From an uncultured Verrucomicrobiae bacterium (GTDB lineage Bacteria > Verrucomicrobiota > Verrucomicrobiia > Chthoniobacterales > JAFAMB01), in contig CAWEXO010000013.1 of NCBI GenBank assembly GCA_963813025.1, forward strand, positions 544,001-608,000: a stretch of DNA of 64,000 bases, read 5' to 3'. Position 1 is the stretch's first letter. Every line of letters starts with the position of its first letter. The position numbers and the translations under genes were made by a program. The notes beneath the pieces are model-generated. The model was not told where the DNA came from. It saw only the letters and a list, made by a program, of their open reading frames with translations, and did no database searches. Positions 1-64,000 of this stretch are shown in pieces.

Positions 1-230
1 TTCGTTGATCTTTGTACAAACGTTTGTCAGGGAAACACCTGAGTAGTCCGTCAGGAGGAAAGGCGTCGGCAGCATTGTCCGGCTGCTCCGCGCTGAGGCC
101 GCCCTCCACGCGCGATGAGATTTGTCGCGGTCAAGGACCTACTTGAGACGCCCATCACGATCCCGAGCGGCGAATAAAGATTAACAACCGGAAAAGAGTC
201 CGGCTAGAACCTCAACGGCTATATTAACCC

Positions 231-401
231 ATGTTACGTTACGCGGTTATTTTTCTCGTAATTGCAATCATTGCAGCATTCTTCGGTTTCAGCGGAGTCG
301 CCGGAACCGCGGCTTGGATCGCTCAGGTGTTATTCGTTGTATTTCTGATTCTTTTTATCGCCTCTTTCTTTTTTCGAGGAGCGCCACCACCCGCGGGATG
401 A
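231..401 (+). CDS. DUF1328 (YtjA-like) small membrane protein, 56 aa; missing from the ORF track
   Basis: Manual translation [56 protein letters not shown] fits the DUF1328 pattern. Confidence 0.9.
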
Positions 402-472
402 AAACCGGCCGGGCCGAGGATCTTATTTCGAAATGCTGACCTGAACCGGGTCCGCAACGTTCCTATCTTCAC

Positions 473-1462
473 ATGCTAGCTGCTTGCTTGGTGGAACCGC
501 GCCGTTTTGAGTGGCGCGAGGCTCCAAACCCGGTTCCTGGACCGAATGAGGTGGTGGTCAAGATTGAGGGTTGCGGCATCTGTTCATCCAATCTGGGTCC
601 ATGGAAGGGCGCACCATGGTTTACCTATCCGTTTCCTTTGGGCGCTCCCGGACACGAGGCTTTCGGTGTGGTAACGGCCACCGGTTCGGCCGTTCAGAAA
701 GTCGTATCCGGTGACCGCGTGGCCAGTTTGTCCCAGAACGCCTTTTCCCAATATTGCCTGTGCAGCGCGGATGATGCGCTTGTCCTCCCCCCAGATCTCA
801 AACGAAAGACGTTTCTTGGCGAACCGCTGGCTTGCGCGGTCAACATCTTTAACCGATCCGGCATCGGTGATGGACATACAGTAGCGATTGTTGGAATCGG
901 CTTTCTCGGTGCGCTTCTTGTGCAATTGGCCGTCCGCACCGGCGCTAAAGTGATCGCGGCGGCCCGGCGTGAAGAAGCCTTGGATCTTGCCGCCCGGCTG
1001 GGCGCCCAAGAACGTGCCGATTTTTCTGATCTCTGGTCTGGTGTTGCCGCCGTCCGGAAGCTCACTGACGATCGGGGCTGCGAGGTCGTGATCGAGGCGA
1101 CCGGAGCGCAAGCCGGACTGGACTTCGCCTCTGAGATCGCGGGCGAACGAGGCAGATTAATCATCGCCGGCTATCATCAAGACGGACCTCGGACGATCAA
1201 TCTCCAGTCTTGGAACTGGCGGGGCCTCGATGTGATCAACGCGCACGAAAGAGATCCCGCCGTCTACCGTTCAGGTATGCGCGAAGCCCTCAAGCGCGTT
1301 CTCGATGGATCCTTAGGTGGGGAAGATCTAATTACTCATCGTTTTCCAGGAGAGCACATCAATGCTGCTTTTTCCGAGGCCGAGATGCGGAAACCCGGAT
1401 TCCTGAAAGCAGTCCTTTTAGTCAGTTCCGACCTGCTGACAGTAGACAGCGAGGCCGCTTGA
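473..1462 (+). CDS. Zinc-binding alcohol dehydrogenase (MDR) family oxidoreductase
   Basis: GICSS and GHEAFG zinc motifs; GIGFLG Rossmann motif. Confidence 0.9.
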   Translation: MLAACLVEPRRFEWREAPNPVPGPNEVVVKIEGCGICSSNLGPWKGAPWFTYPFPLGAPGHEAFGVVTATGSAVQKVVSGDRVASLSQNAFSQYCLCSADDALVLPPDLKRKTFLGEPLACAVNIFNRSGIGDGHTVAIVGIGFLGALLVQLAVRTGAKVIAAARREEALDLAARLGAQERADFSDLWSGVAAVRKLTDDRGCEVVIEATGAQAGLDFASEIAGERGRLIIAGYHQDGPRTINLQSWNWRGLDVINAHERDPAVYRSGMREALKRVLDGSLGGEDLITHRFPGEHINAAFSEAEMRKPGFLKAVLLVSSDLLTVDSEAA

Positions 1463-1533
1463 CTCGGAAGCCACGCCACCCCTTGCTGCCTAACGCAAAA
1501 TAATTCGTTCGTTCGAGGCGCGGCCCCGCTCGC

Positions 1534-2607
1534 GTGAACATCGCATTTTTCATTCACTCGCTCATCTCTGACTGGAATCACGGGAACGCGCATTTTCTTC
1601 GGGGAATTTGTTCGGAGTTGATTGCCCGAGGGCATTTTCTGAAGATTTATGAACCCGCCGACGCCTGGAGCGTTGTTCAACTGATTGAATCGGAAGGTCG
1701 CTCGCGCTTAAGCGATTTTCAGCGTGCCTATCCGCATCTCCACAGTATCCGGTACGGCACAATTACGCCGGAGGATGCGTTGCGAGACATTGATGTGGCG
1801 ATCGTTCACGAATGGAATGAAGCGGGACTCATTAATTCTCTCGGTCGCTATCGTCGGGAGCACAGCAGCCCAATCTTGTTTTTCCACGACACGCATCATC
1901 GCGCAGTGTCGGACCCCGATTTTTTTGAAAGGCTGGACCTGTCCGGATTCGATGGCGTGCTCGCCTATGGCGAAGCTCTGGCCAACGTATACCGGGACCG
2001 AGGCGAGCGCGTTTGGGTCTGGCACGAAGCCGCGGATGTGCGCATTTTTTATCCTCGCCCATTTAGCGGGACTAAGCGCGACCTGATCTGGATTGGTAAT
2101 TGGGGCGATGAGGAAAGAACGGAAGAAATCACCGAGTTTTTCTTGAAACCAGTGCAAGAACTTGGTCTCGATGCCGTAGTTTTTGGCGTCCGCTATCCAG
2201 TGGAAGCCCAGGCACGTCTGGCAAAAGCCGGGATTCATTATGGCGGCTGGCTACCCAACTACGAGGTGCCTCTCCAGTTTTCCCGGTTCAAATGTACGGT
2301 CCATATTCCACGTCGACCCTACGTCAGCCGACTTTCGGGCATTCCCACGATTCGCCCGTTTGAGGCTCTCGCTTGCGGGATACCTCTCATCTCTGCTCCC
2401 TGGGACGACACCGAAGGGCTGTTCGAGCCGGGACGTGATTTTCTGATAGCCGAGACCGGTGCGGCGATGGTGAAGCATCTGTCCGACGTGCTGGAAAAAA
2501 CCGAATTGACGGCATCCCTTGCCCAGAACGGCCTACGGACCGTCCGGGCGAAGCACACCTGCGGACATCGAGTAGACGAGCTCCTGAAAATCCTGGGCGA
2601 CGTGTAG
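1534..2607 (+). CDS. CgeB-like glycosyltransferase (Glyco_trans_1_2)
   Basis: [36 protein letters not shown] motifs. Confidence 0.85.
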
Positions 2608-2999
2608 AGCGGTTGATTTGCTGGCGTACTGAAGGCGATTCCGCGATGCTTCAGCAGAACTGCTTGCTTGGCGGCTGCCAACGTCCCCGAATGCCAAAGA
2701 GCGTTGCCGAGGTTTGTTCCCAGGTTGATTCCGGAAAGAACAAGATCAGCTCCTTTCCAAATTTCAATACCGAGCGCAACGCAATCGGCAGGTGTCCCAT
2801 TCACCCGATATGCTTCAAACCCGAGGAGCGGAGTAGCTTTGAACCGAAGCGGCCGGCTCGATGTAATTGCGTGGCCCATCGAGGATTGCTCGATATCCGG
2901 AGCGACGATACGCACGTCGCCAAATCCAGTGGCTACTTCGGCGAGAGCTTTAATTCCCGGGCTGTAAATGCCGTCATCGTTTGTAATGAGAATGCGCAT
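2608..2999 (-). pseudogene. surE: 5'/3'-nucleotidase SurE, N-terminal ~130 codons only
   Basis: [28 protein letters not shown] motifs; recognisable SurE sequence ends where the convergent glycosyltransferase gene stops. Confidence 0.75.
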
Positions 3000-3107
3000 A
3001 CAAGCTTGTCTTTTAGTTTCGCGCAATCCTCTATGAATCTCGCAAGGATGCGACCGAAATGATCCGTTTCGCGAACGATTGGGTTGCTCAGCAGGAGCTC
3101 AACTGAG

Positions 3108-4211
3108 CTAGCGTTTTTCAGTTTGCCTTGTACTCTTCCGTCGAACTCGTCGCAGATATCGCAGCAATTCGCGTTCCGGACCGGATAAGCCGGAGCGGGA
3201 TAACAATTGGTGAGCCGGAGCCTTTGGAGTGGGGAGTTGTCCAGTCCGAAACCCTTCGATAATCGCTGGATGAATATAGCTCTTTCGGCAAACCGCTTCC
3301 GTGTTGCCGAGAACATTTGCTACCTGCTTCACCGCCAGGCCGATCTCGTGTCGAGCTTCCTTTTTACTGGTTGGACGTTCCAGCCGAGACAAAATTGACA
3401 GCGCAAAAGCGGAAGCTGCCCATGTCCGGAAATCTTTCGTCGAGAATTCCTGTCCAAGGTTCCTCTGAATATATTCATTGACGTCTTCGGAGCGTACGTC
3501 CCGCAGCTCGCCAGCCTCATCATAGTACTGAAACAGCCGCTGCCCCGGCAACTCCTGGCAGCGCTTCACTGTCCGCGCGACCCTCGGATCGGCGACCCGG
3601 ACTGCATGGTAGACGCCACTCTTTCCGCGGAATTGAAGTTGCAGTTCATCGCCGCGCACCCGCGCGTGGCGATTCTTTAACGTGCTCAATCCGTATGACT
3701 TATTTTCTCTTGCGTACTCGTCGTTGCCAACTCGGATCAGGGACTCCTCAAGCAGACGGACGATTGTCGAGATCACTCGCTCCTTTCGGAGGTGATGCTC
3801 ACGCATATCCTGGTTTACGCGTCGCCGAAGGCGGGGCAACTCCAGTCCAAATTGCAACAGATGGTCAAATTTCGCTGCGTCCCTTTGGGTACGCCAGGCA
3901 TCATGATAACGATATTGCTTTCGGCCTCTGGCATCCCAGCCAGTCGCCTGCAGATGACCATTCGCTGTTGGACAAATCCAAACCTTGGTCCAGGCAGGAG
4001 GGATGGCTAAAGCCTTAATCCGGGCGAGAATCTCATCGTTCTTTACGATCGTGCCATTAGTGCCGAAGTAGGCGAAATTCCTGCCAAATTTTTTGCGCGT
4101 AAAACCGGGGTGTTCATCTTGCTGCTCAACGTACACCAGCTCTGCCTGAGGAACCGGTAAAGATTGAGCGATGGCCTGGGAAAGCTGTCTGACTTTTCGG
4201 TCGACTCCCAT
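3108..4211 (-). CDS. DNA topoisomerase IB (bacterial, poxvirus-like)
   Basis: IPPAW, GRKQYRYH, IRVGN, GKSG, KDFRTW, LGNT..VCRKSY (catalytic Tyr). Confidence 0.93.
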   Translation of the reverse strand: MGVDRKVRQLSQAIAQSLPVPQAELVYVEQQDEHPGFTRKKFGRNFAYFGTNGTIVKNDEILARIKALAIPPAWTKVWICPTANGHLQATGWDARGRKQYRYHDAWRTQRDAAKFDHLLQFGLELPRLRRRVNQDMREHHLRKERVISTIVRLLEESLIRVGNDEYARENKSYGLSTLKNRHARVRGDELQLQFRGKSGVYHAVRVADPRVARTVKRCQELPGQRLFQYYDEAGELRDVRSEDVNEYIQRNLGQEFSTKDFRTWAASAFALSILSRLERPTSKKEARHEIGLAVKQVANVLGNTEAVCRKSYIHPAIIEGFRTGQLPTPKAPAHQLLSRSGLSGPERELLRYLRRVRRKSTRQTEKR

Positions 4212-4786
4212 TAACGCGTTGCCGCTACTTGCCGTGCCGTGTGGTGTCCTTCAGCAAATTCCTCGACGATTTTCTTGTTGAAGGCCGGAATATCGTCCGG
4301 CTTGCGGCTGGTGACGATCCCGTTATCCGTGACAACTTGCTGGTCAACCCAATTTGCTCCGGCGTTGCGCAAATCGGTTTTCAGCGATGGCCAGGACGTC
4401 ACCGTTTTCCCTTTCACTGCTCCTGCTTCGATCAGAGTCCACGGTCCGTGACAGATCGCTCCGATAGGCTTTCCGCTGGTCACAAAAGAGCGAACGAAAT
4501 CGATCGCTTGCGGGATTATCCGCAGCTTATCCGGATTGATTTGTCCTCCGGGTAAAACGAGCGCGTCATAATCGTCCGCTTTCGCCTCATCCAGCGGAAC
4601 ATCGACTGGGAACTTGTCTCCCCAATCGGAGGTCTTCCATCCTTTGACCTGACCTTTCGCCGGAGAAACGATCTCGGTTTTCGCGCCCGCCTCGTCCAGG
4701 GCTTTTTTGGGACCTTCCAACTCGACCTGCTCAAACCCATCGGCGACCAGGATGGCGACTTTTTTTCCTTTCAGTTCTCCTGCCAT
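4211..4786 (-). CDS. pfpI: PfpI/DJ-1 (YhbO-like) type 1 glutamine amidotransferase-domain protein
   Basis: GFEQVEL, PGG, ICHGPW nucleophile elbow, TSRKPDD. Confidence 0.92.
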   Translation of the reverse strand: MAGELKGKKVAILVADGFEQVELEGPKKALDEAGAKTEIVSPAKGQVKGWKTSDWGDKFPVDVPLDEAKADDYDALVLPGGQINPDKLRIIPQAIDFVRSFVTSGKPIGAICHGPWTLIEAGAVKGKTVTSWPSLKTDLRNAGANWVDQQVVTDNGIVTSRKPDDIPAFNKKIVEEFAEGHHTARQVAATR

Positions 4787-5029
4787 ATTCTCACTGCTTT
4801 TCTTGTTGATTGTTTCTTAGCTACTGGTTCAACGATTGACGGAATGGCCCGTTCCGCGATCGGTCGACGAACCACCGAAACGCCGCCTACAAGGCGGCGG
4901 CTGGGCATCCGTGTGATGCGCCGGGTTCGAGTCTCATATTCCGGCCGGATGTATTCCGCGGCAGTTCGCTCAAACGGAGAAGAAGGTCAACACTGACACT
5001 GGCACTGAGACTGGCACTCGCCCCGTCCC

Positions 5030-5293
5030 TCAGCCGATCTGACGGAAGAGATAGTCGCTCATCGTGAGAAAGAAGAGAATAAACAACCAGATCAATCCGG
5101 CGCCGGCAAAAATCAGGATCAAGTGCGTCGCGCTCCGCAGAGCCATGAAAAAAACAGCGATGAGCCCAGCCTGCAGCACCGCAATGATTATTGCGACGGG
5201 AATCGCAAACGGACCAAGGTGCAAGAGAGAGAGACCGACGTTAGCGGCCAACAGAACCAGGAATCCGAGCAAAGCCAATAAATGCTGCTTCAT
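5030..5293 (-). CDS. ctaF: caa3 cytochrome c oxidase subunit IV
   Basis: Three hydrophobic helices, FFMAL and SDY motifs; last gene of the oxidase operon. Confidence 0.8.
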   Translation of the reverse strand: MKQHLLALLGFLVLLAANVGLSLLHLGPFAIPVAIIIAVLQAGLIAVFFMALRSATHLILIFAGAGLIWLFILFFLTMSDYLFRQIG

Positions 5294-5368
5294 GGAATAA
5301 TTCGCCAATCGCATTGAACGCAACGTTCAAAGGCAAGAATGAAAAGCACGAAGAGAAAGTTCCTGGGA

Positions 5369-6013
5369 TCAGGCATGGCGCAGGAGATAAAGCAAAGTAA
5401 ATAGAAAAACCCAGATGACGTCGACGAAGTGCCAGTACAATGCGGCGATTTCCAGGGGCATCGGATTGGCTGGCGCGTTCCGGCGCACAACAATCCAGAG
5501 GGACAGGACCGCGATTACACCTAATCCGATCAGCAGATGGACGGCGTGCAGACCGGTCATCACAAAATAGAAAAAGAAAAACAATTGACCCGGCCCCGGA
5601 TCGCCGCCGGCAAAGAGGAAGTTCAAGCCGGGAACGAGGTGCTCCTGCCATTCCGACCGATATTCAAAACCTTTGATTCCGAGGAACACTATTCCGAGGA
5701 ACCAGGTAACCGCTAAGAACCAGAGCGTGGCTAATCGGGCGCTCCGCCGGAAAGATTGCAAAGCCAGCAGAAATACAAAACTGCTGAAGACCAGGATGAT
5801 TGAGTTGAACGTGCCGGCTGCCAGGTTAAGGCGGGCACTGCCGGCCGCGAAAGCGTGGGGATACCATAGGCGGCCGACAGTGTAGGCGAGGATGAGACCG
5901 CCGAAAAACATAACTTCCGTCCCGATAAAAACCCACATACCGGCGCGGGCGGTCTCCGACTTCTGCTCAACATCTTCAAAATGCTCGGGCAGCGCTAGTG
6001 CAGGGGTGTTCAT
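5369..6013 (-). CDS. ctaE: Cytochrome c oxidase subunit III
   Basis: [30 protein letters not shown]. Confidence 0.93.
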
Positions 6014-7671
6014 TCTTTACCGGCTATCCGTTGTTCCAAGGTGTTCGTTGAGCTAGCGTGAGGATAGTTGTAAACGTCTTCTGTCTGGATCGGAATAGTT
6101 TCGAAATTATGTTTCGGCGGAGGGGAACTCACCTCCCATTCCAGTCCTTTGGCGTTCCAAGGATTGTTCCCGATTTTCTGTCCATACTTCAGGGACCAAA
6201 GAAAATAGAAAAAAGGTAAAAGATAGCCGATACCCAGGATGCTGGCTCCGGCGCTGGAGAGCACGTTATAGAATTGGAATTCCGGGGGATAAGTGTGGTA
6301 GCGGCGCGGCATCCCAAGATATCCAAGAATGAACTGAGGGAAAAACGTCAGGTTGAAGCCGATGAACGTAGTAAACGCTGCGAGTTTCCCAACAAGTTCC
6401 GGGTACATTCTCCCGGTGATCTTCGGCCACCAGAAGTGCAATCCTCCCATGAACGCCATCACCATGCCACCGACCATGATGTAGTGGAAATGGGCCACGA
6501 TGAAGTAGGTGGCCGTAACGTGGACATCGACGGCGAGCGACGCCTGGAACAACCCGGTCATCCCACCGATCCCGAACAAAGCCACAAAACCTAACGCATA
6601 GAGCATCGGCGTGTCCAGGCTGATCGATCCCTTGTGCAATGTCGCAGTCCAGTTGAAAACCTTGATGGCTGAAGGCACTGCCACCATGAAACTGAGAAAA
6701 GAGAACGCCATGCTTGCATAAACGGATTGGCTGCTGACGAACATATGGTGTCCCCAGACGAGGAAACCGAGCACCGCGATCGACACGCTCGAGAACGCGA
6801 CAAAGGTGTAACCAAAGACTCGCTTGCGCGCAAAGGCCGCGACCAGTTCACTGACCACACCCATCCCCGGAAGAATCATGATATAAACCGCCGGGTGCGA
6901 ATAGAACCAGAACAAATGCTGAAACAGCACCGGGTCGCCCCCGAGAACCGGATTAAATATGCCGATTTTCCAGATTCGTTCGATCGTCATCAGTGTGAGC
7001 GTGATGGCGAGTACCGGAGTAGCCAGCACCAGGATGATGCTGGTGGAATAGAGCGACCAGACAAATAACCGCAGCCGGAACCAGGTCACGCCCGGCGCGC
7101 GGAGCTTATGAGTCGTAACGATGAAATTCAGGCCGGTCAGTATGGAGGAAAATCCGGAAATAAAAATTCCTGCTGCCATCAAGGCGACATTGGAATTGGA
7201 ATAGGTCGTACTCAGGGGGGTGTAGAAGGTCCACCCAGTATCCACGCCGCCGGCTAAAAGGGCGTAAAGAGCCAAGATTCCGCCGAACATGAAGATGTAC
7301 CAGCTTAACAGGTTCAGTTTGGGGAAAGCGAGGTCGCGTGCACCGATGACCAGCGGTAGTAGAAAATTACCCAGAACATTCGGGATCGAGGGGATGAGGA
7401 AAAACCAGACCATGATCACCCCGTGCATGGTGAATAGCCGATTGTATAGCTCGGCGCTGACCAGCTCACCCCTGGGTGAAATCAGGCTGAGCCGCATCAG
7501 CGCAGCTGCCGATGCGCCCACGAAGAAGAAGCCGATCAGCGACCAAAGATAAAGAAGGGCGATTCGCTTATGGTCGGTCGTGAGAAACCACGACCGCAGA
7601 GTGTGCTCGGCCAGGTAGGAGTCGCTTGACCCACGATTGCTCACTTCGATTCGTTGGACGACAGCAGCCAT
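6010..7671 (-). CDS. ctaD: Cytochrome c oxidase subunit I, type A2
   Basis: TDHKRI, HGVIM, GWTFY, YSHPAVY (A2 YS motif), WGHH, HFH, GMPRRY. Confidence 0.97.
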
Positions 7672-7697
7672 GGTATGTGTTGTTCGATCGTTGCTGA

Positions 7698-8654
7698 TTA
7701 TTTCGCTGATGCCGGCGAATTCTGATCGCTCAAACTCCGGATATAACTGATTAACTGAAACAGCTCATCCTCGGTCAGGCGATCCTTGAAACTGGGCATG
7801 ACCGGGTCGTAACCGGCCACGACCTGGGATTGGGGGAGCAGAATACAGTCTCGCAGGTAGCGCTCGTCGGCCACTAATACTCGACCATCCTGCATCGCCG
7901 CCGGCTTACCGTAAATCCCTTCCAAAGGAGGTGCTCGCACTGTGCCGCCCGGTTCGTGGCAGCCGCTGCAGCCAAACGAACGAAAGAGGGAGGCGCCTGC
8001 CTGTGCCATTGGGACTTCGTTCGAGCCACTCCGAAGCCAATGGGCGTACTCCGCTGGTTCCATTACCGTGACCCATCCGCGCATCGTGGAGTGATATGTG
8101 CCGCAATATTGGGAGCAGTAAAGATGGAAGGTGCCAACCCTTTCGGCCTGGAACCATTCGGTGGTGTAGCGTCCCGGCACAGCATCCTGCTTAATCCGGA
8201 AAGCAGGTAGAAAGAAACCGTGGATAACGTCCTGGGAAGCAAGAATTAGTTTGATGGGCCGGCCGACGGGCACGTGCAGCTCGTTGATCTCTCGTTTACC
8301 TTCTGAGTGCTGGACTTTCCACATCCATTGTTTCCCGACGATATGAACTTCGAGAGCGTTTTTCGGCGCACGCCGCATTTCGAAGAAGAGGATTGCCGCC
8401 CAGATAAACAGACCGAGAAAACAGAGAAAAGGAACAACCGTCCAGGTGATCTCAAGCCGCAGAGTACTGAATTTCCCCGGTGTCCGATCCGCCGGCGAAC
8501 CCTGCCGGTATTTGATCAAGAAATAGAGACCCGCGCTGGCGATCAGGACAAGCGTGACGAACGCAATCATGAGCAGACAGGTGAAGAGCAGGTCGACCTG
8601 AGCGGCTTGCGTCGAGTCCTGGGCGGGCAAGAATGGAACATCGCCGATCATCAT
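7698..8654 (-). CDS. ctaC: Cytochrome c oxidase subunit II with fused C-terminal cytochrome c (caa3 type)
   Basis: [21 protein letters not shown]uA motif, CSGCH haem motif; start set at the ATGA overlap with the sco stop. Confidence 0.93.
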
Positions 8655-9456
8655 AACGATTTCCGCCGGCTTACCCCCCGGATCACGAGCGAACCGACCA
8701 ATAACACCGTGACCAGAGCGCCAATCCGCAGTGCTGTGAAGATCGCGGGTCCGTACCCGGTCTTCGAGTTGTAGTGAAAACAAAGTAACAAGAGATCGTC
8801 GACCGCCGACCCGATCTTCTGTTGGCTGGCCAGCCGCAGGCCGTTCCTCAACTGGTCAGTCGAATAATTTACTCCCATCAGGTAACTCGAGATGCGGCCC
8901 GATGGAGTAACGAAAACCAACCCGGTCGGGTGGATGAATTGTTGACTCGGCTCGTCATAACGAAATCCGAAACCGATCTCATCTGCAATCTTCCGGATAT
9001 CAGCGGACGAACCAAGGAGAAAATGCCATCCGTTGGCCCCCCCGGATTATCCAGGTGCCGCAGATAGGCTTCCTTCTTGGCGGCTGCCAGGGCCGGCGTT
9101 TCGTTTGGATCGATCCCGATAAAGATGAACTGGTAATCTTTCCCGGGAAGCAGGTCGTGAAGTTCGGCAAAGATTTTGGTAACGGAATCCAAAACCACGC
9201 CGCACAGCATCGGGCAACGATGATAACCCATCGTCAAAATGGTTGGCCGATTCATCAGATCGGCCAGACGAACCTGTTTTCCTGTTTCATCAATAAAAAT
9301 CGTGTCGGCAGAGATCTGCCGGTTCAGATGCTGTTCGAACCGAACCGCGCGGTTGGGATCGTCCGCGTTGGCCGCCCAACCCCGGGAGCAACAACCCACG
9401 GCAAGGAGCAAACAGCAGAGATACGGCCATGCCTGGTTTTCAATCCGGCCGCTCAT
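8651..9456 (-). CDS. SCO/SenC copper chaperone, frameshifted near 9040
   Basis: CPMLC motif in ORF 8878-9456; GWHFL...IHPTG...LLLCFHY continues in another frame after a C7 run (9037-9043). Confidence 0.85.
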
Positions 9457-9908
9457 GGCGGCGCGCTCCTGGGGTAAACGTCATTTTTTTGCTGGATCAT
9501 CTCGACTTCAGTCGGTCCGGTCTGCGCCGGGCGAACAGGCAGACCTTGTTGGAGTAAACGTTTCATCGCCTCGTCGATTGGGATTTGCACAATACCGCGC
9601 TGACGATCTACCCAGCCGTACCGGTTCAATTTTTCGTCCTGCTCCTGAAGAAACCTTTGAAAATCGACCCCTGGATTGTTCTGGATTTCAGGCTGGGGAA
9701 AGCGAGTGACCTGTTCAACCACACTTGCTCCGGGCTGGCGCTGAGGAAAAATCCGCAACGTCATGAGGTTGAGAAAACACCAGAGCACGAGGAGCAGCAT
9801 GACGAGGCCGAAAACAAATCCTGCACTCACGTACAGGAATGGACGCAATGGTACATCCTGGGATTCGAATCTCCGACGCAACGATTCTTTCGAAACGGCT
9901 TGCTTCAT
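9453..9908 (-). CDS. ACIII-associated single-TM protein (ActG-like)
   Basis: One TM helix, YGWVD...IPIDEAM motif, position between actF and sco with overlapping start/stop codons. Confidence 0.65.
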   Translation of the reverse strand: MKQAVSKESLRRRFESQDVPLRPFLYVSAGFVFGLVMLLLVLWCFLNLMTLRIFPQRQPGASVVEQVTRFPQPEIQNNPGVDFQRFLQEQDEKLNRYGWVDRQRGIVQIPIDEAMKRLLQQGLPVRPAQTGPTEVEMIQQKNDVYPRSAPP

Positions 9909-11081
9909 GATAACGAGATGTTCTCGGCCGGACTAACTTGAAGAGGAAAGCGCGGATCATTTCGAGCGAGGACCGGGGCGCGCGCTAAACCGATCAGGTA
10001 GAGGAAAATCCACGTCCCGCCCAAGCCAAAAACTGAGGCGAGATCGTACCAGTTGATATGCAGAGTGTGCCGAGAAGAAGGCGCGATATACCAAAGCCAC
10101 CCCGCCAATTGCAGCACTAACTGTGAACCGGCGAGCAGCATCAGAGAGCGGCCCCTTTGCTTGAACGAGCGAAACAGGAGAAGGATAAAAGGCGCGAAAA
10201 ACTGGCCGGCAGCAAGTAAACAAGCAAGCCAGAGCCAACCGCCGTGGATGCGGTGCAAGTACCAAGTTACTTCATGAGGTAAATTTCCGGCATAGATAAT
10301 CAAAAGTTGGGCAAACGCCAGATAAGTCCACAGCATCACAAATGTCAGCAGCAGATTGCCAAATTGGTTAAGAATTTGTGGCGTGTAAAAATGCTCAAAT
10401 CCGGGATGGTTGCGGAACAAATAGAGCAGGATAATCGCCAGTGAAATGGCGCAGAGAACCTGGGCCGAGAGGATCAGTGGCGGAAACACGGTTGAATACC
10501 AATCTCTTTCCAGCACCATCACCCAATCGATCGTGGCAAAGGTCACGATCAGGCAATGCCAGACCAAACCCGGTCCGCTGAGGGTGCGCGCCTTAATCGT
10601 CGGCTCCGGGTCACTCGTCTTATCTTGTTCCCGCGACAGTCTGCGCAGGAAGAATCCCAGCGTAATCCAGGTTCCGAAATAAAGGATCGCCCGAATCAAA
10701 AAGCCCGGCGCATTTAAGTAGACGGCTCGTTGTTGTGCGATCGGGTCGTACCGTCCGCGTCAGGTATGCCCAAGGAAACAAAACGTGCGTCCGCAGAATG
10801 ATGGGAACAAACAGGACGGCAAACCACGGCACCGGTTCGACTGCCGCCTCTAGAAATCGACGGACACCAATTCCCCATCTGCCTCCCGTCAGATGGTGTA
10901 ACATCAGCAGCGAATAAGAGCCTAGACTGATTCCGAGCCAGAAAAGATAACCGATCAGATAGGAGGGCATCGCGCGCTGAGGATCAAACAATACGCCCGC
11001 GAAAAGCGCCAGGAGCCCGAGGCCGGCCAGCAAGAGAGCTCCGGTCCGAACTTTGGGGAAAGTTAGTTTATCGAAATTCAT
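9905..11081 (-). CDS. actF: Alternative complex III subunit ActF, frameshifted near 10750
   Basis: HLTGGRW in ORF 10620-11081; DWVM..WYST, WTYLAFAQLLIIYAGNLPHE in ORF 9905-10699. Confidence 0.88.
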
Positions 11082-11089
11082 TCAGCCGT

Positions 11090-11809
11090 TCATTGGGGCA
11101 GCTTCTTTTGTTCGTCCGACGGCAATGAGGAGGCCGGCACATTCCGGGAGAGCTGGAGCGCCCGGATATAAGCGATAATTGCCCAACGATCTGCCTCATT
11201 GACCCGATCGCCGTACGCGTACATCACTCCGTAACCATGTGTGATGACATTGAAAAAATGGCCTTCCGGCGCCGCCATAAGGCGCGGTTCGTGGAAGGAA
11301 GGAGGAGCGGGGAAACCACGCTGCACGATCATGCCATCGCCGTCCCCGGAAAACCCGTGGCACTCGGAACAGTAGATATTGAAACGTTCTCGACCGTGAG
11401 CGAGGTCTTCCGATGTGACCTGTCGCGGAAAGCCGATTACAAGGTGACCGTTAATTTCGCCATCTTCGAAGAAGGGGTCGCCGATTGAGTTCTCCCGCGC
11501 GACGGTGCCCGCAATGAGCGGGCGAGCTGAACTGTGATCAGGAAAGAAGTCATTCGATTGCTGTGTCTTGATCCGCGCATCCACGCGCATCTCGCGTTGG
11601 CAACCGCAGAGGATAAGCCAGATGAAGCAGGCGAGAACTTGTTTAAGCCGGAGGTTAGGGTGGGCCACAAGCTCCAGGCGGCTCAAACAAGTTCTCGCTA
11701 AGGCTCGAATGAATTTTCGCTCTACCGGCACAGGGGAGCGAGGCACTCTGAGAGGATCGATTAGGCGGTGCACGCCACACCCGACACGTTGAAAGTTGAG
11801 CGCCCTCAT
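11090..11809 (-). CDS. actE: Alternative complex III subunit ActE, monohaem cytochrome c lipoprotein with a repeat-derived N-terminal extension
   Basis: Lipobox-like LILCGC, GTVAR, CSECHG, GYGVM, DRWAIIAYIRALQLS; ATGA overlap with the actD stop. Confidence 0.9.
   Translation of the reverse strand: MRALNFQRVGCGVHRLIDPLRVPRSPVPVERKFIRALARTCLSRLELVAHPNLRLKQVLACFIWLILCGCQREMRVDARIKTQQSNDFFPDHSSARPLIAGTVARENSIGDPFFEDGEINGHLVIGFPRQVTSEDLAHGRERFNIYCSECHGFSGDGDGMIVQRGFPAPPSFHEPRLMAAPEGHFFNVITHGYGVMYAYGDRVNEADRWAIIAYIRALQLSRNVPASSLPSDEQKKLPQ
11628..11734 (-). repeat. GTAG-type REP/REPIN-like palindromic element, copy within the 5' end of actE
   Basis: 20-bp inverted repeat GCGAGAACTTGTTTAAGCCG (11631-11650) / CGGCTCAAACAAGTTCTCGC (11679-11698), 1 mismatch; reverse complement closely matches 24853-24957. 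Confidence 0.85.
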
Positions 11810-12378
11810 CGCATCACCTCCCCGTGACGCGGTACCGGATCTAAATAAAGTTCTGTTATGTTTGTTGATTGTGCGCTGCTGAGTAAGTCACGCCAGGATA
11901 CAAGATCAAAAGCCGGGTCGGACGCGGAAAGCAGCAGGCAGAAATGATCGGTAGTAACTCGTTCGAATCCGGGAACGTCAAAGACCGGATGATGTAATTG
12001 GGGCAAACCGTTTAACACGAGCATCCCGACAAGGCTGGACAATGCCGCGCCGAGCACAGTTAGTTCAAAGGTAACAGGAATAAACAATGGCCAACTGTGA
12101 AGCGGCCGGCCGCCGATATTTAATGGATAGGCCAGGCTTAACGCCCAGACTTGAAAGAAGTAGCCGGTGATCCCGCCGCCGATTCCTCCGAGAAGCGCGA
12201 TTAAGGGAACCCAGCTATGCTTTTGCTCCACGAGCTCCGGCATGCCTTCCGGCGAGGGAGCAAAGACATCGTAGCGGGTGAGGCCTGCCTGTCGCATACG
12301 GTTTACTGCGCCTTGCAGCTCCGCTTTGTCTGCGAAGAGAGCGGCTACGCCATAGAGCCGATTGGATCCGGTCTTCAT
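11806..12378 (-). CDS. actD: Alternative complex III subunit ActD (DUF3341)
   Basis: YPLNIGGRP..SWP.FIPVTFELTVL, NGLP.LHHPVF; start at ATGA overlap with actC. Confidence 0.9.
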   Translation of the reverse strand: MKTGSNRLYGVAALFADKAELQGAVNRMRQAGLTRYDVFAPSPEGMPELVEQKHSWVPLIALLGGIGGGITGYFFQVWALSLAYPLNIGGRPLHSWPLFIPVTFELTVLGAALSSLVGMLVLNGLPQLHHPVFDVPGFERVTTDHFCLLLSASDPAFDLVSWRDLLSSAQSTNITELYLDPVPRHGEVMR

Positions 12379-13778
12379 GCGACGCCTGGCTCCTGTTCCC
12401 CCAATAGCTCGCGGACTTCGTACATCGACATCAACGGGAGAAAACGAATGAACAAAAAGAGCAACGAAAGAAAAAGCCCGACAGAACCAAAAAGAACTGC
12501 CCAATCCCAGAATGTCGGAGCGTAGAATCCCCATCGGGACGGCAGAAAATCGCGGTGCAAGCTTACGATAATAATCACGAAACGCTCTACCCACATGCCG
12601 ACATTGACGCTCAAAGCGACAAAGAAGAGCTTCACCGGACTAGTGCGGATCCGGCGTGACCAGAGCAACTGCGGGATCAGTACGTTGAAGAGGATTAAGC
12701 ACCAGTAGACCCATCCATACGGGCCAATAACGCGGTTAAGCGTCATATATTGCTCGTAGATATCGCCGCTGAACCAGCCGAAGAAATTTTCGAGCACGTA
12801 TCCATAACTAACGATCAGTCCCATCGCGAGCATGACGTTCGCCATGTTGTTCAGATGGCGGAGCGTCACGACGTTTTCCAACCGATAGAAAGCTCGGAGC
12901 GGAATCAAGATGTTCAGCACCATCGCAAAACCCGAATAGACTGCGCCCGCGACAAAGTAAGGTGGAAAGATCGTTGAGTGCCAACCCGGCAGCATTGTTT
13001 CCGCAAAATCAAGGCTGACCACACTATGAACGGAAACGACCAACGGCGTGGAAAGCCCGGCGAGTAATAGGTAAAGACTCTTGTAGTTTCCCCAGTGCCG
13101 AGCAGAACCTCGCCAGCCGAGACAAAGAACCCCGAAGATTCGTCGAGAGAACCACGTCCGCGCCCGATCGCGCATCGTCGCCAGATCCGGGATCAAACCA
13201 GTATACCAGAAAACGAGTGAGACCGTGAAATAGGTGCCAACTGCAAAAAGATCCCAAATAAGAGCACTCCGAAACTGCGGCCAGAGCCCCATCGTGCTCG
13301 GATACGGAATCATCCAATAAAAAACCCAGGGGCGCCCGAGATGAAGAAGGGGAAACATCGCGGCGCATCCTACCGCGAACAACGTCATCGCTTCCGCTAA
13401 CCGGTTAATCGAATTCCGCCACTTCTGGGCGAGGAGCAAGAGAATTGCCGAGATCAGCGTTCCCGCATGGCCAATCCCGATCCACCAAACGAAGTTGACG
13501 ATGGCAAAACCCCACGCGACCGGGATGTTGATTCCCCAAACACCAACGCCGATCGCGAACAGCACGGTGATACCAAGCAAGAGGAGCATTAACAGGACGA
13601 AGGCAACGGCAAAACCAATCCACCAGGCGCGGGGATGCTCGCGGCGGAGAACGATTCCCGCAATTTGGTCAGTGACGTTCTCGCGAGTCAGACCGGCCGC
13701 GACAAGCTTTCTCGGATAGCCCAGTGGCGAAGTTTCGCCGCCTTGCCGACCTTGCCTATCGAGTTTTTCTACGGGCAT
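12375..13778 (-). CDS. actC: Alternative complex III subunit ActC (NrfD/PsrC family)
   Basis: NFVWWIGIGHAGTLISA, HLGRPW, SVHSVVS.DFA, PGWHSTIFPPYFVAGA, ERFVII. Confidence 0.95.
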   Translation of the reverse strand: MPVEKLDRQGRQGGETSPLGYPRKLVAAGLTRENVTDQIAGIVLRREHPRAWWIGFAVAFVLLMLLLLGITVLFAIGVGVWGINIPVAWGFAIVNFVWWIGIGHAGTLISAILLLLAQKWRNSINRLAEAMTLFAVGCAAMFPLLHLGRPWVFYWMIPYPSTMGLWPQFRSALIWDLFAVGTYFTVSLVFWYTGLIPDLATMRDRARTWFSRRIFGVLCLGWRGSARHWGNYKSLYLLLAGLSTPLVVSVHSVVSLDFAETMLPGWHSTIFPPYFVAGAVYSGFAMVLNILIPLRAFYRLENVVTLRHLNNMANVMLAMGLIVSYGYVLENFFGWFSGDIYEQYMTLNRVIGPYGWVYWCLILFNVLIPQLLWSRRIRTSPVKLFFVALSVNVGMWVERFVIIIVSLHRDFLPSRWGFYAPTFWDWAVLFGSVGLFLSLLFLFIRFLPLMSMYEVRELLGEQEPGVA

Positions 13779-13835
13779 AGCAAGGTGGACCTTAGGTAAA
13801 TGAGATGAAGAGACCGTTTCGCAGGATTGCCCGGT

Positions 13836-14009
13836 CCTGTGACGGTAGGGCGGAAATTTATTAGAGCCTCAGGCGAGAATTTGTTTGGCGGACACGTCAG
13901 ATAAAGAGATTGTCTCGCAACGCCCGAGGTCGGTAGGGGCAAGCTCCTGCTTGACCATCTGATTGCGCACCGCCTTTCGATCCGGACGAGCCGGAGCTCA
14001 TCCCTACCG
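13836..14009 (+). repeat. Composite REP-like region between actB and actC
   Basis: 13836-13890 (CCTGTGACGGTAGGGCGGAAATTTATTAGAGCCTCAGGCGAGAATTTGTTTG) is a diverged partial copy of the 24853 element; second IR CGGTAGGGGCAAGCTCC (13931-13947) / GGAGCTCATCCCTACCG (13993-14009). Confidence 0.7.
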
Positions 14010-14115
14010 CAGCCGTTCTTGACGCCATTCCGAAAGCGGCTCGGATAAATCTTCGGCCTACCGGCACAGCTTCCCGCCCACGTTGCAAAACAATAGTTAA
14101 ATTTTCGAGAGCGTT

Positions 14116-17046
14116 TCACGACGTCTCAGGGTCGGCTTTGGGTTTGCCGTTTTCTGGTTTCACTTTCGCCAAATAGGTAGTTCTGGGACGGGTATTCAGC
14201 TCGCCAAGTAAGGCGTAATTCAGCGGTGATCTTTTAAGCCGGGCGGCTCGGCCGGCGTGATTTTTGATATCGCCAAAAATGATCGCCTCGGTCGGACAAG
14301 ACTGTGCGCAGGCCGGAACAACTTCGTCAGGCCCCAGTGACCGATTTGCCACTTCTGCGTTAATCTCGGCGTTTCGAATGCGTTGGACGCAGTAGGTACA
14401 TTTCTCCATGATCCCGCGGGTGCGAACCGTGACTTCCGGGTTCCACATTAACTGCCGGACAGGAGTCTTCAGGTCGGCGTACTGCAGGAAGTTGAATCGT
14501 CGAACCTTGTAAGGGCAGTTGTTCGAGCAAAATCTGGTTCCGATGCAGCGATTGTACACCTGCTGATTGAGCCCTTCGGCGCTGTGGAGGGTGGCTTCTA
14601 CCGGGCAGACCAGCTCGCACGGCGCCGTTTCGCAATGCATGCAAGGCACCGGTTGATGATGCACTCGCGGGTTCGCGAGATCACCGTCAAAGTAGCTATC
14701 TACCCGGATCCAGTACATTTCACGGCCACGCCAGACCTGGTCCTTGCCAACCACGGAAATATTATTCTCCGCCTGGCAGGCAATCATGCAGGCGTTGCAT
14801 CCGATGCACGCGTTGAGATTAACCACCATCCCCCACTGCAGCGGTGCGGTAAGTAGCTCTGATGGATTAATGATCTCACTGCGCGCCGCTTCAGGGGAAA
14901 CCACGACCTGTTCCTTCTCCAGATCGGAACGATCAACTAGCCGTACTGGCTCGCGACCATCCATCGCGTGATGTAACTGCGTGGAAACCAGCTGATAAGT
15001 TTCGTTCAGCTTCCTGATCCGACATCCCGACCGGTTCCAGAGATCGCTCCCGCCGCGAAGCTGGTAGGTGGCAAAACCGGTGAGAGATGACACCCGTCCA
15101 TATGGAGCTCGGCCGGAATTCAGCAGCAGCGAGACAACGTTGGGCGCCTGACCCGGCTGGATCCAGACCGCGATCGCGAGCCTTTGTTGTCCAACCGCGA
15201 GCTCAACCATATCCCCGTTTCGCAGATCGAGCCTATGGGCAAGTTCAGCACTGATAAAAGCTGGGTTATCCCAACTAACTTTGCTGATCGGCAGAGGCAA
15301 CTCCTGAAGCCACGCGCAGTTCGCGTAACGCCCGTCCCAGAGTGTGGGATCAAGATGAAAGCTTATTTCGATCTGGTCGGGAGTGCCGGGCGGCGCCAAC
15401 GCTGGTAGTTTCGCTTCGCCTACTGTGATCGGCTCCAAGGCGGTGTTTGGGACGACACCATCGCGCAAAGCCTGTTCCCAGGCCAATTCAAAGTCTGCCC
15501 AATGACCCTTTTGCTGCCAGTACTGGCGAATAATCTGGTAGTCGCTTGATGAAAAATCCTCGAGGCATGCTGCCAACAATTCGTGCAAGGAGCGGCCCCC
15601 GTAGAGCGGCGCAATTAACGGCTGCACGATTGAGATTGTGCCGTCTGAGGCGCGCGCGTCGCTCCAGGTTTCCAGGGAATGCGCAGCCGGCAGGTGCCAG
15701 ACACACGCCTTTGCCGTCTCATTCTGATATTCGCCCCAATGAAGGGAATAACGCGCCCGGCGGAGCTTCGTATTTAAACCGAGTTCCGGAGGCGCCGTTG
15801 CCACTGGATCTCCGCCGAGCACCAGGACAAAATCAGCGGACTTGTTGTCCAGGGCAGAGCAGAGCTCTCGCAACCCTTCGAGTGGATCACTCGCATTGCC
15901 AATGACTGGGGAGAGGTAGCGAATGGCTGCGCCGGCGGAGCCGATCTGGTGATTCAGACTCTGCACCATCGCCTGAACTGGTGCCGGCTGACGCGGACCG
16001 GTGAGAAACAGGCAGCGAGAGCCGGCCTCTTTTGCGTCAGCAACGAGACGATCCAGCCATTCGACGATTCCCGGAGGAGGTGTTTCCGCCGGTGTCCCGG
16101 GCGTCCTCATGTTCGCTCCGAGCCGAATCGCGATTTGCAAAAGCAACGGTCCGATTCGGCTCGGTGCTACCGCGATTCGCCAGTCAGCCACCGTCCCGGT
16201 AAGTGTCATCGTCGGTTCAGCCGCATAAAGCTTTATCGGCCGAGTCGCCGCGCCGTTCTCAAAAGACCGCCGTCTGCCGAACGCGCGCGCCAATCGCAAG
16301 CTGTCGGGCTCTTCGAACAAAAAATCTGAATCGAGCGCGATGAGAACGTCGACCGAATCCAATTGGTATTCAGGTTCCAGCGGCTGACCAAAGAGCTGGC
16401 GGCAACCTTCGTGGATGTTGAAACGGGGGGCTGGTTGCCAGTGATGCCATTGCGCCTCGGGATATCGGTTTTGGAATTCTGCGATCTGCGCCTGCAAAGT
16501 CGGCGATGAGGAGTTCTCGATCAGGATATGAATCCCTCTGCCTCGAACGCCTTTCTTCGCGCGCAACTCGTCGGAGAGGTGGTCCAGCAAGACGTCCCAA
16601 GTCTGGATCGCATCACGTTCCAGAATATTTTGGGATCGATCCGGGTCATAGAGCTGTGATATTGCGGCCTGCTCAAATACGCTCGCGCCGCCCAGACTCG
16701 CAGGATGCCTTGGATTTCCCTCAACCTTGGTCGGACGACCTTCGTGGCTCTTGACAATTACTCCCGTGGCGTAGCCGTCGCGGAGCAGCACCGTCGCGAA
16801 ATGGAGCGGACGTCCCTGAGTCATTCCGTGCGGATCTTGTACATAAGGAACGATACTTTCCTGGGGCTGCTTGCTGCAGGCCCCTAGACCGGCCATTGCA
16901 AACGTCGCGCCCATGATCTTAACGAAATGCCGCCGATCAACCGGCTCGGCTGCCGCCGGGAATTCACCGGTCAGCCAAGGCGCGCATTCGGCTGCATCGG
17001 ACAGTTCGTCGACGCTCCGCCAGAAATGGGGCGTTTGACGTTTCAC
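14116..17046 (-). CDS. actB: Alternative complex III subunit ActB (molybdopterin-oxidoreductase-like domain + Fe-S domain)
   Basis: FWRSVDEL, Tat motif RRHFVK, CIGCNACMIAC, CMHC..APCE.VC, CIGTRFCSNNC, EKCTYC. Confidence 0.95.
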   Translation of the reverse strand: MKRQTPHFWRSVDELSDAAECAPWLTGEFPAAAEPVDRRHFVKIMGATFAMAGLGACSKQPQESIVPYVQDPHGMTQGRPLHFATVLLRDGYATGVIVKSHEGRPTKVEGNPRHPASLGGASVFEQAAISQLYDPDRSQNILERDAIQTWDVLLDHLSDELRAKKGVRGRGIHILIENSSSPTLQAQIAEFQNRYPEAQWHHWQPAPRFNIHEGCRQLFGQPLEPEYQLDSVDVLIALDSDFLFEEPDSLRLARAFGRRRSFENGAATRPIKLYAAEPTMTLTGTVADWRIAVAPSRIGPLLLQIAIRLGANMRTPGTPAETPPPGIVEWLDRLVADAKEAGSRCLFLTGPRQPAPVQAMVQSLNHQIGSAGAAIRYLSPVIGNASDPLEGLRELCSALDNKSADFVLVLGGDPVATAPPELGLNTKLRRARYSLHWGEYQNETAKACVWHLPAAHSLETWSDARASDGTISIVQPLIAPLYGGRSLHELLAACLEDFSSSDYQIIRQYWQQKGHWADFELAWEQALRDGVVPNTALEPITVGEAKLPALAPPGTPDQIEISFHLDPTLWDGRYANCAWLQELPLPISKVSWDNPAFISAELAHRLDLRNGDMVELAVGQQRLAIAVWIQPGQAPNVVSLLLNSGRAPYGRVSSLTGFATYQLRGGSDLWNRSGCRIRKLNETYQLVSTQLHHAMDGREPVRLVDRSDLEKEQVVVSPEAARSEIINPSELLTAPLQWGMVVNLNACIGCNACMIACQAENNISVVGKDQVWRGREMYWIRVDSYFDGDLANPRVHHQPVPCMHCETAPCELVCPVEATLHSAEGLNQQVYNRCIGTRFCSNNCPYKVRRFNFLQYADLKTPVRQLMWNPEVTVRTRGIMEKCTYCVQRIRNAEINAEVANRSLGPDEVVPACAQSCPTEAIIFGDIKNHAGRAARLKRSPLNYALLGELNTRPRTTYLAKVKPENGKPKADPETS

Positions 17047-17146
17047 GTTTCGGGTTTCACGTTGGCGGTCTTCGTCTTGTCTTCGAACATTTCATTGCAC
17101 GCCTGCTTCGGAGCGCTCCAACTTGACCAGTTCGCTTTCGGTTCTT

Positions 17147-17806
17147 TCAGCGATGGCATGTTGTGCAATCCATGATCTCCGTTGCGCTCTTAATTCCGGC
17201 CGGCCGAAAAACGTCGTCGTTTCTCCACTGCCGGCCTGAGGACGGTTTCCAGGTAAGGTTGAAAACCTCCGAGCGCGGCCGGAGAAACTCGGTCGGGTGT
17301 CGGTGACAACTGATGCACCACTGCATGTAAAGCGTCTGGTCTTTCCAGGTGATCGGCATCTCGCCGACATTGCCGTGACAGGTGGAGCAGCCAATGCCTT
17401 TGCTGACGTGAATGCTGTGGTTGAAATAGACAAAATCAGGCAGGTTATGGACTCGCTGCCACCTCATTGGTTTTGATTCCGCCAAACTGTCGCGCACCGG
17501 GGACAGGACCGGAGCCTGGGTCCAGATTTGCGAGTGGCATGTCATGCACGTGTGGGTGGATGGCATTCCCGCGTAAGCAGAGGTCTCGACCGAATCGTGA
17601 CAATAGCGGCAATCGATGCCGAGTTGCGCGACATGGTGTCTGTGGCTGAATGGAACCGGCTGCTCAATGGCGCGGTGGACATCGGTGTAATAAGGTGACC
17701 ACGTGACCACATAAGCGGCGTAGCAGAGGCCTCCGAGGAAAAAAGGGAACGCGATCAATCCAACTCGAAATCGTGTGTTCGCTCTCGGAGAAAAGATCTG
17801 GGACAT
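17147..17806 (-). CDS. actA: Alternative complex III subunit ActA, pentahaem cytochrome c
   Basis: MSQIF start, QPVPFSHRHH, five CxxCH motifs (CRYCH, CMTCH, CSTCH, CISCH, CTTCH). Confidence 0.93.
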   Translation of the reverse strand: MSQIFSPRANTRFRVGLIAFPFFLGGLCYAAYVVTWSPYYTDVHRAIEQPVPFSHRHHVAQLGIDCRYCHDSVETSAYAGMPSTHTCMTCHSQIWTQAPVLSPVRDSLAESKPMRWQRVHNLPDFVYFNHSIHVSKGIGCSTCHGNVGEMPITWKDQTLYMQWCISCHRHPTEFLRPRSEVFNLTWKPSSGRQWRNDDVFRPAGIKSATEIMDCTTCHR

Positions 17807-18138
17807 CGCAAGGTCCGGCTGACTGGGGAACAACCAACGGAGACGGAATGCGGAAGGGAACAGCCCGTCGGCAAAAAGGCTCCCCTTAACATCGCATTCG
17901 ACTACAAAGCTGGATGTGACGCTTTTCCTCGGGGATGACAAGCTGGGCAAAGCTGCGGACGTGGGCGTCCAGACGTAGAGACATCTGAACGGTATCAAAA
18001 GGAAAGCCGTGCCGGGCGACTACGGACAATATACAAAGATGGATTCGCGGGTCCGCCGAGCCTGTTTCATCGCACTTGGCCGATGATCGAGTGCCGAACT
18101 CCGACCACACCTCGCGGAGGTGTTAAAACCGGCAATTG

Positions 18139-18276
18139 CTAATTCGAGCCGGTCGTTTGTTTGGTTTGCTTGATCGAACTGCTGCTGGGAGAACTCGAAG
18201 TCGTCGAGCAGGCCGTAACGGCCGCCAGAACTAAACCAATGCTCAGGACAATGATAGAATGGCGCGCGATTTTCAT
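18139..18276 (-). CDS. Putative small lipoprotein (45 aa)
   Basis: MKIARHSIIVLSIGLVLAAVTAC lipoprotein signal followed by a Ser/Thr-rich tail. Confidence 0.5.
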   Translation of the reverse strand: MKIARHSIIVLSIGLVLAAVTACSTTSSSPSSSSIKQTKQTTGSN

Positions 18277-18586
18277 TATACGTTTTTCGCTTTCCGCGCC
18301 GTGATCGGTTTCCTGGAAAACGCGGTTTCGGCATGACGGATTTGTCGGGCTTCCGAACATTTCTAGCTAACACGGTGTATTTTGATTAACGCTCTGGCGA
18401 ATGGGCGAATCTGTGGGTACTGACTTACTCGTGATCCATGGCGGCTCGGAACAAACAAAATGCATATGCGGGCTGCCGCCGGCCAGTTCATCGGAGCCCG
18501 GAGTGTCGTCTACTTGAAGATGAGTGACCCGATTGCGCCCGGAAATGTTTCAAACTTCTGCCCGGTCGCCGTTCTATTCATGGCTC

Positions 18587-19654
18587 TCAGTTCTCAGGCC
18601 ACAGTGAATGGTATCGTGGATGACGAGGACCGATCGGGAGATGCACCGCAAAGCCATTCTCGGACGAATCATAGGCTGCCGCAATAATTTCGAGCGCGGC
18701 TCGCGCATCCTCCAACCTCACGGGCAGTTCACCACCTATCTCCAAAGCGCGAAAGAACCGCGAAAACTGCCCGGCATAGCCCTCCGGTTCCAAGTTGTTT
18801 GCCTGCACGATCGGCCTTAACTTTTCGGCAATCTGATCTGAAGGATAGGAAAATTTCCAGGGATCGTTCGAATTCGCGTAGGGCTGCTTGCCGCTTTCCG
18901 CGGTGACGTTGCGAAAAGTGAAGCGATGACGCGAGATCTCCTCAGAGGAACCAAGCGTCACGGCCATGGTGCCCATCGAGCCGTCTGCCATTTCCAGGGA
19001 CATTGCCACGCAATCTTCAACTTCAATTGCGTTTACCCGGGTCTTTGAGAAAGCGAAGACCCTTCGCGCAGGCCCAACAATATAGAGGATCATGTCGAGG
19101 GCGTGAATAGCTTGGCTGAGAAGGGCGCCTCCCAGTTCCGTTTTTTTTCGGCCGCGCCACGGATTTGCGTAATACTGAGCGGAACGCTTCCAGGCGACAT
19201 CAACATTAAAGACAAATGCTTCTCCGGTGAGACGTTGATCGATGAGTCGCTTCAAACGTTGCAAGCCATGCCCAAAGCGGTACTGAAAGATCGGCATCAG
19301 GCGCCCACGCGCGGCCTGGGCAGATTGCTGAAGACGATCGATTTCATTTAGGCTGCCGACGACTGGTTTTTCGGAAAAGACATGCTTGCCAGCATCGAGC
19401 GCGGCCTGGATTTGCTGAAAATGAAGGTTAGGCGGTGTGCAAATATCGATAATATCGATGTCCGCACGCTCGCAAAGCGGCTCGAACTGCTCAACAATCT
19501 CGGGAACTTGATACTTCGAAGCGACTTTTTTTGCACGTTTCCGATCGATGTCGCAGACGGCAATCACTCGGAACTGATCCGGGAGGGCTCGATAACCTTC
19601 GAGATGCTGGGCACCGATTCCGACGCCGATCACTGCCACGCGGAGAGAAGCCAT
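18587..19654 (-). CDS. Gfo/Idh/MocA family oxidoreductase
   Basis: VIGVGIG, CTPP..H, GKHVFSEKP, GGALLSQAIH.LD. Confidence 0.9.
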   Translation of the reverse strand: MASLRVAVIGVGIGAQHLEGYRALPDQFRVIAVCDIDRKRAKKVASKYQVPEIVEQFEPLCERADIDIIDICTPPNLHFQQIQAALDAGKHVFSEKPVVGSLNEIDRLQQSAQAARGRLMPIFQYRFGHGLQRLKRLIDQRLTGEAFVFNVDVAWKRSAQYYANPWRGRKKTELGGALLSQAIHALDMILYIVGPARRVFAFSKTRVNAIEVEDCVAMSLEMADGSMGTMAVTLGSSEEISRHRFTFRNVTAESGKQPYANSNDPWKFSYPSDQIAEKLRPIVQANNLEPEGYAGQFSRFFRALEIGGELPVRLEDARAALEIIAAAYDSSENGFAVHLPIGPRHPRYHSLWPEN

Positions 19655-19978
19655 AGAAAGCTCAATGCTACCTGTTAGAGTTTCTCATTCCAATGGAGTT
19701 CAGAAATGTCGTGCAACGATTCATCGACCATGCAAGCTATACTTGATTCACAGGAAAGGGAGTTCGACCGTTGCCGAGGGGAGGAGGCTTTTCGTAAAGG
19801 ATCCATACCAGTGCAGTTTCATATTGAAGAGGTCTTGGATCGATTATCTGACCAACCCCCTCCCCAGCCCATGTCGCTTGATGCCGTCAGCAAAGCTGCG
19901 TTTCCTCAGTCGTTGCCGGCGTTCGGGATCGAGCTTGGCTCTTTCTGGTTGGGGTGAAGTCCCCGGTCCTCCTCCTCT

Positions 19979-21760
19979 CTACATCCCATCATTCAGGAAG
20001 GGTGGCCCCTTGCGTCCGTGTCTGTCTATTACGGCAGGTAGCGTCACGTGTGGCACCACATGTGTCGGGAGAGCCGCCGAAAGAGGCGCCTCGATGAAAA
20101 CGTTTGCTTGCAGGTTAGGAGTGTCGGTATTTCGCTTGATAATGTCAGCCAGCGTGGTGTTTGCAATCATAGAGGCCGTTGCGTCGTTAAACCCTTCATT
20201 CATCCAGAAAAAACGATCTCCCGCCCTTAAAGCGTGAAACTGACGTGCGATAATTGCTTGGAAAGTAGGGCCTACGATGGCACCGGGAGCATGTTTCTCC
20301 GCCAAGCCGCCCATGAACAAGTCTACGTTATCGATGGTGCCGTAGACGGCCTCAAGGTTTTTCTGCAGTACAGGATCGTCGGTCAACTGCGTAAAGGAAT
20401 CGTATCGTTCAAGCCCGATCGCCTGCCGCGTCTGGTTAAGCGTGCCGAGACCTACATCCCTCTCGCGCTGTATGTCAATTGCGATGAGATCTATTTCGTC
20501 TATGCCGCCGCCGACAAGACCTGCAAACAGTAGGTTACGAAGTGCCGCCACTACGTAAACGTCGGTCGCCTGAGAGAAGTCCACGCCGATGGCGCGTATC
20601 AGCGGGTTGATGCCATTTGACTCATCTATCTCGGGCGTATTAAAGAACGCCTGCCCGATCGATTCGGTGAAGACTACGTTTCCGTTATTGTCGAGCCCCT
20701 CCTGCGTGTCCGATACCTGTGTATGCAGCCGGAAAGCGGCGGTAGAAAATTCCTGCGTCACTTGAGCATCTATATTCGGATTATAGCCACGGTAGGGTCC
20801 CAGAACTGGCCCGATGAGCAGAGGCAAATACTCCGTATAAACGATATTTTGATACTCCGCCGTCGTGATGGCTTTTGCCATATTGTAAAGCTGATCACCC
20901 GTCCATTCGGAATGCCCAGCTTTGAGAGTATGAACCCAGAAATTATGCTCGCGCATAAACAGGGTCGTAAGTGCGGTCAACTCCGGGTTCTCCATCACTC
21001 GTGGATCGCCGGTAACGAATGTGTCGTTTATTACCGGGAGGGCTTGCCCGTTGTCAGAGCTTACTAAGGTTCCGTCGGCGCTACGCAAGGAGGCAGCTAT
21101 CTCTGCGGTCGAGCCGTAAAGTTGAGAAAGATCGAGGTATCCGGCGACGGTATTGATTATCGTGTTGGTGTCCGGGCTTCTCGTGTCCCGAGTCATAAGG
21201 ATGCTGGTTCCAGAAGGAAAAACCGGATCACCCGGCGGAACGAGGATATTAATGGCTGCTGAGGTTAGCGGCGTTTCTTCCAGATCGAGGTCATGATCCA
21301 CGAATTGTCCGAAAACGTATAGCCATGCTGAAGCAACCGGATCGGTCGTCTGGCCGTTTTGACCATTCGCGCCGGTGCCTCCTGAGATGACGTTGCTGAT
21401 AGTTCTGGGATTTGGGCCGTTTACTAGTCCGTCATCAGTTCCGCGGGCGAAGTTGAGCGGAGTCAATGCGGTCTCTGGCGAGCCAGGAACGACATCAAGA
21501 TCCGGATTTTTGAGGTTGTTGCCAGAACCGCCGATCGGGCGGAACTCTTTGAGCAGGCTTATTTGAGAACTATTCGTCCCCGTAAGATCGGCGCCTGCTG
21601 CCGACACGGCCATCAAACACAAGCAACAGGCTATGGTTTCGGGAATGCGGTTGCGAAGTGCAATGGGCTTTTTGAGTTTGGTCAAATAAGTATGGCTGAA
21701 GGGGTTGTGAGGTATTCCCGGGCTTTGTGGGAATCGCAATATAAGCTTTATTTTGCGCAT
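19979..21760 (-). CDS. Animal-type haem peroxidase (peroxidase-cyclooxygenase superfamily), probably secreted; true start uncertain
   Basis: GSGNN, NPRTISN, FGQFVDHDL, DLSQLYG, GDPRVMEN, LFMREHN, AAFRLH, DIQRERDVG, GDRFFW. Confidence 0.88.
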   Translation of the reverse strand: MRKIKLILRFPQSPGIPHNPFSHTYLTKLKKPIALRNRIPETIACCLCLMAVSAAGADLTGTNSSQISLLKEFRPIGGSGNNLKNPDLDVVPGSPETALTPLNFARGTDDGLVNGPNPRTISNVISGGTGANGQNGQTTDPVASAWLYVFGQFVDHDLDLEETPLTSAAINILVPPGDPVFPSGTSILMTRDTRSPDTNTIINTVAGYLDLSQLYGSTAEIAASLRSADGTLVSSDNGQALPVINDTFVTGDPRVMENPELTALTTLFMREHNFWVHTLKAGHSEWTGDQLYNMAKAITTAEYQNIVYTEYLPLLIGPVLGPYRGYNPNIDAQVTQEFSTAAFRLHTQVSDTQEGLDNNGNVVFTESIGQAFFNTPEIDESNGINPLIRAIGVDFSQATDVYVVAALRNLLFAGLVGGGIDEIDLIAIDIQRERDVGLGTLNQTRQAIGLERYDSFTQLTDDPVLQKNLEAVYGTIDNVDLFMGGLAEKHAPGAIVGPTFQAIIARQFHALRAGDRFFWMNEGFNDATASMIANTTLADIIKRNTDTPNLQANVFIEAPLSAALPTHVVPHVTLPAVIDRHGRKGPPFLNDGM

Positions 21761-21992
21761 AGGAGGATTTTTTTGCTGAAATCAGGACAAAATGGCAAGC
21801 ACTTCTCGGAAAAAATACAAAAACGCGTCAAAGATGGCTTTAGAGAGTATCCCAGCGCAACGAGGAGATTGCCTACGAGTAACAACGTTCCGGTGGCATT
21901 TTGACCCGCAAGATCAAACGCCTCGGGAACAGCCGCTTAGCCGGTGGCTGGCAGCTTTGACATCCGCCCTATCGTTTTCGATATTCCGGTGA

Positions 21993-22766
21993 GTGAGCGA
22001 TCTGGATCTGAACAATCTGCTTGAGGGCTGGCCGCTCGAGCCCGGCCAAATCAGAGCACGTAAAATCATGGGGAGAGATGGGCGGGAGAAAGTGCAGTTG
22101 CGCGTTGACCTCGGTCTCATCCAGATGGAGCTCAATGGTCGCCCGGACGGAGAGAGGCCCCATGGATTTGAATCTCTGCTTGAGTATCACCAGGCCCAGG
22201 CAAAAGCTCTCCGCGATTCTGGAAAAGCCTACTTTCTTGGCGAGCAGGATCTCCTCGGTTTGCAACATGAAGGTTACCAGTACTACCACCGGTACATCAG
22301 TCTGTTTCAGCTCAGTGACTTCCGTAATGTCGTGCGCGACACCAAGCGAAATCTCGATCTGTTTGATTTTGTCTCCGAACACGCGACCGAGGACGAAACC
22401 AAATGGGCTTTTGAACAGTTCAGGCCCTACGTCATGATGATGAACACCAGGGCGAGCGCTTCGCTCGCTTTGGAGGACAAGGCCGTAGGCCTGGCCCTTG
22501 AGGTGATCCAGCAGGGCAAAGCGGAAATCGAATCCTTCTATCGAAAGATCGGCCAGCCGGAGTGGGTCGAGTCATCATCAGAACTGGCTTTTCTCGACGA
22601 ATGGCTGAGGGAGGTTGAAGAAAACATCCCACTCAGCCCGCTTGAGACAATGGAACGCGATTTACAGAGGGCCATTGCCGATGAAGCCTATGAGCGGGCG
22701 GCAGAGCTTCGGGATGCTATCCGGAATATGTCGCGCAAACGCCCGGACGAGCGGGTGGATCGTTGA
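21993..22766 (+). CDS. UvrB/UvrC motif-containing protein
   Basis: QMELNGRPDG, QYYHRY, FRPYV, C-terminal AIADEAYERAAELRDAI UVR motif. Confidence 0.8.
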   Translation: MSDLDLNNLLEGWPLEPGQIRARKIMGRDGREKVQLRVDLGLIQMELNGRPDGERPHGFESLLEYHQAQAKALRDSGKAYFLGEQDLLGLQHEGYQYYHRYISLFQLSDFRNVVRDTKRNLDLFDFVSEHATEDETKWAFEQFRPYVMMMNTRASASLALEDKAVGLALEVIQQGKAEIESFYRKIGQPEWVESSSELAFLDEWLREVEENIPLSPLETMERDLQRAIADEAYERAAELRDAIRNMSRKRPDERVDR

Positions 22767-22779
22767 TCGGTGAACGGCC

Positions 22780-23103
22780 ATGGAGTGCGCGCGACTTGTC
22801 GCCGCTTTGAGATCGCGCGGAGGGCTGCTACCAACAGGGACCTTTTCGCCAGGCAGAAGCCCGCATTTCGTGGTTCGGTCCTCGGCGCTACGGGAAGATC
22901 CCTTCACAAATATGCAAGTCACTTTGGCCAATATCCGTGCTCTGGAGGATCTGGGGTTTGCGATCGCCGTGCCAGATGCCATTTACGCGGAGGGCAATTC
23001 GGGCAATAGTCTTCGCCAGTGGGAAAATTGCGTTCCGACACCCGATCGATTCAGCCCTTCCTGGAAACGAAGTCAGGACTCACGGAAAGCTCGTTTTAGA
23101 TGA
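22780..23103 (+). CDS. Hypothetical protein
   Basis: ORF fills the gap and its stop overlaps the oppA start (ATGA); no recognised motif. Confidence 0.3.
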   Translation: MECARLVAALRSRGGLLPTGTFSPGRSPHFVVRSSALREDPFTNMQVTLANIRALEDLGFAIAVPDAIYAEGNSGNSLRQWENCVPTPDRFSPSWKRSQDSRKARFR

Positions 23104-24788
23104 AGCGTTTGATCCTTTTTCTTATCCCGATGGTTGCCATCGGTCTGCTCTGGCTCGGCGCGGCGCGTGGCCGTGATGCAGGTGCAAGCCGGACCCTCGA
23201 AGAAGCAAACCGCGACAAGATTCTGCTGATCACGGAAGGAACCGAACCCCGTACCTTAGATCCGCAAATCGCCCAAGGAGTGACCGAGAGCCACATCATT
23301 AATGCCCTGATGTCGACCCTGGTCGAAAACGATTTGAACGATCAGTCGAAGGAAATTCCTGGTTTGGCCGAACGTTGGGAGCACAACGATGATTATTCGG
23401 TCTGGACGTTTCATATCCGAGACAACGCTCGCTGGTCGAACGGCGATCCGGTTACCGCAAGCGATTTTGTCTATTCCTATCGGCGAATGCTCACTGCCAG
23501 CCTGGGAGCGGGCTACGCGGATTCGCTCTTCATTTTGAAAGGTGCTCGTGACTACTACGAGGGCAAGACGAAGGACTTTGGGCAGGTCGGAGTAAAAGCC
23601 ATTGACGATCGCACCTTGCGAATCGAGTTGGTCGGGCCAACCCCCTATTTCCTTTCGGAATTGCTGCACTCGGCCTGGTTTCCGGTTAACGAGAAAACAA
23701 TCCTGAAATTTGGGAAAATTGATGATCGCGACACTAAATGGACCGCTCCAGGCAACTATGTCGGAACCGGGCCGTTTATTCTCAAGACGTGGCGGCCGAA
23801 CGACGTTATAGAAGTCGTACGCAATCCCTATTATTGGGACGCGCAAACTGTCAAACTGAACGGGATCAACTTTTACTCGATTGAGAACGACAATACGGAA
23901 GATCGGGCCTTTCGAGCAGGCCAGCTTCACAAAACCAACACGGTGCCGCTGGACCGCATTCCGTATTATCGGCGCGAACGTCCCGATCTCATCAAAATTA
24001 CCCCTTACGAAGGCACCTATTTTTATCGTCTCAATGTCGACCGAAAACCCCTCAACGATCCGCGAGTTCGGCTTGCCTTGAATCTTGCCCTCGACCGCGC
24101 ATCCATCTGCCGGAACATCACTCGGGCCGACCAAAAACCGGCGACGGGCTACGTTCCGCCGGGCATGGGCGACTATCAGGCGCTCAATCGCATCGCGTAC
24201 AATCCCGACCGCGCCCGCCAACTGCTCGCGAAAGCCGGTTTCCCGAACGGAAAAGGTTTTCCCAAGTTCAACATTCTGATCAACACGAATGAAGCCCATC
24301 GGACAATCGCGGAAGCGGTTCAGCAGATGTGGAAAGAGGAACTCAATATAGATGTCGGGATCGAGAACCAGGAGTGGAAAGTGTACCTGGACTCTCAGAA
24401 CAACATGAATTACGACATCTCGCGTTCGGCCTGGATCGCTGATTTCATGGATCCGGTGACTTTCCTCGACATGTGGACGACCGGAAATGGCAATAACAAC
24501 ACCCACTGGTCCAACCCGCAGTATGACGAGTTAATCGCGCAGGCGGCCAGGACCGGTGATCCGGCCAAGCGGCTCGATCTGTTGCGGCAGGCCGAGGAGG
24601 TATTCCTGAGCGAACCGCCGGTGGTGCTTATCTATTGGTATACCCGCTGTTGCCTGATGGACCCCTCCGTACAGAATTGGAACCCGCTGGTTCTGGATAA
24701 TCATAACTACAAGTTTATTGATTTGGCTGAACCGACTGGTACCCCAGAGCAACTCGCGAAGAATGAGCCGAAGCCGCACAATCGGTGA
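23100..24788 (+). CDS. oppA: Oligopeptide ABC transporter substrate-binding protein
   Basis: EPRTLDP, WSNGDPVTASDF, GTGPF, VRLALNLALDR, QEWKVY, WIADF.DP. Confidence 0.93.
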   Translation: MKRLILFLIPMVAIGLLWLGAARGRDAGASRTLEEANRDKILLITEGTEPRTLDPQIAQGVTESHIINALMSTLVENDLNDQSKEIPGLAERWEHNDDYSVWTFHIRDNARWSNGDPVTASDFVYSYRRMLTASLGAGYADSLFILKGARDYYEGKTKDFGQVGVKAIDDRTLRIELVGPTPYFLSELLHSAWFPVNEKTILKFGKIDDRDTKWTAPGNYVGTGPFILKTWRPNDVIEVVRNPYYWDAQTVKLNGINFYSIENDNTEDRAFRAGQLHKTNTVPLDRIPYYRRERPDLIKITPYEGTYFYRLNVDRKPLNDPRVRLALNLALDRASICRNITRADQKPATGYVPPGMGDYQALNRIAYNPDRARQLLAKAGFPNGKGFPKFNILINTNEAHRTIAEAVQQMWKEELNIDVGIENQEWKVYLDSQNNMNYDISRSAWIADFMDPVTFLDMWTTGNGNNNTHWSNPQYDELIAQAARTGDPAKRLDLLRQAEEVFLSEPPVVLIYWYTRCCLMDPSVQNWNPLVLDNHNYKFIDLAEPTGTPEQLAKNEPKPHNR

Positions 24789-24852
24789 TTCTTACGCAGC
24801 TTCCTCTCGAGAGGGACGAGAAGCTGGAAATGTCTTGCAACGTCTCTTTGGT

Positions 24853-24996
24853 CCTGTGCCGGTAGGGCGAAAATTCACTCGAGCCTTAGCGAGAACTTGT
24901 TTGAGCCGGACGCTGGAATGGGCCACGCGCCAGACGGCTCAAACACGTTCTCGCCTGGCGCTCGTCCGCCAAGGCGGATCGCCCTACCGGAACAGG
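24853..24996 (+). repeat. Complete REPIN-like nested palindrome between oppA and oppB
   Basis: Outer IR CCTGTGCCGGTAGGGCGA / TCGCCCTACCGGAACAGG and inner IR GCGAGAACTTGTTTGAGCCG / CGGCTCAAACACGTTCTCGC. Confidence 0.85.
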
Positions 24997-25049
24997 GCAT
25001 TCGCCCTACCGACGCCGGGCGGTGCGCTCCTCCGAATTCTTGATGGGCC

Positions 25050-25979
25050 ATGATTAAGGTCATTCTGGGTCGCCTGCTTCAACTTATCCCAGTCCTCTGG
25101 GTCCTGGTCACCTTAACCTTCTTTCTTTCGAAGAGCATTCCGGGCGGCCCGTTCAGCGCGGAACGGCAGGTCACTCCGGAAGTCAAGGCACAGCTCGACG
25201 CATACTACGGCTTGGATAAGCCGGTTTGGCAACAGTATCTGAGTTTCCTGAGCAAAGCCGCCCGGTTCGATTTTGGGCCGTCGTATACCTACCAGACTGA
25301 TTCGGTAAACGAGGTGATCGCGCGGTCTTTTCCTATTTCCCTGCAGATCGGAGCACTGGCTTTTCTGATCGCACTTGTTCTCGGAGTAACCACGGGGGTC
25401 GTCGCGGCGGTTAAGAAAAACACGATCCTCGACTATCTGCCAATGGGACTGGCGATGGGAGGGATCTGTGTGCCCACCTTTGTCATGGGGCCGATTCTCG
25501 CGCTGGTCTTCGGCCTTGTACTGAGGCTGGCGCCGGTCAGCGGTTGGTACGGATTGAATTACGTTCCTTTTCCGCCCATGGTCATGCCGGCGGTTACCCT
25601 CGGGTTGTTTTATGCGGCTTATATTGCGCGGCTGACGCGAGGAGGCATGCTCGAAATTCTGAATCAGGATTTCATTCGGACGGCCTTGGCAAAGGGTGTG
25701 CCCTATCATCTGATCATTTTGAAGCACGCCTTGCGCGGCGGCTTGTTGCCGGTTGTCGCTTTTCTGGGTCCGGCATTTGCCGGGTTAATAACCGGTTCGT
25801 TTGTCGTCGAAAAGGTTTTCAATGTACCTGGCCTTGGCCAGGAGTTTATCAAATCGGTCTTCAACCGGGACTATCCGCTCATCCTGGGAACGGTCGTTTT
25901 CTATGGGGCGCTCATTGTCGTCTTCAATCTGGTCTCAGACGTGCTGCAATCATTGATGGATCCGCGATCGAGAAAGTGA
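25050..25979 (+). CDS. oppB: Oligopeptide ABC transporter permease
   Basis: PGGPF, YGLDKP, FIRTALAKG, KHALR, NRDYP. Confidence 0.93.
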   Translation: MIKVILGRLLQLIPVLWVLVTLTFFLSKSIPGGPFSAERQVTPEVKAQLDAYYGLDKPVWQQYLSFLSKAARFDFGPSYTYQTDSVNEVIARSFPISLQIGALAFLIALVLGVTTGVVAAVKKNTILDYLPMGLAMGGICVPTFVMGPILALVFGLVLRLAPVSGWYGLNYVPFPPMVMPAVTLGLFYAAYIARLTRGGMLEILNQDFIRTALAKGVPYHLIILKHALRGGLLPVVAFLGPAFAGLITGSFVVEKVFNVPGLGQEFIKSVFNRDYPLILGTVVFYGALIVVFNLVSDVLQSLMDPRSRK

Positions 25980-25982
25980 GTC

Positions 25983-27071
25983 ATGAGTATTGCCTCTGCA
26001 CCGGTTGAGAGCGTTCCAATGGTGGATGAGCCGGCCATCGGCGGAGGTTCCTTGTGGGGCGACGCCTGGCATCGGCTCCAGAAAAACAAACTCGCGATCT
26101 TTGGTTTGGTCTTTGTTGCACTGATGACCCTCGTGTGTATCCTCGGCCCGTTTTTTACCGGCTACACTTACGAGCAAACCGATCTGACCCTCAAAGCAAG
26201 TCCTCCGCTCGATCCGTTGGTGGAAAGGTCGGAACCGCGGAAAAACGGGCCACCAAAAATCGCGCTGATCGCGCTTTCCAACCTTGGCGACGAATTTCTC
26301 GATCAGACCAGGGCTCAGCGACAGGAAATAGAGCGCCGGATCGAACACGGCGAGAGCTACCAGTTTGAAAAATACACTTACCGACGGATTAATCAGAAGC
26401 ATCTCTTTGGTACCGACGAACTTGGGCGTGATTTGTTGACTCGTGTTCTCGTGGGTGGGCGAATTTCCCTGGCGGTTGGGTTTGCCGCCACGCTCGTGAG
26501 CGTGGTGATTGGCGTGCTTTGGGGCGCTATCGCGGGTTTTGTCGGAGGGCAGCTCGACAACTTGATGATGCGTTTCGTTGATATTCTTTACGCTCTTCCG
26601 TTCACCGTCGTGGTCATCCTGCTTATGGTCTGGTTTGGCCGAAACATCATCCTGCTCTTTGTCGCTATTGGCGCAGTGGAATGGCTGAACATGGCTCGCA
26701 TTGTCCGTGGCCAGATCATGTCGCTCAAGAACCAGGAGTTCATTGAGGCGGCAATCTCCCTCGGCCTCCGTCAGCGCCGGATTCTCTTTCGTCACCTCCT
26801 GCCGAATGTGCTCGGGCCGATTATTATCTACGCCACGTTAACGGTTCCTAACGTGATGCTGCTTGAGGCGGTGCTTAGTTTCCTTGGTTTGGGTGTTCCT
26901 CCTCCGATGAGTTCCTGGGGAGTCCTCATTTCGGAGGGAGCGAAAGCAATGGAAACATACCCGTGGCTGCTTTGTATTCCGGCGGTTTTCTTTTCGCTGA
27001 CTCTTTTTTCGCTCAACTTCCTCGGAGACGGTTTGCGCGATGCTCTGGACCCAAAATCGAGCAAAGATTAG
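25983..27071 (+). CDS. oppC: Oligopeptide ABC transporter permease
   Basis: HLFGTDELGRD, EFIEAA, RHLLPN, LSFLGLG, GDGLRDALDP. Confidence 0.93.
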   Translation: MSIASAPVESVPMVDEPAIGGGSLWGDAWHRLQKNKLAIFGLVFVALMTLVCILGPFFTGYTYEQTDLTLKASPPLDPLVERSEPRKNGPPKIALIALSNLGDEFLDQTRAQRQEIERRIEHGESYQFEKYTYRRINQKHLFGTDELGRDLLTRVLVGGRISLAVGFAATLVSVVIGVLWGAIAGFVGGQLDNLMMRFVDILYALPFTVVVILLMVWFGRNIILLFVAIGAVEWLNMARIVRGQIMSLKNQEFIEAAISLGLRQRRILFRHLLPNVLGPIIIYATLTVPNVMLLEAVLSFLGLGVPPPMSSWGVLISEGAKAMETYPWLLCIPAVFFSLTLFSLNFLGDGLRDALDPKSSKD

Positions 27072-27165
27072 CCGAAAGCCGAAACACCAGGTGTGCCTTA
27101 CTCCGGAGTGCGTTTTTTGGGCGCATTCGAATTCTTCGCACGAAAACAAAACGTAGCTTTGTCTT

Positions 27166-28183
27166 ATGTCGCTGCTCGAAGTTGAACATCTGAAGACTTT
27201 TTTCCACACTCGCGCGGGAGTGGTTCGGGCGGTCAATGATGTTTCTTTTTCCATTGAGCCAGGGGAAACGCTGGGAATCGTTGGCGAGTCTGGGTCAGGC
27301 AAATCGGTCACCTGTTACTCTCTTCTGCGACTCATTCCGCAGCCGCCGGGTAAGATTGAATCGGGTCGGGCGCTCTTCTCCGGAATCGACCTGTCTGACC
27401 TGCTCGGAAGAGCAGGTTCGACGCATCCGCGGGAAACGGATTTCGATGATCTTCCAGGATCCGATGACTTCGCTCAACCCTTACCTGCGGGTGGTCGATC
27501 AGTTGATTGAGCCGCTGTTAGTTCACGATCGGCTCTCACGGCCTGAGGCGATAAAGCGCGGCATTGAAAGTTTGGAAGAGGTGGGAATCCAGGACGCTGC
27601 CCGCCGGATCGGTTTTTATCCCCATCAATTTTCCGGAGGAATGCGGCAACGGGTCATGATCGCGATGGCATTGATTGCCCGGCCGGAGCTTCTGATCGCC
27701 GATGAACCAACCACCGCTTTGGATGTCACGGTTCAGGCGCAGATTCTTGAGTTGATTCGGAAGCGCCAGAAAGACCTGGGGACTGCCGTAATTTTTGTTA
27801 CTCACGATTTGGGAGTGGTGGCATCTTTCTGCCAGAAAGTGAAAGTTATGTACGCCGGGCGGATCGTTGAGGCCGGTCTGATCGACCAGATCTTTCAGCG
27901 TCCGATGCATCCGTACAATGCGGCCCTGCAGCAATCGATCCCCGCCTTGCACCAGAAAGGGCAGCTGCTTTATACCATCCCCGGTCTGCCGCCCGATTTG
28001 ACGAAAGACATTCGGGGCTGCCCGTTCGCTCCCCGATGCGCCTGGGCGGTTGACCATTGCCGGCTTCACCCGATCGAGCTCCAGGAATTGGATCCGGGAC
28101 ACGAAACGGCCTGTCTCCGTTTTCAAAATGGCGAGATCACCGATCTCCGAACGAAGCCGGCGCCGGAACCTGCAGTGGTATGA
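27166..28183 (+). CDS. oppD: Oligopeptide ABC transporter ATPase, frameshifted near 27394
   Basis: GESGSGKS in ORF 27166-27510; [23 protein letters not shown] in ORF 27236-28183. Confidence 0.9.
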
Positions 28184-29161
28184 GCGGTTTTCTTGAGCTG
28201 TCTGATCTCAAAACGCATTTCGCGATGTACCGGGGCGTCGTGCTGCGAAGGGCAGCCGGTGCGGTGAAGGCGGTCGATGGAATTTCTCTGCAGCTGAGGA
28301 AAGGCGAGATTCTTGGATTAGTTGGAGAGTCCGGTTGTGGTAAATCAACGCTGGCGCGTACCGTCATGCAGTTAGTTCCGGCAACTGGCGGAGAAGTTAT
28401 TCTGGAGGGGCGCAATCTGGCCGGCTTGAAATCGGAAACGGTGCGGCGCGAGCGGGCGAATTTCCAGATGATCTTTCAGGATCCATACGCCTCGCTGAAT
28501 CCGCGGATGACGGTTTTTGATACTCTGGCCGAAGCGCTGCAAACGCGGAAAAGGCTGCCGCGAAAAGTGCTGGCCGCCAAAGTTAGCGGGTTGATGAGAA
28601 CGGTCGGATTACCCGCCGGTCGCGTTGCGGCGTTACCCCCACGAGTTCTCGGGCGGTCAACGGCAGCGAATCGCGATCGCACGGGCCTTGGCGCCGGAAC
28701 CGAAACTCATTCTCGCGGACGAACCCGTTTCGGCTCTGGATGTTTCCATTCAGAGCCAGATCATCAATCTGCTTCTGCAGCTTTGCCGGGAACGACAACT
28801 GACGATGATCTTTATCTCTCACGATATTTCTGTCGTGAAATACATTTCCGATCGGATCGCAGTTATGTATCTCGGCCGGCTAGTCGAAATTGGCCCGGCT
28901 TCGGACGTTGTGGAGCATCCTTTGCACCCTTACACACAAGCATTGGTGAGTGCGGTGCCGATTCCGGACCCTTTCCGGGAAAGGGCGCGCCACCGTCTAA
29001 TTCTCTCCGGTGACCCGCCTTCTCCACTGAATCCGCCGCGCGGTTGCAGTTTCCATCCGCGTTGTCCCTACGCGATCGGCCCCTGCCAAGAGCAAGTGCC
29101 GCCTTTGGAACAAAAAATGTCCAATCGATTTGCCGCCTGTATTCGGGTCGGGGAAATTTGA
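28180..29161 (+). CDS. oppF: Oligopeptide ABC transporter ATPase, frameshifted near 28620
   Basis: [17 protein letters not shown], then [27 protein letters not shown] in the next frame. Confidence 0.9.
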
Positions 29162-29170
29162 ATGGGAGCG

Positions 29171-29220
29171 GGGGGAGTTCAGGGAAGTTCGGGGAAGTTC
29201 AAGGAAGTTCAGGGAAGTTC
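29171..29220 (+). repeat. Solo tandem array of the 10-mer RGGAAGTTCR (5 units)
   Basis: gggggagttc agggaagttc ggggaagttc aaggaagttc agggaagttc; same unit as the arrays at 62791-62882 and 63331-63409. Confidence 0.9.
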
Positions 29221-29227
29221 CTCCCCT

Positions 29228-29809
29228 ATGTCCGCCGTGCACCTCGCGCTTCTGCGCGCAATTAACCTTGGTCCAATCAACAAAATCTCGATGCCGGATC
29301 TGATCAAAGTTTTTGCTGAAACCGGCTGTCACAATGTTCGGAGTTACATTCAGAGCGGAAATATCATCTTCGAAGCGAGCTCTGAACTCGTTGGCGAAGT
29401 CTCGAAAAGAGTTGCGACAAGAATTCACGACCGGTTTGGATTTCGTGCGCCGGTAATTTTGCGGACCCTGCCCGACATCAAAAAAGTCGTTCGCATCAAC
29501 CCTTTCCTGGAAGAAAAGGCGCCGGCGGACAAACTGCATGTGCTCTTCCTGGCGGATCTCCCGAAAGCGTCCGCCGTTCAGAGCCTGGATCCAAATCGAT
29601 CGCCGCCTAATCGTTTCGCCGCGCGAGGAAAGGAAGTCTATTTGCTTTTCCCGGAAGGTTTTGCCCGGAACAAGCTGACGAATTCCTATTTTGATGCAAA
29701 GCTCGGCATTCAAGGCACGATCAGGACTTGGAGCACCGTCCTCAAGCTGCTTGAAATGATGGAGAAAGCGGAGTCGGGGGAGGGGCGACGGAGGAGACTT
29801 GCGTCTTAG
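29228..29809 (+). CDS. DUF1697 family protein (possible in-frame upstream start at 29162)
   Basis: ALLRAINLG, YIQSGNIIF, TIRTWSTV. Confidence 0.88.
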   Translation: MSAVHLALLRAINLGPINKISMPDLIKVFAETGCHNVRSYIQSGNIIFEASSELVGEVSKRVATRIHDRFGFRAPVILRTLPDIKKVVRINPFLEEKAPADKLHVLFLADLPKASAVQSLDPNRSPPNRFAARGKEVYLLFPEGFARNKLTNSYFDAKLGIQGTIRTWSTVLKLLEMMEKAESGEGRRRRLAS

Positions 29810-29851
29810 CAGATCCCTTGACTCCTTAAACCCCTCCTCCAGTCTATTGCC

Positions 29852-30835
29852 ATGGACTACGTATCCTTCGGAAATACCGGCCTCAAAGTTTCCCGGCTGT
29901 GCCTTGGCTGCATGACCTACGGCAGTTCGCAATGGCGAGACTGGGTGCTTAACGAAGATGATGCCCGACCCTTCTTCAAACAGGCGGTTGACGCTGGGAT
30001 TAATTTCTTTGATACCGCCGATATGTATTCAGACGGTGCTAGCGAAGGGGTGACGGGCCGGTCTTTGAAGAAATTGGGTCTAAAGCGGGAGACTTACGTT
30101 TTGGCCACCAAAGTGTACAACCCGATGGGGGAGAGTCCGAACGAACGAGGGACCTCAAAGAAACACGTCCGTCACGCGATCGAGGCCAGTCTTCGGCGGC
30201 TCGGCCTCGATTATGTCGATCTTTATCAGATTCACCGTTACGACCATTCCACTCCGATGGAAGAGACTCTCGAAGCACTGACCGACGTCGTCTCCGCTGG
30301 TAAAGCGCTGTACATCGGAGCTTCTTCTATGTACGCGTGGGAGTTCCTCAAGTTTCTCAATCTCGCGGATCAGCATGGCTTGGCGCGTTTCGTTTCCATG
30401 CAAAATCATTACAATCTGGTCTACCGCGAAGAGGAGCGTGAGATGAATCCGCTGTGTCTGGATCAAGGCGTAGCCGTGATCCCTTGGAGTCCGCTCGCTC
30501 GAGGATTCCTCACCGGAAACCGGCGCGCGGCTGCTGACAAAGGGGATACCACGAGGGCGAAAAGCGATCAGTTCGCGCATGGAATGTACTTCCAGCCGGG
30601 CGACTTTGACGTGGTAGATCGAGTCACGGAACTTGCCAAAGAACGGGGCGTGAGCAACGCGTCAATCGCGTTGGCCTGGCTTCTTCAGCAGCGCGCAGTG
30701 ACTTCGCCAATTATCGGCGCGACAAAGCCGAATCATCTCGCGGACGCCATCAAAGCGCTGGACCTCAAGCTCACACCAGAGGAAATGAAAAGGCTCGAAG
30801 AACCGTATCGACCCCATCCGGTGCTGGGTTTCTAG
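29852..30835 (+). CDS. Aldo/keto reductase
   Basis: LCLGCM, FDTADMY, LATKV, DLYQIH, WSPLARG, PIIGAT. Confidence 0.93.
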   Translation: MDYVSFGNTGLKVSRLCLGCMTYGSSQWRDWVLNEDDARPFFKQAVDAGINFFDTADMYSDGASEGVTGRSLKKLGLKRETYVLATKVYNPMGESPNERGTSKKHVRHAIEASLRRLGLDYVDLYQIHRYDHSTPMEETLEALTDVVSAGKALYIGASSMYAWEFLKFLNLADQHGLARFVSMQNHYNLVYREEEREMNPLCLDQGVAVIPWSPLARGFLTGNRRAAADKGDTTRAKSDQFAHGMYFQPGDFDVVDRVTELAKERGVSNASIALAWLLQQRAVTSPIIGATKPNHLADAIKALDLKLTPEEMKRLEEPYRPHPVLGF

Positions 30836-30840
30836 GGGTC

Positions 30841-30889
30841 CCGAGTTTCGAGTCCCGTGTCCCGAGCCCCATGTCGCGAGTTGCGGGTT
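30841..30889 (+). repeat. Degenerate 7-mer tandem array
   Basis: CCGAGTT TCGAGTC CCGTGTC CCGAGCC CCATGTC GCGAGTT GCGGGTT. Confidence 0.6.
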
Positions 30890-31194
30890 GCCGAAGAAGC
30901 GTCTTTTCGGAAGTTTTGCGCACCCCGCGCTGTCATAAAGCAGCCAGAGTAAGCAAAGTCGTTGTTCAGGTGCTGTTTTTAATCGCGGCAGCTGGTTACT
31001 GTGTCTCGTCGGCTGTGCCAATCAGGGCGTCCTGCCTAACGTGCAGGGCAAGCCATTGTCTGGCTATGTACGACTCACGCAGAAACAGGTTGCATTTCCA
31101 GGAAGCTATTTAAACGACGGATCAGCCCGGGCGAGAGCATCAGCCTGAATATGTGGAAAGAGGAAGGTTCAATGTTGGCAGCGGCGTGCTCGAG

Positions 31195-32358
31195 TCACTC
31201 TGCACGCGCCTGTGCGGCCACGATGCTGGCAACACCTTTCTGGTTGCGCAACAGCTGACCGACATTCCACAGAATGAAACCGCCGGACTCCCGTGGTTTG
31301 ATCGAGGATTCTATAATGAGCTGACGTTGAATTTCCCCAGAAGGCCAGCCGAAGCCGGCACCCATTCTTTCTAAGGCAATACTCGGATAGACCGGAACGC
31401 CCCGTGGGTTCACTTCCGCGCTTCGCCACCAGCGGAGCAAGGCAGAGAAGCTCTGCGCTCCGCCGTCCGGCCAATAGAGTTGGGGAGAAAGGTAGTCGAC
31501 CCAGCCGTTCTTCAGCCACGCCACCGGATCGGCATAAAGATCCCGGAGTTGATCAAGATCGGCGCTGACTTCAGGAGGTTCTCCGTGGGTGTAGATGCCA
31601 AAAGGGCTCACCCCGAACTGCGCATCGGAGCGAATCGATTTTACCGCGGCGTGCAGATCGCGGACCAGCTCGTTTACATTTGCGCGTCGCCAGCTATCGA
31701 GCGGGAGTTTCCCACCGCGCGCAAGATAGTTTGCATAGATCGCCTGATCCGGAAAACTGCCTCGGGAATAGCCATTGCCGGGGTAAGGATAGAAATAGTC
31801 GTCTATCACCAGACCCGCAATCGCATAGCGCCCGACAAGATCACGCGCGACTCGGACGACGTGTTCGCGGACAGCGGGATCGCCCGGATCCATCCATAAA
31901 GCAGAGCCAACCCGATGGAGACTATGGCGAAACTCGTTGGCTTCGTGCGAGGATGCGAGCGGTGCGGAAGCGTTGGTCGCAGCCCGATACGGATTAATCC
32001 AGGCATGGATCGCTACTCCGCATTGAGCCCCTTCATGAATAAAATAGGCGAGGGGGTCATAGCCGGGTGATTCGCCTTGCGTGCCGGTCAGATAGCGGCT
32101 CCACGGTTCCAGCCGAGAGGCATAAAGCGCGTCTCCTTCCGGGCGTACCTGGACCATTAACGCGTTCAGCCCGTCAGCTGCCGCAATCCGGACGAGCAAA
32201 CGAATCTCGGCCTTTTGTTGCGTTTCACTCAGGCCCAAGCTGGAGGGAAAGTTGAGGTTATAAACCGAAGCAACCCAAGCTGCCCGGAACTCCCGAGCGG
32301 AGGCGAATGGTGTCAGTGCGAGAAGAACGAGAGCCGACAAATGACTTCGCGGAACCAT
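31195..32358 (-). CDS. Glycoside hydrolase-like 10 (YddW/DigH family) secreted protein
   Basis: Signal peptide; EFRAAWVASV, QVRPEGDALY, HAWINPYR, DDYFYPY, GVSPFG, PQLYW. Confidence 0.88.
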   Translation of the reverse strand: MVPRSHLSALVLLALTPFASAREFRAAWVASVYNLNFPSSLGLSETQQKAEIRLLVRIAAADGLNALMVQVRPEGDALYASRLEPWSRYLTGTQGESPGYDPLAYFIHEGAQCGVAIHAWINPYRAATNASAPLASSHEANEFRHSLHRVGSALWMDPGDPAVREHVVRVARDLVGRYAIAGLVIDDYFYPYPGNGYSRGSFPDQAIYANYLARGGKLPLDSWRRANVNELVRDLHAAVKSIRSDAQFGVSPFGIYTHGEPPEVSADLDQLRDLYADPVAWLKNGWVDYLSPQLYWPDGGAQSFSALLRWWRSAEVNPRGVPVYPSIALERMGAGFGWPSGEIQRQLIIESSIKPRESGGFILWNVGQLLRNQKGVASIVAAQARAE

Positions 32359-32363
32359 GCCGT

Positions 32364-32500
32364 GGAGTTTAGGAGATGAAGAGTTCGGAAGTCTAGAATT
32401 TTAGGAGTGGCAGGAGTGGCGGCCCATGGCCGTCGGCCGATGACCGATGACCGATTGCCGATCACTCCCGACTCCTGATTCCTGGAACTCCTGCGAATCC
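32364..32500. repeat. Inverted degenerate GGAGT/ACTCC arrays around a CCGATGA 7-mer array
   Basis: aggagtggcaggagtggc ... ccgatgaccgatgaccgattgccgatc ... actcccgactcctgattcctggaactcctg. Confidence 0.6.
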
Positions 32501-32504
32501 TCTC

Positions 32505-33305
32505 TCACTCCTCCAGTCTCTCGGCGTTGACGAACTTGATCTGCCCTCGCTCCCTCTGCACAAATTCCTCGGCCAACGCGCGGTAGGCAATTGCTCCAAC
32601 CCCGTTCGGTTCATATTCGATGATCGGCTTACCGAAGCTTGGCGCTTCGCCCAGGCGCACCGAGCGCGGAACAATTGTTTGGTAAACCAATGCGTCGAAA
32701 TGCCGGCGCACCTCACCAACCACCTGCTGGCTGAGATTCGTGCGGGCATCGTACATTGTCATCACGATTCCGCCAATCTGGAGCTTGGCGTTGACCGTTT
32801 TCATCCGCTCGACAATCTGGACAATCTTAGAGAGCCCCTCCAAGGCGAAATACTCGCATTGCAATGGGATGAGGAGCTGGTCAGCCGCGGCCAGCGCGTT
32901 CGTCATTAAAATGCCGAGCGAGGGCGGGCAGTCCAAAAATATATAGTCAAAGCGTGCGGCATCTCCGAGCTGGGCGAGTACAGTTCGTAACCGGGTCAAG
33001 TGATCATCGACGCGGGCGATCTCAATCTCGGCTCCAGCCAGGTCAAGGTCCGCCGGGATAATCGAAAGGTTCGCGAAGCGTGTCGCGATAACTTTGTCGG
33101 CGATCTTGGCAAGCCCAATCAGCGGCTCGTAGAGGCTCTTGCCGGCCGTATCTTCCACTCCGAGCGCGCTGGTCGCATTTCCTTGAGGGTCCAGATCGAT
33201 CAGGAGAACCCTCTTACCCTTAGCCGCCAGACAGGACGAAAGATTAACCGCGGTTGTTGTCTTGCCGACGCCTCCTTTCTGATTGGCAATCGCCAGCAAC
33301 TTCAT
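32505..33305 (-). CDS. parA: ParA/Soj family ATPase
   Basis: NQKGGVGKTT, DLDPQGNA, DCPPSLG, QCEYFALEG, EAPSFG. Confidence 0.92.
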   Translation of the reverse strand: MKLLAIANQKGGVGKTTTAVNLSSCLAAKGKRVLLIDLDPQGNATSALGVEDTAGKSLYEPLIGLAKIADKVIATRFANLSIIPADLDLAGAEIEIARVDDHLTRLRTVLAQLGDAARFDYIFLDCPPSLGILMTNALAAADQLLIPLQCEYFALEGLSKIVQIVERMKTVNAKLQIGGIVMTMYDARTNLSQQVVGEVRRHFDALVYQTIVPRSVRLGEAPSFGKPIIEYEPNGVGAIAYRALAEEFVQRERGQIKFVNAERLEE

Positions 33306-33559
33306 TTTTCAGAGAGTGTGGTCGTCGCGGACCTCGGTGGAAAGAAAATTTGCATAGCGGGGACGGGGCAGTGGGAGCGGCTTCAGCGGCGTGAGGTACT
33401 TGGCAGTTAGCAACGAAGAGTTTCCAGGCAGCCCAACCGCATTTCTCTTCGCTTCCGTGCTCTCGCGCTACATCCCTCCGCTGAGCCGCTCCCACCGCTT
33501 CCTCCGCTCCCACCGCTTCCATTGACTCTCCTTTGTTCAGTTGCCATCTTCCCTGTCCC

Positions 33560-36500
33560 ATGCCTCCGGTCACTATCACTGAACGCTTTCTTATGGACAC
33601 GGGTGGGTGGCCGGCGATGAAGCACGCCAAAGCCCTGGTCGAGATGGGCCGGGTGGTGACTGCTCGGTATCGGCCGCCAGTGCTCCAAGGCGTGGTGCGT
33701 GAAGGAGATATTGAATACCGCGCCGGCCTGAAGATAGCGGATTATAGCCGGGTCGAAAACCTCTGTTCCTGTCGTGATTCGCGGCAGTGGGGAAAGATCT
33801 GCCCCCATTCTCTAGCTGTTGGATTGGCGACGATTCAGCCGAGCACGCCGGTCGCAGCAAAGTTGACGCCGGCCACGCCGGTGCGCGGTCCGCGGCTGCT
33901 CACGGAAGGCTCCGGGGATCGAATCGAACTTCATGTTGTGATCGCGCCAACCCTTCTGAATACGTGGCCGAAGGACCAGGTGATGGTCGGTTTTGAAGTT
34001 TCAATTAAGACGAACCGAATTCTGGCCAGCGCCCTGCCAGCGGATCGCGCGTTCGTTTGCTCTGTGCCCGATCGGGAAATTCTCGATGGTTATCGTCCTT
34101 TGTTCAATGGGAAGTTGCCGGGGATGGCGACGTTGTCCCGCAACGATTTTCTGGAATTGCTTCGGCGGCTACCGGAGCATCCCAGAGTTTCGTTTGGCCG
34201 GAATGCCAAAGCAACTGTGGAAAAGCAAGGACTGCGGCCGCCCCTGCGCATAAGGCGCCTCGCTGACGATCGCTGCGAGATCACGTGCAAAATCGACGGC
34301 GCTCTCCTGGCTGGCGACCAATCGGCGTGGGTATTGCGCGGTCATACTTTTATCCCCGTCGCGCCCGGTGTTCCGGCTGCTTATTTTCCCGTTCTATTCA
34401 AGCCCATCATTCTGTCCCGTGTACAGGGACTCATCTTTGCGCGCGATGAACTTCCCAAGTTATCTGCATTTTTTTCGATCGAGGGCGGGGAAACGGTTCC
34501 GGAGGCGCAGCCGGGGACACCCGGTGTGGTCGCGACATTCGAGGGTTCCCTCAATCATCTTTCGGGACGGGTGCAATGTTTTTATGACAACCGGATTGTC
34601 ACAGCGGGATTAACCCCGGCCAGCGACGCCTTCATCTATGAAGCGAACGGACGGCCTTGGACGCGTAACCTGGAGTTTGAGAGTCGATGCGTGGAGCGCC
34701 TCGCGAGAGCTGGCTTTGCACTTTCGCGTTCGACCGGCGAGTTCGTTTTGCGCGGTCAGAATGCTATCCTGCAGTTCTTTGCCTCCGAGTTACCCAGACT
34801 GGAAAAGATCTGGAAGGTGTCGATCGGCAGCCGGTTTGCGAACGTCACAAAACAGGTCGAACGGATTGCGCCGCACTTCGCCATCACCAGTTCCGGGGAA
34901 GACTGGTTCGATCTTTCGTTTTCGTTGGCCAGCGCGAGCGGCGAGCGTTTTTCCAACGCCGAGGTCCAGCGGCTGCTGCAACTAGGCCAGGGATTTACCC
35001 GACTGAAGAATGGGAAATTGGCGGTATTCAATTCGATCGACCTCGAAACCGTACAGGATGTCCTGACTGATTGTTCTCCAGATCAGGTCGTGCCCGGCAC
35101 CTATCGGCTGGGCCGTGCTCAGGCCGGTTTTGTCAGCGGAACCTTAGGCGCTTTGCCGGGCGCGGTAATGGAAGCAGGCGGCTGGTTCAACGAATGGGCG
35201 CTTCGCCAACAGCAGCTCAAGCCGTTTGAGCCGGTCCCACTCGGTTCGTTTGAATCCCTGCTCCGGCCGTATCAGAAGCAGGGCGCGTACTGGTTGCATT
35301 TCCTCTATCAAAACCGGCTTGGAGGGATCCTGGCCGATGAAATGGGTCTGGGTAAAACGGTCCAGTCTCTCGCCTTTCTTTCATCGCTCCCCGGTCCGGC
35401 ATTGGTTGTGTGTCCTGCCTCGCTCCTGTTCAATTGGCGACGCGAAACAGAGCGGTTCGCACCTCATCTGCGTGTCTTAACCATCGAAGGACCTAATCGC
35501 TCCAAGCTGTTTCCGGAGATAAAGAACCACAATTTGGTTCTGACCAGTTATCCACTGCTCCGACGCGACAGCGACGCTTACCGGCCGTTTGAATTTTCCG
35601 CGATCGTCCTGGACGAGGCGACCCACATTAAGAACCCGGATACGCAAAACACCCAGGCGGCTATGGCGCTCCGCGGCCGCTACCGGTTTGTCTTGACCGG
35701 CACTCCGGTGGAAAATTCGGTGCGGGATCTGTGGTCGATCATGAATTTCGTTCTCCCTGGGTACCTCAGTTCACGCAACGATTTTCGTGAGCGATATGAG
35801 CTGCCAATCAGCCGCGGATCGGAAGCCGAGAAAATCAGGCTGGCCAAACGGATTCGCCCCGTCATGCTCCGGCGGTTAAAACGCGAGGTGGCGCGCGAAT
35901 TGCCCGAAAAGATCGAGCAAGTGTCGCTCTGCGAACTTTCGCCGGAACAACGCGAGCTGTACCGAAAAATTCACTCCGAGGCCCAGCGAAAGCTGGATGA
36001 ACTTCAGGGAGAAAAGAATCGTGGTGCTGCCCGGATGACAATGTTAACCACTCTCTTGCGTTTACGCCAGGTCTGCTGTGACGTTCGTCTGGTCGGTCAA
36101 GACGGGAGCTCCGGGAAACTGGAGATGTTTCTCGAGCTGCTGGAAGAGGTGATTGACGGCGGTCATCGTGTCCTCGTTTTCAGCCAGTTTGTGCAAATGC
36201 TACACCTGCTGCGAACCGAGCTGGAGAACTCGGGCATAAATTTTTGTTATCTCGACGGCCAAAGCAAAGATCGAGAAGAAGTGGTAAATCGTTTTCAGGC
36301 AAACTCGGATATTCCCGCATTTCTGATCAGCCTCAAGGCCGGCGGTGTCGGGCTGACGCTTACCGGAGCGGACACTATTTTCCACTATGATCCCTGGTGG
36401 AATCCGGCTGTCGAGGATCAGGCAACGGACCGGGCGCATCGCATCGGACAGGAACGCACTGTCACTTCCTATAAATTAATCAGCCGCGGCACGGTCGAAG

Positions 36501-36625
36501 AGAAGATTGTCGCGCTACAACAAAAGAAGAGAGCAATTATCGACGCCACTGTGGAAAGCGAGGAACCGCTGATGACGGGTCTTTCAACCGAAGAGATTGC
36601 CGACCTGATCAGCGGCGAGCTGTGA
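33560..36625 (+). CDS. SWIM zinc finger-SNF2 family helicase
   Basis: CSC...CPH SWIM motif; LADEMGLGKT, DEATHIKN, LTGTPVEN, DPWWNPAVEDQATDRAHRIGQ. Confidence 0.93.
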   Translation: MPPVTITERFLMDTGGWPAMKHAKALVEMGRVVTARYRPPVLQGVVREGDIEYRAGLKIADYSRVENLCSCRDSRQWGKICPHSLAVGLATIQPSTPVAAKLTPATPVRGPRLLTEGSGDRIELHVVIAPTLLNTWPKDQVMVGFEVSIKTNRILASALPADRAFVCSVPDREILDGYRPLFNGKLPGMATLSRNDFLELLRRLPEHPRVSFGRNAKATVEKQGLRPPLRIRRLADDRCEITCKIDGALLAGDQSAWVLRGHTFIPVAPGVPAAYFPVLFKPIILSRVQGLIFARDELPKLSAFFSIEGGETVPEAQPGTPGVVATFEGSLNHLSGRVQCFYDNRIVTAGLTPASDAFIYEANGRPWTRNLEFESRCVERLARAGFALSRSTGEFVLRGQNAILQFFASELPRLEKIWKVSIGSRFANVTKQVERIAPHFAITSSGEDWFDLSFSLASASGERFSNAEVQRLLQLGQGFTRLKNGKLAVFNSIDLETVQDVLTDCSPDQVVPGTYRLGRAQAGFVSGTLGALPGAVMEAGGWFNEWALRQQQLKPFEPVPLGSFESLLRPYQKQGAYWLHFLYQNRLGGILADEMGLGKTVQSLAFLSSLPGPALVVCPASLLFNWRRETERFAPHLRVLTIEGPNRSKLFPEIKNHNLVLTSYPLLRRDSDAYRPFEFSAIVLDEATHIKNPDTQNTQAAMALRGRYRFVLTGTPVENSVRDLWSIMNFVLPGYLSSRNDFRERYELPISRGSEAEKIRLAKRIRPVMLRRLKREVARELPEKIEQVSLCELSPEQRELYRKIHSEAQRKLDELQGEKNRGAARMTMLTTLLRLRQVCCDVRLVGQDGSSGKLEMFLELLEEVIDGGHRVLVFSQFVQMLHLLRTELENSGINFCYLDGQSKDREEVVNRFQANSDIPAFLISLKAGGVGLTLTGADTIFHYDPWWNPAVEDQATDRAHRIGQERTVTSYKLISRGTVEEKIVALQQKKRAIIDATVESEEPLMTGLSTEEIADLISGEL

Positions 36626-36829
36626 GAGCGAGGCGAGCCGGCCCCGACTCATGGCGTATCTTGCTCCTGCCCCGGAGCGGACGGCGTGTTCGCCATAGCT
36701 TCAGCGAAGGAGGAGCGGCGACAAGTCGGACGCACTCCATGACGCTTATGCTCGCGTTGTCCGCGCGAGGGCGCTCGAATATTGGCCGCCGGCGTTTTCG
36801 CTCAAGGCTCATCCGAGCTATTTTGCGAT

Positions 36830-37519
36830 ATGCTTAAAGTAACTTTCCTAGGTCATGCCGCTTTCTGCCTCGAAAGCGATGGTACGCAGCTGCTCATTGA
36901 TCCTTTTCTGACCGGCAATCCAAAGGCGAAGGCTAAGCCGGAAGACTTTCGACCCGGGTTTATCGTACTGAGCCATGGGCACGGCGATCACGTGGGCGAT
37001 ACCGTAGCGATCGCCAAACGCACCCACGCAAAAGTGATCGCGCCCTTTGAGCTGGGCAACTGGCTTGGCGGCCAGGGAGTTGATGCCCAGCCGATGGGGT
37101 ATGGTGGTTGGTCGAAGTTTCCTTTTGGAGCGGTAAAATTTACTGCGGCAATCCACAGCTCATCTGCCACCGGCGACGACGGGAAACCTATCTACCTGGG
37201 CGAACCGGCTGGTATCTTGCTCGATTTCCATGGGAAACGGGTTTATCACGCCGGCGATACGGCCCTGTTTTCCGACATGCGCTTAATTGGGGAAGACGCT
37301 CCGATCGACTTGGCTTGTCTTCCGATTGGCGAACATTTTGTCATGGGTCCAAAAGACGCCGCCAAAGCAGTCGAATTCCTCAAACCGAAACACGTTGTTC
37401 CGATGCATTACGGCACTTTTCCTGTGCTCTATGGAGATCCGAAAGAGTTCGCCCGTCTGGCTCAAGGAAAAGGAGCCGAGATCTCGATCCTTGAGGCCGG
37501 CGATGCCTTGGAGCTATAG
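36830..37519 (+). CDS. Metallo-beta-lactamase-fold metal-dependent hydrolase (UPF0173)
   Basis: FLGHA, IDPFL, SHGHGDH, YHAGDT, PMHYGTF. Confidence 0.9.
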   Translation: MLKVTFLGHAAFCLESDGTQLLIDPFLTGNPKAKAKPEDFRPGFIVLSHGHGDHVGDTVAIAKRTHAKVIAPFELGNWLGGQGVDAQPMGYGGWSKFPFGAVKFTAAIHSSSATGDDGKPIYLGEPAGILLDFHGKRVYHAGDTALFSDMRLIGEDAPIDLACLPIGEHFVMGPKDAAKAVEFLKPKHVVPMHYGTFPVLYGDPKEFARLAQGKGAEISILEAGDALEL

Positions 37520-37585
37520 GACGGACAAGGACGGATAAAAGGCCTCCTGAAGTGAAGCGTAGCGTTGGACTTTTCCGCGACCTGA

Positions 37586-37629
37586 CGGGCGAACCGATCC
37601 TGGTTCCTTGACCCTCCCAAAAAAGACGC
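37586..37629 (+). repeat. Direct repeat, copy 1 (partner at 48068-48110)
   Basis: CGGGCGAACCGATCCTGGTTCCTTGACCCTCCCAAAAAAGACGC vs CGGGCGAACCGATCCTGGTTTTTTGGACCTCCCAAAAAGACGC. Confidence 0.85.
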
Positions 37630-37781
37630 ATAACTGGAAATGGCCTGCCCTCCACGGGCAATTGCGGCTTTAATCCCGTACAAAAGCCTTTCATAAACGA
37701 TTGGAAACCCACCTCGCTCCCGAGTATCATCACCGGGTAGAGTCGGCAATCCGTGTACCACCATTGGTTTGGGCGGAGCTC

Positions 37782-37960
37782 ATGAAAAAGTTACCTCGAC
37801 AATTACCGGAGGCGCAGCAAGAGGGCGTGCGCCTGAACTTCTACGATGGCCTGAGGCAACGAGAGATCGCGTCCCCAAAGGCGCTCGCGTCAAACACTGT
37901 CAAGACACCCGCTTTGAACGTTGCGCAGAAAAAGCTTCTAACCCGCCTTCCGGCGCTTCC
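37782..37960 (+). pseudogene. Remnant of an ECF sigma factor region 4
   Basis: QLPEAQQEGVRLNFYDGLRQREIA...NTVKT resembles the sigma-70 region 4 HTH; no region 2 upstream. Confidence 0.55.
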
Positions 37961-38022
37961 CGAGAAACGCTTTGACCCGGTCTGGCCGATTGCGGCCTGA
38001 ACGCTCTAAGTGTCACGCTTTC

Positions 38023-39666
38023 ATGACTACACATCCACTTGCAGGTAAACCCGCACCGAAAGACCTCTTGATCGACGTGAGCCGAGTCGAAGCCGCATTC
38101 TACGAGGCCAAGCCCGATCCGACAGACCCGAATCAGCTCGTAAGCTTCGGCACCAGCGGCCATCGCGGCACCAGCTCGAACGCGACGTTTACCGAAGCGC
38201 ACATCCTGGCCATCACCCAAGCTATCTGCGAATACCGGCGCCACCAGGGCATCACGGGCCCGTTGTTCATGGGCAAAGACACCCACGCGCTTTCCCGGCC
38301 TGCCGAACGCGTGGCACTCGAAGTACTCGCCGCGAATGGAGTGGAGACATTCATTCAGCGCGATGACGGCTTCACACCGACCCCGGTCATATCACGCTCC
38401 ATCCTGGTGCACAACCGGGGTAGGTCGAATGGTCTCGCCGACGGCATTGTCGTCACCCCCTCGCACAACCCGCCCACCGACGGCGGCTTCAAATACAACC
38501 CGCCTAACGGCGGTCCGGCCGACACGGACGTCACCGACCAGATTCAAACCAGAGCCAACGAGCTGCTGCGGGCGGGGAACAAAGGCGTTCAGCGCCTCGT
38601 CTTCAAAGCCGCCTTCGAGGCGTCCACAACTCGAACAGAAGACTTCGTCGCGCCTTATGTGGGGGACCTTGCTAACGTCATCGATCTGGAAGCCATCCGT
38701 TCTTCCGGCGTGAGGATCGGCGTCGATCCGCTTGGTGGCGCGGCGTCGGCGTATTGGCAACCGCTGGCCGAGCGCTACGGGCTCAACATCAAAGTCGTGA
38801 ACCCCAAGATTGACCCAACCTTCGCATTCATGCCAGTAGATCACGACGGCAAGATCCGGATGGATTGCTCCAGCCCCTACGCGATGGCCGGACTGGTTGA
38901 ACTCAAGGACCGCTTCGATATCGCGTTTGGCAACGATCCGGACTCTGACCGGCACGGCATTGTCACTCCCTCCGCCGGTCTTCTAAACCCGAACCACTAT
39001 CTCGCGGTCGCAATCCGTTATCTTCTCACCAATCGCCCCCATTGGCCTGTTAGCGCAGTCGTCGGCAAAACGCTCGTCAGTAGTTCTCTGATCGATCGCG
39101 TTGTCGCCAGCCTCGGTGGCAAGCTTTGGGAAGTGCCCGTCGGCTTCAAATGGTTCACGCCTCGCCTGTTCGATGGCTCCTGTTGTTTCGGCGGCGAGGA
39201 AAGTGCCGGCGCAAGCTTCATCCGGCGCGACGGCACAGTCTGGAGCACGGACAAAGACGGCCTGATTCTTGGCCTGCTCGCCGCGGAAATCACCGCGCGC
39301 GCTGGGAAGGATCCCGGCTTGCATTACCAGGAGCTCTCCGCCGAGTTCGGCACGCCATTTTACACTCGCATCGACGCTCCCGCCACGCCTGAGCAGAAGA
39401 ACCGGCTCAAGAAACTCTCGCCGGAAGCCGTCACTGCCACCGAACTCGCCGGCGAACCCATCACGGCGAAACTCACTCGTGCTCCCGGCAACGACGCCCC
39501 GATCGGCGGGTTGAAGGTGGTCTCAGCCACCGGCTGGTTCGCTGCGCGCCCGTCGGGCACGGAAAACATCTACAAACTCTACGCCGAGAGCCTGAAAAGC
39601 GCCGACCATCTCAGCGCCATCATCGAGCAAGCACAGGAGATCGTCAGTCGCTCGTTGGGCGGGTGA
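38023..39666 (+). CDS. pgm: Phosphoglucomutase (alpha-D-glucose-1,6-bisphosphate-dependent)
   Basis: [34 protein letters not shown]. Confidence 0.95.
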
Positions 39667-39693
39667 GTAACGGCTGAACCTCGCAGGAGGCCA

Positions 39694-41061
39694 ATGGCAA
39701 ACGAACTGCGCACCGCGTTGCCCACGTACGAGGAGCGAAGAACGGCAGGTCGTGCGCTGCGGGACCAGGTGAAACGCGGCGCTCTTGGGCACTGGCGCAC
39801 TCCGGAGGACCGGGCCGATCCGGTCGGTCTCGTCGAGGAGGCGCACTCGGGGCGCCTGGAACGGCTGATTCCCGTGAGGGTCGGCCGGATGGTGACGTCG
39901 CCGTACGCTTTTCTGCGCGGGGCGGCCTCCCTGATGGCAGAGGATTTCCAGCGCATGCCCAGAACGGGGATCGAGCCGGTGATCTGCGGCGATGCACACC
40001 TTGGCAATTTCGGCTTCTACGCCTCACCGGAGCGCGACCTAGTGTTCGACCTCAACGACTTTGACGAGGCGCACCCCGGCCCATGGGAGTGGGACTTGTG
40101 GCGGCTCACCGCAAGCATCTGGGTGGCCGGCCGTCAGAACGGCTTGGCCGAAGGGACCTGCGAGGATGCCGTGTTGTGGTGCGCGGCGGCGTACCGCCGG
40201 CAGATTGGCCGGCTTGCCGGACAGCCGCTACTAGCCCGCTCGTTCGACCGGATGGACATCGACCGAATGCGGCTGGAGATGGCAGACTGGTCGCTGCGAG
40301 CGGAGATCGAACGGTCGGCGAACCTGGCACGGCTGCGGACCAGCGACCGTGCGCTCCCCAAGCTGACCCGCGAGCACGATGGCGTGCGCCACATCGTGGA
40401 CCAACCGCCTGTCGTGATGCACGTATCCGATGAGGAGAAGGAGCGTCTCATCGACGGGCTGGAGGCGTATTTGAAAACGATTCCGCCCCACTGGCGCCGG
40501 GTGCTCAGTTCGTATGTGGTCCTCGATGTAGCCCATAAGGTGGTCGGTGTGGGCAGCGTGGGACTGCGAGCGTTCGTGGTGCTGCTGCAAGGCAACGGTG
40601 CGCACGACATGCTCTTCCTGCAGTTGAAGCAGGCCAGACGATCGTGCGTGGCCGCGTTCGTGCACGGTGCCACTGCGTGGCACGCGCATCAGGGGCAGCG
40701 GGCGGTGGAGTATCAGCAGACGTTGCAGACTGTCAGCGACCCGCTGCTCGGCTGGACCACGGTAGACAAACGCGACTACTACGTCCGCCAGTTCCGCGAC
40801 ATGAAGGGCGCGGTCAGCGTGGAAGGCATGGATGGGTCCGCCCTCATGGACTATGGCCGCATCTGCGGCGCCCTGCTCGCAAAGGGCCACGCCCGCTCAA
40901 CGGGTGCCACGATGCTGTCCGGCTATCTCGGCAAGGGCGACGTCGCTGACCGAGCATTCGCGCGCTTCGCACGTGCCTACGCAGACCAGACGGAAGCCGA
41001 TCACCAGGCGCTTCAACAGGCCGTCAAGTCCGGACGACTCCCCGCAGAGCACGCGATCTAG
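39694..41061 (+). CDS. DUF2252 family kinase-like protein
   Basis: SPYAFLRG, GDAHLGNFG, DLNDFDE, KVVGVGSVG, YYVRQFRDMK. Confidence 0.9.
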   Translation: MANELRTALPTYEERRTAGRALRDQVKRGALGHWRTPEDRADPVGLVEEAHSGRLERLIPVRVGRMVTSPYAFLRGAASLMAEDFQRMPRTGIEPVICGDAHLGNFGFYASPERDLVFDLNDFDEAHPGPWEWDLWRLTASIWVAGRQNGLAEGTCEDAVLWCAAAYRRQIGRLAGQPLLARSFDRMDIDRMRLEMADWSLRAEIERSANLARLRTSDRALPKLTREHDGVRHIVDQPPVVMHVSDEEKERLIDGLEAYLKTIPPHWRRVLSSYVVLDVAHKVVGVGSVGLRAFVVLLQGNGAHDMLFLQLKQARRSCVAAFVHGATAWHAHQGQRAVEYQQTLQTVSDPLLGWTTVDKRDYYVRQFRDMKGAVSVEGMDGSALMDYGRICGALLAKGHARSTGATMLSGYLGKGDVADRAFARFARAYADQTEADHQALQQAVKSGRLPAEHAI

Positions 41062-41378
41062 TGCACCGGCTACCGTTTGCCTTCGCTGGGGCGGAGGTAA
41101 TACTTCATCCGGGGAGAGGATAAAGGCTCCGGAAAATACGAAAAACTTTTCAAGTTTGGTATAGACTGCTGATGTGTTCCTTCATAAAAAAAAGGCGGGT
41201 ACGCGTCGATTTTAGCCGAACGCTGAGGACCGCCTTGTGGCAGCGGCGTTTCCCTCGGTTTTGGGGAATCTCACGCGACCGGCTCAGGGTCTGAGGGTTC
41301 CTACGCCAACTCCATGCGACTTAAGCCCCTACACTCTTAACTTATCTTGAACGAACTTACCCTAATCACTCCTCGAAC

Positions 41379-42338
41379 ATGAGCATCAGCATCTTTTTCC
41401 GGTTTGGAAGTCAAACCGCTGCCGGCTTGCTTTTGGCAGGCGTCCTGGCGAATCCGACCTTTGCCGAAAGCAAAAAACTCAACTCGGCGGCCGTGACGGT
41501 GGGCGACCTTGGAAATCCCTTCTTTGTGCAAATCGTCCACGGGGCGGAATACAAGGCCAAGAAGATTAACAACAAGGTGAAGTTCACGGCCCTGTCGAGC
41601 AACTACGACGTCAACAACCAAACCAACCAAATTGACAACTTCATTTCCTCGAACGTGAACCTGATCTTGTTAGGCGCGGCGGACAGTAAGGGGATCGCGC
41701 CGGCAGTCATGCGGGCCAAGCAAGCGGGCATCACGGTAGTGGCCGTTGACGTGGGGGCCGAAGGCGGCGTGGATGCCACGGTCACCTCCAATAACAAGCA
41801 GGCCGGCACCGAGGACGGCCGATATGTGGCCGAGCGGCTCAAGGGCAAGGGCCAAATCATCATCGTCAACGGGCCGCCGGTTACGGCGGTGTCCGATCGC
41901 GTCGCGGGTTTTCTTGAAGTCCTCAAGCAATATCCGGGCATCAAGGTCCTCTCGCAGGATCAAAATGCTGGAGGCAGCCGTGACGGCGGGCTTCGAGTGA
42001 TGACGGATCTGTTGACTGGATTCCCAAAAATCGATGCGGTTTTTGCAATTAACGACCCGACGGCTATCGGCTGTGACTTGGCCGCCAAGCAAGCCCAGCG
42101 CAAGGATTTCTTCATCGTGGGCGTGGACGGCTCGCCCGATATCGTGCCGTTCTTGAAAGACCCCAACAGCCTGATCGCGGCCACCGCTGCGCAGGATCCC
42201 TACCTGATGGCAGAAACGGCCGTCGAGATCGGCTACAACCTCATGCAGGGCAAAAAGCCCAAGGAGGAGCTGACCCTCATCCCAGTGGGGCTAATCACCA
42301 AAGAAAATGTCGATCGGTACGCAGGCTGGACCAAGTGA
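41379..42338 (+). CDS. Sugar ABC transporter periplasmic binding protein (RbsB-like)
   Basis: Signal peptide; GNPFF, AVD, FAINDPTAIG, VGVDG, AQDP. Confidence 0.9.
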   Translation: MSISIFFRFGSQTAAGLLLAGVLANPTFAESKKLNSAAVTVGDLGNPFFVQIVHGAEYKAKKINNKVKFTALSSNYDVNNQTNQIDNFISSNVNLILLGAADSKGIAPAVMRAKQAGITVVAVDVGAEGGVDATVTSNNKQAGTEDGRYVAERLKGKGQIIIVNGPPVTAVSDRVAGFLEVLKQYPGIKVLSQDQNAGGSRDGGLRVMTDLLTGFPKIDAVFAINDPTAIGCDLAAKQAQRKDFFIVGVDGSPDIVPFLKDPNSLIAATAAQDPYLMAETAVEIGYNLMQGKKPKEELTLIPVGLITKENVDRYAGWTK

Positions 42339-42425
42339 GCGAATCTGGCCGGGCTGGAAGTGCGCGGGATGACTAAGAACTTCCCCGGATTGCGTCGTTA
42401 AAGAGGTGAACCTGCGGACTGGCCC
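42335..42425 (+). pseudogene. 5' stub of a sugar ABC transporter ATPase
   Basis: LEVRGMTKNFPG immediately after the binding-protein stop, then a stop codon and unrelated sequence. Confidence 0.65.
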
Positions 42426-42465
42426 CTCGGGACTGGGTCAAGCACTGCGGCTGTCCTGTGATCGC

Positions 42466-43392
42466 TCACCTGCCTAAGCTGGCTCTAAATTCCTGGATCA
42501 TCTCTGGCGGCACTAAGGGCGTCGCCCCATCATGCGAGGCAACAAAGGCGCCCAGACGGCAAGCAGTTTCCAGAACCGCTTGACTGTCGGTTCCGCGCGT
42601 CAGTCCAACCATCAGGCCGGCCATGAATGCGTCCCCCGCGCCAACCGTATCCTTGACGACCACTTTTGGAGCCGGAGCGCAAACGAGCGTGCCCCGATCC
42701 CACAGCGCCGCACCCGCCGCAGCCATCGTGACGCAGATGCGAGGTGTGTTTGTTGCTTCTGCGAGTGCTGCACAAGCTTCCGCGACGGCATCGGCATTCC
42801 CGGGCGGATTGGGGGTCGCCTGGCCGGTTCGCAGCCACGAAGCGATCTGGCCGACTTCGTCATGGTTGAGTTTGATGACGTCGGCGCGGGCCGCCATTTC
42901 GACGATACGCTCCGGATTGGCGAACGGAGGACGCAGATTGACATCGAAGAATTTCAATGGGCCCTTCAGCGCAAGAAGCCGATCCAACTGCTCGAGGTTG
43001 TACGGCGAGCGGGTGGCTAGTGACCCGAAGATCAACGCGCCGCCTTTCTCCACGGCTTCGATGACTTCGGGGGAAAATGTGATCTCGTCCCATGCCACCG
43101 GCTGAACGAGTTCGTAGGTCGCGTTGCCCAAGGCGTCGACCGTGGCAATTACGGTCCCGGTGGGAAGACCGACGCGCGCACGGCTCACAAACTGGACGTT
43201 GACCCCTTTGTCTCGCGCAACCTGCAGAATTTCGTCGCCGAGAGGGTCCCGGCCGACCGCTGAGAGTAGAGACGCGGAGACTCCCAATTGGACGAGATGA
43301 CAGGCGACGTTGAACGGAGCGCCGCCAGCGTGCTTGCCAGAGGGGAGGCAGTCCCAGAGTATTTCGCCAAAGGCGTAGAATTCAGTGTTCAT
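42466..43392 (-). CDS. PfkB family carbohydrate kinase (fructokinase-like)
   Basis: GEILWD, GGAPFNVA, DVNLR, KLN, DTVGAGDAF. Confidence 0.92.
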   Translation of the reverse strand: MNTEFYAFGEILWDCLPSGKHAGGAPFNVACHLVQLGVSASLLSAVGRDPLGDEILQVARDKGVNVQFVSRARVGLPTGTVIATVDALGNATYELVQPVAWDEITFSPEVIEAVEKGGALIFGSLATRSPYNLEQLDRLLALKGPLKFFDVNLRPPFANPERIVEMAARADVIKLNHDEVGQIASWLRTGQATPNPPGNADAVAEACAALAEATNTPRICVTMAAAGAALWDRGTLVCAPAPKVVVKDTVGAGDAFMAGLMVGLTRGTDSQAVLETACRLGAFVASHDGATPLVPPEMIQEFRASLGR

Positions 43393-43544
43393 CAGGGAGA
43401 TTGTATGTGGTTGGCACGTGAAACCGCACCAGTTCGCGTCCACGGGCGGAGGAAGAGGGGTGAGCAGAGAGGTGGAGAGGCAACAAACGCTTCGCGTTTT
43501 CCAAGTTGAAATATGTTAGTAGAGAAGGAAACTTTTTTCTCGAG

Positions 43545-44123
43545 ATGGCTGCCAATTTTGTTCTAAATCACGATAGGCTAACGGGTGATCCGAAGTTTGC
43601 CAGCTTGGCGGGCAATCTCAGCACCGAGTCGCGCATCGATTCCAGGGAGGCGTTCAATCGCTATTGCCGAAAGGCCTGCCTGTTCTGGAGTGAGCACTTC
43701 AGCGATGCGCCCCTTAGAACGTCCGCCTTGTTTACTGAACTTCTCGAGCGCATCGAACGGCGTGGCGAAAAGACTATACAAACGCCTTGGGGAGGTGTGG
43801 TCGTCGTGCTCCATTCGCATCCGCGGGTCGAAAAGTATCTCGTAATCCGTCAAGGTGGATACCTCGCTCTTGAAACGCATGAACAAAAGGATGAACGCTT
43901 GGAGGTGCAGGAGGGCGCGGGGCTCATCCTGTGGCGGCGCGCCGCCGGTCAGCCGCTTACCGTGGCGCCGCTCGCGCCGGGGGACAGGTTTCATTTCGAG
44001 CCCGGAATGGAGCATTGTCTGATCGGAACGGAGAATCTGCTCGTGTTCGAGCGATCGGTTGATCCCAAGGGGATGGACCAGGACCTCGTGTTCATCTACG
44101 AACCGCTCAGTGACATCTCCTGA
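43545..44123 (+). CDS. Cupin-domain protein (sugar isomerase-like)
   Basis: TPWG, LETHEQKDE, FEPGMEH cupin metal motifs. Confidence 0.65.
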   Translation: MAANFVLNHDRLTGDPKFASLAGNLSTESRIDSREAFNRYCRKACLFWSEHFSDAPLRTSALFTELLERIERRGEKTIQTPWGGVVVVLHSHPRVEKYLVIRQGGYLALETHEQKDERLEVQEGAGLILWRRAAGQPLTVAPLAPGDRFHFEPGMEHCLIGTENLLVFERSVDPKGMDQDLVFIYEPLSDIS

Positions 44124-44195
44124 CCGCTTCATCGTATTAGAACGCTAGTGCATCGTCTCCCGTCTCGGCCGATCACACCAGTGATTGACCGAGCG

Positions 44196-45629
44196 TCAGT
44201 GCCCGCCTGAAGCCGACACCCCGACCATAGACTCAGCACCGCTGAGTCTCGGCCACAAAAACGCATAAACCGCGATGAACGCAAAGCACAACATCGGCAC
44301 AATAAATCCGCGGGACAGATCGTACGCATCGGCAATAGTTCCCATCACCTTTGGTAGAATCGCCCCACCCATGATCGCCATGACAATAAAGGAGGATGCC
44401 TTTTTTGCCCGTTGACCGAGGCCGAAAATGCCCAGGGCAAAGATGGTCGGGAACATGATCGACATAAAAAAGTAAGTCCCAAAGACGCAAACCGCCGATA
44501 ACCAGCCCAATTTGGAGAAGATCAGCAGACAGAGCAGCGTATTGATAGCGGCATAGAGACCAAGTAGTTTGTGGGCGGAGAATCTTTTCAGGAGAGCAGT
44601 CCCGATGAACCGGCCGACCAGGAAGAGAAGCAGGCCCACCGATACCAGGTTGGAGGCACCTCTGTTGTTGAAAACAATAGCCCCAGTCGTGCGGATCTCA
44701 GTCAGGCTGTTTAGCCAGTGCTGCAAGAAGCCGGCGTTCTGGTGTATCGCCGCGTCCAGCTTAGGAGGAATTTCCGGGACCTGAGAGGTCATGTAGTTGA
44801 TGAAGAAGCTGAAAATGCCAGCCTGGGCGGCGACGTATAGGAATTGGGCTATGACGGCCATAACAAAGTGTGGGTGCGACCAAATGGAGTGGGAAACCCC
44901 CCGTGTCGAATCGTCGAGGTGATAGTCGTCCTCGGCTTTGATGTCGGGAACCTCGGCAAAAAAGAATACGACGGCGAGGATAATGACCACGACCGCGACA
45001 GCGGCGTAAGGAATCCAGAGCGTCTCGCTACCCGTGTTCGTTCCTGCGGCGTTCTTGGAATAGAAAAACATGCCGCCGGCGATCGGTCCGAAAATCAAGC
45101 CGATGCCGTTGCAGGATTGGGCGAGATTGATGCGGGTGGCGGCATGTTTCGGCGATCCCAAGACCGTGGTGTAGGGATTGGCGATGGTTTCGAGAAACGT
45201 GAGACCAGCGGCAATGAGGCAGACGCCAAGCAAAAACGCCCAGAAAGCTGCGATGTGCGTCGCCGGGAGGAACCAAATTCCACCCACTGCAACTATCAAG
45301 AGCCCGGTAATGATGCCGCCTTTGTAACCCAGCTTGGTCGCCAGCCACCCGGCCGGGAGTGCCATCAGGAAATAACCCAGATAGTGCGCAAATTGCACCC
45401 AGGCAGATTGGCCCAAATCCAGGTGCAGTTGTTCCTGGAAGTGCTTATCCATGACGTCGATCATCCCGTTGCAGAATCCCCAAAGGGCAAACAGGGAGAT
45501 GAGCAGGACGAAGGTGAAGATAACGTTCTTGCCGTCATCAGTCACGAACATGCTTTCCTTAGCGCGCGTTTTTTGGGGAACGCTTTTGCCGTCATCGGTG
45601 ACGACCCTGTTTTTGTTACGAGCTTTCAT
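44196..45629 (-). CDS. FucP/GGP-family sugar MFS transporter
   Basis: LFALWG, FLETIANPY, RINLAQSCNG, SIMFPTIF, MAIMGGA. Confidence 0.9.
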   Translation of the reverse strand: MKARNKNRVVTDDGKSVPQKTRAKESMFVTDDGKNVIFTFVLLISLFALWGFCNGMIDVMDKHFQEQLHLDLGQSAWVQFAHYLGYFLMALPAGWLATKLGYKGGIITGLLIVAVGGIWFLPATHIAAFWAFLLGVCLIAAGLTFLETIANPYTTVLGSPKHAATRINLAQSCNGIGLIFGPIAGGMFFYSKNAAGTNTGSETLWIPYAAVAVVVIILAVVFFFAEVPDIKAEDDYHLDDSTRGVSHSIWSHPHFVMAVIAQFLYVAAQAGIFSFFINYMTSQVPEIPPKLDAAIHQNAGFLQHWLNSLTEIRTTGAIVFNNRGASNLVSVGLLLFLVGRFIGTALLKRFSAHKLLGLYAAINTLLCLLIFSKLGWLSAVCVFGTYFFMSIMFPTIFALGIFGLGQRAKKASSFIVMAIMGGAILPKVMGTIADAYDLSRGFIVPMLCFAFIAVYAFLWPRLSGAESMVGVSASGGH

Positions 45630-46134
45630 TTTTTGGGGAGGTTGGAGATGTTTGAAAATTCGATTATGACCTGACGCCACCCGCTGGAGCGCCGCCGTCT
45701 CGCTCGGTCACATAACAGTCCGGGGGAGCTCCGCAATCCCTTCAACTCGCCTACACGAAGAACTTGTAAGCGTCAAGTACGCCCGCAAGTCGGTGCTAGC
45801 CGATTCTCTCCGGACGGTCCAGACTCACGCACCTCTACTATCAACCTGTAAACCGGTGTCTTTGGGCGTCCATTAGTTAGTGACTCGTCTTCAAGGAAGG
45901 CGATCTTAAGTCACGCTCCGGATCGACTTGAGTAATTTCCTCATCATGCGCTACGCCCGCCGGCGTAGTCGGCGGAGTTTTGTATGATCGTCAGTTAATC
46001 CACTTGCGCCCGCACAAGTTGACAAGCCGATTCCAGCCCTGACTGAAAATGACAAATGTGAACTGTAGGAAGGTCATGTTTTAGTTTGGCAATATAGAAG
46101 CCTGCTACGATGGTAACCAGAGACAAAAATTCAC

Positions 46135-47415
46135 ATGATGACCCTCCAAAACAAGACCCTTGCCATTGTGATGGGCGGCGGTGCCGGCACCCGCCTTTTC
46201 CCCTTGACTCAGAAGCGTGCCAAACCAGCAGTGCCGCTGGCCGGCAAATATCGTTTGGTGGACATCCCAATCAGCAATTGCCTCAACAGCGGTTTTCGCC
46301 AGGTCTACGTTCTGACGCAGTTTAACAGCGAGTCCTTGCACCGCCACATCACGGCCAGCTATAAATTTGACAGCTTTACTAAAAGCTTTGTTGAGATTCT
46401 TGCCGCTCAGCAAACACCCGAGGGCGCCCGCTGGTACCAGGGTACGGCGGACGCGGTGCGCCAGAACCTCCACTACTTTCTGGAGCGCCCTTACGACCAT
46501 TACATCATCCTGAGTGGCGATCAGCTCTACCGCATGGATTACGGAGACCTGTTGCAAGCGCACCTCCAAAGAGGTGCCGACGTCACGCTGGGCACCACCC
46601 CGGTCGACCGCCAGGCGGCTTCGGGCTTTGGGATTCTGCACAGCGATGCCAAGCGACACATTTTCCGCTTTGAGGAAAAGCCCAAGGACCCCAAGCTGTT
46701 GGACGAACTGCGCATCCCCCCCGATCTGCTGAACGAGTTGGGCCGTCCGGCCGATGCCGAGCTCTACCAGGGCTCGATGGGCATCTACGTCTTCAACCGC
46801 CAAATCTTAGTCGACGCGCTAGCCAACGATCACGCCGACTTCGGCAAACACATCATCCCGGCCTCGCTGCAGAAGTACAAGGTCTTTGCCTACATCTTTC
46901 AGGAGTACTGGGAAGATATTGGGACGGTACGGGCATTTTTCGAAGCCAATCTGGCTCTGACCGACCCGGCGCCGACATTCAATTTTTTTGACCGCATTAA
47001 TCCAATCTATACCCAGCAGCGTTTTCTGCCGGGCAGCAAGGTTAGCGGAACGCAGGTTCAGCGGGCGATCATCTCCGACGGCTGCATCATTACCGACGCG
47101 CACATCGACCGCGCGGTCATCGGGATTCGGAGCGTGATCGAAAGCGGCACCACGATCCGCAACTCGGTCCTGATGGGGGCGGACTTCTACCAAGACGAAG
47201 CCCCGGAGCCGAAGCCGGGCAGCCCGTCGCTTGGCATCGGAGGCCGTTGCCACATTGAGGGCGCCATTATCGACAAAAACGCTCGCATCGGAGAAGGAGT
47301 CGTGATCACACCTGACGGGAAAGCTCCGAATCTGGATGCCGAATACTATTGCGTTCGAGATGGGGTTGTGGTTGTCCCAAAAGGCGCCGTTATCCCGGCC
47401 GGAACCTTGATCTGA
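46135..47415 (+). CDS. glgC: Glucose-1-phosphate adenylyltransferase
   Basis: GGGAGTRLFPLT..RAKPAV, LTQFNS, WYQGTADAV, SGDQLY, EKP, SMGIY, YWEDIG. Confidence 0.96.
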   Translation: MMTLQNKTLAIVMGGGAGTRLFPLTQKRAKPAVPLAGKYRLVDIPISNCLNSGFRQVYVLTQFNSESLHRHITASYKFDSFTKSFVEILAAQQTPEGARWYQGTADAVRQNLHYFLERPYDHYIILSGDQLYRMDYGDLLQAHLQRGADVTLGTTPVDRQAASGFGILHSDAKRHIFRFEEKPKDPKLLDELRIPPDLLNELGRPADAELYQGSMGIYVFNRQILVDALANDHADFGKHIIPASLQKYKVFAYIFQEYWEDIGTVRAFFEANLALTDPAPTFNFFDRINPIYTQQRFLPGSKVSGTQVQRAIISDGCIITDAHIDRAVIGIRSVIESGTTIRNSVLMGADFYQDEAPEPKPGSPSLGIGGRCHIEGAIIDKNARIGEGVVITPDGKAPNLDAEYYCVRDGVVVVPKGAVIPAGTLI

Positions 47416-47611
47416 ACTTGCCGGTGCTTAGTCTGAGCGAGACTACCCGGACGCATTTACCTCACGCGCAACGCTTAGAGTCCTTGAAAACTCGAAGCTG
47501 TCGACGTTCTGAAAAGGGGTACTGTCATTTTCCTTCGGAAAAGTGCTTCTCCACTGGAAGTCTTTTTGGCGCGTTATCACAGGGCTTAGTTTGCCAGGTT
47601 TTCGAACTCTG

Positions 47612-47900
47612 CGGGCCAGATATCCAAGTGCACTGTGCCGGCGGCGCCGGTTGTAAAAGGCTTCGATGAAGGAGAAGATTTCCACTCTCGCCACTATCGG
47701 TGGTTTTTGGCCGGTAATGCCGCTTCTGCCTCCCGCAGAGCCCCAGCTCTCGCCGGATCCGATCGATGCGTTTGCGACTGTGATGACGTCCCTGACTTTC
47801 CAGTTCGGCGTGCAGCCGCGGCGTGCCGTAAGTGCCACGACTCTCCCGATGGATCAGACCGATCTGTTCGGCCAAAAGCCGATCTTCCAGGCGACGCACA
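47612..47900 (-). pseudogene. IS3-family transposase OrfB remnant with the catalytic core deleted
   Basis: YGTPRLHAEL...KRIDRIRRELGL...KTTDS joined directly to FIEAFYNRRRRHSALGY. Confidence 0.8.
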
Positions 47901-48067
47901 CTCGGGCTTTGTGGCTGCATGAACACCCGTCCGGCTCCTCCCAAATCTTCGCAGGAAACCATCAAATAAGAAGAAAGTAGTACGGAGGCATCAAACGTTT
48001 GATCAACGGCTAAAGGATCCTCCGTGTGCTCCGTGACCTCCGTGCGCGACTCGATCGATATCAGTGG

Positions 48068-48110
48068 CGGGCGAACCGATCCTGGTTTTTTGGACCTCCC
48101 AAAAAGACGC
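48068..48110 (+). repeat. Direct repeat, copy 2 (partner at 37586-37629)
   Basis: See copy 1; weaker similarity continues to about 48160 (CGGGC...TTGCRGCTTT). Confidence 0.85.
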
Positions 48111-48196
48111 CTGACGTCAACATGCGGTGACCCCCCGGGCCTACGATCGGGTTGCAGCTTTACGGGGCTGTGCTTCTCTACCGATTCATCGCTGAA

Positions 48197-48236
48197 CGCT
48201 CTTAGCTCAGGTGGATAGAGCAAGGATTTCTAATCC
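48197..48236 (+). repeat. attL: displaced 5' half of tRNA-Arg(TCT)
   Basis: CGCTCTTAGCTCAGGTGGATAGAGCAAGGATTTCTAATCC equals 58436-58476 except for one missing G. Confidence 0.92.
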
Positions 48237-48655
48237 GATTCTGGGGCGTTTCATTTTTTTGCACTGTTTCGCAAAACCGGACTTCTCCTTGTGGATCAAG
48301 GGGCTACGTTGTCAGGGTTTTGCGCACGGTTGCACCGTTTTCGCGCTTAACAGTGAAAGCAACCGTGAATTCAGGCGTTGGATGGTCGGTGGCTACTGCC
48401 GCCCTCGGCGCTGCCCCTTGCGAATGTGCCCTCTCGCCGCCACTATTTCCGCCGATAGACCCGCATGATCTCTTCAATCAATTCCTCAAGATCAGCAAGC
48501 TTCGGCAGCCTGGCATGCGACGCTTCAAAAAACGCTGCCCTCGTTCGGGCGGAACTCCTCGCTTAGGTCGAAGCGACCACAATTGTAGCGATGGGTTTTT
48601 CTCTTCATTCTTATCGCTTAAACAAGGAAGCGTTTCATATGGCTATAAATTGCCT

Positions 48656-48682
48656 CCATATTGAAGGCAGCCTTTAATATGG
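48656..48682. promoter_or_regulatory. Palindromic operator candidate upstream of fic
   Basis: CCATATTGAAGGC-A-GCCTTTAATATGG (12/13 inverted match) 33 bp before the fic ATG. Confidence 0.5.
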
Positions 48683-48715
48683 GAGTGACCAAGCTCCATA
48701 TACAACTTTCAAGCA

Positions 48716-49909
48716 ATGAGTGACGTTGCCGACCAAATCGCCGGCTCTTCCAATCGTGCCGGCCGCTACATGCGTCAACCTTCAGGATATCGCGCCTTTA
48801 TCCCGGCTACTCTGCCGCCAGTACCTCCCATCCGATTGGAGGGCGAACTTCAATTTCTGCTTTCCGACGCAGACCGCGCCATGGGCCGTCTAGACGGGTC
48901 CATTCAGACTCTACCCAATCCCGATTTGTTCGTCTTCATGTATGTTCGCAAAGAAGCCGTGCTCTCCAGCCAGATAGAGGGGACTGAAAGCTCCTTGCAA
49001 GACCTACTTGCTGCCGAAGCGAAAATCCTCTCTCCGGATCGCCCTCACGACGTGGACGAGGTGATAAACTACGTTAACGCCATGAATTACGGGCTTGAAC
49101 GCCTGCGCGAACTGCCTCTCTCGGTCGGCCTGATCAAAGAAATCCATGAGAGGCTACTTCATGGAGTGCGCGGAGCACGACTTACTCCTGGTGAACTCCG
49201 ACGTTCCCAAAATTGGATCGGCGCTGGCGGATGCACTCTTAGCGAGGCTATCTTCGTTCCGCCGCCTCCAGATGAAGTGCCTGCAGCCCTTGGAGCGTTG
49301 GAAACATTCCTTCACACTCCAACCGATCTGCCTGTGCTTATCCAAATTGGTCTCGCTCATGCCCAGTTCGAGACGATTCACCCTTTCCTCGACGGCAACG
49401 GACGTGTCGGGCGGCTCCTCATCACCTTCCTGCTCTGTCAGCGTGAGATTCTCCTCAAGCCTGTGCTCTATCTCTCCCATTTTTTCAAACGGCATCGCAC
49501 TTCCTACTATGAGCGTCTCCAATCCGTCCGCGACACCGGCGATTGGGGAAAATGGCTTGCATTCTTTCTGCTCGGCGTGACTAGCGTAAGTCGGGAGGCG
49601 ACCGAAACCGCCCGGCGCATTCTCGCCTTGCGCGAAGGCCATCGCACCATAGTGACCGCGCAGCTCGGACGCGCCGCTGCTAACGCTCACCGCGTACTCG
49701 AACATCTCTATCAGCGTCCCATTCTAGGCGTCGCCGATGTGCAGAAACTCACTGGCACAACTTATACCGCCGCCAATAACCTGGTTTCCCGCCTTTCCGA
49801 TCTCGGCATTATCCAAGAAACCACTGGCAATCGACGCAACAGGCTCTTTAGGTACGAACCCTACATCCGAATCTTCAGCGAGCCCCCTCCCGAAGGCGAG
49901 GACAAATAA
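48716..49909 (+). CDS. Fic family protein with C-terminal winged HTH
   Basis: HPFLDGNGRVGR catalytic motif; SSQIEGT N-terminal inhibitory motif; HTH-like C-terminus. Confidence 0.92.
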   Translation: MSDVADQIAGSSNRAGRYMRQPSGYRAFIPATLPPVPPIRLEGELQFLLSDADRAMGRLDGSIQTLPNPDLFVFMYVRKEAVLSSQIEGTESSLQDLLAAEAKILSPDRPHDVDEVINYVNAMNYGLERLRELPLSVGLIKEIHERLLHGVRGARLTPGELRRSQNWIGAGGCTLSEAIFVPPPPDEVPAALGALETFLHTPTDLPVLIQIGLAHAQFETIHPFLDGNGRVGRLLITFLLCQREILLKPVLYLSHFFKRHRTSYYERLQSVRDTGDWGKWLAFFLLGVTSVSREATETARRILALREGHRTIVTAQLGRAAANAHRVLEHLYQRPILGVADVQKLTGTTYTAANNLVSRLSDLGIIQETTGNRRNRLFRYEPYIRIFSEPPPEGEDK

Positions 49910-50015
49910 CGATGGAGGCCGTAAACGGGCGTAGCAAAGGTCTTGAGCCTCTCGCTCGGTGATGAAAAAGGGTGGCATTATTCCTGGTCTGCTTCGAGTC
50001 CGAGCGAAGGACGTC

Positions 50016-50666
50016 AGCCGTGCATCTGCAGTCCTTGTCCGGGAACATATCCGCTGCCCTTGGGCAGTGCGTCCTTAAGCTGCCCCATACTTTCCGTTAA
50101 CTGGTTAACCATGTCCTTCTGCGCCCGCTCAGCATCGAGTAAATTTTGCTTCGCCCTCTGAGTCTCGGCATCCGGAGCGCCGGCATTTATTAACGAATTA
50201 AGTTATCCTGGGCGGCCCTGATCTGTTCCGTTTGTTCTACATGCTCCGGACTAGGTTTAGCTGCTTCGACCAGTTCATATTTTCGCAGATCAGAAAAAAA
50301 TTGACCCCACTGCCCGCTCTCGCCCAAGGCCTTTTCCAACTCGTCTTTATTCTTAAGGCCGCCCGCTTTCATCAAGGCCGCCGCTAGGTTGTAACCAGTA
50401 TTCGCACTGAACTCCTGTAAATGCTTGTAATCGACCTGGCCGCCCGCATACATCCGGGTAATAGCCCGGGTGCCCATCTTGAACGATTCCGTATCGTGAG
50501 ACAGGTCAGACAGCTGGCCGATCATCTTCATCACGGCATCGGTGGAACCAAAGCGCTTGGCATTGGAGGACATCAGCTGTGCCGCAACATCCATCAGCTC
50601 AGAGTAAACACGCGGCGTCGATTGACCTTCCGCGTTACGGATTGCCTGATCCAGACTCTGCGCCAT
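50016..50666 (-). pseudogene. Phage tape-measure-like fragment
   Basis: TP...AQLM...IGQLSDLS...MYAGGQV...LQEF resembles tape-measure N-terminal domains; helical continuation after a frameshift. Confidence 0.45.
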
Positions 50667-50669
50667 TTC

Positions 50670-51181
50670 CGGGTGACCAGCACTAGCGCGGCAATGTCAG
50701 CCGAGCCAAGCGCCACGTTCCACACTCCCGGAAACGCAATTGCCGCATCCAGGAAGCTGCCTGCGCTATGCTGTCGGCGCCGAGGTTGATTGAGTTCGCA
50801 GTCGTGCTCCCTGTCAGAGACGTTGTGTCGGTGGCATTGTTGGCGCCGTTTTTGTAAATCGTACGACCAGAAGAACTGGTAAAAACCGCAGCAACGTGAT
50901 ACCAGGTGGAGGTGGTACTTGTGCTCGTCTCTCGGACAGGCGTGGATAAGGCCCCCGTTGCGTCTCCCTGAGTAATAGAAAACTTACCTAGGGAACTCAT
51001 GTAGAGGTTGTATTGGATCAAATTGTTTGAAGACGCAAAGACGCACGCGACCATATAGACGTTGCCGGATCCCCGGTATGGTGGTCATGTTAACCCGCGC
51101 CGCAATGGTCAAAGTGGTGTTGGTGACGGGACTAGCCTTACTCAGGTACTGGCTGGAGGCCGCAACAAGGGTTCTGGTCAT
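50670..51181 (-). pseudogene. LamG/concanavalin A-like domain protein broken by two frameshifts
   Basis: LTIAARV, TWYHVAAVF...IYKNG, INLGA, then FLDAAIAFPGVWNVAL in a third frame. Confidence 0.65.
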
Positions 51182-51621
51182 ATTATCTAACTCCTAATTG
51201 CGTGATCCGCCTTAACCGCCTTCCTACCACATCATTCGGCGCCGGATATCCGCACATTGTAGTGCTCGGGTATCAACTGCGGGATCATGAAGCGTTCGGA
51301 TCGCTAATCGGATAACGTTGTCCACCGTCGCACCGCAGCCACCTGCGAAAAGGATCGCGTCCGCTTCTGCTGCGGTAAGTTTATAAAAAGGTGGCTTCAT
51401 TTATGTTAGTTCGTAAAACAGGGGGAGCCGCCGCGGGAGCATCAATTAGTTACCATTTTTACCGCAACGGCTGGGTGCCCAAGTAGGCACACTGAAAGGT
51501 TTTTGGAGGTACGCCCTGCCAGCCCATGGAATAAAACTGGCAGGGCGCTGTGTAACACCAACAGTTGCCCGGTTTTCGCCCACCGAGCTGAGCCCACCTT
51601 TTTGCAATGCTTTTCACCGCG

Positions 51622-51864
51622 TTATTTGCGGGCCGGTAATTCAACAGCTGTCGTGCCAAACCCATTGCCATTGCACGTTCTCTTATAAAGCGCCGCGATT
51701 TGCGCTTTAGACAATCTCTGGTCGCCTCGACGCACAGTATAAACTCGTCCAGGGTTCGCGACCGCGTCCAGAATTATCGCCTTCTTTTCGGCCCGCGATA
51801 GGCCCTTGGCGTCGCATTGATCCCATAGATAATCTAGCCGCCGTTGTGATTCAGTTGAATTCAT
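51622..51864 (-). CDS. Small hypothetical protein within the element
   Basis: 80-aa ORF preceded by AGGAGA. Confidence 0.45.
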   Translation of the reverse strand: MNSTESQRRLDYLWDQCDAKGLSRAEKKAIILDAVANPGRVYTVRRGDQRLSKAQIAALYKRTCNGNGFGTTAVELPARK

Positions 51865-53049
51865 AATGTTAATATTCTCCTGGGTTCACTGGGGCCCGGC
51901 TAGCCGTGCCAACCTCTGGTAAAAAGGAAGCCTTGTTTCGGATTGACTGTGGAAGTAGTCTGCAGCGTTGTGCCGTTGCCAGGATCGGGAACCACAATCT
52001 GGATGAACCCCAGCACACCGTGCGACCCGCAAAGCATGTATTCATCTTTTGTGAGTGGAACCGGGACCAGTTTGATTTGCGCCACGCTATACCGCGGCAT
52101 GTCAACCCGCGGGACGGCCCGCCAGCGTGCGCTTCAAATCCACTCCCAACTCCAGCCAGCCCCAAAGTGGAGGGTCAGCCTGTCAACAGGGGAATTGCCC
52201 GCGCTGTGGCAGTCCGCCAATTGGCAGAATTATTCCCGAAAATGTTCTTGGCCCGGGAATTTCTATCTTCGCAGACCCATCGCCCCTTGGGCTAGGGGAG
52301 GGTGGAGGAGGTTCGTCGAATCTGCGCGACCACAGAGTCGAGGAGGCTCTTGCAGCTCTTCAAACGGATATCGTCCTCCCTTTGCTGATCGCACTGAGTC
52401 GGCTGAACAGCTGGTTCCTTGCTTGATCCCGGAACATCAATCACATGACTCGAGCCGGTGCCTATCGTAACTCCAGATGTAGTAAACATGATAATCTCCT
52501 TTTTAGTAATTCACATTGTTTGTAAGTTAAACGACGCTTGCTTCGCCCTTTAATACGGTGCATAGCATGTTCTTTTAACATTTGTAGTTTAGTGATAGAT
52601 TGGTGCTGTCGCTACTATCCAAAAGAGCATTTCTTGCCTGCACTAAATGGTAGTTAAGATTTACTCTTTCGGAGTACCGCGCTGACCAGGCGAAGCTCTA
52701 AGGTCGGTGTCAACTCCAGAATGCCGTTTCCTGGCGCTAGGATGACCGTAGACGCGTTTTGATGGCCCGCCTATACGTCCGAGCACCTCTGCTGGTCTTC
52801 TTGTCGGACACGATCTAGTGCGCCCATTTCTCACAGGGGTTGTGGTGTACTACGCGGTCCGATGGGTGCTCGATATACTCATAGCGCGGCGCGGGAACTG
52901 AAGAAATCGATTCCGGCAATCGGCGCTGTCGCCGGAAAGGTGGCAGAAGCTGATTCATGACGATGCGACCACCCGCTAGACCGCCGTTTCCCGCCTACCG
53001 AGGAAATGCTGGATTGGGCGGAGCCTGCGGCAGTGCTTGCCGGAAGTCC

Positions 53050-53310
53050 GCCGAAGTCATTGAAAATTTTGGGACCATCATTCCAACCTTCGAAGACTAC
53101 TGCCGTGGTCGGTGGCAGATGAGTCTGGCACGTTCCAAGCGACTCGTGGCTTCTGCGGAAGTCATCCAGAATTTGACTCCGATCGGAGCCATCCCAGCTA
53201 ACCTGGAGCAGACTCGCCCACTCGCCAACCTTGAACCCGAGCAGCAGCGCGAGGTGTGGGAGAAAGCGGTCGAGACAGCGCCGGTGCCTTTAGCCCAAAC
53301 CTGTCAATAG
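53050..53310 (+). pseudogene. Fragment of a phage/mobile-element hypothetical protein
   Basis: TFEDYCRGRW.MS...RL..SAEV..NL.PIG..PAN..Q.RPL..LEPEQQREVWEKAVETAP, a pattern I recognise from mobile-element proteins; N-terminus missing. Confidence 0.5.
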
Positions 53311-53536
53311 AGCGATGAGCCCAACCACGCTGAGAGCAATAATCACCGCAAGAAAGCACGCTAGGTTCCGTTCGAGCATAGTCGACTGAATGTATCGACA
53401 CAGATTACGGCGACGTTGCGGCAACATTACAATTCAGACATGCCGCGGCATGTCAAGCTTCAGCGGTTCAGCGTGGCGCCTCAGAAAAGCCCCCAGGAAC
53501 GAATCGGGACAGCCCGCACGGTTATCCCTAGCTAAA

Positions 53537-54872
53537 GGCTGTTGCGAAATGGTTTTTCCCCTCGGCGTGGCGCGGCGGAGGGCGAACGAGTAGTTCTTCA
53601 AAGAAATTTTGATTTTGTTGTTGTCGAGAGTTACCTAATCGACTATATCGATTAGGTAGTGATCGGTAAGACCGTTCGGCCAGTTTCTCTATTTGCTTTC
53701 GCTTTCTTCAAGGAAGTAGCCACCATTACTGACCCGGTGCTCGATTCGGTTGATGGGCTGCTTGACGACCCGGGCTTATTGGCTTTGAGCACTCGGGCTT
53801 TGACGAGCCGCTCGCCAGGCTCAGGCAAAGTTGGCCGCGAAGGAATTGCGCCGGATCGGCTGCTGCGCTGTGCGGTGCTTAAGCACATCAAAGGTTGGTC
53901 CTACCGTGAACTGCACCACGAACTGCGAGTCAGCCTTCTCTATCGACGCTTCACGCGCTTTTATGAGGATCCGATTCCAGATTTTAGCAATCTGTGTCGG
54001 GCTTTTGCGCTCTTTGGCAAGGAAGGCACTCCAGCAGATTCACCAGCAGATCGTAGAGCAGGCCAAAGAGGCGACCATCCTTGCCGGAAAGAAGCTGCGC
54101 ACCGATACCACCGCGGTCGAAACGAATATTCACCACCCAACCGACAGCTCGTTGCTGGCCGATTCAGTGCGGGTCATGAGCCGGTCTTTGCAACGTATCG
54201 CCGGAGGTTGTCAGGAATCGGAGCTTCGCATTGTCCATCATGCTCGGGCGGTCAAACATCGAGTGTTGGAGATTGGCCGAGCGGCCCGGACTTGTACGCA
54301 AGCAGGCCAGGAGCAGTTAAAGCAAAGCTATAAAAAGCTCATCGGACTGACCCAAGGAGTAAGGACTCAGGGCCTATCGGTGCTTACGGCTCTCAAAAAT
54401 GGCCAATTAGTGGCCCGGCAGGAGACTTCTTTGAAGGTCCTTGCAGCAGAAGCTTCTCTCAAACATTACCTGCCCTTGGTTGAGAAAGTTATCGCTCAGA
54501 GTTGGGCGCGAATTTTCCAGGCACAGACGCGCCATCCGGAGAAAATCTTGAGCCTCTTTGAGCCCCACAGTGTGGTCATTCGCAAGGGTAAAGCTCACAA
54601 ACCCAATGAATTTGGTCGCTTGGTCCGGATCGACGAAGTCGAAAACGGGCTGGTCAGCAATTATGCTGTGGCCCCGGGCAACCTTTGCGATCGGCAACGG
54701 TGGATGCCGGCGCTGGAAACACATCTGGAGCGATTCGGTCGAGCACCAGAATTGGCTGCGGCTGACCGAGGCTTCTGGAGTAGTGCCAACGAAAAGGCTG
54801 CGCTTGGAGCTGGGAGTCAAGCAAGTAGTGCTGCCGAGCTGCGGTCGCTTAAGCGCCGCCCGAGCTGCGCGA
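53537..54872 (+). mobile_element. ISNCY/IS5-like insertion sequence, frameshifted and 3'-truncated by IS256
   Basis: DUF772-like N-terminus (WSYREL...LYRRFTR), RTDTTAVETNIHHPTDS.LL, KILSLFEPH..VIRKGK, ADRGF. Confidence 0.8.
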
Positions 54873-56280
54873 GAGCTATAACCGAATTTTGTGGATGAGG
54901 AGATAAAGAAAGGCGCATCCTTTCAGTGAGAAAAAGAAACACGGCAGCCTCACTCGAGGACGCCAAAAAGAAAGGATGCACCAATGCCAGAGAATAAAGT
55001 GGTCTCGCTTGATGAGCGAGCAAAAGATGAAGAGAAGCCCTTCCTGGAACAGTTACTGCAGGAAGGGGCCAGGAAGCTGTTACAGGCGGCAATCGAGAAT
55101 GAGGTGATCGACTATATCCAATTCCACAAAGATCAGCGGGATGAGAATGGGCAGCGGCTGGTGGTACGCAATGGACATCTGCCGGAGCGGGAGGTGGTCA
55201 GTGGAGTGGGTCCGATCCGGGTTCGTCAGCCACGGATCCGGCATCGCGACCAAGGTCGATTTTCCAGCGCGATTCTGCCCAAGTATATGCGTCGGGCTCC
55301 CAGCGTCGATGCTTTGATTCCAGCCCTTTACCTCAAAGGGATCTCAACCGGAGATTTCAGCGAAGCGTTGACAGCGATTTTGGGCGAAGGAGCCAGTGGG
55401 CTTTCAGCCACCAACATCGTCAGACTCAAGAGCAGTTGGGAAGCCGATTACAAGGCATGGACTCAGCGTGACTTGAGGCAGAAGCGTTACGTTTATTGGT
55501 GGGCCGACGGCGTCTATTTCAACGTCCGACTCGACGAAGAGCGAACCTGCGTGCTGGTCTTGATCGGAGCCACCGAGGATGGCACCAAAGAACTCTTAGC
55601 TGTTGTCGACGGTTATCGCGAAAGCACCCAATCCTGGCGTGAACTGCTTGGGCAGCTCAAACGCCTAGGCCTGTCCGCCGCGCCGAAGTTGGCCATCGGT
55701 GACGGTTCGCTCGGCTTCTGGATCGCTCTGCAGGAAGAATATGGCCCGATCGCCCAGCAACGTTGTTGGGTGCATAAGACAGCCAACATCCTGGATAAAA
55801 TGCCCAAGAGTGTGCAAGGTAAAGCTAAGCAACTCATCCATGAAATGTACCTGGCGCCGACCCGCAAAGCAGCTCTGGCGGCCTACGATCAGTTCATCTC
55901 CAGTTACCAAATCAAGTTCCCAAAAGCCTGCGAATGCTTGGACAAAGATAAAGAAGTCCTGTTTACCTTTTACGACTTCCCAGCCCAACATTGGCCGCAT
56001 TTACGGACCACCAACCCCATCGAATCCACCTTTGCTACCGTCCGATTACGAACTCACCGAACAAAGGGTTGCGGTTCACGAATCGCGACACTGACAATGG
56101 TCTTTAAACTCGGTCTGGAAGCCCAAAAGCATTGGCGCCGGCTTCAGGGCTTCGAACTGATCCCAAAGGTAGTTACTGGTGTCCGGTTCGTCGATGGCGA
56201 AGAACAAACCCAACAGGCCGCTTAATCGATCATTTCAAAGGATGCGCCCGTTCCCAATACACAACTTTTGACAATATCTC
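54873..56280 (+). mobile_element. IS256-family element, transposase 54984-56225
   Basis: VRNG, LYLKGISTGD, WADG, IGDG, QRCWVHK, RTTNPIES; imperfect terminal IRs GAGCTATAACCGAATTTTGTG / CACAACTTTTGACAATATCTC. Confidence 0.93.
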
Positions 56281-56428
56281 TTCGGCTATGACGGTAGAAG
56301 CGAACCTTGCCGCTCCACCCGATATGCTCCCACCTCTTAGCGGCAACAAAGCGAAAATACAACTGAACCATTACTCTGGTTAATCTGTGGGGCGCCAGTG
56401 GTCGCCAACCGCTGGCCCTTCTTTTTCC

Positions 56429-56662
56429 TCAGATGGGCTCATGGCTGGGTTGCTTTCTTCCGGGGACCCCCGGTGCGCGGGAAACCCTTGCCTCGGGCCA
56501 GAATAAATTTGTCCAGAGTCTCTTTCGTAAAAAAATACCGGCCTTTAAATTTATTGGACGGCAGTCTGTCGGTATAGACAAAATACATGAGACTGCCATG
56601 GTCCAAGCCCACGTATTTTGCAGCTTCTTTGCTGTTAGGTCGTTTTCGGTAACTGTGGTCAT
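56429..56662 (-). CDS. Small hypothetical protein or fragment downstream of the primase-like gene
   Basis: 77-aa ORF directly after the primase-like ORF; no motif recognised. Confidence 0.3.
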   Translation of the reverse strand: MTTVTENDLTAKKLQNTWAWTMAVSCILSIPTDCRPINLKAGIFLRKRLWTNLFWPEARVSRAPGVPGRKQPSHEPI

Positions 56663-56673
56663 TTCAATAAGTA

Positions 56674-57225
56674 CTAATTGATTTTTAGGTGCTCGGAACA
56701 GTTCCTAACTGTCTTAGCTATTGGCCCACCGTTAGGCTTCTCGTACAGCCACAGAAGTTTCTGCTCCCGCCCGTTATCCCCTCGCGTTACGCACGGCAAC
56801 CGCGTCAGCCGCACCGCGGTTAGTGCGCCAGGATCGGCCCCGAACGGGATCAGTAGCGGCATAAGCTTGTCGCGCACAATGCGGTCAAAGTCTTCTTTGG
56901 ATCCTGCCCCGGTGCGGAACAAGGCATGCACACTCCGGTTGCCCGAGGTGTAAAGCGCGACAATGGGGAGGTGGAGCTGCATTAGTAACCGCAGCCATAG
57001 ATCCTCCGGTGCTAGGTCTGACTCAAGAACAGCATGGCGAAAGCTTGTCAGATTTCCCTCTGACCGGATAGACCCGTTAACCACCTCGCCATTGACTGGA
57101 TTACTTAAAATCCAACAGCCATCATTGTTCTTAGCAATGTACCTGGCCAGCAGATCCGCGGACCTCTCGTCTCCGACGTTGTAAATAAACCCGACCTTGG
57201 AGTTTTTATTCTTGGTGACGAACAC
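56674..57225 (-). CDS. Phage/plasmid primase-like (AEP/RepB-type) domain protein, probably N-terminally truncated
   Basis: HAVLESD, YTSGNRSVHAL, GADP..LTAVRLTRLP acidic and His motifs typical of AEP-fold primases. Confidence 0.6.
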   Translation of the reverse strand: MFVTKNKNSKVGFIYNVGDERSADLLARYIAKNNDGCWILSNPVNGEVVNGSIRSEGNLTSFRHAVLESDLAPEDLWLRLLMQLHLPIVALYTSGNRSVHALFRTGAGSKEDFDRIVRDKLMPLLIPFGADPGALTAVRLTRLPCVTRGDNGREQKLLWLYEKPNGGPIAKTVRNCSEHLKIN

Positions 57226-57248
57226 CTTTTCGCCGGTGAGAGATTCTT

Positions 57249-58391
57249 TCAGAACGTCACACGCGCTGCCATAGCCTGGCTGTGCTCATCGCGGAGGTGA
57301 CCATAGGTTCGCATCGCCAGGGAACCGCCATCCGAATGACCAAGCCAGCGCGATACGATGGGAATGTCCACCCCGGATTCAATACAACGGGTGGCGAACA
57401 GGTGACGAAGGTCGTGATGCGTAAAGCGGGCGATCCCCAGTCTGGCGCATGCCCGGTCAATGGCTTTCTGGCATTCAGTGACTGCAAGCACGTATCCGGC
57501 CTTTCTCCGGGCCGCAGAACGCGGGTAACGCGGCGTCTGGCGCAGGTCGATAAGCAGCTTTGCCAAAGGCTCGATAATCGGAATCCAGCGAGTCTTGCCG
57601 CTCTTGGTGGAGTTAAGGGGATCGCCACAGATTTTGATTCGGGCACCGTTTTCGTCTACATGATCCCAGAGCACGCACCGCGCCTCATCGACTCGACAGC
57701 CGGTGTAAGATAAGAACTCAACCAAGTCTGCCGAACACTGACTGACCGCGCCCTCGGCGCTGCGGATTTCTTTAACGAGTGCCGCGAACTGAGTGCCAGT
57801 AGGTATCCGCATCGTCTTCTGCTTGGGCGTAATCTTGCCGATGACGTTCGCCGGATTGTCTAGAATAGCGCCGTGTTCAACGCCAACATCCAAGATGTGC
57901 CGAAGGGTGTCGACAGTGTTATTGAATCGGCCGGCTGAAATGGTTTTCTGTGCTCCGTCGGTCTTCCACCCATGGCCATTGGCCCGCTTTGAATTTAAGA
58001 AGACCTTGGCCCACTCCCGGCATTGAGATTGGCTGATCGCTGAAATTCTTGTGTCAGCTAATCCGGGCCATGAACGAAACAAAGTTTTGATCGTCTGGAA
58101 CCGATAATCCTTGCTCGATTGTTTGATCTCACTATCAGTTTCGACCTTGGCCCGGTAGAGTTCAGCGGCTTGGCCTAGCGTCGGTTTTCCAGACAGAAGG
58201 GCGTCGGATATGTTGCGGGTCTTGTTGATCTCTTGGAGGACCTTCGGCGCTTGGGCGCGGGCTATCTCGAAGGAAGTTGTCTTAAGAGCTTTCCACATCT
58301 CGCTGCCTTGCCGGAAGCCACGCACATAGTACCTTCCGGAATCACGATGGCGATAGAGATGCTGAACTTTGGTTTGAATCCATGTGGCCGT
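57249..58391 (-). CDS. Tyrosine recombinase/integrase (first canonical start 58325; open frame extends upstream)
   Basis: TGCRVDEA, TKSG, HDLRH, LGH, RTY catalytic set; adjacent to the tRNA. Confidence 0.93.
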   Translation of the reverse strand, partial: TATWIQTKVQHLYRHRDSGRYYVRGFRQGSEMWKALKTTSFEIARAQAPKVLQEINKTRNISDALLSGKPTLGQAAELYRAKVETDSEIKQSSKDYRFQTIKTLFRSWPGLADTRISAISQSQCREWAKVFLNSKRANGHGWKTDGAQKTISAGRFNNTVDTLRHILDVGVEHGAILDNPANVIGKITPKQKTMRIPTGTQFAALVKEIRSAEGAVSQCSADLVEFLSYTGCRVDEARCVLWDHVDENGARIKICGDPLNSTKSGKTRWIPIIEPLAKLLIDLRQTPRYPRSAARRKAGYVLAVTECQKAIDRACARLGIARFTHHDLRHLFATRCIESGVDIPIVSRWLGHSDGGSLAMRTYGHLRDEHSQAMAARVTF

Positions 58392-58434
58392 AACAGCACT
58401 GTACCCGAACCCACCGTGAACGCAACCGTGAAAA

Positions 58435-58511
58435 GCGCTCTTAGCTCAGGTGGATAGAGCAAGGGATTTCTAATCCCTAGGTCACAGGTTCGAGTCCTGT
58501 AGAGCGCACCA
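58435..58511 (+). tRNA. tRNA-Arg(TCT) with encoded CCA
   Basis: Cloverleaf: acceptor GCGCTCT/AGAGCGC, D stem GCTC/GAGC, anticodon stem AGGGA/TCCCT with loop TTTCTAA, T arm ACAGG-TTCGAGT-CCTGT, ACCA end. Confidence 0.96.
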
Positions 58512-58559
58512 CCAGATGAATTCAAGAACACCACTGACGACTTCAGAACATCCTCCATC

Positions 58560-58967
58560 ATGACCGAACAACCTGCTTTAGCCGAATACCTCGTGATTTC
58601 ACGGGGACAATGGGACCCAACCCTTTCGGGGAGTGAAATACAGAGCGCGATCGATCAGTTCTACACTTGGTATGAGCGATTGGCGAATGAAGGAAAAATT
58701 AAGCGAGGGAGTCGGCTCACGTACGAAGGCAAAACGATCGCGGGACAAAATCTGGTAACCGACGGTCCATTTGGCGAAACCAAGGAAGTGATTGGTGGTT
58801 ACTGGTTCATTCTCGCGAACAGCCTCGACGAAGCCGTGCAGATCGCCAAAGGCAACCCCTGCTTGAACTGCGGCATTTTTTGCGAAATCAGGCCCGTCGA
58901 TTCCCAACGCGCAACCCCGGAAAATACCCGGGCATCGAGGGCTGATAGAATTAGTGATGACCGATGA
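58560..58967 (+). CDS. YciI family (DGPF domain) protein
   Basis: VTDGPFGETKEVIGGYW, SLDEA, EIRP. Confidence 0.88.
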   Translation: MTEQPALAEYLVISRGQWDPTLSGSEIQSAIDQFYTWYERLANEGKIKRGSRLTYEGKTIAGQNLVTDGPFGETKEVIGGYWFILANSLDEAVQIAKGNPCLNCGIFCEIRPVDSQRATPENTRASRADRISDDR

Positions 58968-58983
58968 CCGATGACCGATGACC
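58956..58983 (+). repeat. 7-mer GATGACC x4 overlapping the YciI stop
   Basis: gatgaccgatgaccgatgaccgatgacc; same unit as 32437-32463. Confidence 0.8.
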
Positions 58984-59043
58984 TGCACGCACGACTTTTC
59001 TCTGACGTTTACCGTAGTGCTGGGCTAACCCGCGAAACTCCGC

Positions 59044-60171
59044 TAGTACTTAGTTGCTTTAGTTCTTTATATTTATGAAAAATTATGATTTGTTGGATGG
59101 ATGGCAACGGGTCGCATCAAACTTTCTGTGGAAAAGCGCAAGCTCTTGGAGGGTTGGAGTCGAGCGCAACGGGTCGAACACCGGCTCAAGGTCAGGAGTC
59201 AGATTATCTTGAAGGCGGCAGCGGGCTTGAGTGGACGTGCGATTGCCAAGAGCCTGCGCATTCCCGAGGTGACGGTGAGTAAATGGCGGCGGCGCTTTGT
59301 GCGCCAAGGCCTGGCTGGCTTGGAAGACGCGCCACGCAGTGGAAAGCCGGCCAAGTATGATCAAATGACGGTCAAGCGGGTCTTGGCGCTGCTGGATGAA
59401 GATCCACCGGCGGGCTACGGGCGCTGGAATGGGCGACTGCTGGCGCAGAGTCTGGCCGATGTTTCCTCCGATCAAGTCTGGCGCATTTTGCGCCAACAAG
59501 GCATTGAATTGGAACGGCGCCGCAGCTGGTGCATTTCCACCGATCCGGAGTTTGTGCGCAAGGCCGCTGACATTGTCGGTCTTTATCTCAATCCGCCCCA
59601 GAATGCGCTCATCTTGGCCATTGATGAAAAACCAGCCATTCAAGCCCTGGAAAGAGCCCAAGGTTGGATTCGCTTGCCCAATGGCAGGGCGCTGACGGGT
59701 TTTAGCCACGAGTACAAGCGCCATGGCACCTCCACTCTCTTTGCCGCCCTCAACATTGCCAGCGGCCAAGTGCAGGCTGGTCATTACCGGCGCCAGCGCC
59801 GACGGGAATTCCTGGAGTTTATGAACCAGGTAGTTGCCGGAAATCTCGACAAAGAAATTCATGTGGTCTTAGACAACCTTGCGACCCATAAGCCAAAGCA
59901 AGATCGCTGGTTGAAGGCTCACCCCAATGTGCATTTTCATTTCACTCCAACCCACGCTTCTTGGCTCAACCAGATTGAGATCTGGTTTAGTATCTTGAGC
60001 CGCCAAGCCCTCCAGGGGGCAAACTTCACCAGCGTGGCAGAGCTGCGCAACGCCATCGACACCTTCATCAAGAACTACAATAACAATGCGGCTCCCTTCG
60101 AATGGACCAAATCCCAGGTACATCAGGGGAAAGTCGCCATACATATAACTAACTTACGCAATTAGGCACTA
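59044..60171 (+). mobile_element. IS630-family element, transposase 59101-60165
   Basis: DEK, HEYKRHGT, DNLATHK, TPTHASWLNQIE; IRs CTAGTACTTAGTTGCTTTAGTT / AACTTACGCAATTAGGCACTAG with CTAG at both junctions. Confidence 0.93.
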
Positions 60172-60389
60172 GTTCCTTGTTCTCGGACGACAAAACTGGG
60201 AGGCCAGTCAAGCCTCTGATTCTCACGATAAGCCCGGAGAAGGGCATCGGTGCATAGTTGAAAAAAATGGCTTCGATCTTTGAAACCGAATTCGCGGACC
60301 ACTCGTTCCAGAGAGCCCAGGTTCTCTAATCGCACGCTGGTTGTTCGTTTATTTTCGGCCGTCGGACTGTTGTTCGCCACAGAGTTCAT
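60162..60389 (-). CDS. Small ribbon-helix-helix-like protein; stop codon lies inside the IS630 right end
   Basis: KRTTSVRLENL..LERVVREFGFKDRSHFFQ fits a beta-alpha-alpha pattern. Confidence 0.5.
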   Translation of the reverse strand: MNSVANNSPTAENKRTTSVRLENLGSLERVVREFGFKDRSHFFQLCTDALLRAYRENQRLDWPPSFVVREQGTSA

Positions 60390-61055
60390 TCGTAAAAATC
60401 CTGGTTGGATCGGTCCTGCCGCATTCCGGGATCGGCTCGGTCGAATAAGATCCCGGGCAGCTGGTTGGGTTCCGATTTGCTTTAGCAAATTGCGTTTGGT
60501 GTACTTCCTATTCTGTTGCGTCGCAGTCGCTGTCCCAGATGCACGAAGCAATGCGGAAAGTGAAATGCTCGTCCCGAAGGGCGATGGAAAATAGGCCGAC
60601 AATTCATTGCCGGTGTCGATGCCACCCAAGGGTTTCCACCAGGTTTCCACCCGGGAGTGCCGGGCTGAGGAGCACCTACGTCGATTCAGAGTCATGTAGC
60701 GCGGGCGGCCATGGGCGCTCCCAGCGGATTAAAGCGCTGGAACCTTCCGCCCTAATGAGGGCGAGACGGAGAGGAACGGTTTTCCCGGGTTAACGCCAGG
60801 TTAAAACCTGCGGACTGAGTCCTCATGTTCCTTCGGGACTAAACAAGTTAAAGCCCGACGGGCCATCCCTAGTCCGTACTCCTTTGGCTGCACGAGTGCA
60901 CCGCAGGCCATCGTGGGATCTTAGGCATAGCGGCCCGCCCTCCTTCGCTCAAGAGCCTCGGCGGGACGCAGCCGGGCACAGCTATCACGTGCGCGATCTA
61001 AAGAATGGCGAATCTTTCCGTTGCCAAATGCCTGTCCCTTGGTACTCTCCATTCA

Positions 61056-61181
61056 ATGTTCGTACCTGACTTCAAGCGCAATTGCATCGGTCACATGCCG
61101 GCTACGGCGTGGTGTGACCGGATTGCGCTTCGCGATCTGTCCATCACCCGAAGTGGTGGGTTCGCTAAAAAGTCCAGATAA
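61056..61181 (+). promoter_or_regulatory. Candidate leader peptide (41 aa) overlapping an antiterminator strand
   Basis: MFVPDFKRNCIGHMPATAWCDRIALRDLSITRSGGFAKKSR*; 61153-61166 is complementary to 61199-61212. Confidence 0.5.
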
Positions 61182-61201
61182 ACGAATCAAGATTTTAAAG
61201 C

Positions 61202-61240
61202 AAACCCACCGCTGAGCAACGGCGGTGGGTTTTTTATTTT
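61202..61240 (+). terminator. Rho-independent terminator (attenuator-type position)
   Basis: AAACCCACCGCTG-AGCAA-CGGCGGTGGGTTT followed by TTTATTTT. Confidence 0.85.
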
Positions 61241-61273
61241 CCTACCGCCGGTTCGCGAAACCGGAGAACCCCA

Positions 61274-61435
61274 ATGAACAATAACCAAGACATCGAGCTG
61301 AACCTGGAGCAACAGATGGCTGCTCTCGCCCAATTGTATCTTGAGTTGGCTCTGCCCTTGTCGGCAGCTGTTGAGGCTGCCCTGGCCGACCTGCAGGACC
61401 TTGACGCCGAATTTCTGGTCGCGGAAGCTGCCTAG
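61274..61435 (+). CDS. Small acidic helical protein (53 aa); missing from the ORF track
   Basis: MNNNQDIELNLEQQMAALAQLYLELALPLSAAVEAALADLQDLDAEFLVAEAA; GGAGA RBS; stop overlaps the GTG of the next gene. Confidence 0.6.
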   Translation: MNNNQDIELNLEQQMAALAQLYLELALPLSAAVEAALADLQDLDAEFLVAEAA

Positions 61436-62784
61436 TGGCTCTACCGGCAAACCTGGTGCGCGCAACATCGTGGCAAACCGCTACTTCCCTGGTCCGAAGA
61501 TTGCAGGGCAACGGTTTTGTCGCCTTTTTTGCGGGGGGCAGCGTGCGGGACGCCTTGCGTGGGATGCCCTCGAAAGACATCGACATCGCGACCAGCGCAA
61601 CTCCGGCGGACGTCCAGAGGTTGTTTCGGAAGACGGTCCCGGTTGGAGTTCAATTTGGGGTGGTCCGCGTGCTGGAAGCGGGATGCGAGTTTGAGGTAGC
61701 CACGTTTCGATCCGATGGACGGTATATCGATGGGCGCCATCCGCAGTCAGTACGGTTTTCCTCGCCGGAAGAGGATGCGCAGCGGCGTGACTTCACGATC
61801 AACGGGATGTTCTATGACCCGATCGCGGAATCAGTGTTGGACTTCGTCGGAGGTCAGGCAGACATCGAGCGCCGCCTGATTCGAGCCATTGGTGAGCCCG
61901 CGCACCGGTTCCGGGAAGATCGTCTTCGCCTGCTCCGGGCCGTCCGGTTTGCTGCGACGCTTGGCTTTTCGGTCGAGCCGCTTACCTGGAAAGCACTTCA
62001 ATCGCAAGCAGCCGAAATCGGGCAAGTAAGTCTGGAACGGATTCGCGATGAGCTCATGAAAATTCTATCCCATCCAGCACGTCTACGCGGACTCGATCTG
62101 CTGGATGCGAGCGGATTGCTCGCAATTGTCTTGCCCGAAGTCTTTTCCTTGAAAGGTGTGGAACAGCCCGCGGAATTTCATCCCGAGGGAGACGTTTATG
62201 TTCATACCAGGAAAATGTTAGAGTCTTTGGAGCCAGATTCGCCGCCGTTGCTTGTCCTTTCCGTCTTGCTTCACGATATTGGTAAGCGACCAACCCAGAC
62301 GTTTGATCCGCAGGAGAACCGGATTCGCTTCAATGGCCACGATCGGGTGGGAGCGGAGATGACGGAACGAGTGCTAACCCGGCTGCGCTTCTCGCGGGCC
62401 GAGATCGATGCAGTGGTCGAAGCGGTCCGCAATCACATGGTTTTCAAAGATGTCCAGCGGATGCGGCCGGCGCGTCTGCGCCGCTTTATGGCCCGGGAGA
62501 CTTTCCCGCTGGAGATCGAGTTACACCGAATTGATTGCGAGAGCAGCCACGGTAGCATCGACAATTACCATTTCCTCAAAGACAAGGCCGCCGAGTTCTC
62601 GGCAGAACCTTTGATCCCGCCGCGGCTTCTGAGTGGCAGGGATCTGATCGCGCTCGGATTGAAGCCCGGACCACTGTTCGGGAAAATTCTTGAGGCGGTT
62701 GAGACGGCGCAATTGGAGAATGAGATCGGCACGAAGGAAGAAGCGCTCCAGTTCGTGCGGAGATTGATCGGAGAGGGGAGCTGA
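61435..62784 (+). CDS. cca: CCA-adding tRNA nucleotidyltransferase / poly(A) polymerase family protein with HD domain
   Basis: GGSVRD, DIDIAT, RRDFTING, EDRLRLLRAVRF, HT...LLHDIGK. Confidence 0.88.
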   Translation: MALPANLVRATSWQTATSLVRRLQGNGFVAFFAGGSVRDALRGMPSKDIDIATSATPADVQRLFRKTVPVGVQFGVVRVLEAGCEFEVATFRSDGRYIDGRHPQSVRFSSPEEDAQRRDFTINGMFYDPIAESVLDFVGGQADIERRLIRAIGEPAHRFREDRLRLLRAVRFAATLGFSVEPLTWKALQSQAAEIGQVSLERIRDELMKILSHPARLRGLDLLDASGLLAIVLPEVFSLKGVEQPAEFHPEGDVYVHTRKMLESLEPDSPPLLVLSVLLHDIGKRPTQTFDPQENRIRFNGHDRVGAEMTERVLTRLRFSRAEIDAVVEAVRNHMVFKDVQRMRPARLRRFMARETFPLEIELHRIDCESSHGSIDNYHFLKDKAAEFSAEPLIPPRLLSGRDLIALGLKPGPLFGKILEAVETAQLENEIGTKEEALQFVRRLIGEGS

Positions 62785-62790
62785 AGCTCA

Positions 62791-62882
62791 AGGAAGTTCG
62801 AGGAAGTTCGAGGAAGTTCAAGGAAGTTCAGGGAAGTTCAGGGAAGTTCGGGGAAGAAGGAAGTTCAAGGAAGTTCAGGGAA
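62791..62882 (+). repeat. Left tandem array of RGGAAGTTCR (~9 units)
   Basis: aggaagttcg x2, aggaagttca x2, gggaagttca, gggaagttcg, a partial unit, aggaagttca x2. Confidence 0.95.
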
Positions 62883-62948
62883 TTGTCCGGGTTTGGTTCT
62901 TGCGAAAATCGGCTTGATCACAATAAAGAAACGTTCTATTTCAATGTT

Positions 62949-63335
62949 ATGAAATCCGCAAAAACGTTTCGAGACTTGGTGGTCTGGCAGAGAGCACATC
63001 AATATGTCCTGCAGTTATATAAATTTACTGAGTTATTCCCGAAATATGAGCAGTTCTGCTTGACCTCCCAGATGAGGAGGGCCGCTATTTCCATTCCAGC
63101 CAATATCGCCGAAGGGTTCAAAAAACGGAGTCGCGCGGACAAAACTCGCTATCTGAATATCGCACAAGGGTCACTGGAAGAATCACGATACTATCTCATT
63201 CTAAGCAACGACCTAGGATACGGTGTTGTGTCTTTACTGGAGGCAGAACTAGAGCATGTTTCACGCCTTTTAATTCGGTACGCAAATGCAATTGCAAAGA
63301 ATCAAAATGATCCGCGCGAGGTTTCCCTTCCCTGA
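62949..63335 (+). CDS. Four helix bundle protein (23S rRNA IVP / TIGR02436-like)
   Basis: FRDLVVWQRA, FPKYEQF.LTSQMRRAAISIPANIAEG, IAQGSLEE, DLGY. Confidence 0.93.
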   Translation: MKSAKTFRDLVVWQRAHQYVLQLYKFTELFPKYEQFCLTSQMRRAAISIPANIAEGFKKRSRADKTRYLNIAQGSLEESRYYLILSNDLGYGVVSLLEAELEHVSRLLIRYANAIAKNQNDPREVSLP

Positions 63336-63409
63336 ACTTCCCTGAACTTCCCTGAACTTCCCTGAACTTCCCTGAACTTCCCCGAACTTCCTTGAACTTC
63401 CCTGAACTT
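63331..63409 (-). repeat. Right tandem array, inverted relative to the left array (8 units of CCTGAACTTC)
   Basis: cctgaacttc x5, cccgaacttc, cttgaacttc, cctgaactt. Confidence 0.95.
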
Positions 63410-63414
63410 GCATC

Positions 63415-64000
63415 GTGCGTCCCGCGACCCGTGTGCTCAAGGCAGGCTTGGCGGCCCCGGAAGCTGGGGAACCTTTCCTCGCCGGTCCGACTTTTGCCGC
63501 TCCGTTCCATACGCCGGGCGACCCAGCCGATTCACCGTATAGCTACGGAAGGTTGGGCAATCCGACCTGGGTGCGCTTGGAAGCGGCGATCGGATCGCTG
63601 GAGGGTGGGGAAGCCTGTGTGTTCAGCTCGGGAATGGCCGCCGTTTCTGCCACCCTCGGCTGTTTGATAAGACCGCATATGAGCGTGGTCTTACCCTCCG
63701 ACGGCTACTACGCGGTTCGACAGCTCGCCCGAGCCATGGAAGAAAAAATGCACGTACAGCTTCGCACCGCCACTTCCCAGAATGACCTTTTCGGGTTGAT
63801 CGAAGGTGCGGGCATACTCTGGTTGGAAACGCCAACCAATCCACAGCTTGAGGTCTATGACATAACAGTTCTCGCTGCGGAGGCGCACCGTTGTGGAGCT
63901 TTGGTCATCGTCGATAACACCACAGCCACGTGCCTCGGGCAGCAACCGCTGGAGCTTGGGGCCGACGTTTCACTGGCGAGCGGAACCAAAGGCCTCACTG
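63415..64000 (+). CDS. Cys/Met metabolism PLP-dependent enzyme (cystathionine gamma-lyase/synthase family), runs off the window
   Basis: Manual translation: MRPATRVLKAG...YGRLGNPTW..LE, FSSGMAA, LETPTNP, VDNT, SGTK (PLP lysine). Confidence 0.9.
   Translation, partial: MRPATRVLKAGLAAPEAGEPFLAGPTFAAPFHTPGDPADSPYSYGRLGNPTWVRLEAAIGSLEGGEACVFSSGMAAVSATLGCLIRPHMSVVLPSDGYYAVRQLARAMEEKMHVQLRTATSQNDLFGLIEGAGILWLETPTNPQLEVYDITVLAAEAHRCGALVIVDNTTATCLGQQPLELGADVSLASGTKGLT

What the first reader, a model, noticed from the sequence alone, without database searches (positions are those of the whole stretch)
62775..63420. Four-helix-bundle gene enclosed by inverted 10-bp tandem arrays: candidate intervening-sequence-like mobile cassette in an mRNA
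Seen: an AT-richer four-helix-bundle gene lies between about 9 units of RGGAAGTTCR and 8 units of the reverse complement. The left array begins 6 nt after the cca stop, the gene's own stop is in the first right unit, and the next gene's GTG is 5 nt after the right array with no SD of its own, whereas GGGGAG lies at the cca end. The arrays can form an ~80-bp stem, in several registers, that loops out the gene and brings that SD-like sequence close to the GTG. Known: this protein family occurs in 23S rRNA intervening sequences, which are stem-loops excised by RNase III, and is structurally related to Avd of diversity-generating retroelements; its function is unknown. No transposase is present, and a solo array occurs at 29171. 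Inference: a minimal self-looping mobile or regulatory unit whose protein may bind or propagate the repeats. This is the best candidate here for an undescribed system.
Basis: partly seen in the sequence, partly recalled or inferred. Interest (0 to 1): 0.85.

Follow-up and report, generated by a model that had tools for sequence, protein, structure and literature searches.

The report
Repeat-armed four-helix-bundle mobile element
A small gene of unknown function sits between two facing arrays of a short repeat; the same layout recurs at most of its relatives across many bacterial groups, each protein lineage keeping its own repeat, and gene-less copies are scattered through the genome, so this is likely an undescribed mobile element that could explain the common 7-base tandem repeats of bacteria.

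Summary
The TIGR02436/PF05635 gene lies between facing GGAAGTTCRR arrays. This genome holds 99 inverted short-repeat array pairs (31 direct); 71 of the 86 close pairs belong to unit families that also flank a four-helix-bundle gene or remnant in the genome. Across 198 homologous loci from many phyla, 139 have matching inverted arrays (5 of 1000 random windows); most units are 7 nt and purine-rich on the upstream side. The unit follows the protein lineage: one heptamer type flanks both sides of 58 of 74 close relatives across eight phylum-level groups although synonymous sites are saturated. Cassettes are present or absent at orthologous sites in a sister species, paralogues share sequence only from arm to arm, and dispersed arrays match each species' resident cassette. 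It is organised like REPIN-RAYT, but the protein is no known transposase. Protein-repeat binding and protein-driven spread are inferred, not shown. Ten literature searches found no description of the link.

The parts
61435..62784 (+). Host gene upstream: CCA-adding tRNA nucleotidyltransferase family; its stop abuts the left arm
   Evidence: NCBIfam PRK13299 E 9e-76 (below cut-off), Pfam PolyA_pol and HD; 91% identical protein in sister species
62783..62882 (+). Left arm: about 10 units of GGAAGTTCRR, purine-rich strand first
   Evidence: TRF 10.3 copies; 8 exact matches
62883..62948 (+). AT-rich spacer before the ATG; no sigma-70 consensus found
   Evidence: sequence; promoter scan 0 sites
62949..63335 (+). 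Four-helix-bundle protein gene, 128 aa (TIGR02436/PF05635); near-invariant Q41, R44, S48, N52, E55, E78; stop inside first right unit
   Evidence: AlphaFold model pLDDT 87.8, four helices; Foldseek 2GSC, 2RLD, then DGR entries 8UB7, 4DWL
63327..63409 (-). Right arm: about 8 units, reverse complement of the left arm
   Evidence: TRF 8.3 copies; 7 exact matches
63415..64000 (+). Host gene downstream: Cys/Met PLP-dependent lyase (cystathionine gamma-lyase-like), runs off the window
   Evidence: PRK07582 E 1e-69 on the partial protein, Pfam PF01053
29172..29220 (+). Dispersed array of the same decamer family
   Evidence: TRF 4.9 copies; sequence

Best explanation
This is the gene-bearing copy of a likely mobile element family made of two facing short-tandem-repeat arms around a four-helix-bundle gene, whose protein is predicted to recognise its own repeat unit and likely promotes copying of arm-bounded DNA to other intergenic sites, leaving many gene-less copies. 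Shown: the layout, its generality, unit-protein covariation, fixed polarity, presence/absence at orthologous sites, arm-to-arm limits of similarity between paralogues, internally deleted copies, purifying selection on the ORF. Inferred: a pentameric ring (as solved for the homologue Xcc0516) binds several units of the paired or single-stranded arms (about 0.75); this binding drives spread in trans (about 0.55), as a DNA hairpin unit inserted just after stop codons or into existing arrays, without target duplication. Strand cutting and joining would come from the protein's six near-invariant polar residues (about 0.3) or from a recruited host enzyme. Slippage then changes unit number; deletion and REP insertion change the interior.
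For: Genome: 99 inverted versus 31 direct array pairs within 2 kb; gap 50-200 nt in 58 of 99 versus 4 of 31. 71 of 86 pairs with gap up to 800 nt belong to unit families that flank a PF05635 gene or remnant in G000, 5 more to a family with a cassette in the sister genome; polarity as in the cassette in 74 of these 76. 66 of 71 short pairs are intergenic; median 9 nt from the nearest stop. Other genomes: 139 of 198 loci pass a strict inverted-array test (156 with a looser one) versus 5 of 1000 random windows and 183 of 2000 mismatched flank pairs; 101 of 139 units are 7 nt; upstream arm purine-rich in 127 of 132. Unit sharing rises from 1-3% below 50% protein identity to 50% (60-70%), 70% (70-80%), 92% (80-90%); without the 80 clade loci, the nearest neighbour shares the unit in 27 of 92 versus permutation mean 2.6, maximum 12. 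CAG[AGT]A[GT] occurs at least twice on both sides in 58 of 74 clade loci versus 3 of 114 others, and those 3 fall in the clade; median pS 0.9 among 8 hand-picked loci of 8 phylum-level groups. Mobility: this cassette is absent from the sister species' cca-lyase junction; two sister-species cassettes are absent from G000's orthologous sites; a 267-nt decamer element faces a 2-nt gap; two 86%-identical paralogues in one genome align only from arm to arm; one site holds genes only 65-69% identical in three congeneric genomes while the flanks of the pair aligned are 86-89% identical. Dispersed arrays match the resident cassette variant: 14.9 vs 1.7 and 7.0 vs 0.8 sites/Mb for G000's variants, 2.3 vs 12.5 and 1.6 vs 8.3 for the sister's. 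Decamer dimer: 71 hits in G000, 12 in the sister genome (no clade gene found), 0 in 39 other relatives. dN/dS 0.03-0.15 or saturated in 10 of 11 pairs. Published data: a GGGAATC array overlaps the start of XCC0516 (PMC4692102, supplement 2); heptamer repeats precede the Coxiella IVS ORF (PMC4990558).
Against: No binding, cleavage or transposition was observed, and the protein matches no catalytic family. Arrays persist without a detected cognate gene: G180 has 90 heptamer hits and no PF05635 match, 9 of 140 genomes without the clade gene have 4 or more hits, and 3 of 10 with it have none; the sister genome keeps decamer arrays with no clade gene found (79% complete). No near-identical cassette copies at two sites of one genome were seen (closest 86%), so movement is rare or old. 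Presence/absence pairs are not polarised, so some 'empty' sites may be deletions; one keeps a single unit. 42 of 198 loci fail even the looser test, and a few Acidobacteria loci have one arm only; the XCC0516 array is listed with no inverted partner. Loci were the best-scoring hits, not a random sample. Only 35 of 42 inner-spacer comparisons were not possible to interpret as cassette remnants: just 2 gene-less interiors of 76 show protein remnants.
Confidence: 0.58

Rival explanations
1. The protein binds its repeat as a domesticated regulator (of its own mRNA and of transcript ends genome-wide); arrays spread and are homogenised by host slippage, template switching and gene conversion, and the cassette moves only passively by recombination between arrays.
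For: Explains unit-protein coupling and purifying selection equally well. Arrays sit just after stop codons; 99 of 137 cassettes follow a co-oriented open frame, median 10 nt. Arms of one family are often kept at orthologous sites while interiors differ. Chromosomal: 35 of 72,556 plasmid records, none confirmed in the viral scan.
Against: Up to 23 paralogues per genome, with different units where sampled, sporadic sites and frequent pseudogenes fit selfish elements better; neighbours are unrelated genes; a clean 267-nt versus 2-nt site has no seed repeat.
Confidence: 0.22
2. Avd-like retro-mobility: the ring binds the repeat stem in the transcript and recruits a reverse transcriptase in trans; cDNA integrates at cognate arrays.
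For: Closest folds after 2GSC and 2RLD are Avd chains of the DGR. Co-orientation with host transcription. RT found in 44 of 106 genomes with PF05635 versus 9 of 44 without, p = 0.015 uncorrected for kinship or genome size. G000 has an RT.
Against: 62 of 106 such genomes have no RT hit, including all five genomes of one genus with 8-23 copies each. No RT match in 213 loci with one G000 RT query. Avd model only 31.7 bits against cut-off 80. No RNA-strand bias in the arms.
Confidence: 0.1
3. One reading: an intervening sequence in an mRNA, cut out at its stem by RNase III, with the stem bringing the cca-end GGGGAG next to the lyase start.
For: Very stable stem. The Coxiella IVS encodes this family, has heptamer repeats and is cut by RNase III (PMC4990558 passages). 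A long stem in mRNA may well be cut as a side effect (established knowledge of RNase III).
Against: GGGGAG is not kept in the sister species; no strand bias; 33 of 66 intergenic short pairs lie between convergent or divergent genes, where no downstream start could be coupled this way; one G000 cassette runs antisense to its flanking frames; does not explain dispersed copies or movement.
Confidence: 0.06
4. The gene is a neutral passenger captured between ordinary simple-sequence repeats.
For: Other DNA is found between arms too: IS630- and IS256-like pieces, REP-like hairpins, a DUF1697 gene.
Against: 139 of 198 loci versus 1 of 164 shifted windows in an earlier subset and 5 of 1000 random; lineage-specific unit kept at saturated synonymous divergence.
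Confidence: 0.04

Closest known systems
REPIN-RAYT systems (PMC3116915; bioRxiv 10.1101/2022.05.22.493013)
   Same: Inverted doublets forming hairpins in extragenic space; one partner gene per repeat group, flanked by its repeat; several systems per genome; chromosomal.
   Different: Arms are tandem arrays of a non-palindromic 6-10-mer, not REP palindromes; the partner is a 120-130 aa helical bundle, not a Y1/HUH transposase. G000's own Y1 genes and REP-like hairpins are separate and nest inside the arrays.
ORF-bearing 23S rRNA intervening sequences (Coxiella, Leptospira; PMC4990558)
   Same: Same protein family, terminal stem, heptamer repeats before the ORF, lower GC, sporadic distribution.
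   Different: Not in rRNA (0 of 213 loci); processing untested. These IVSs are likely copies of this element that landed in 23S rRNA (inference; their 3' arm was not examined).
Heptameric repeats of Xanthomonas and Nostoc (PMC4692102); cyanobacterial STRR (name recalled)
   Same: Intergenic arrays, about four units, convergent inverted pairs (70 in Xcc), close to stop codons, function stated as unknown.
   Different: Described without a partner gene and as not associated with mobile elements; their supplement nevertheless places one array at the start of XCC0516.
Avd of diversity-generating retroelements
   Same: Same fold (TM about 0.73-0.77, 12-14% identity).
   Different: No RT match beside the gene; below the Avd model's cut-off.
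MITEs of insertion sequences
   Same: Gene-less and internally deleted copies with inverted ends.
   Different: No DDE transposase, no fixed-length terminal repeat, no target duplication at the junctions inspected.

Membership tests
TIGR02436/PF05635 four-helix-bundle protein | Profile score above cut-off and four-helix fold | tested here: met
TIGR02436/PF05635 four-helix-bundle protein | Homopentameric ring | not tested
   Inferred from Xcc0516 (PMC4990558 passage)
23S rRNA intervening sequence | Located inside an rRNA gene | tested here: not met
   Between cca and a lyase; 0 of 213 loci near 23S (rRNA is often unassembled in MAGs)
23S rRNA intervening sequence | Terminal complementary stem | tested here: met
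   (prediction)
23S rRNA intervening sequence | Excised by RNase III without religation | not testable with these tools
   No RNA holder listed
REPIN-RAYT | Y1/HUH transposase as partner | tested here: not met
   Only PF05635 in Pfam; no Y1 match in 213 loci with two G000 queries
REPIN-RAYT | Arms are palindromic REP sequences | tested here: not met
   Arms are tandem non-palindromic units
REPIN-RAYT | Extragenic inverted doublets, each group tied to a partner gene flanked by the same repeat | tested here: met
Diversity-generating retroelement | Avd beside a reverse transcriptase | tested here: not met
   NF033474 31.7 of 80 bits; no RT match in the loci
Diversity-generating retroelement | Template and variable repeat pair | not tested
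   Not searched for
IS/MITE | Cognate transposase and target-site duplication | tested here: not met
   No transposase in the element; no duplication seen by eye at the junctions

The most novel reading that the evidence does not exclude
TIGR02436 proteins are the mobility factors of an unrecognised, very widespread class of bacterial selfish elements with tandem-repeat arms, possibly a new strand-transfer chemistry on an Avd-like pentamer with programmable repeat specificity; their gene-less copies are the unexplained heptameric repeats of Xanthomonas, cyanobacteria and others, ORF-bearing 23S IVSs are copies that landed in rRNA, Avd is a domesticated relative, and GxxExxY nucleases form a parallel class with 8-9-nt arms.
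Probability: 0.4. Interest if true: 0.93.

Novelty: categorically new. Interest (0 to 1): 0.82.

Why it matters
It gives a testable role to a large family of unknown function (found in 107 of 151 and 129 of 251 genomes in two phylum samples) and a candidate cause for the excess of 7-base tandem repeats in bacteria, which the one detailed study read here leaves unexplained. The lineage-specific units supply ready cognate and non-cognate pairs for binding and mobility assays. If the protein itself moves DNA it would be a very small mobility factor unrelated to known transposases; if it only binds, it is a natural family of repeat-reading proteins. It also bears on the origin of ORF-bearing rRNA intervening sequences and of Avd.

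Tried and rejected
Literature: ten searches, including TIGR02436 (0 papers), PF05635 (1, about DGRs) and GxxExxY (2 listed), found no account of the gene-array link; the library lacks most subscription papers, I could not see database curator comments, and the two Leptospira IVS papers were not held, so they may mention repeats. Earlier scan findings were not available. Reads: no RNA holder listed; the one joint that skips the gene (29 letters on its short side, contigs only) is best read as another member of the repeat family, since loose ends match another element's interior; no use as evidence. A transition-tolerant array caller was dropped for prevalence because its background was 15%. Rfam: four matches, all below gathering score. 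No promoter or terminator consensus in 62700-63500. GxxExxY as an in-genome catalytic partner: only two fragments in G000. RT as obligate partner: rejected. Strand bias of wobble pairs: none (p 0.44-0.47). The tree is the quick version (careful search unfinished), 106 columns, 45 of 109 inner branches open; only the window protein's clade (SH-aLRT 99) is used. Assembly artefact: unlikely, the same layout is on a finished Nostoc punctiforme plasmid. No complex prediction was run.

Full report
Observation. The layout is as described: cca-family gene (61435-62784), left array 62783-62882, AT-rich spacer, 128-aa ORF 62949-63335, right array 63327-63409, lyase from 63415. The protein is a TIGR02436/PF05635 member; its model is a four-helix bundle closest to Xcc0516 (2GSC) and BT_0352 (2RLD), then Avd. 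The arms pair in the predicted RNA fold.

The locus is one of many in its genome. The decamer core occurs in about 30 clusters. Taking all tandem arrays of period 5-14, 99 pairs within 2 kb are inverted and 31 direct; 58 of the 99 have gaps of 50-200 nt. The genome has 10 PF05635 matches, 7 over the cut-off; tandem arrays lie beside all 10, with different units (CAGTGY, GGAAGTTCRR, CGAGTCC, CGTTTCR, GGAGTTCRR, AAATGCCAC, GAGCGGNGG, GGAGCTA and others; one fragment shows a left arm only, one cassette a short left arm). Of 86 pairs with gaps up to 800 nt, 71 belong to these families, 5 to a family whose cassette is in the sister genome G001, and 10 were unassigned; polarity matches the cassette in 74 of 76 (families assigned with motifs I chose). 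Two short elements carry pieces of the ORF, so they are internal deletions; most other interiors are unique sequence or REP-like hairpins. Short pairs are intergenic in 66 of 71 cases, median 9 nt from a stop.

The unit changes place. At the cca-lyase junction G001 has 201 nt of unrelated repeats instead of 634 nt; the 28 more distant cca loci fetched do not show the lyase or the gene nearby. Two G001 cassettes are missing from G000's orthologous sites; a third site has the gene in G001 and a REP-like interior in G000 between related arms. A 267-nt decamer element in G000 faces a 2-nt gap in G001 (part of that output was cut from view). In G010 two cassettes 86% identical lie at unrelated sites and align only from the outer edge of one arm to the outer edge of the other; in one genus the same site holds ORFs 65-69% identical, with flanks 86-89% identical in the pair aligned. 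No target duplication was evident by eye. These comparisons are not polarised.

Dispersed arrays follow the resident cassette. G000 and G001 carry different variants of two families around their genes, and the dispersed copies match: see the per-Mb counts (G001 sampled at 1.2 of 4.2 Mb, four of 60 stretches chosen for known arrays or cassettes). At several orthologous sites the arms differ in the same way. The decamer dimer has 71 hits in G000, 12 in G001 where no gene of this clade was found, and none in 39 other relatives. In 150 phylum genomes, 6 of 10 with a clade gene have four or more hits of the clade's heptamer pattern against 9 of 140 without (both thresholds set after seeing the data, hits include the cassette's own arms, kin not independent). 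Against: one genome has 90 hits and no PF05635 match.

Generality. From 221 loci (80 closest relatives in GTDB, top PF05635 hits from two phylum samples and five genomes, and G000/G001), 1 had no hit, 7 were duplicates and 15 had short flanks or ORFs; of the remaining 198, 139 pass a strict test (the same 6-mer tandemly repeated upstream and, reverse-complemented, downstream), against 5 of 1000 random windows and 183 of 2000 mismatched flank pairs. Many failures show degenerate arms by eye. Units are mostly heptamers and purine-rich upstream; the ORF is lower in GC than its flanks in 187 of 198.

Unit and protein are coupled. Sharing of the unit rises steeply with protein identity. The window protein's clade (SH-aLRT 99 in a quick tree) carries CAGRAKT-like heptamers, with 8-, 9- and 10-nt derivatives in this bacterial family; 58 of 74 clade loci have the motif on both sides against 3 of 114 others. 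Among eight loci from Cyanobacteria, Nitrospirota, Acidobacteria, Chloroflexi, delta proteobacteria, Verrucomicrobia, Peptococcaceae and Pirellulales, synonymous sites are saturated (median pS 0.9) yet the unit is the same. Shared inheritance alone would not hold a 7-mer over that distance, given that units drift between sister species; I infer sequence-specific recognition. The ORF is under purifying selection (one pseudogene pair at 0.48) and six polar residues are near-invariant, which suggests a binding or catalytic site (inference).

Mechanism. Best reading: an autonomous element plus non-autonomous copies, organised like REPIN-RAYT (PMC3116915: abstract and two sections read; RAREFAN preprint: abstract), with an Avd-like ring as specificity factor. 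Which enzyme cuts and joins is open. An RT is not required, no Y1 or RT match lies in the loci, and the family is rare on plasmids and unconfirmed in the viral scan. The regulator-plus-host-recombination rival cannot be excluded by sequence alone. The mRNA-excision model gains only the stem.

Known pieces. PMC4692102 (abstract, two sections, passages, rows of supplements 2 and 4) describes GGGAATC arrays with 70 convergent pairs in Xanthomonas campestris, function unknown, and cites a polymerase-slippage hypothesis for the heptamer excess (that 2007 paper not seen); its supplement puts one array 6 nt after bccP and across the start of XCC0516, without comment and with no partner arm listed. 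PMC4990558 (passages) reports heptamer repeats before the Coxiella IVS ORF and lists a mobile-element origin among hypotheses. PMC10053308, PMC3733652 and PMC4060949 (passages) add nothing on the link. The parts are thus known; I found no description of the system in ten searches of a limited library.

A parallel class. 13 of 30 GxxExxY (PF13366) loci pass the same strict test, with mostly 8-9-nt units, so the design may be shared with an unrelated nuclease-fold family.

Verdict. Real, widespread, fails the defining tests for IVS, REPIN-RAYT, DGR and IS/MITE, and is directly testable. Interest 0.82; confidence in the mobile-element mechanism 0.58.

Noticed in passing
L357-L386 (phylum genomes): GxxExxY (PF13366, PDDEXK_3) genes also lie between inverted 8-9-nt arrays: 13 of 30 by the strict test, more by eye.
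   Followed up: partly
window 29172-29840: A DUF1697 gene (29228-29809) sits between the decamer array and a degenerate opposite arm; the sister genome lacks it at this site. Possible carriage or loss of a host gene between arms.
   Followed up: partly
G000:C5:183900-186200 (L325): A Y1 transposase gene with GTAG-type palindromes lies at a site where the sister genome has CAGTGY arms; REP-like hairpins are nested inside many array pairs.
   Followed up: partly
window 61141-61238: Attenuator-like hairpin with a T run, weak His-leader match (E 0.0065, below gathering score), before a short ORF ending at the cca start.
   Followed up: no
window 54984-60165: Mutator-family transposase (54984-56225), tyrosine integrase (57249-58325, minus) beside tRNA-Arg (58435-58511), and a DDE_3 transposase (59101-60165).
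   Followed up: no
window 4990, 17032, 30838, 33486, 58956: Arrays of other unit families of the same system (ACACTG, CGTTTCA, GTCCCG-type, CCGCTCCCA, GATGACC).
   Followed up: partly
L102, L124, L142, L144, L146, L147: Acidobacteria homologues with a right arm only, followed by a conserved stretch of about 40 nt and preceded by a conserved divergent gene start; possibly a fixed, domesticated copy.
   Followed up: no
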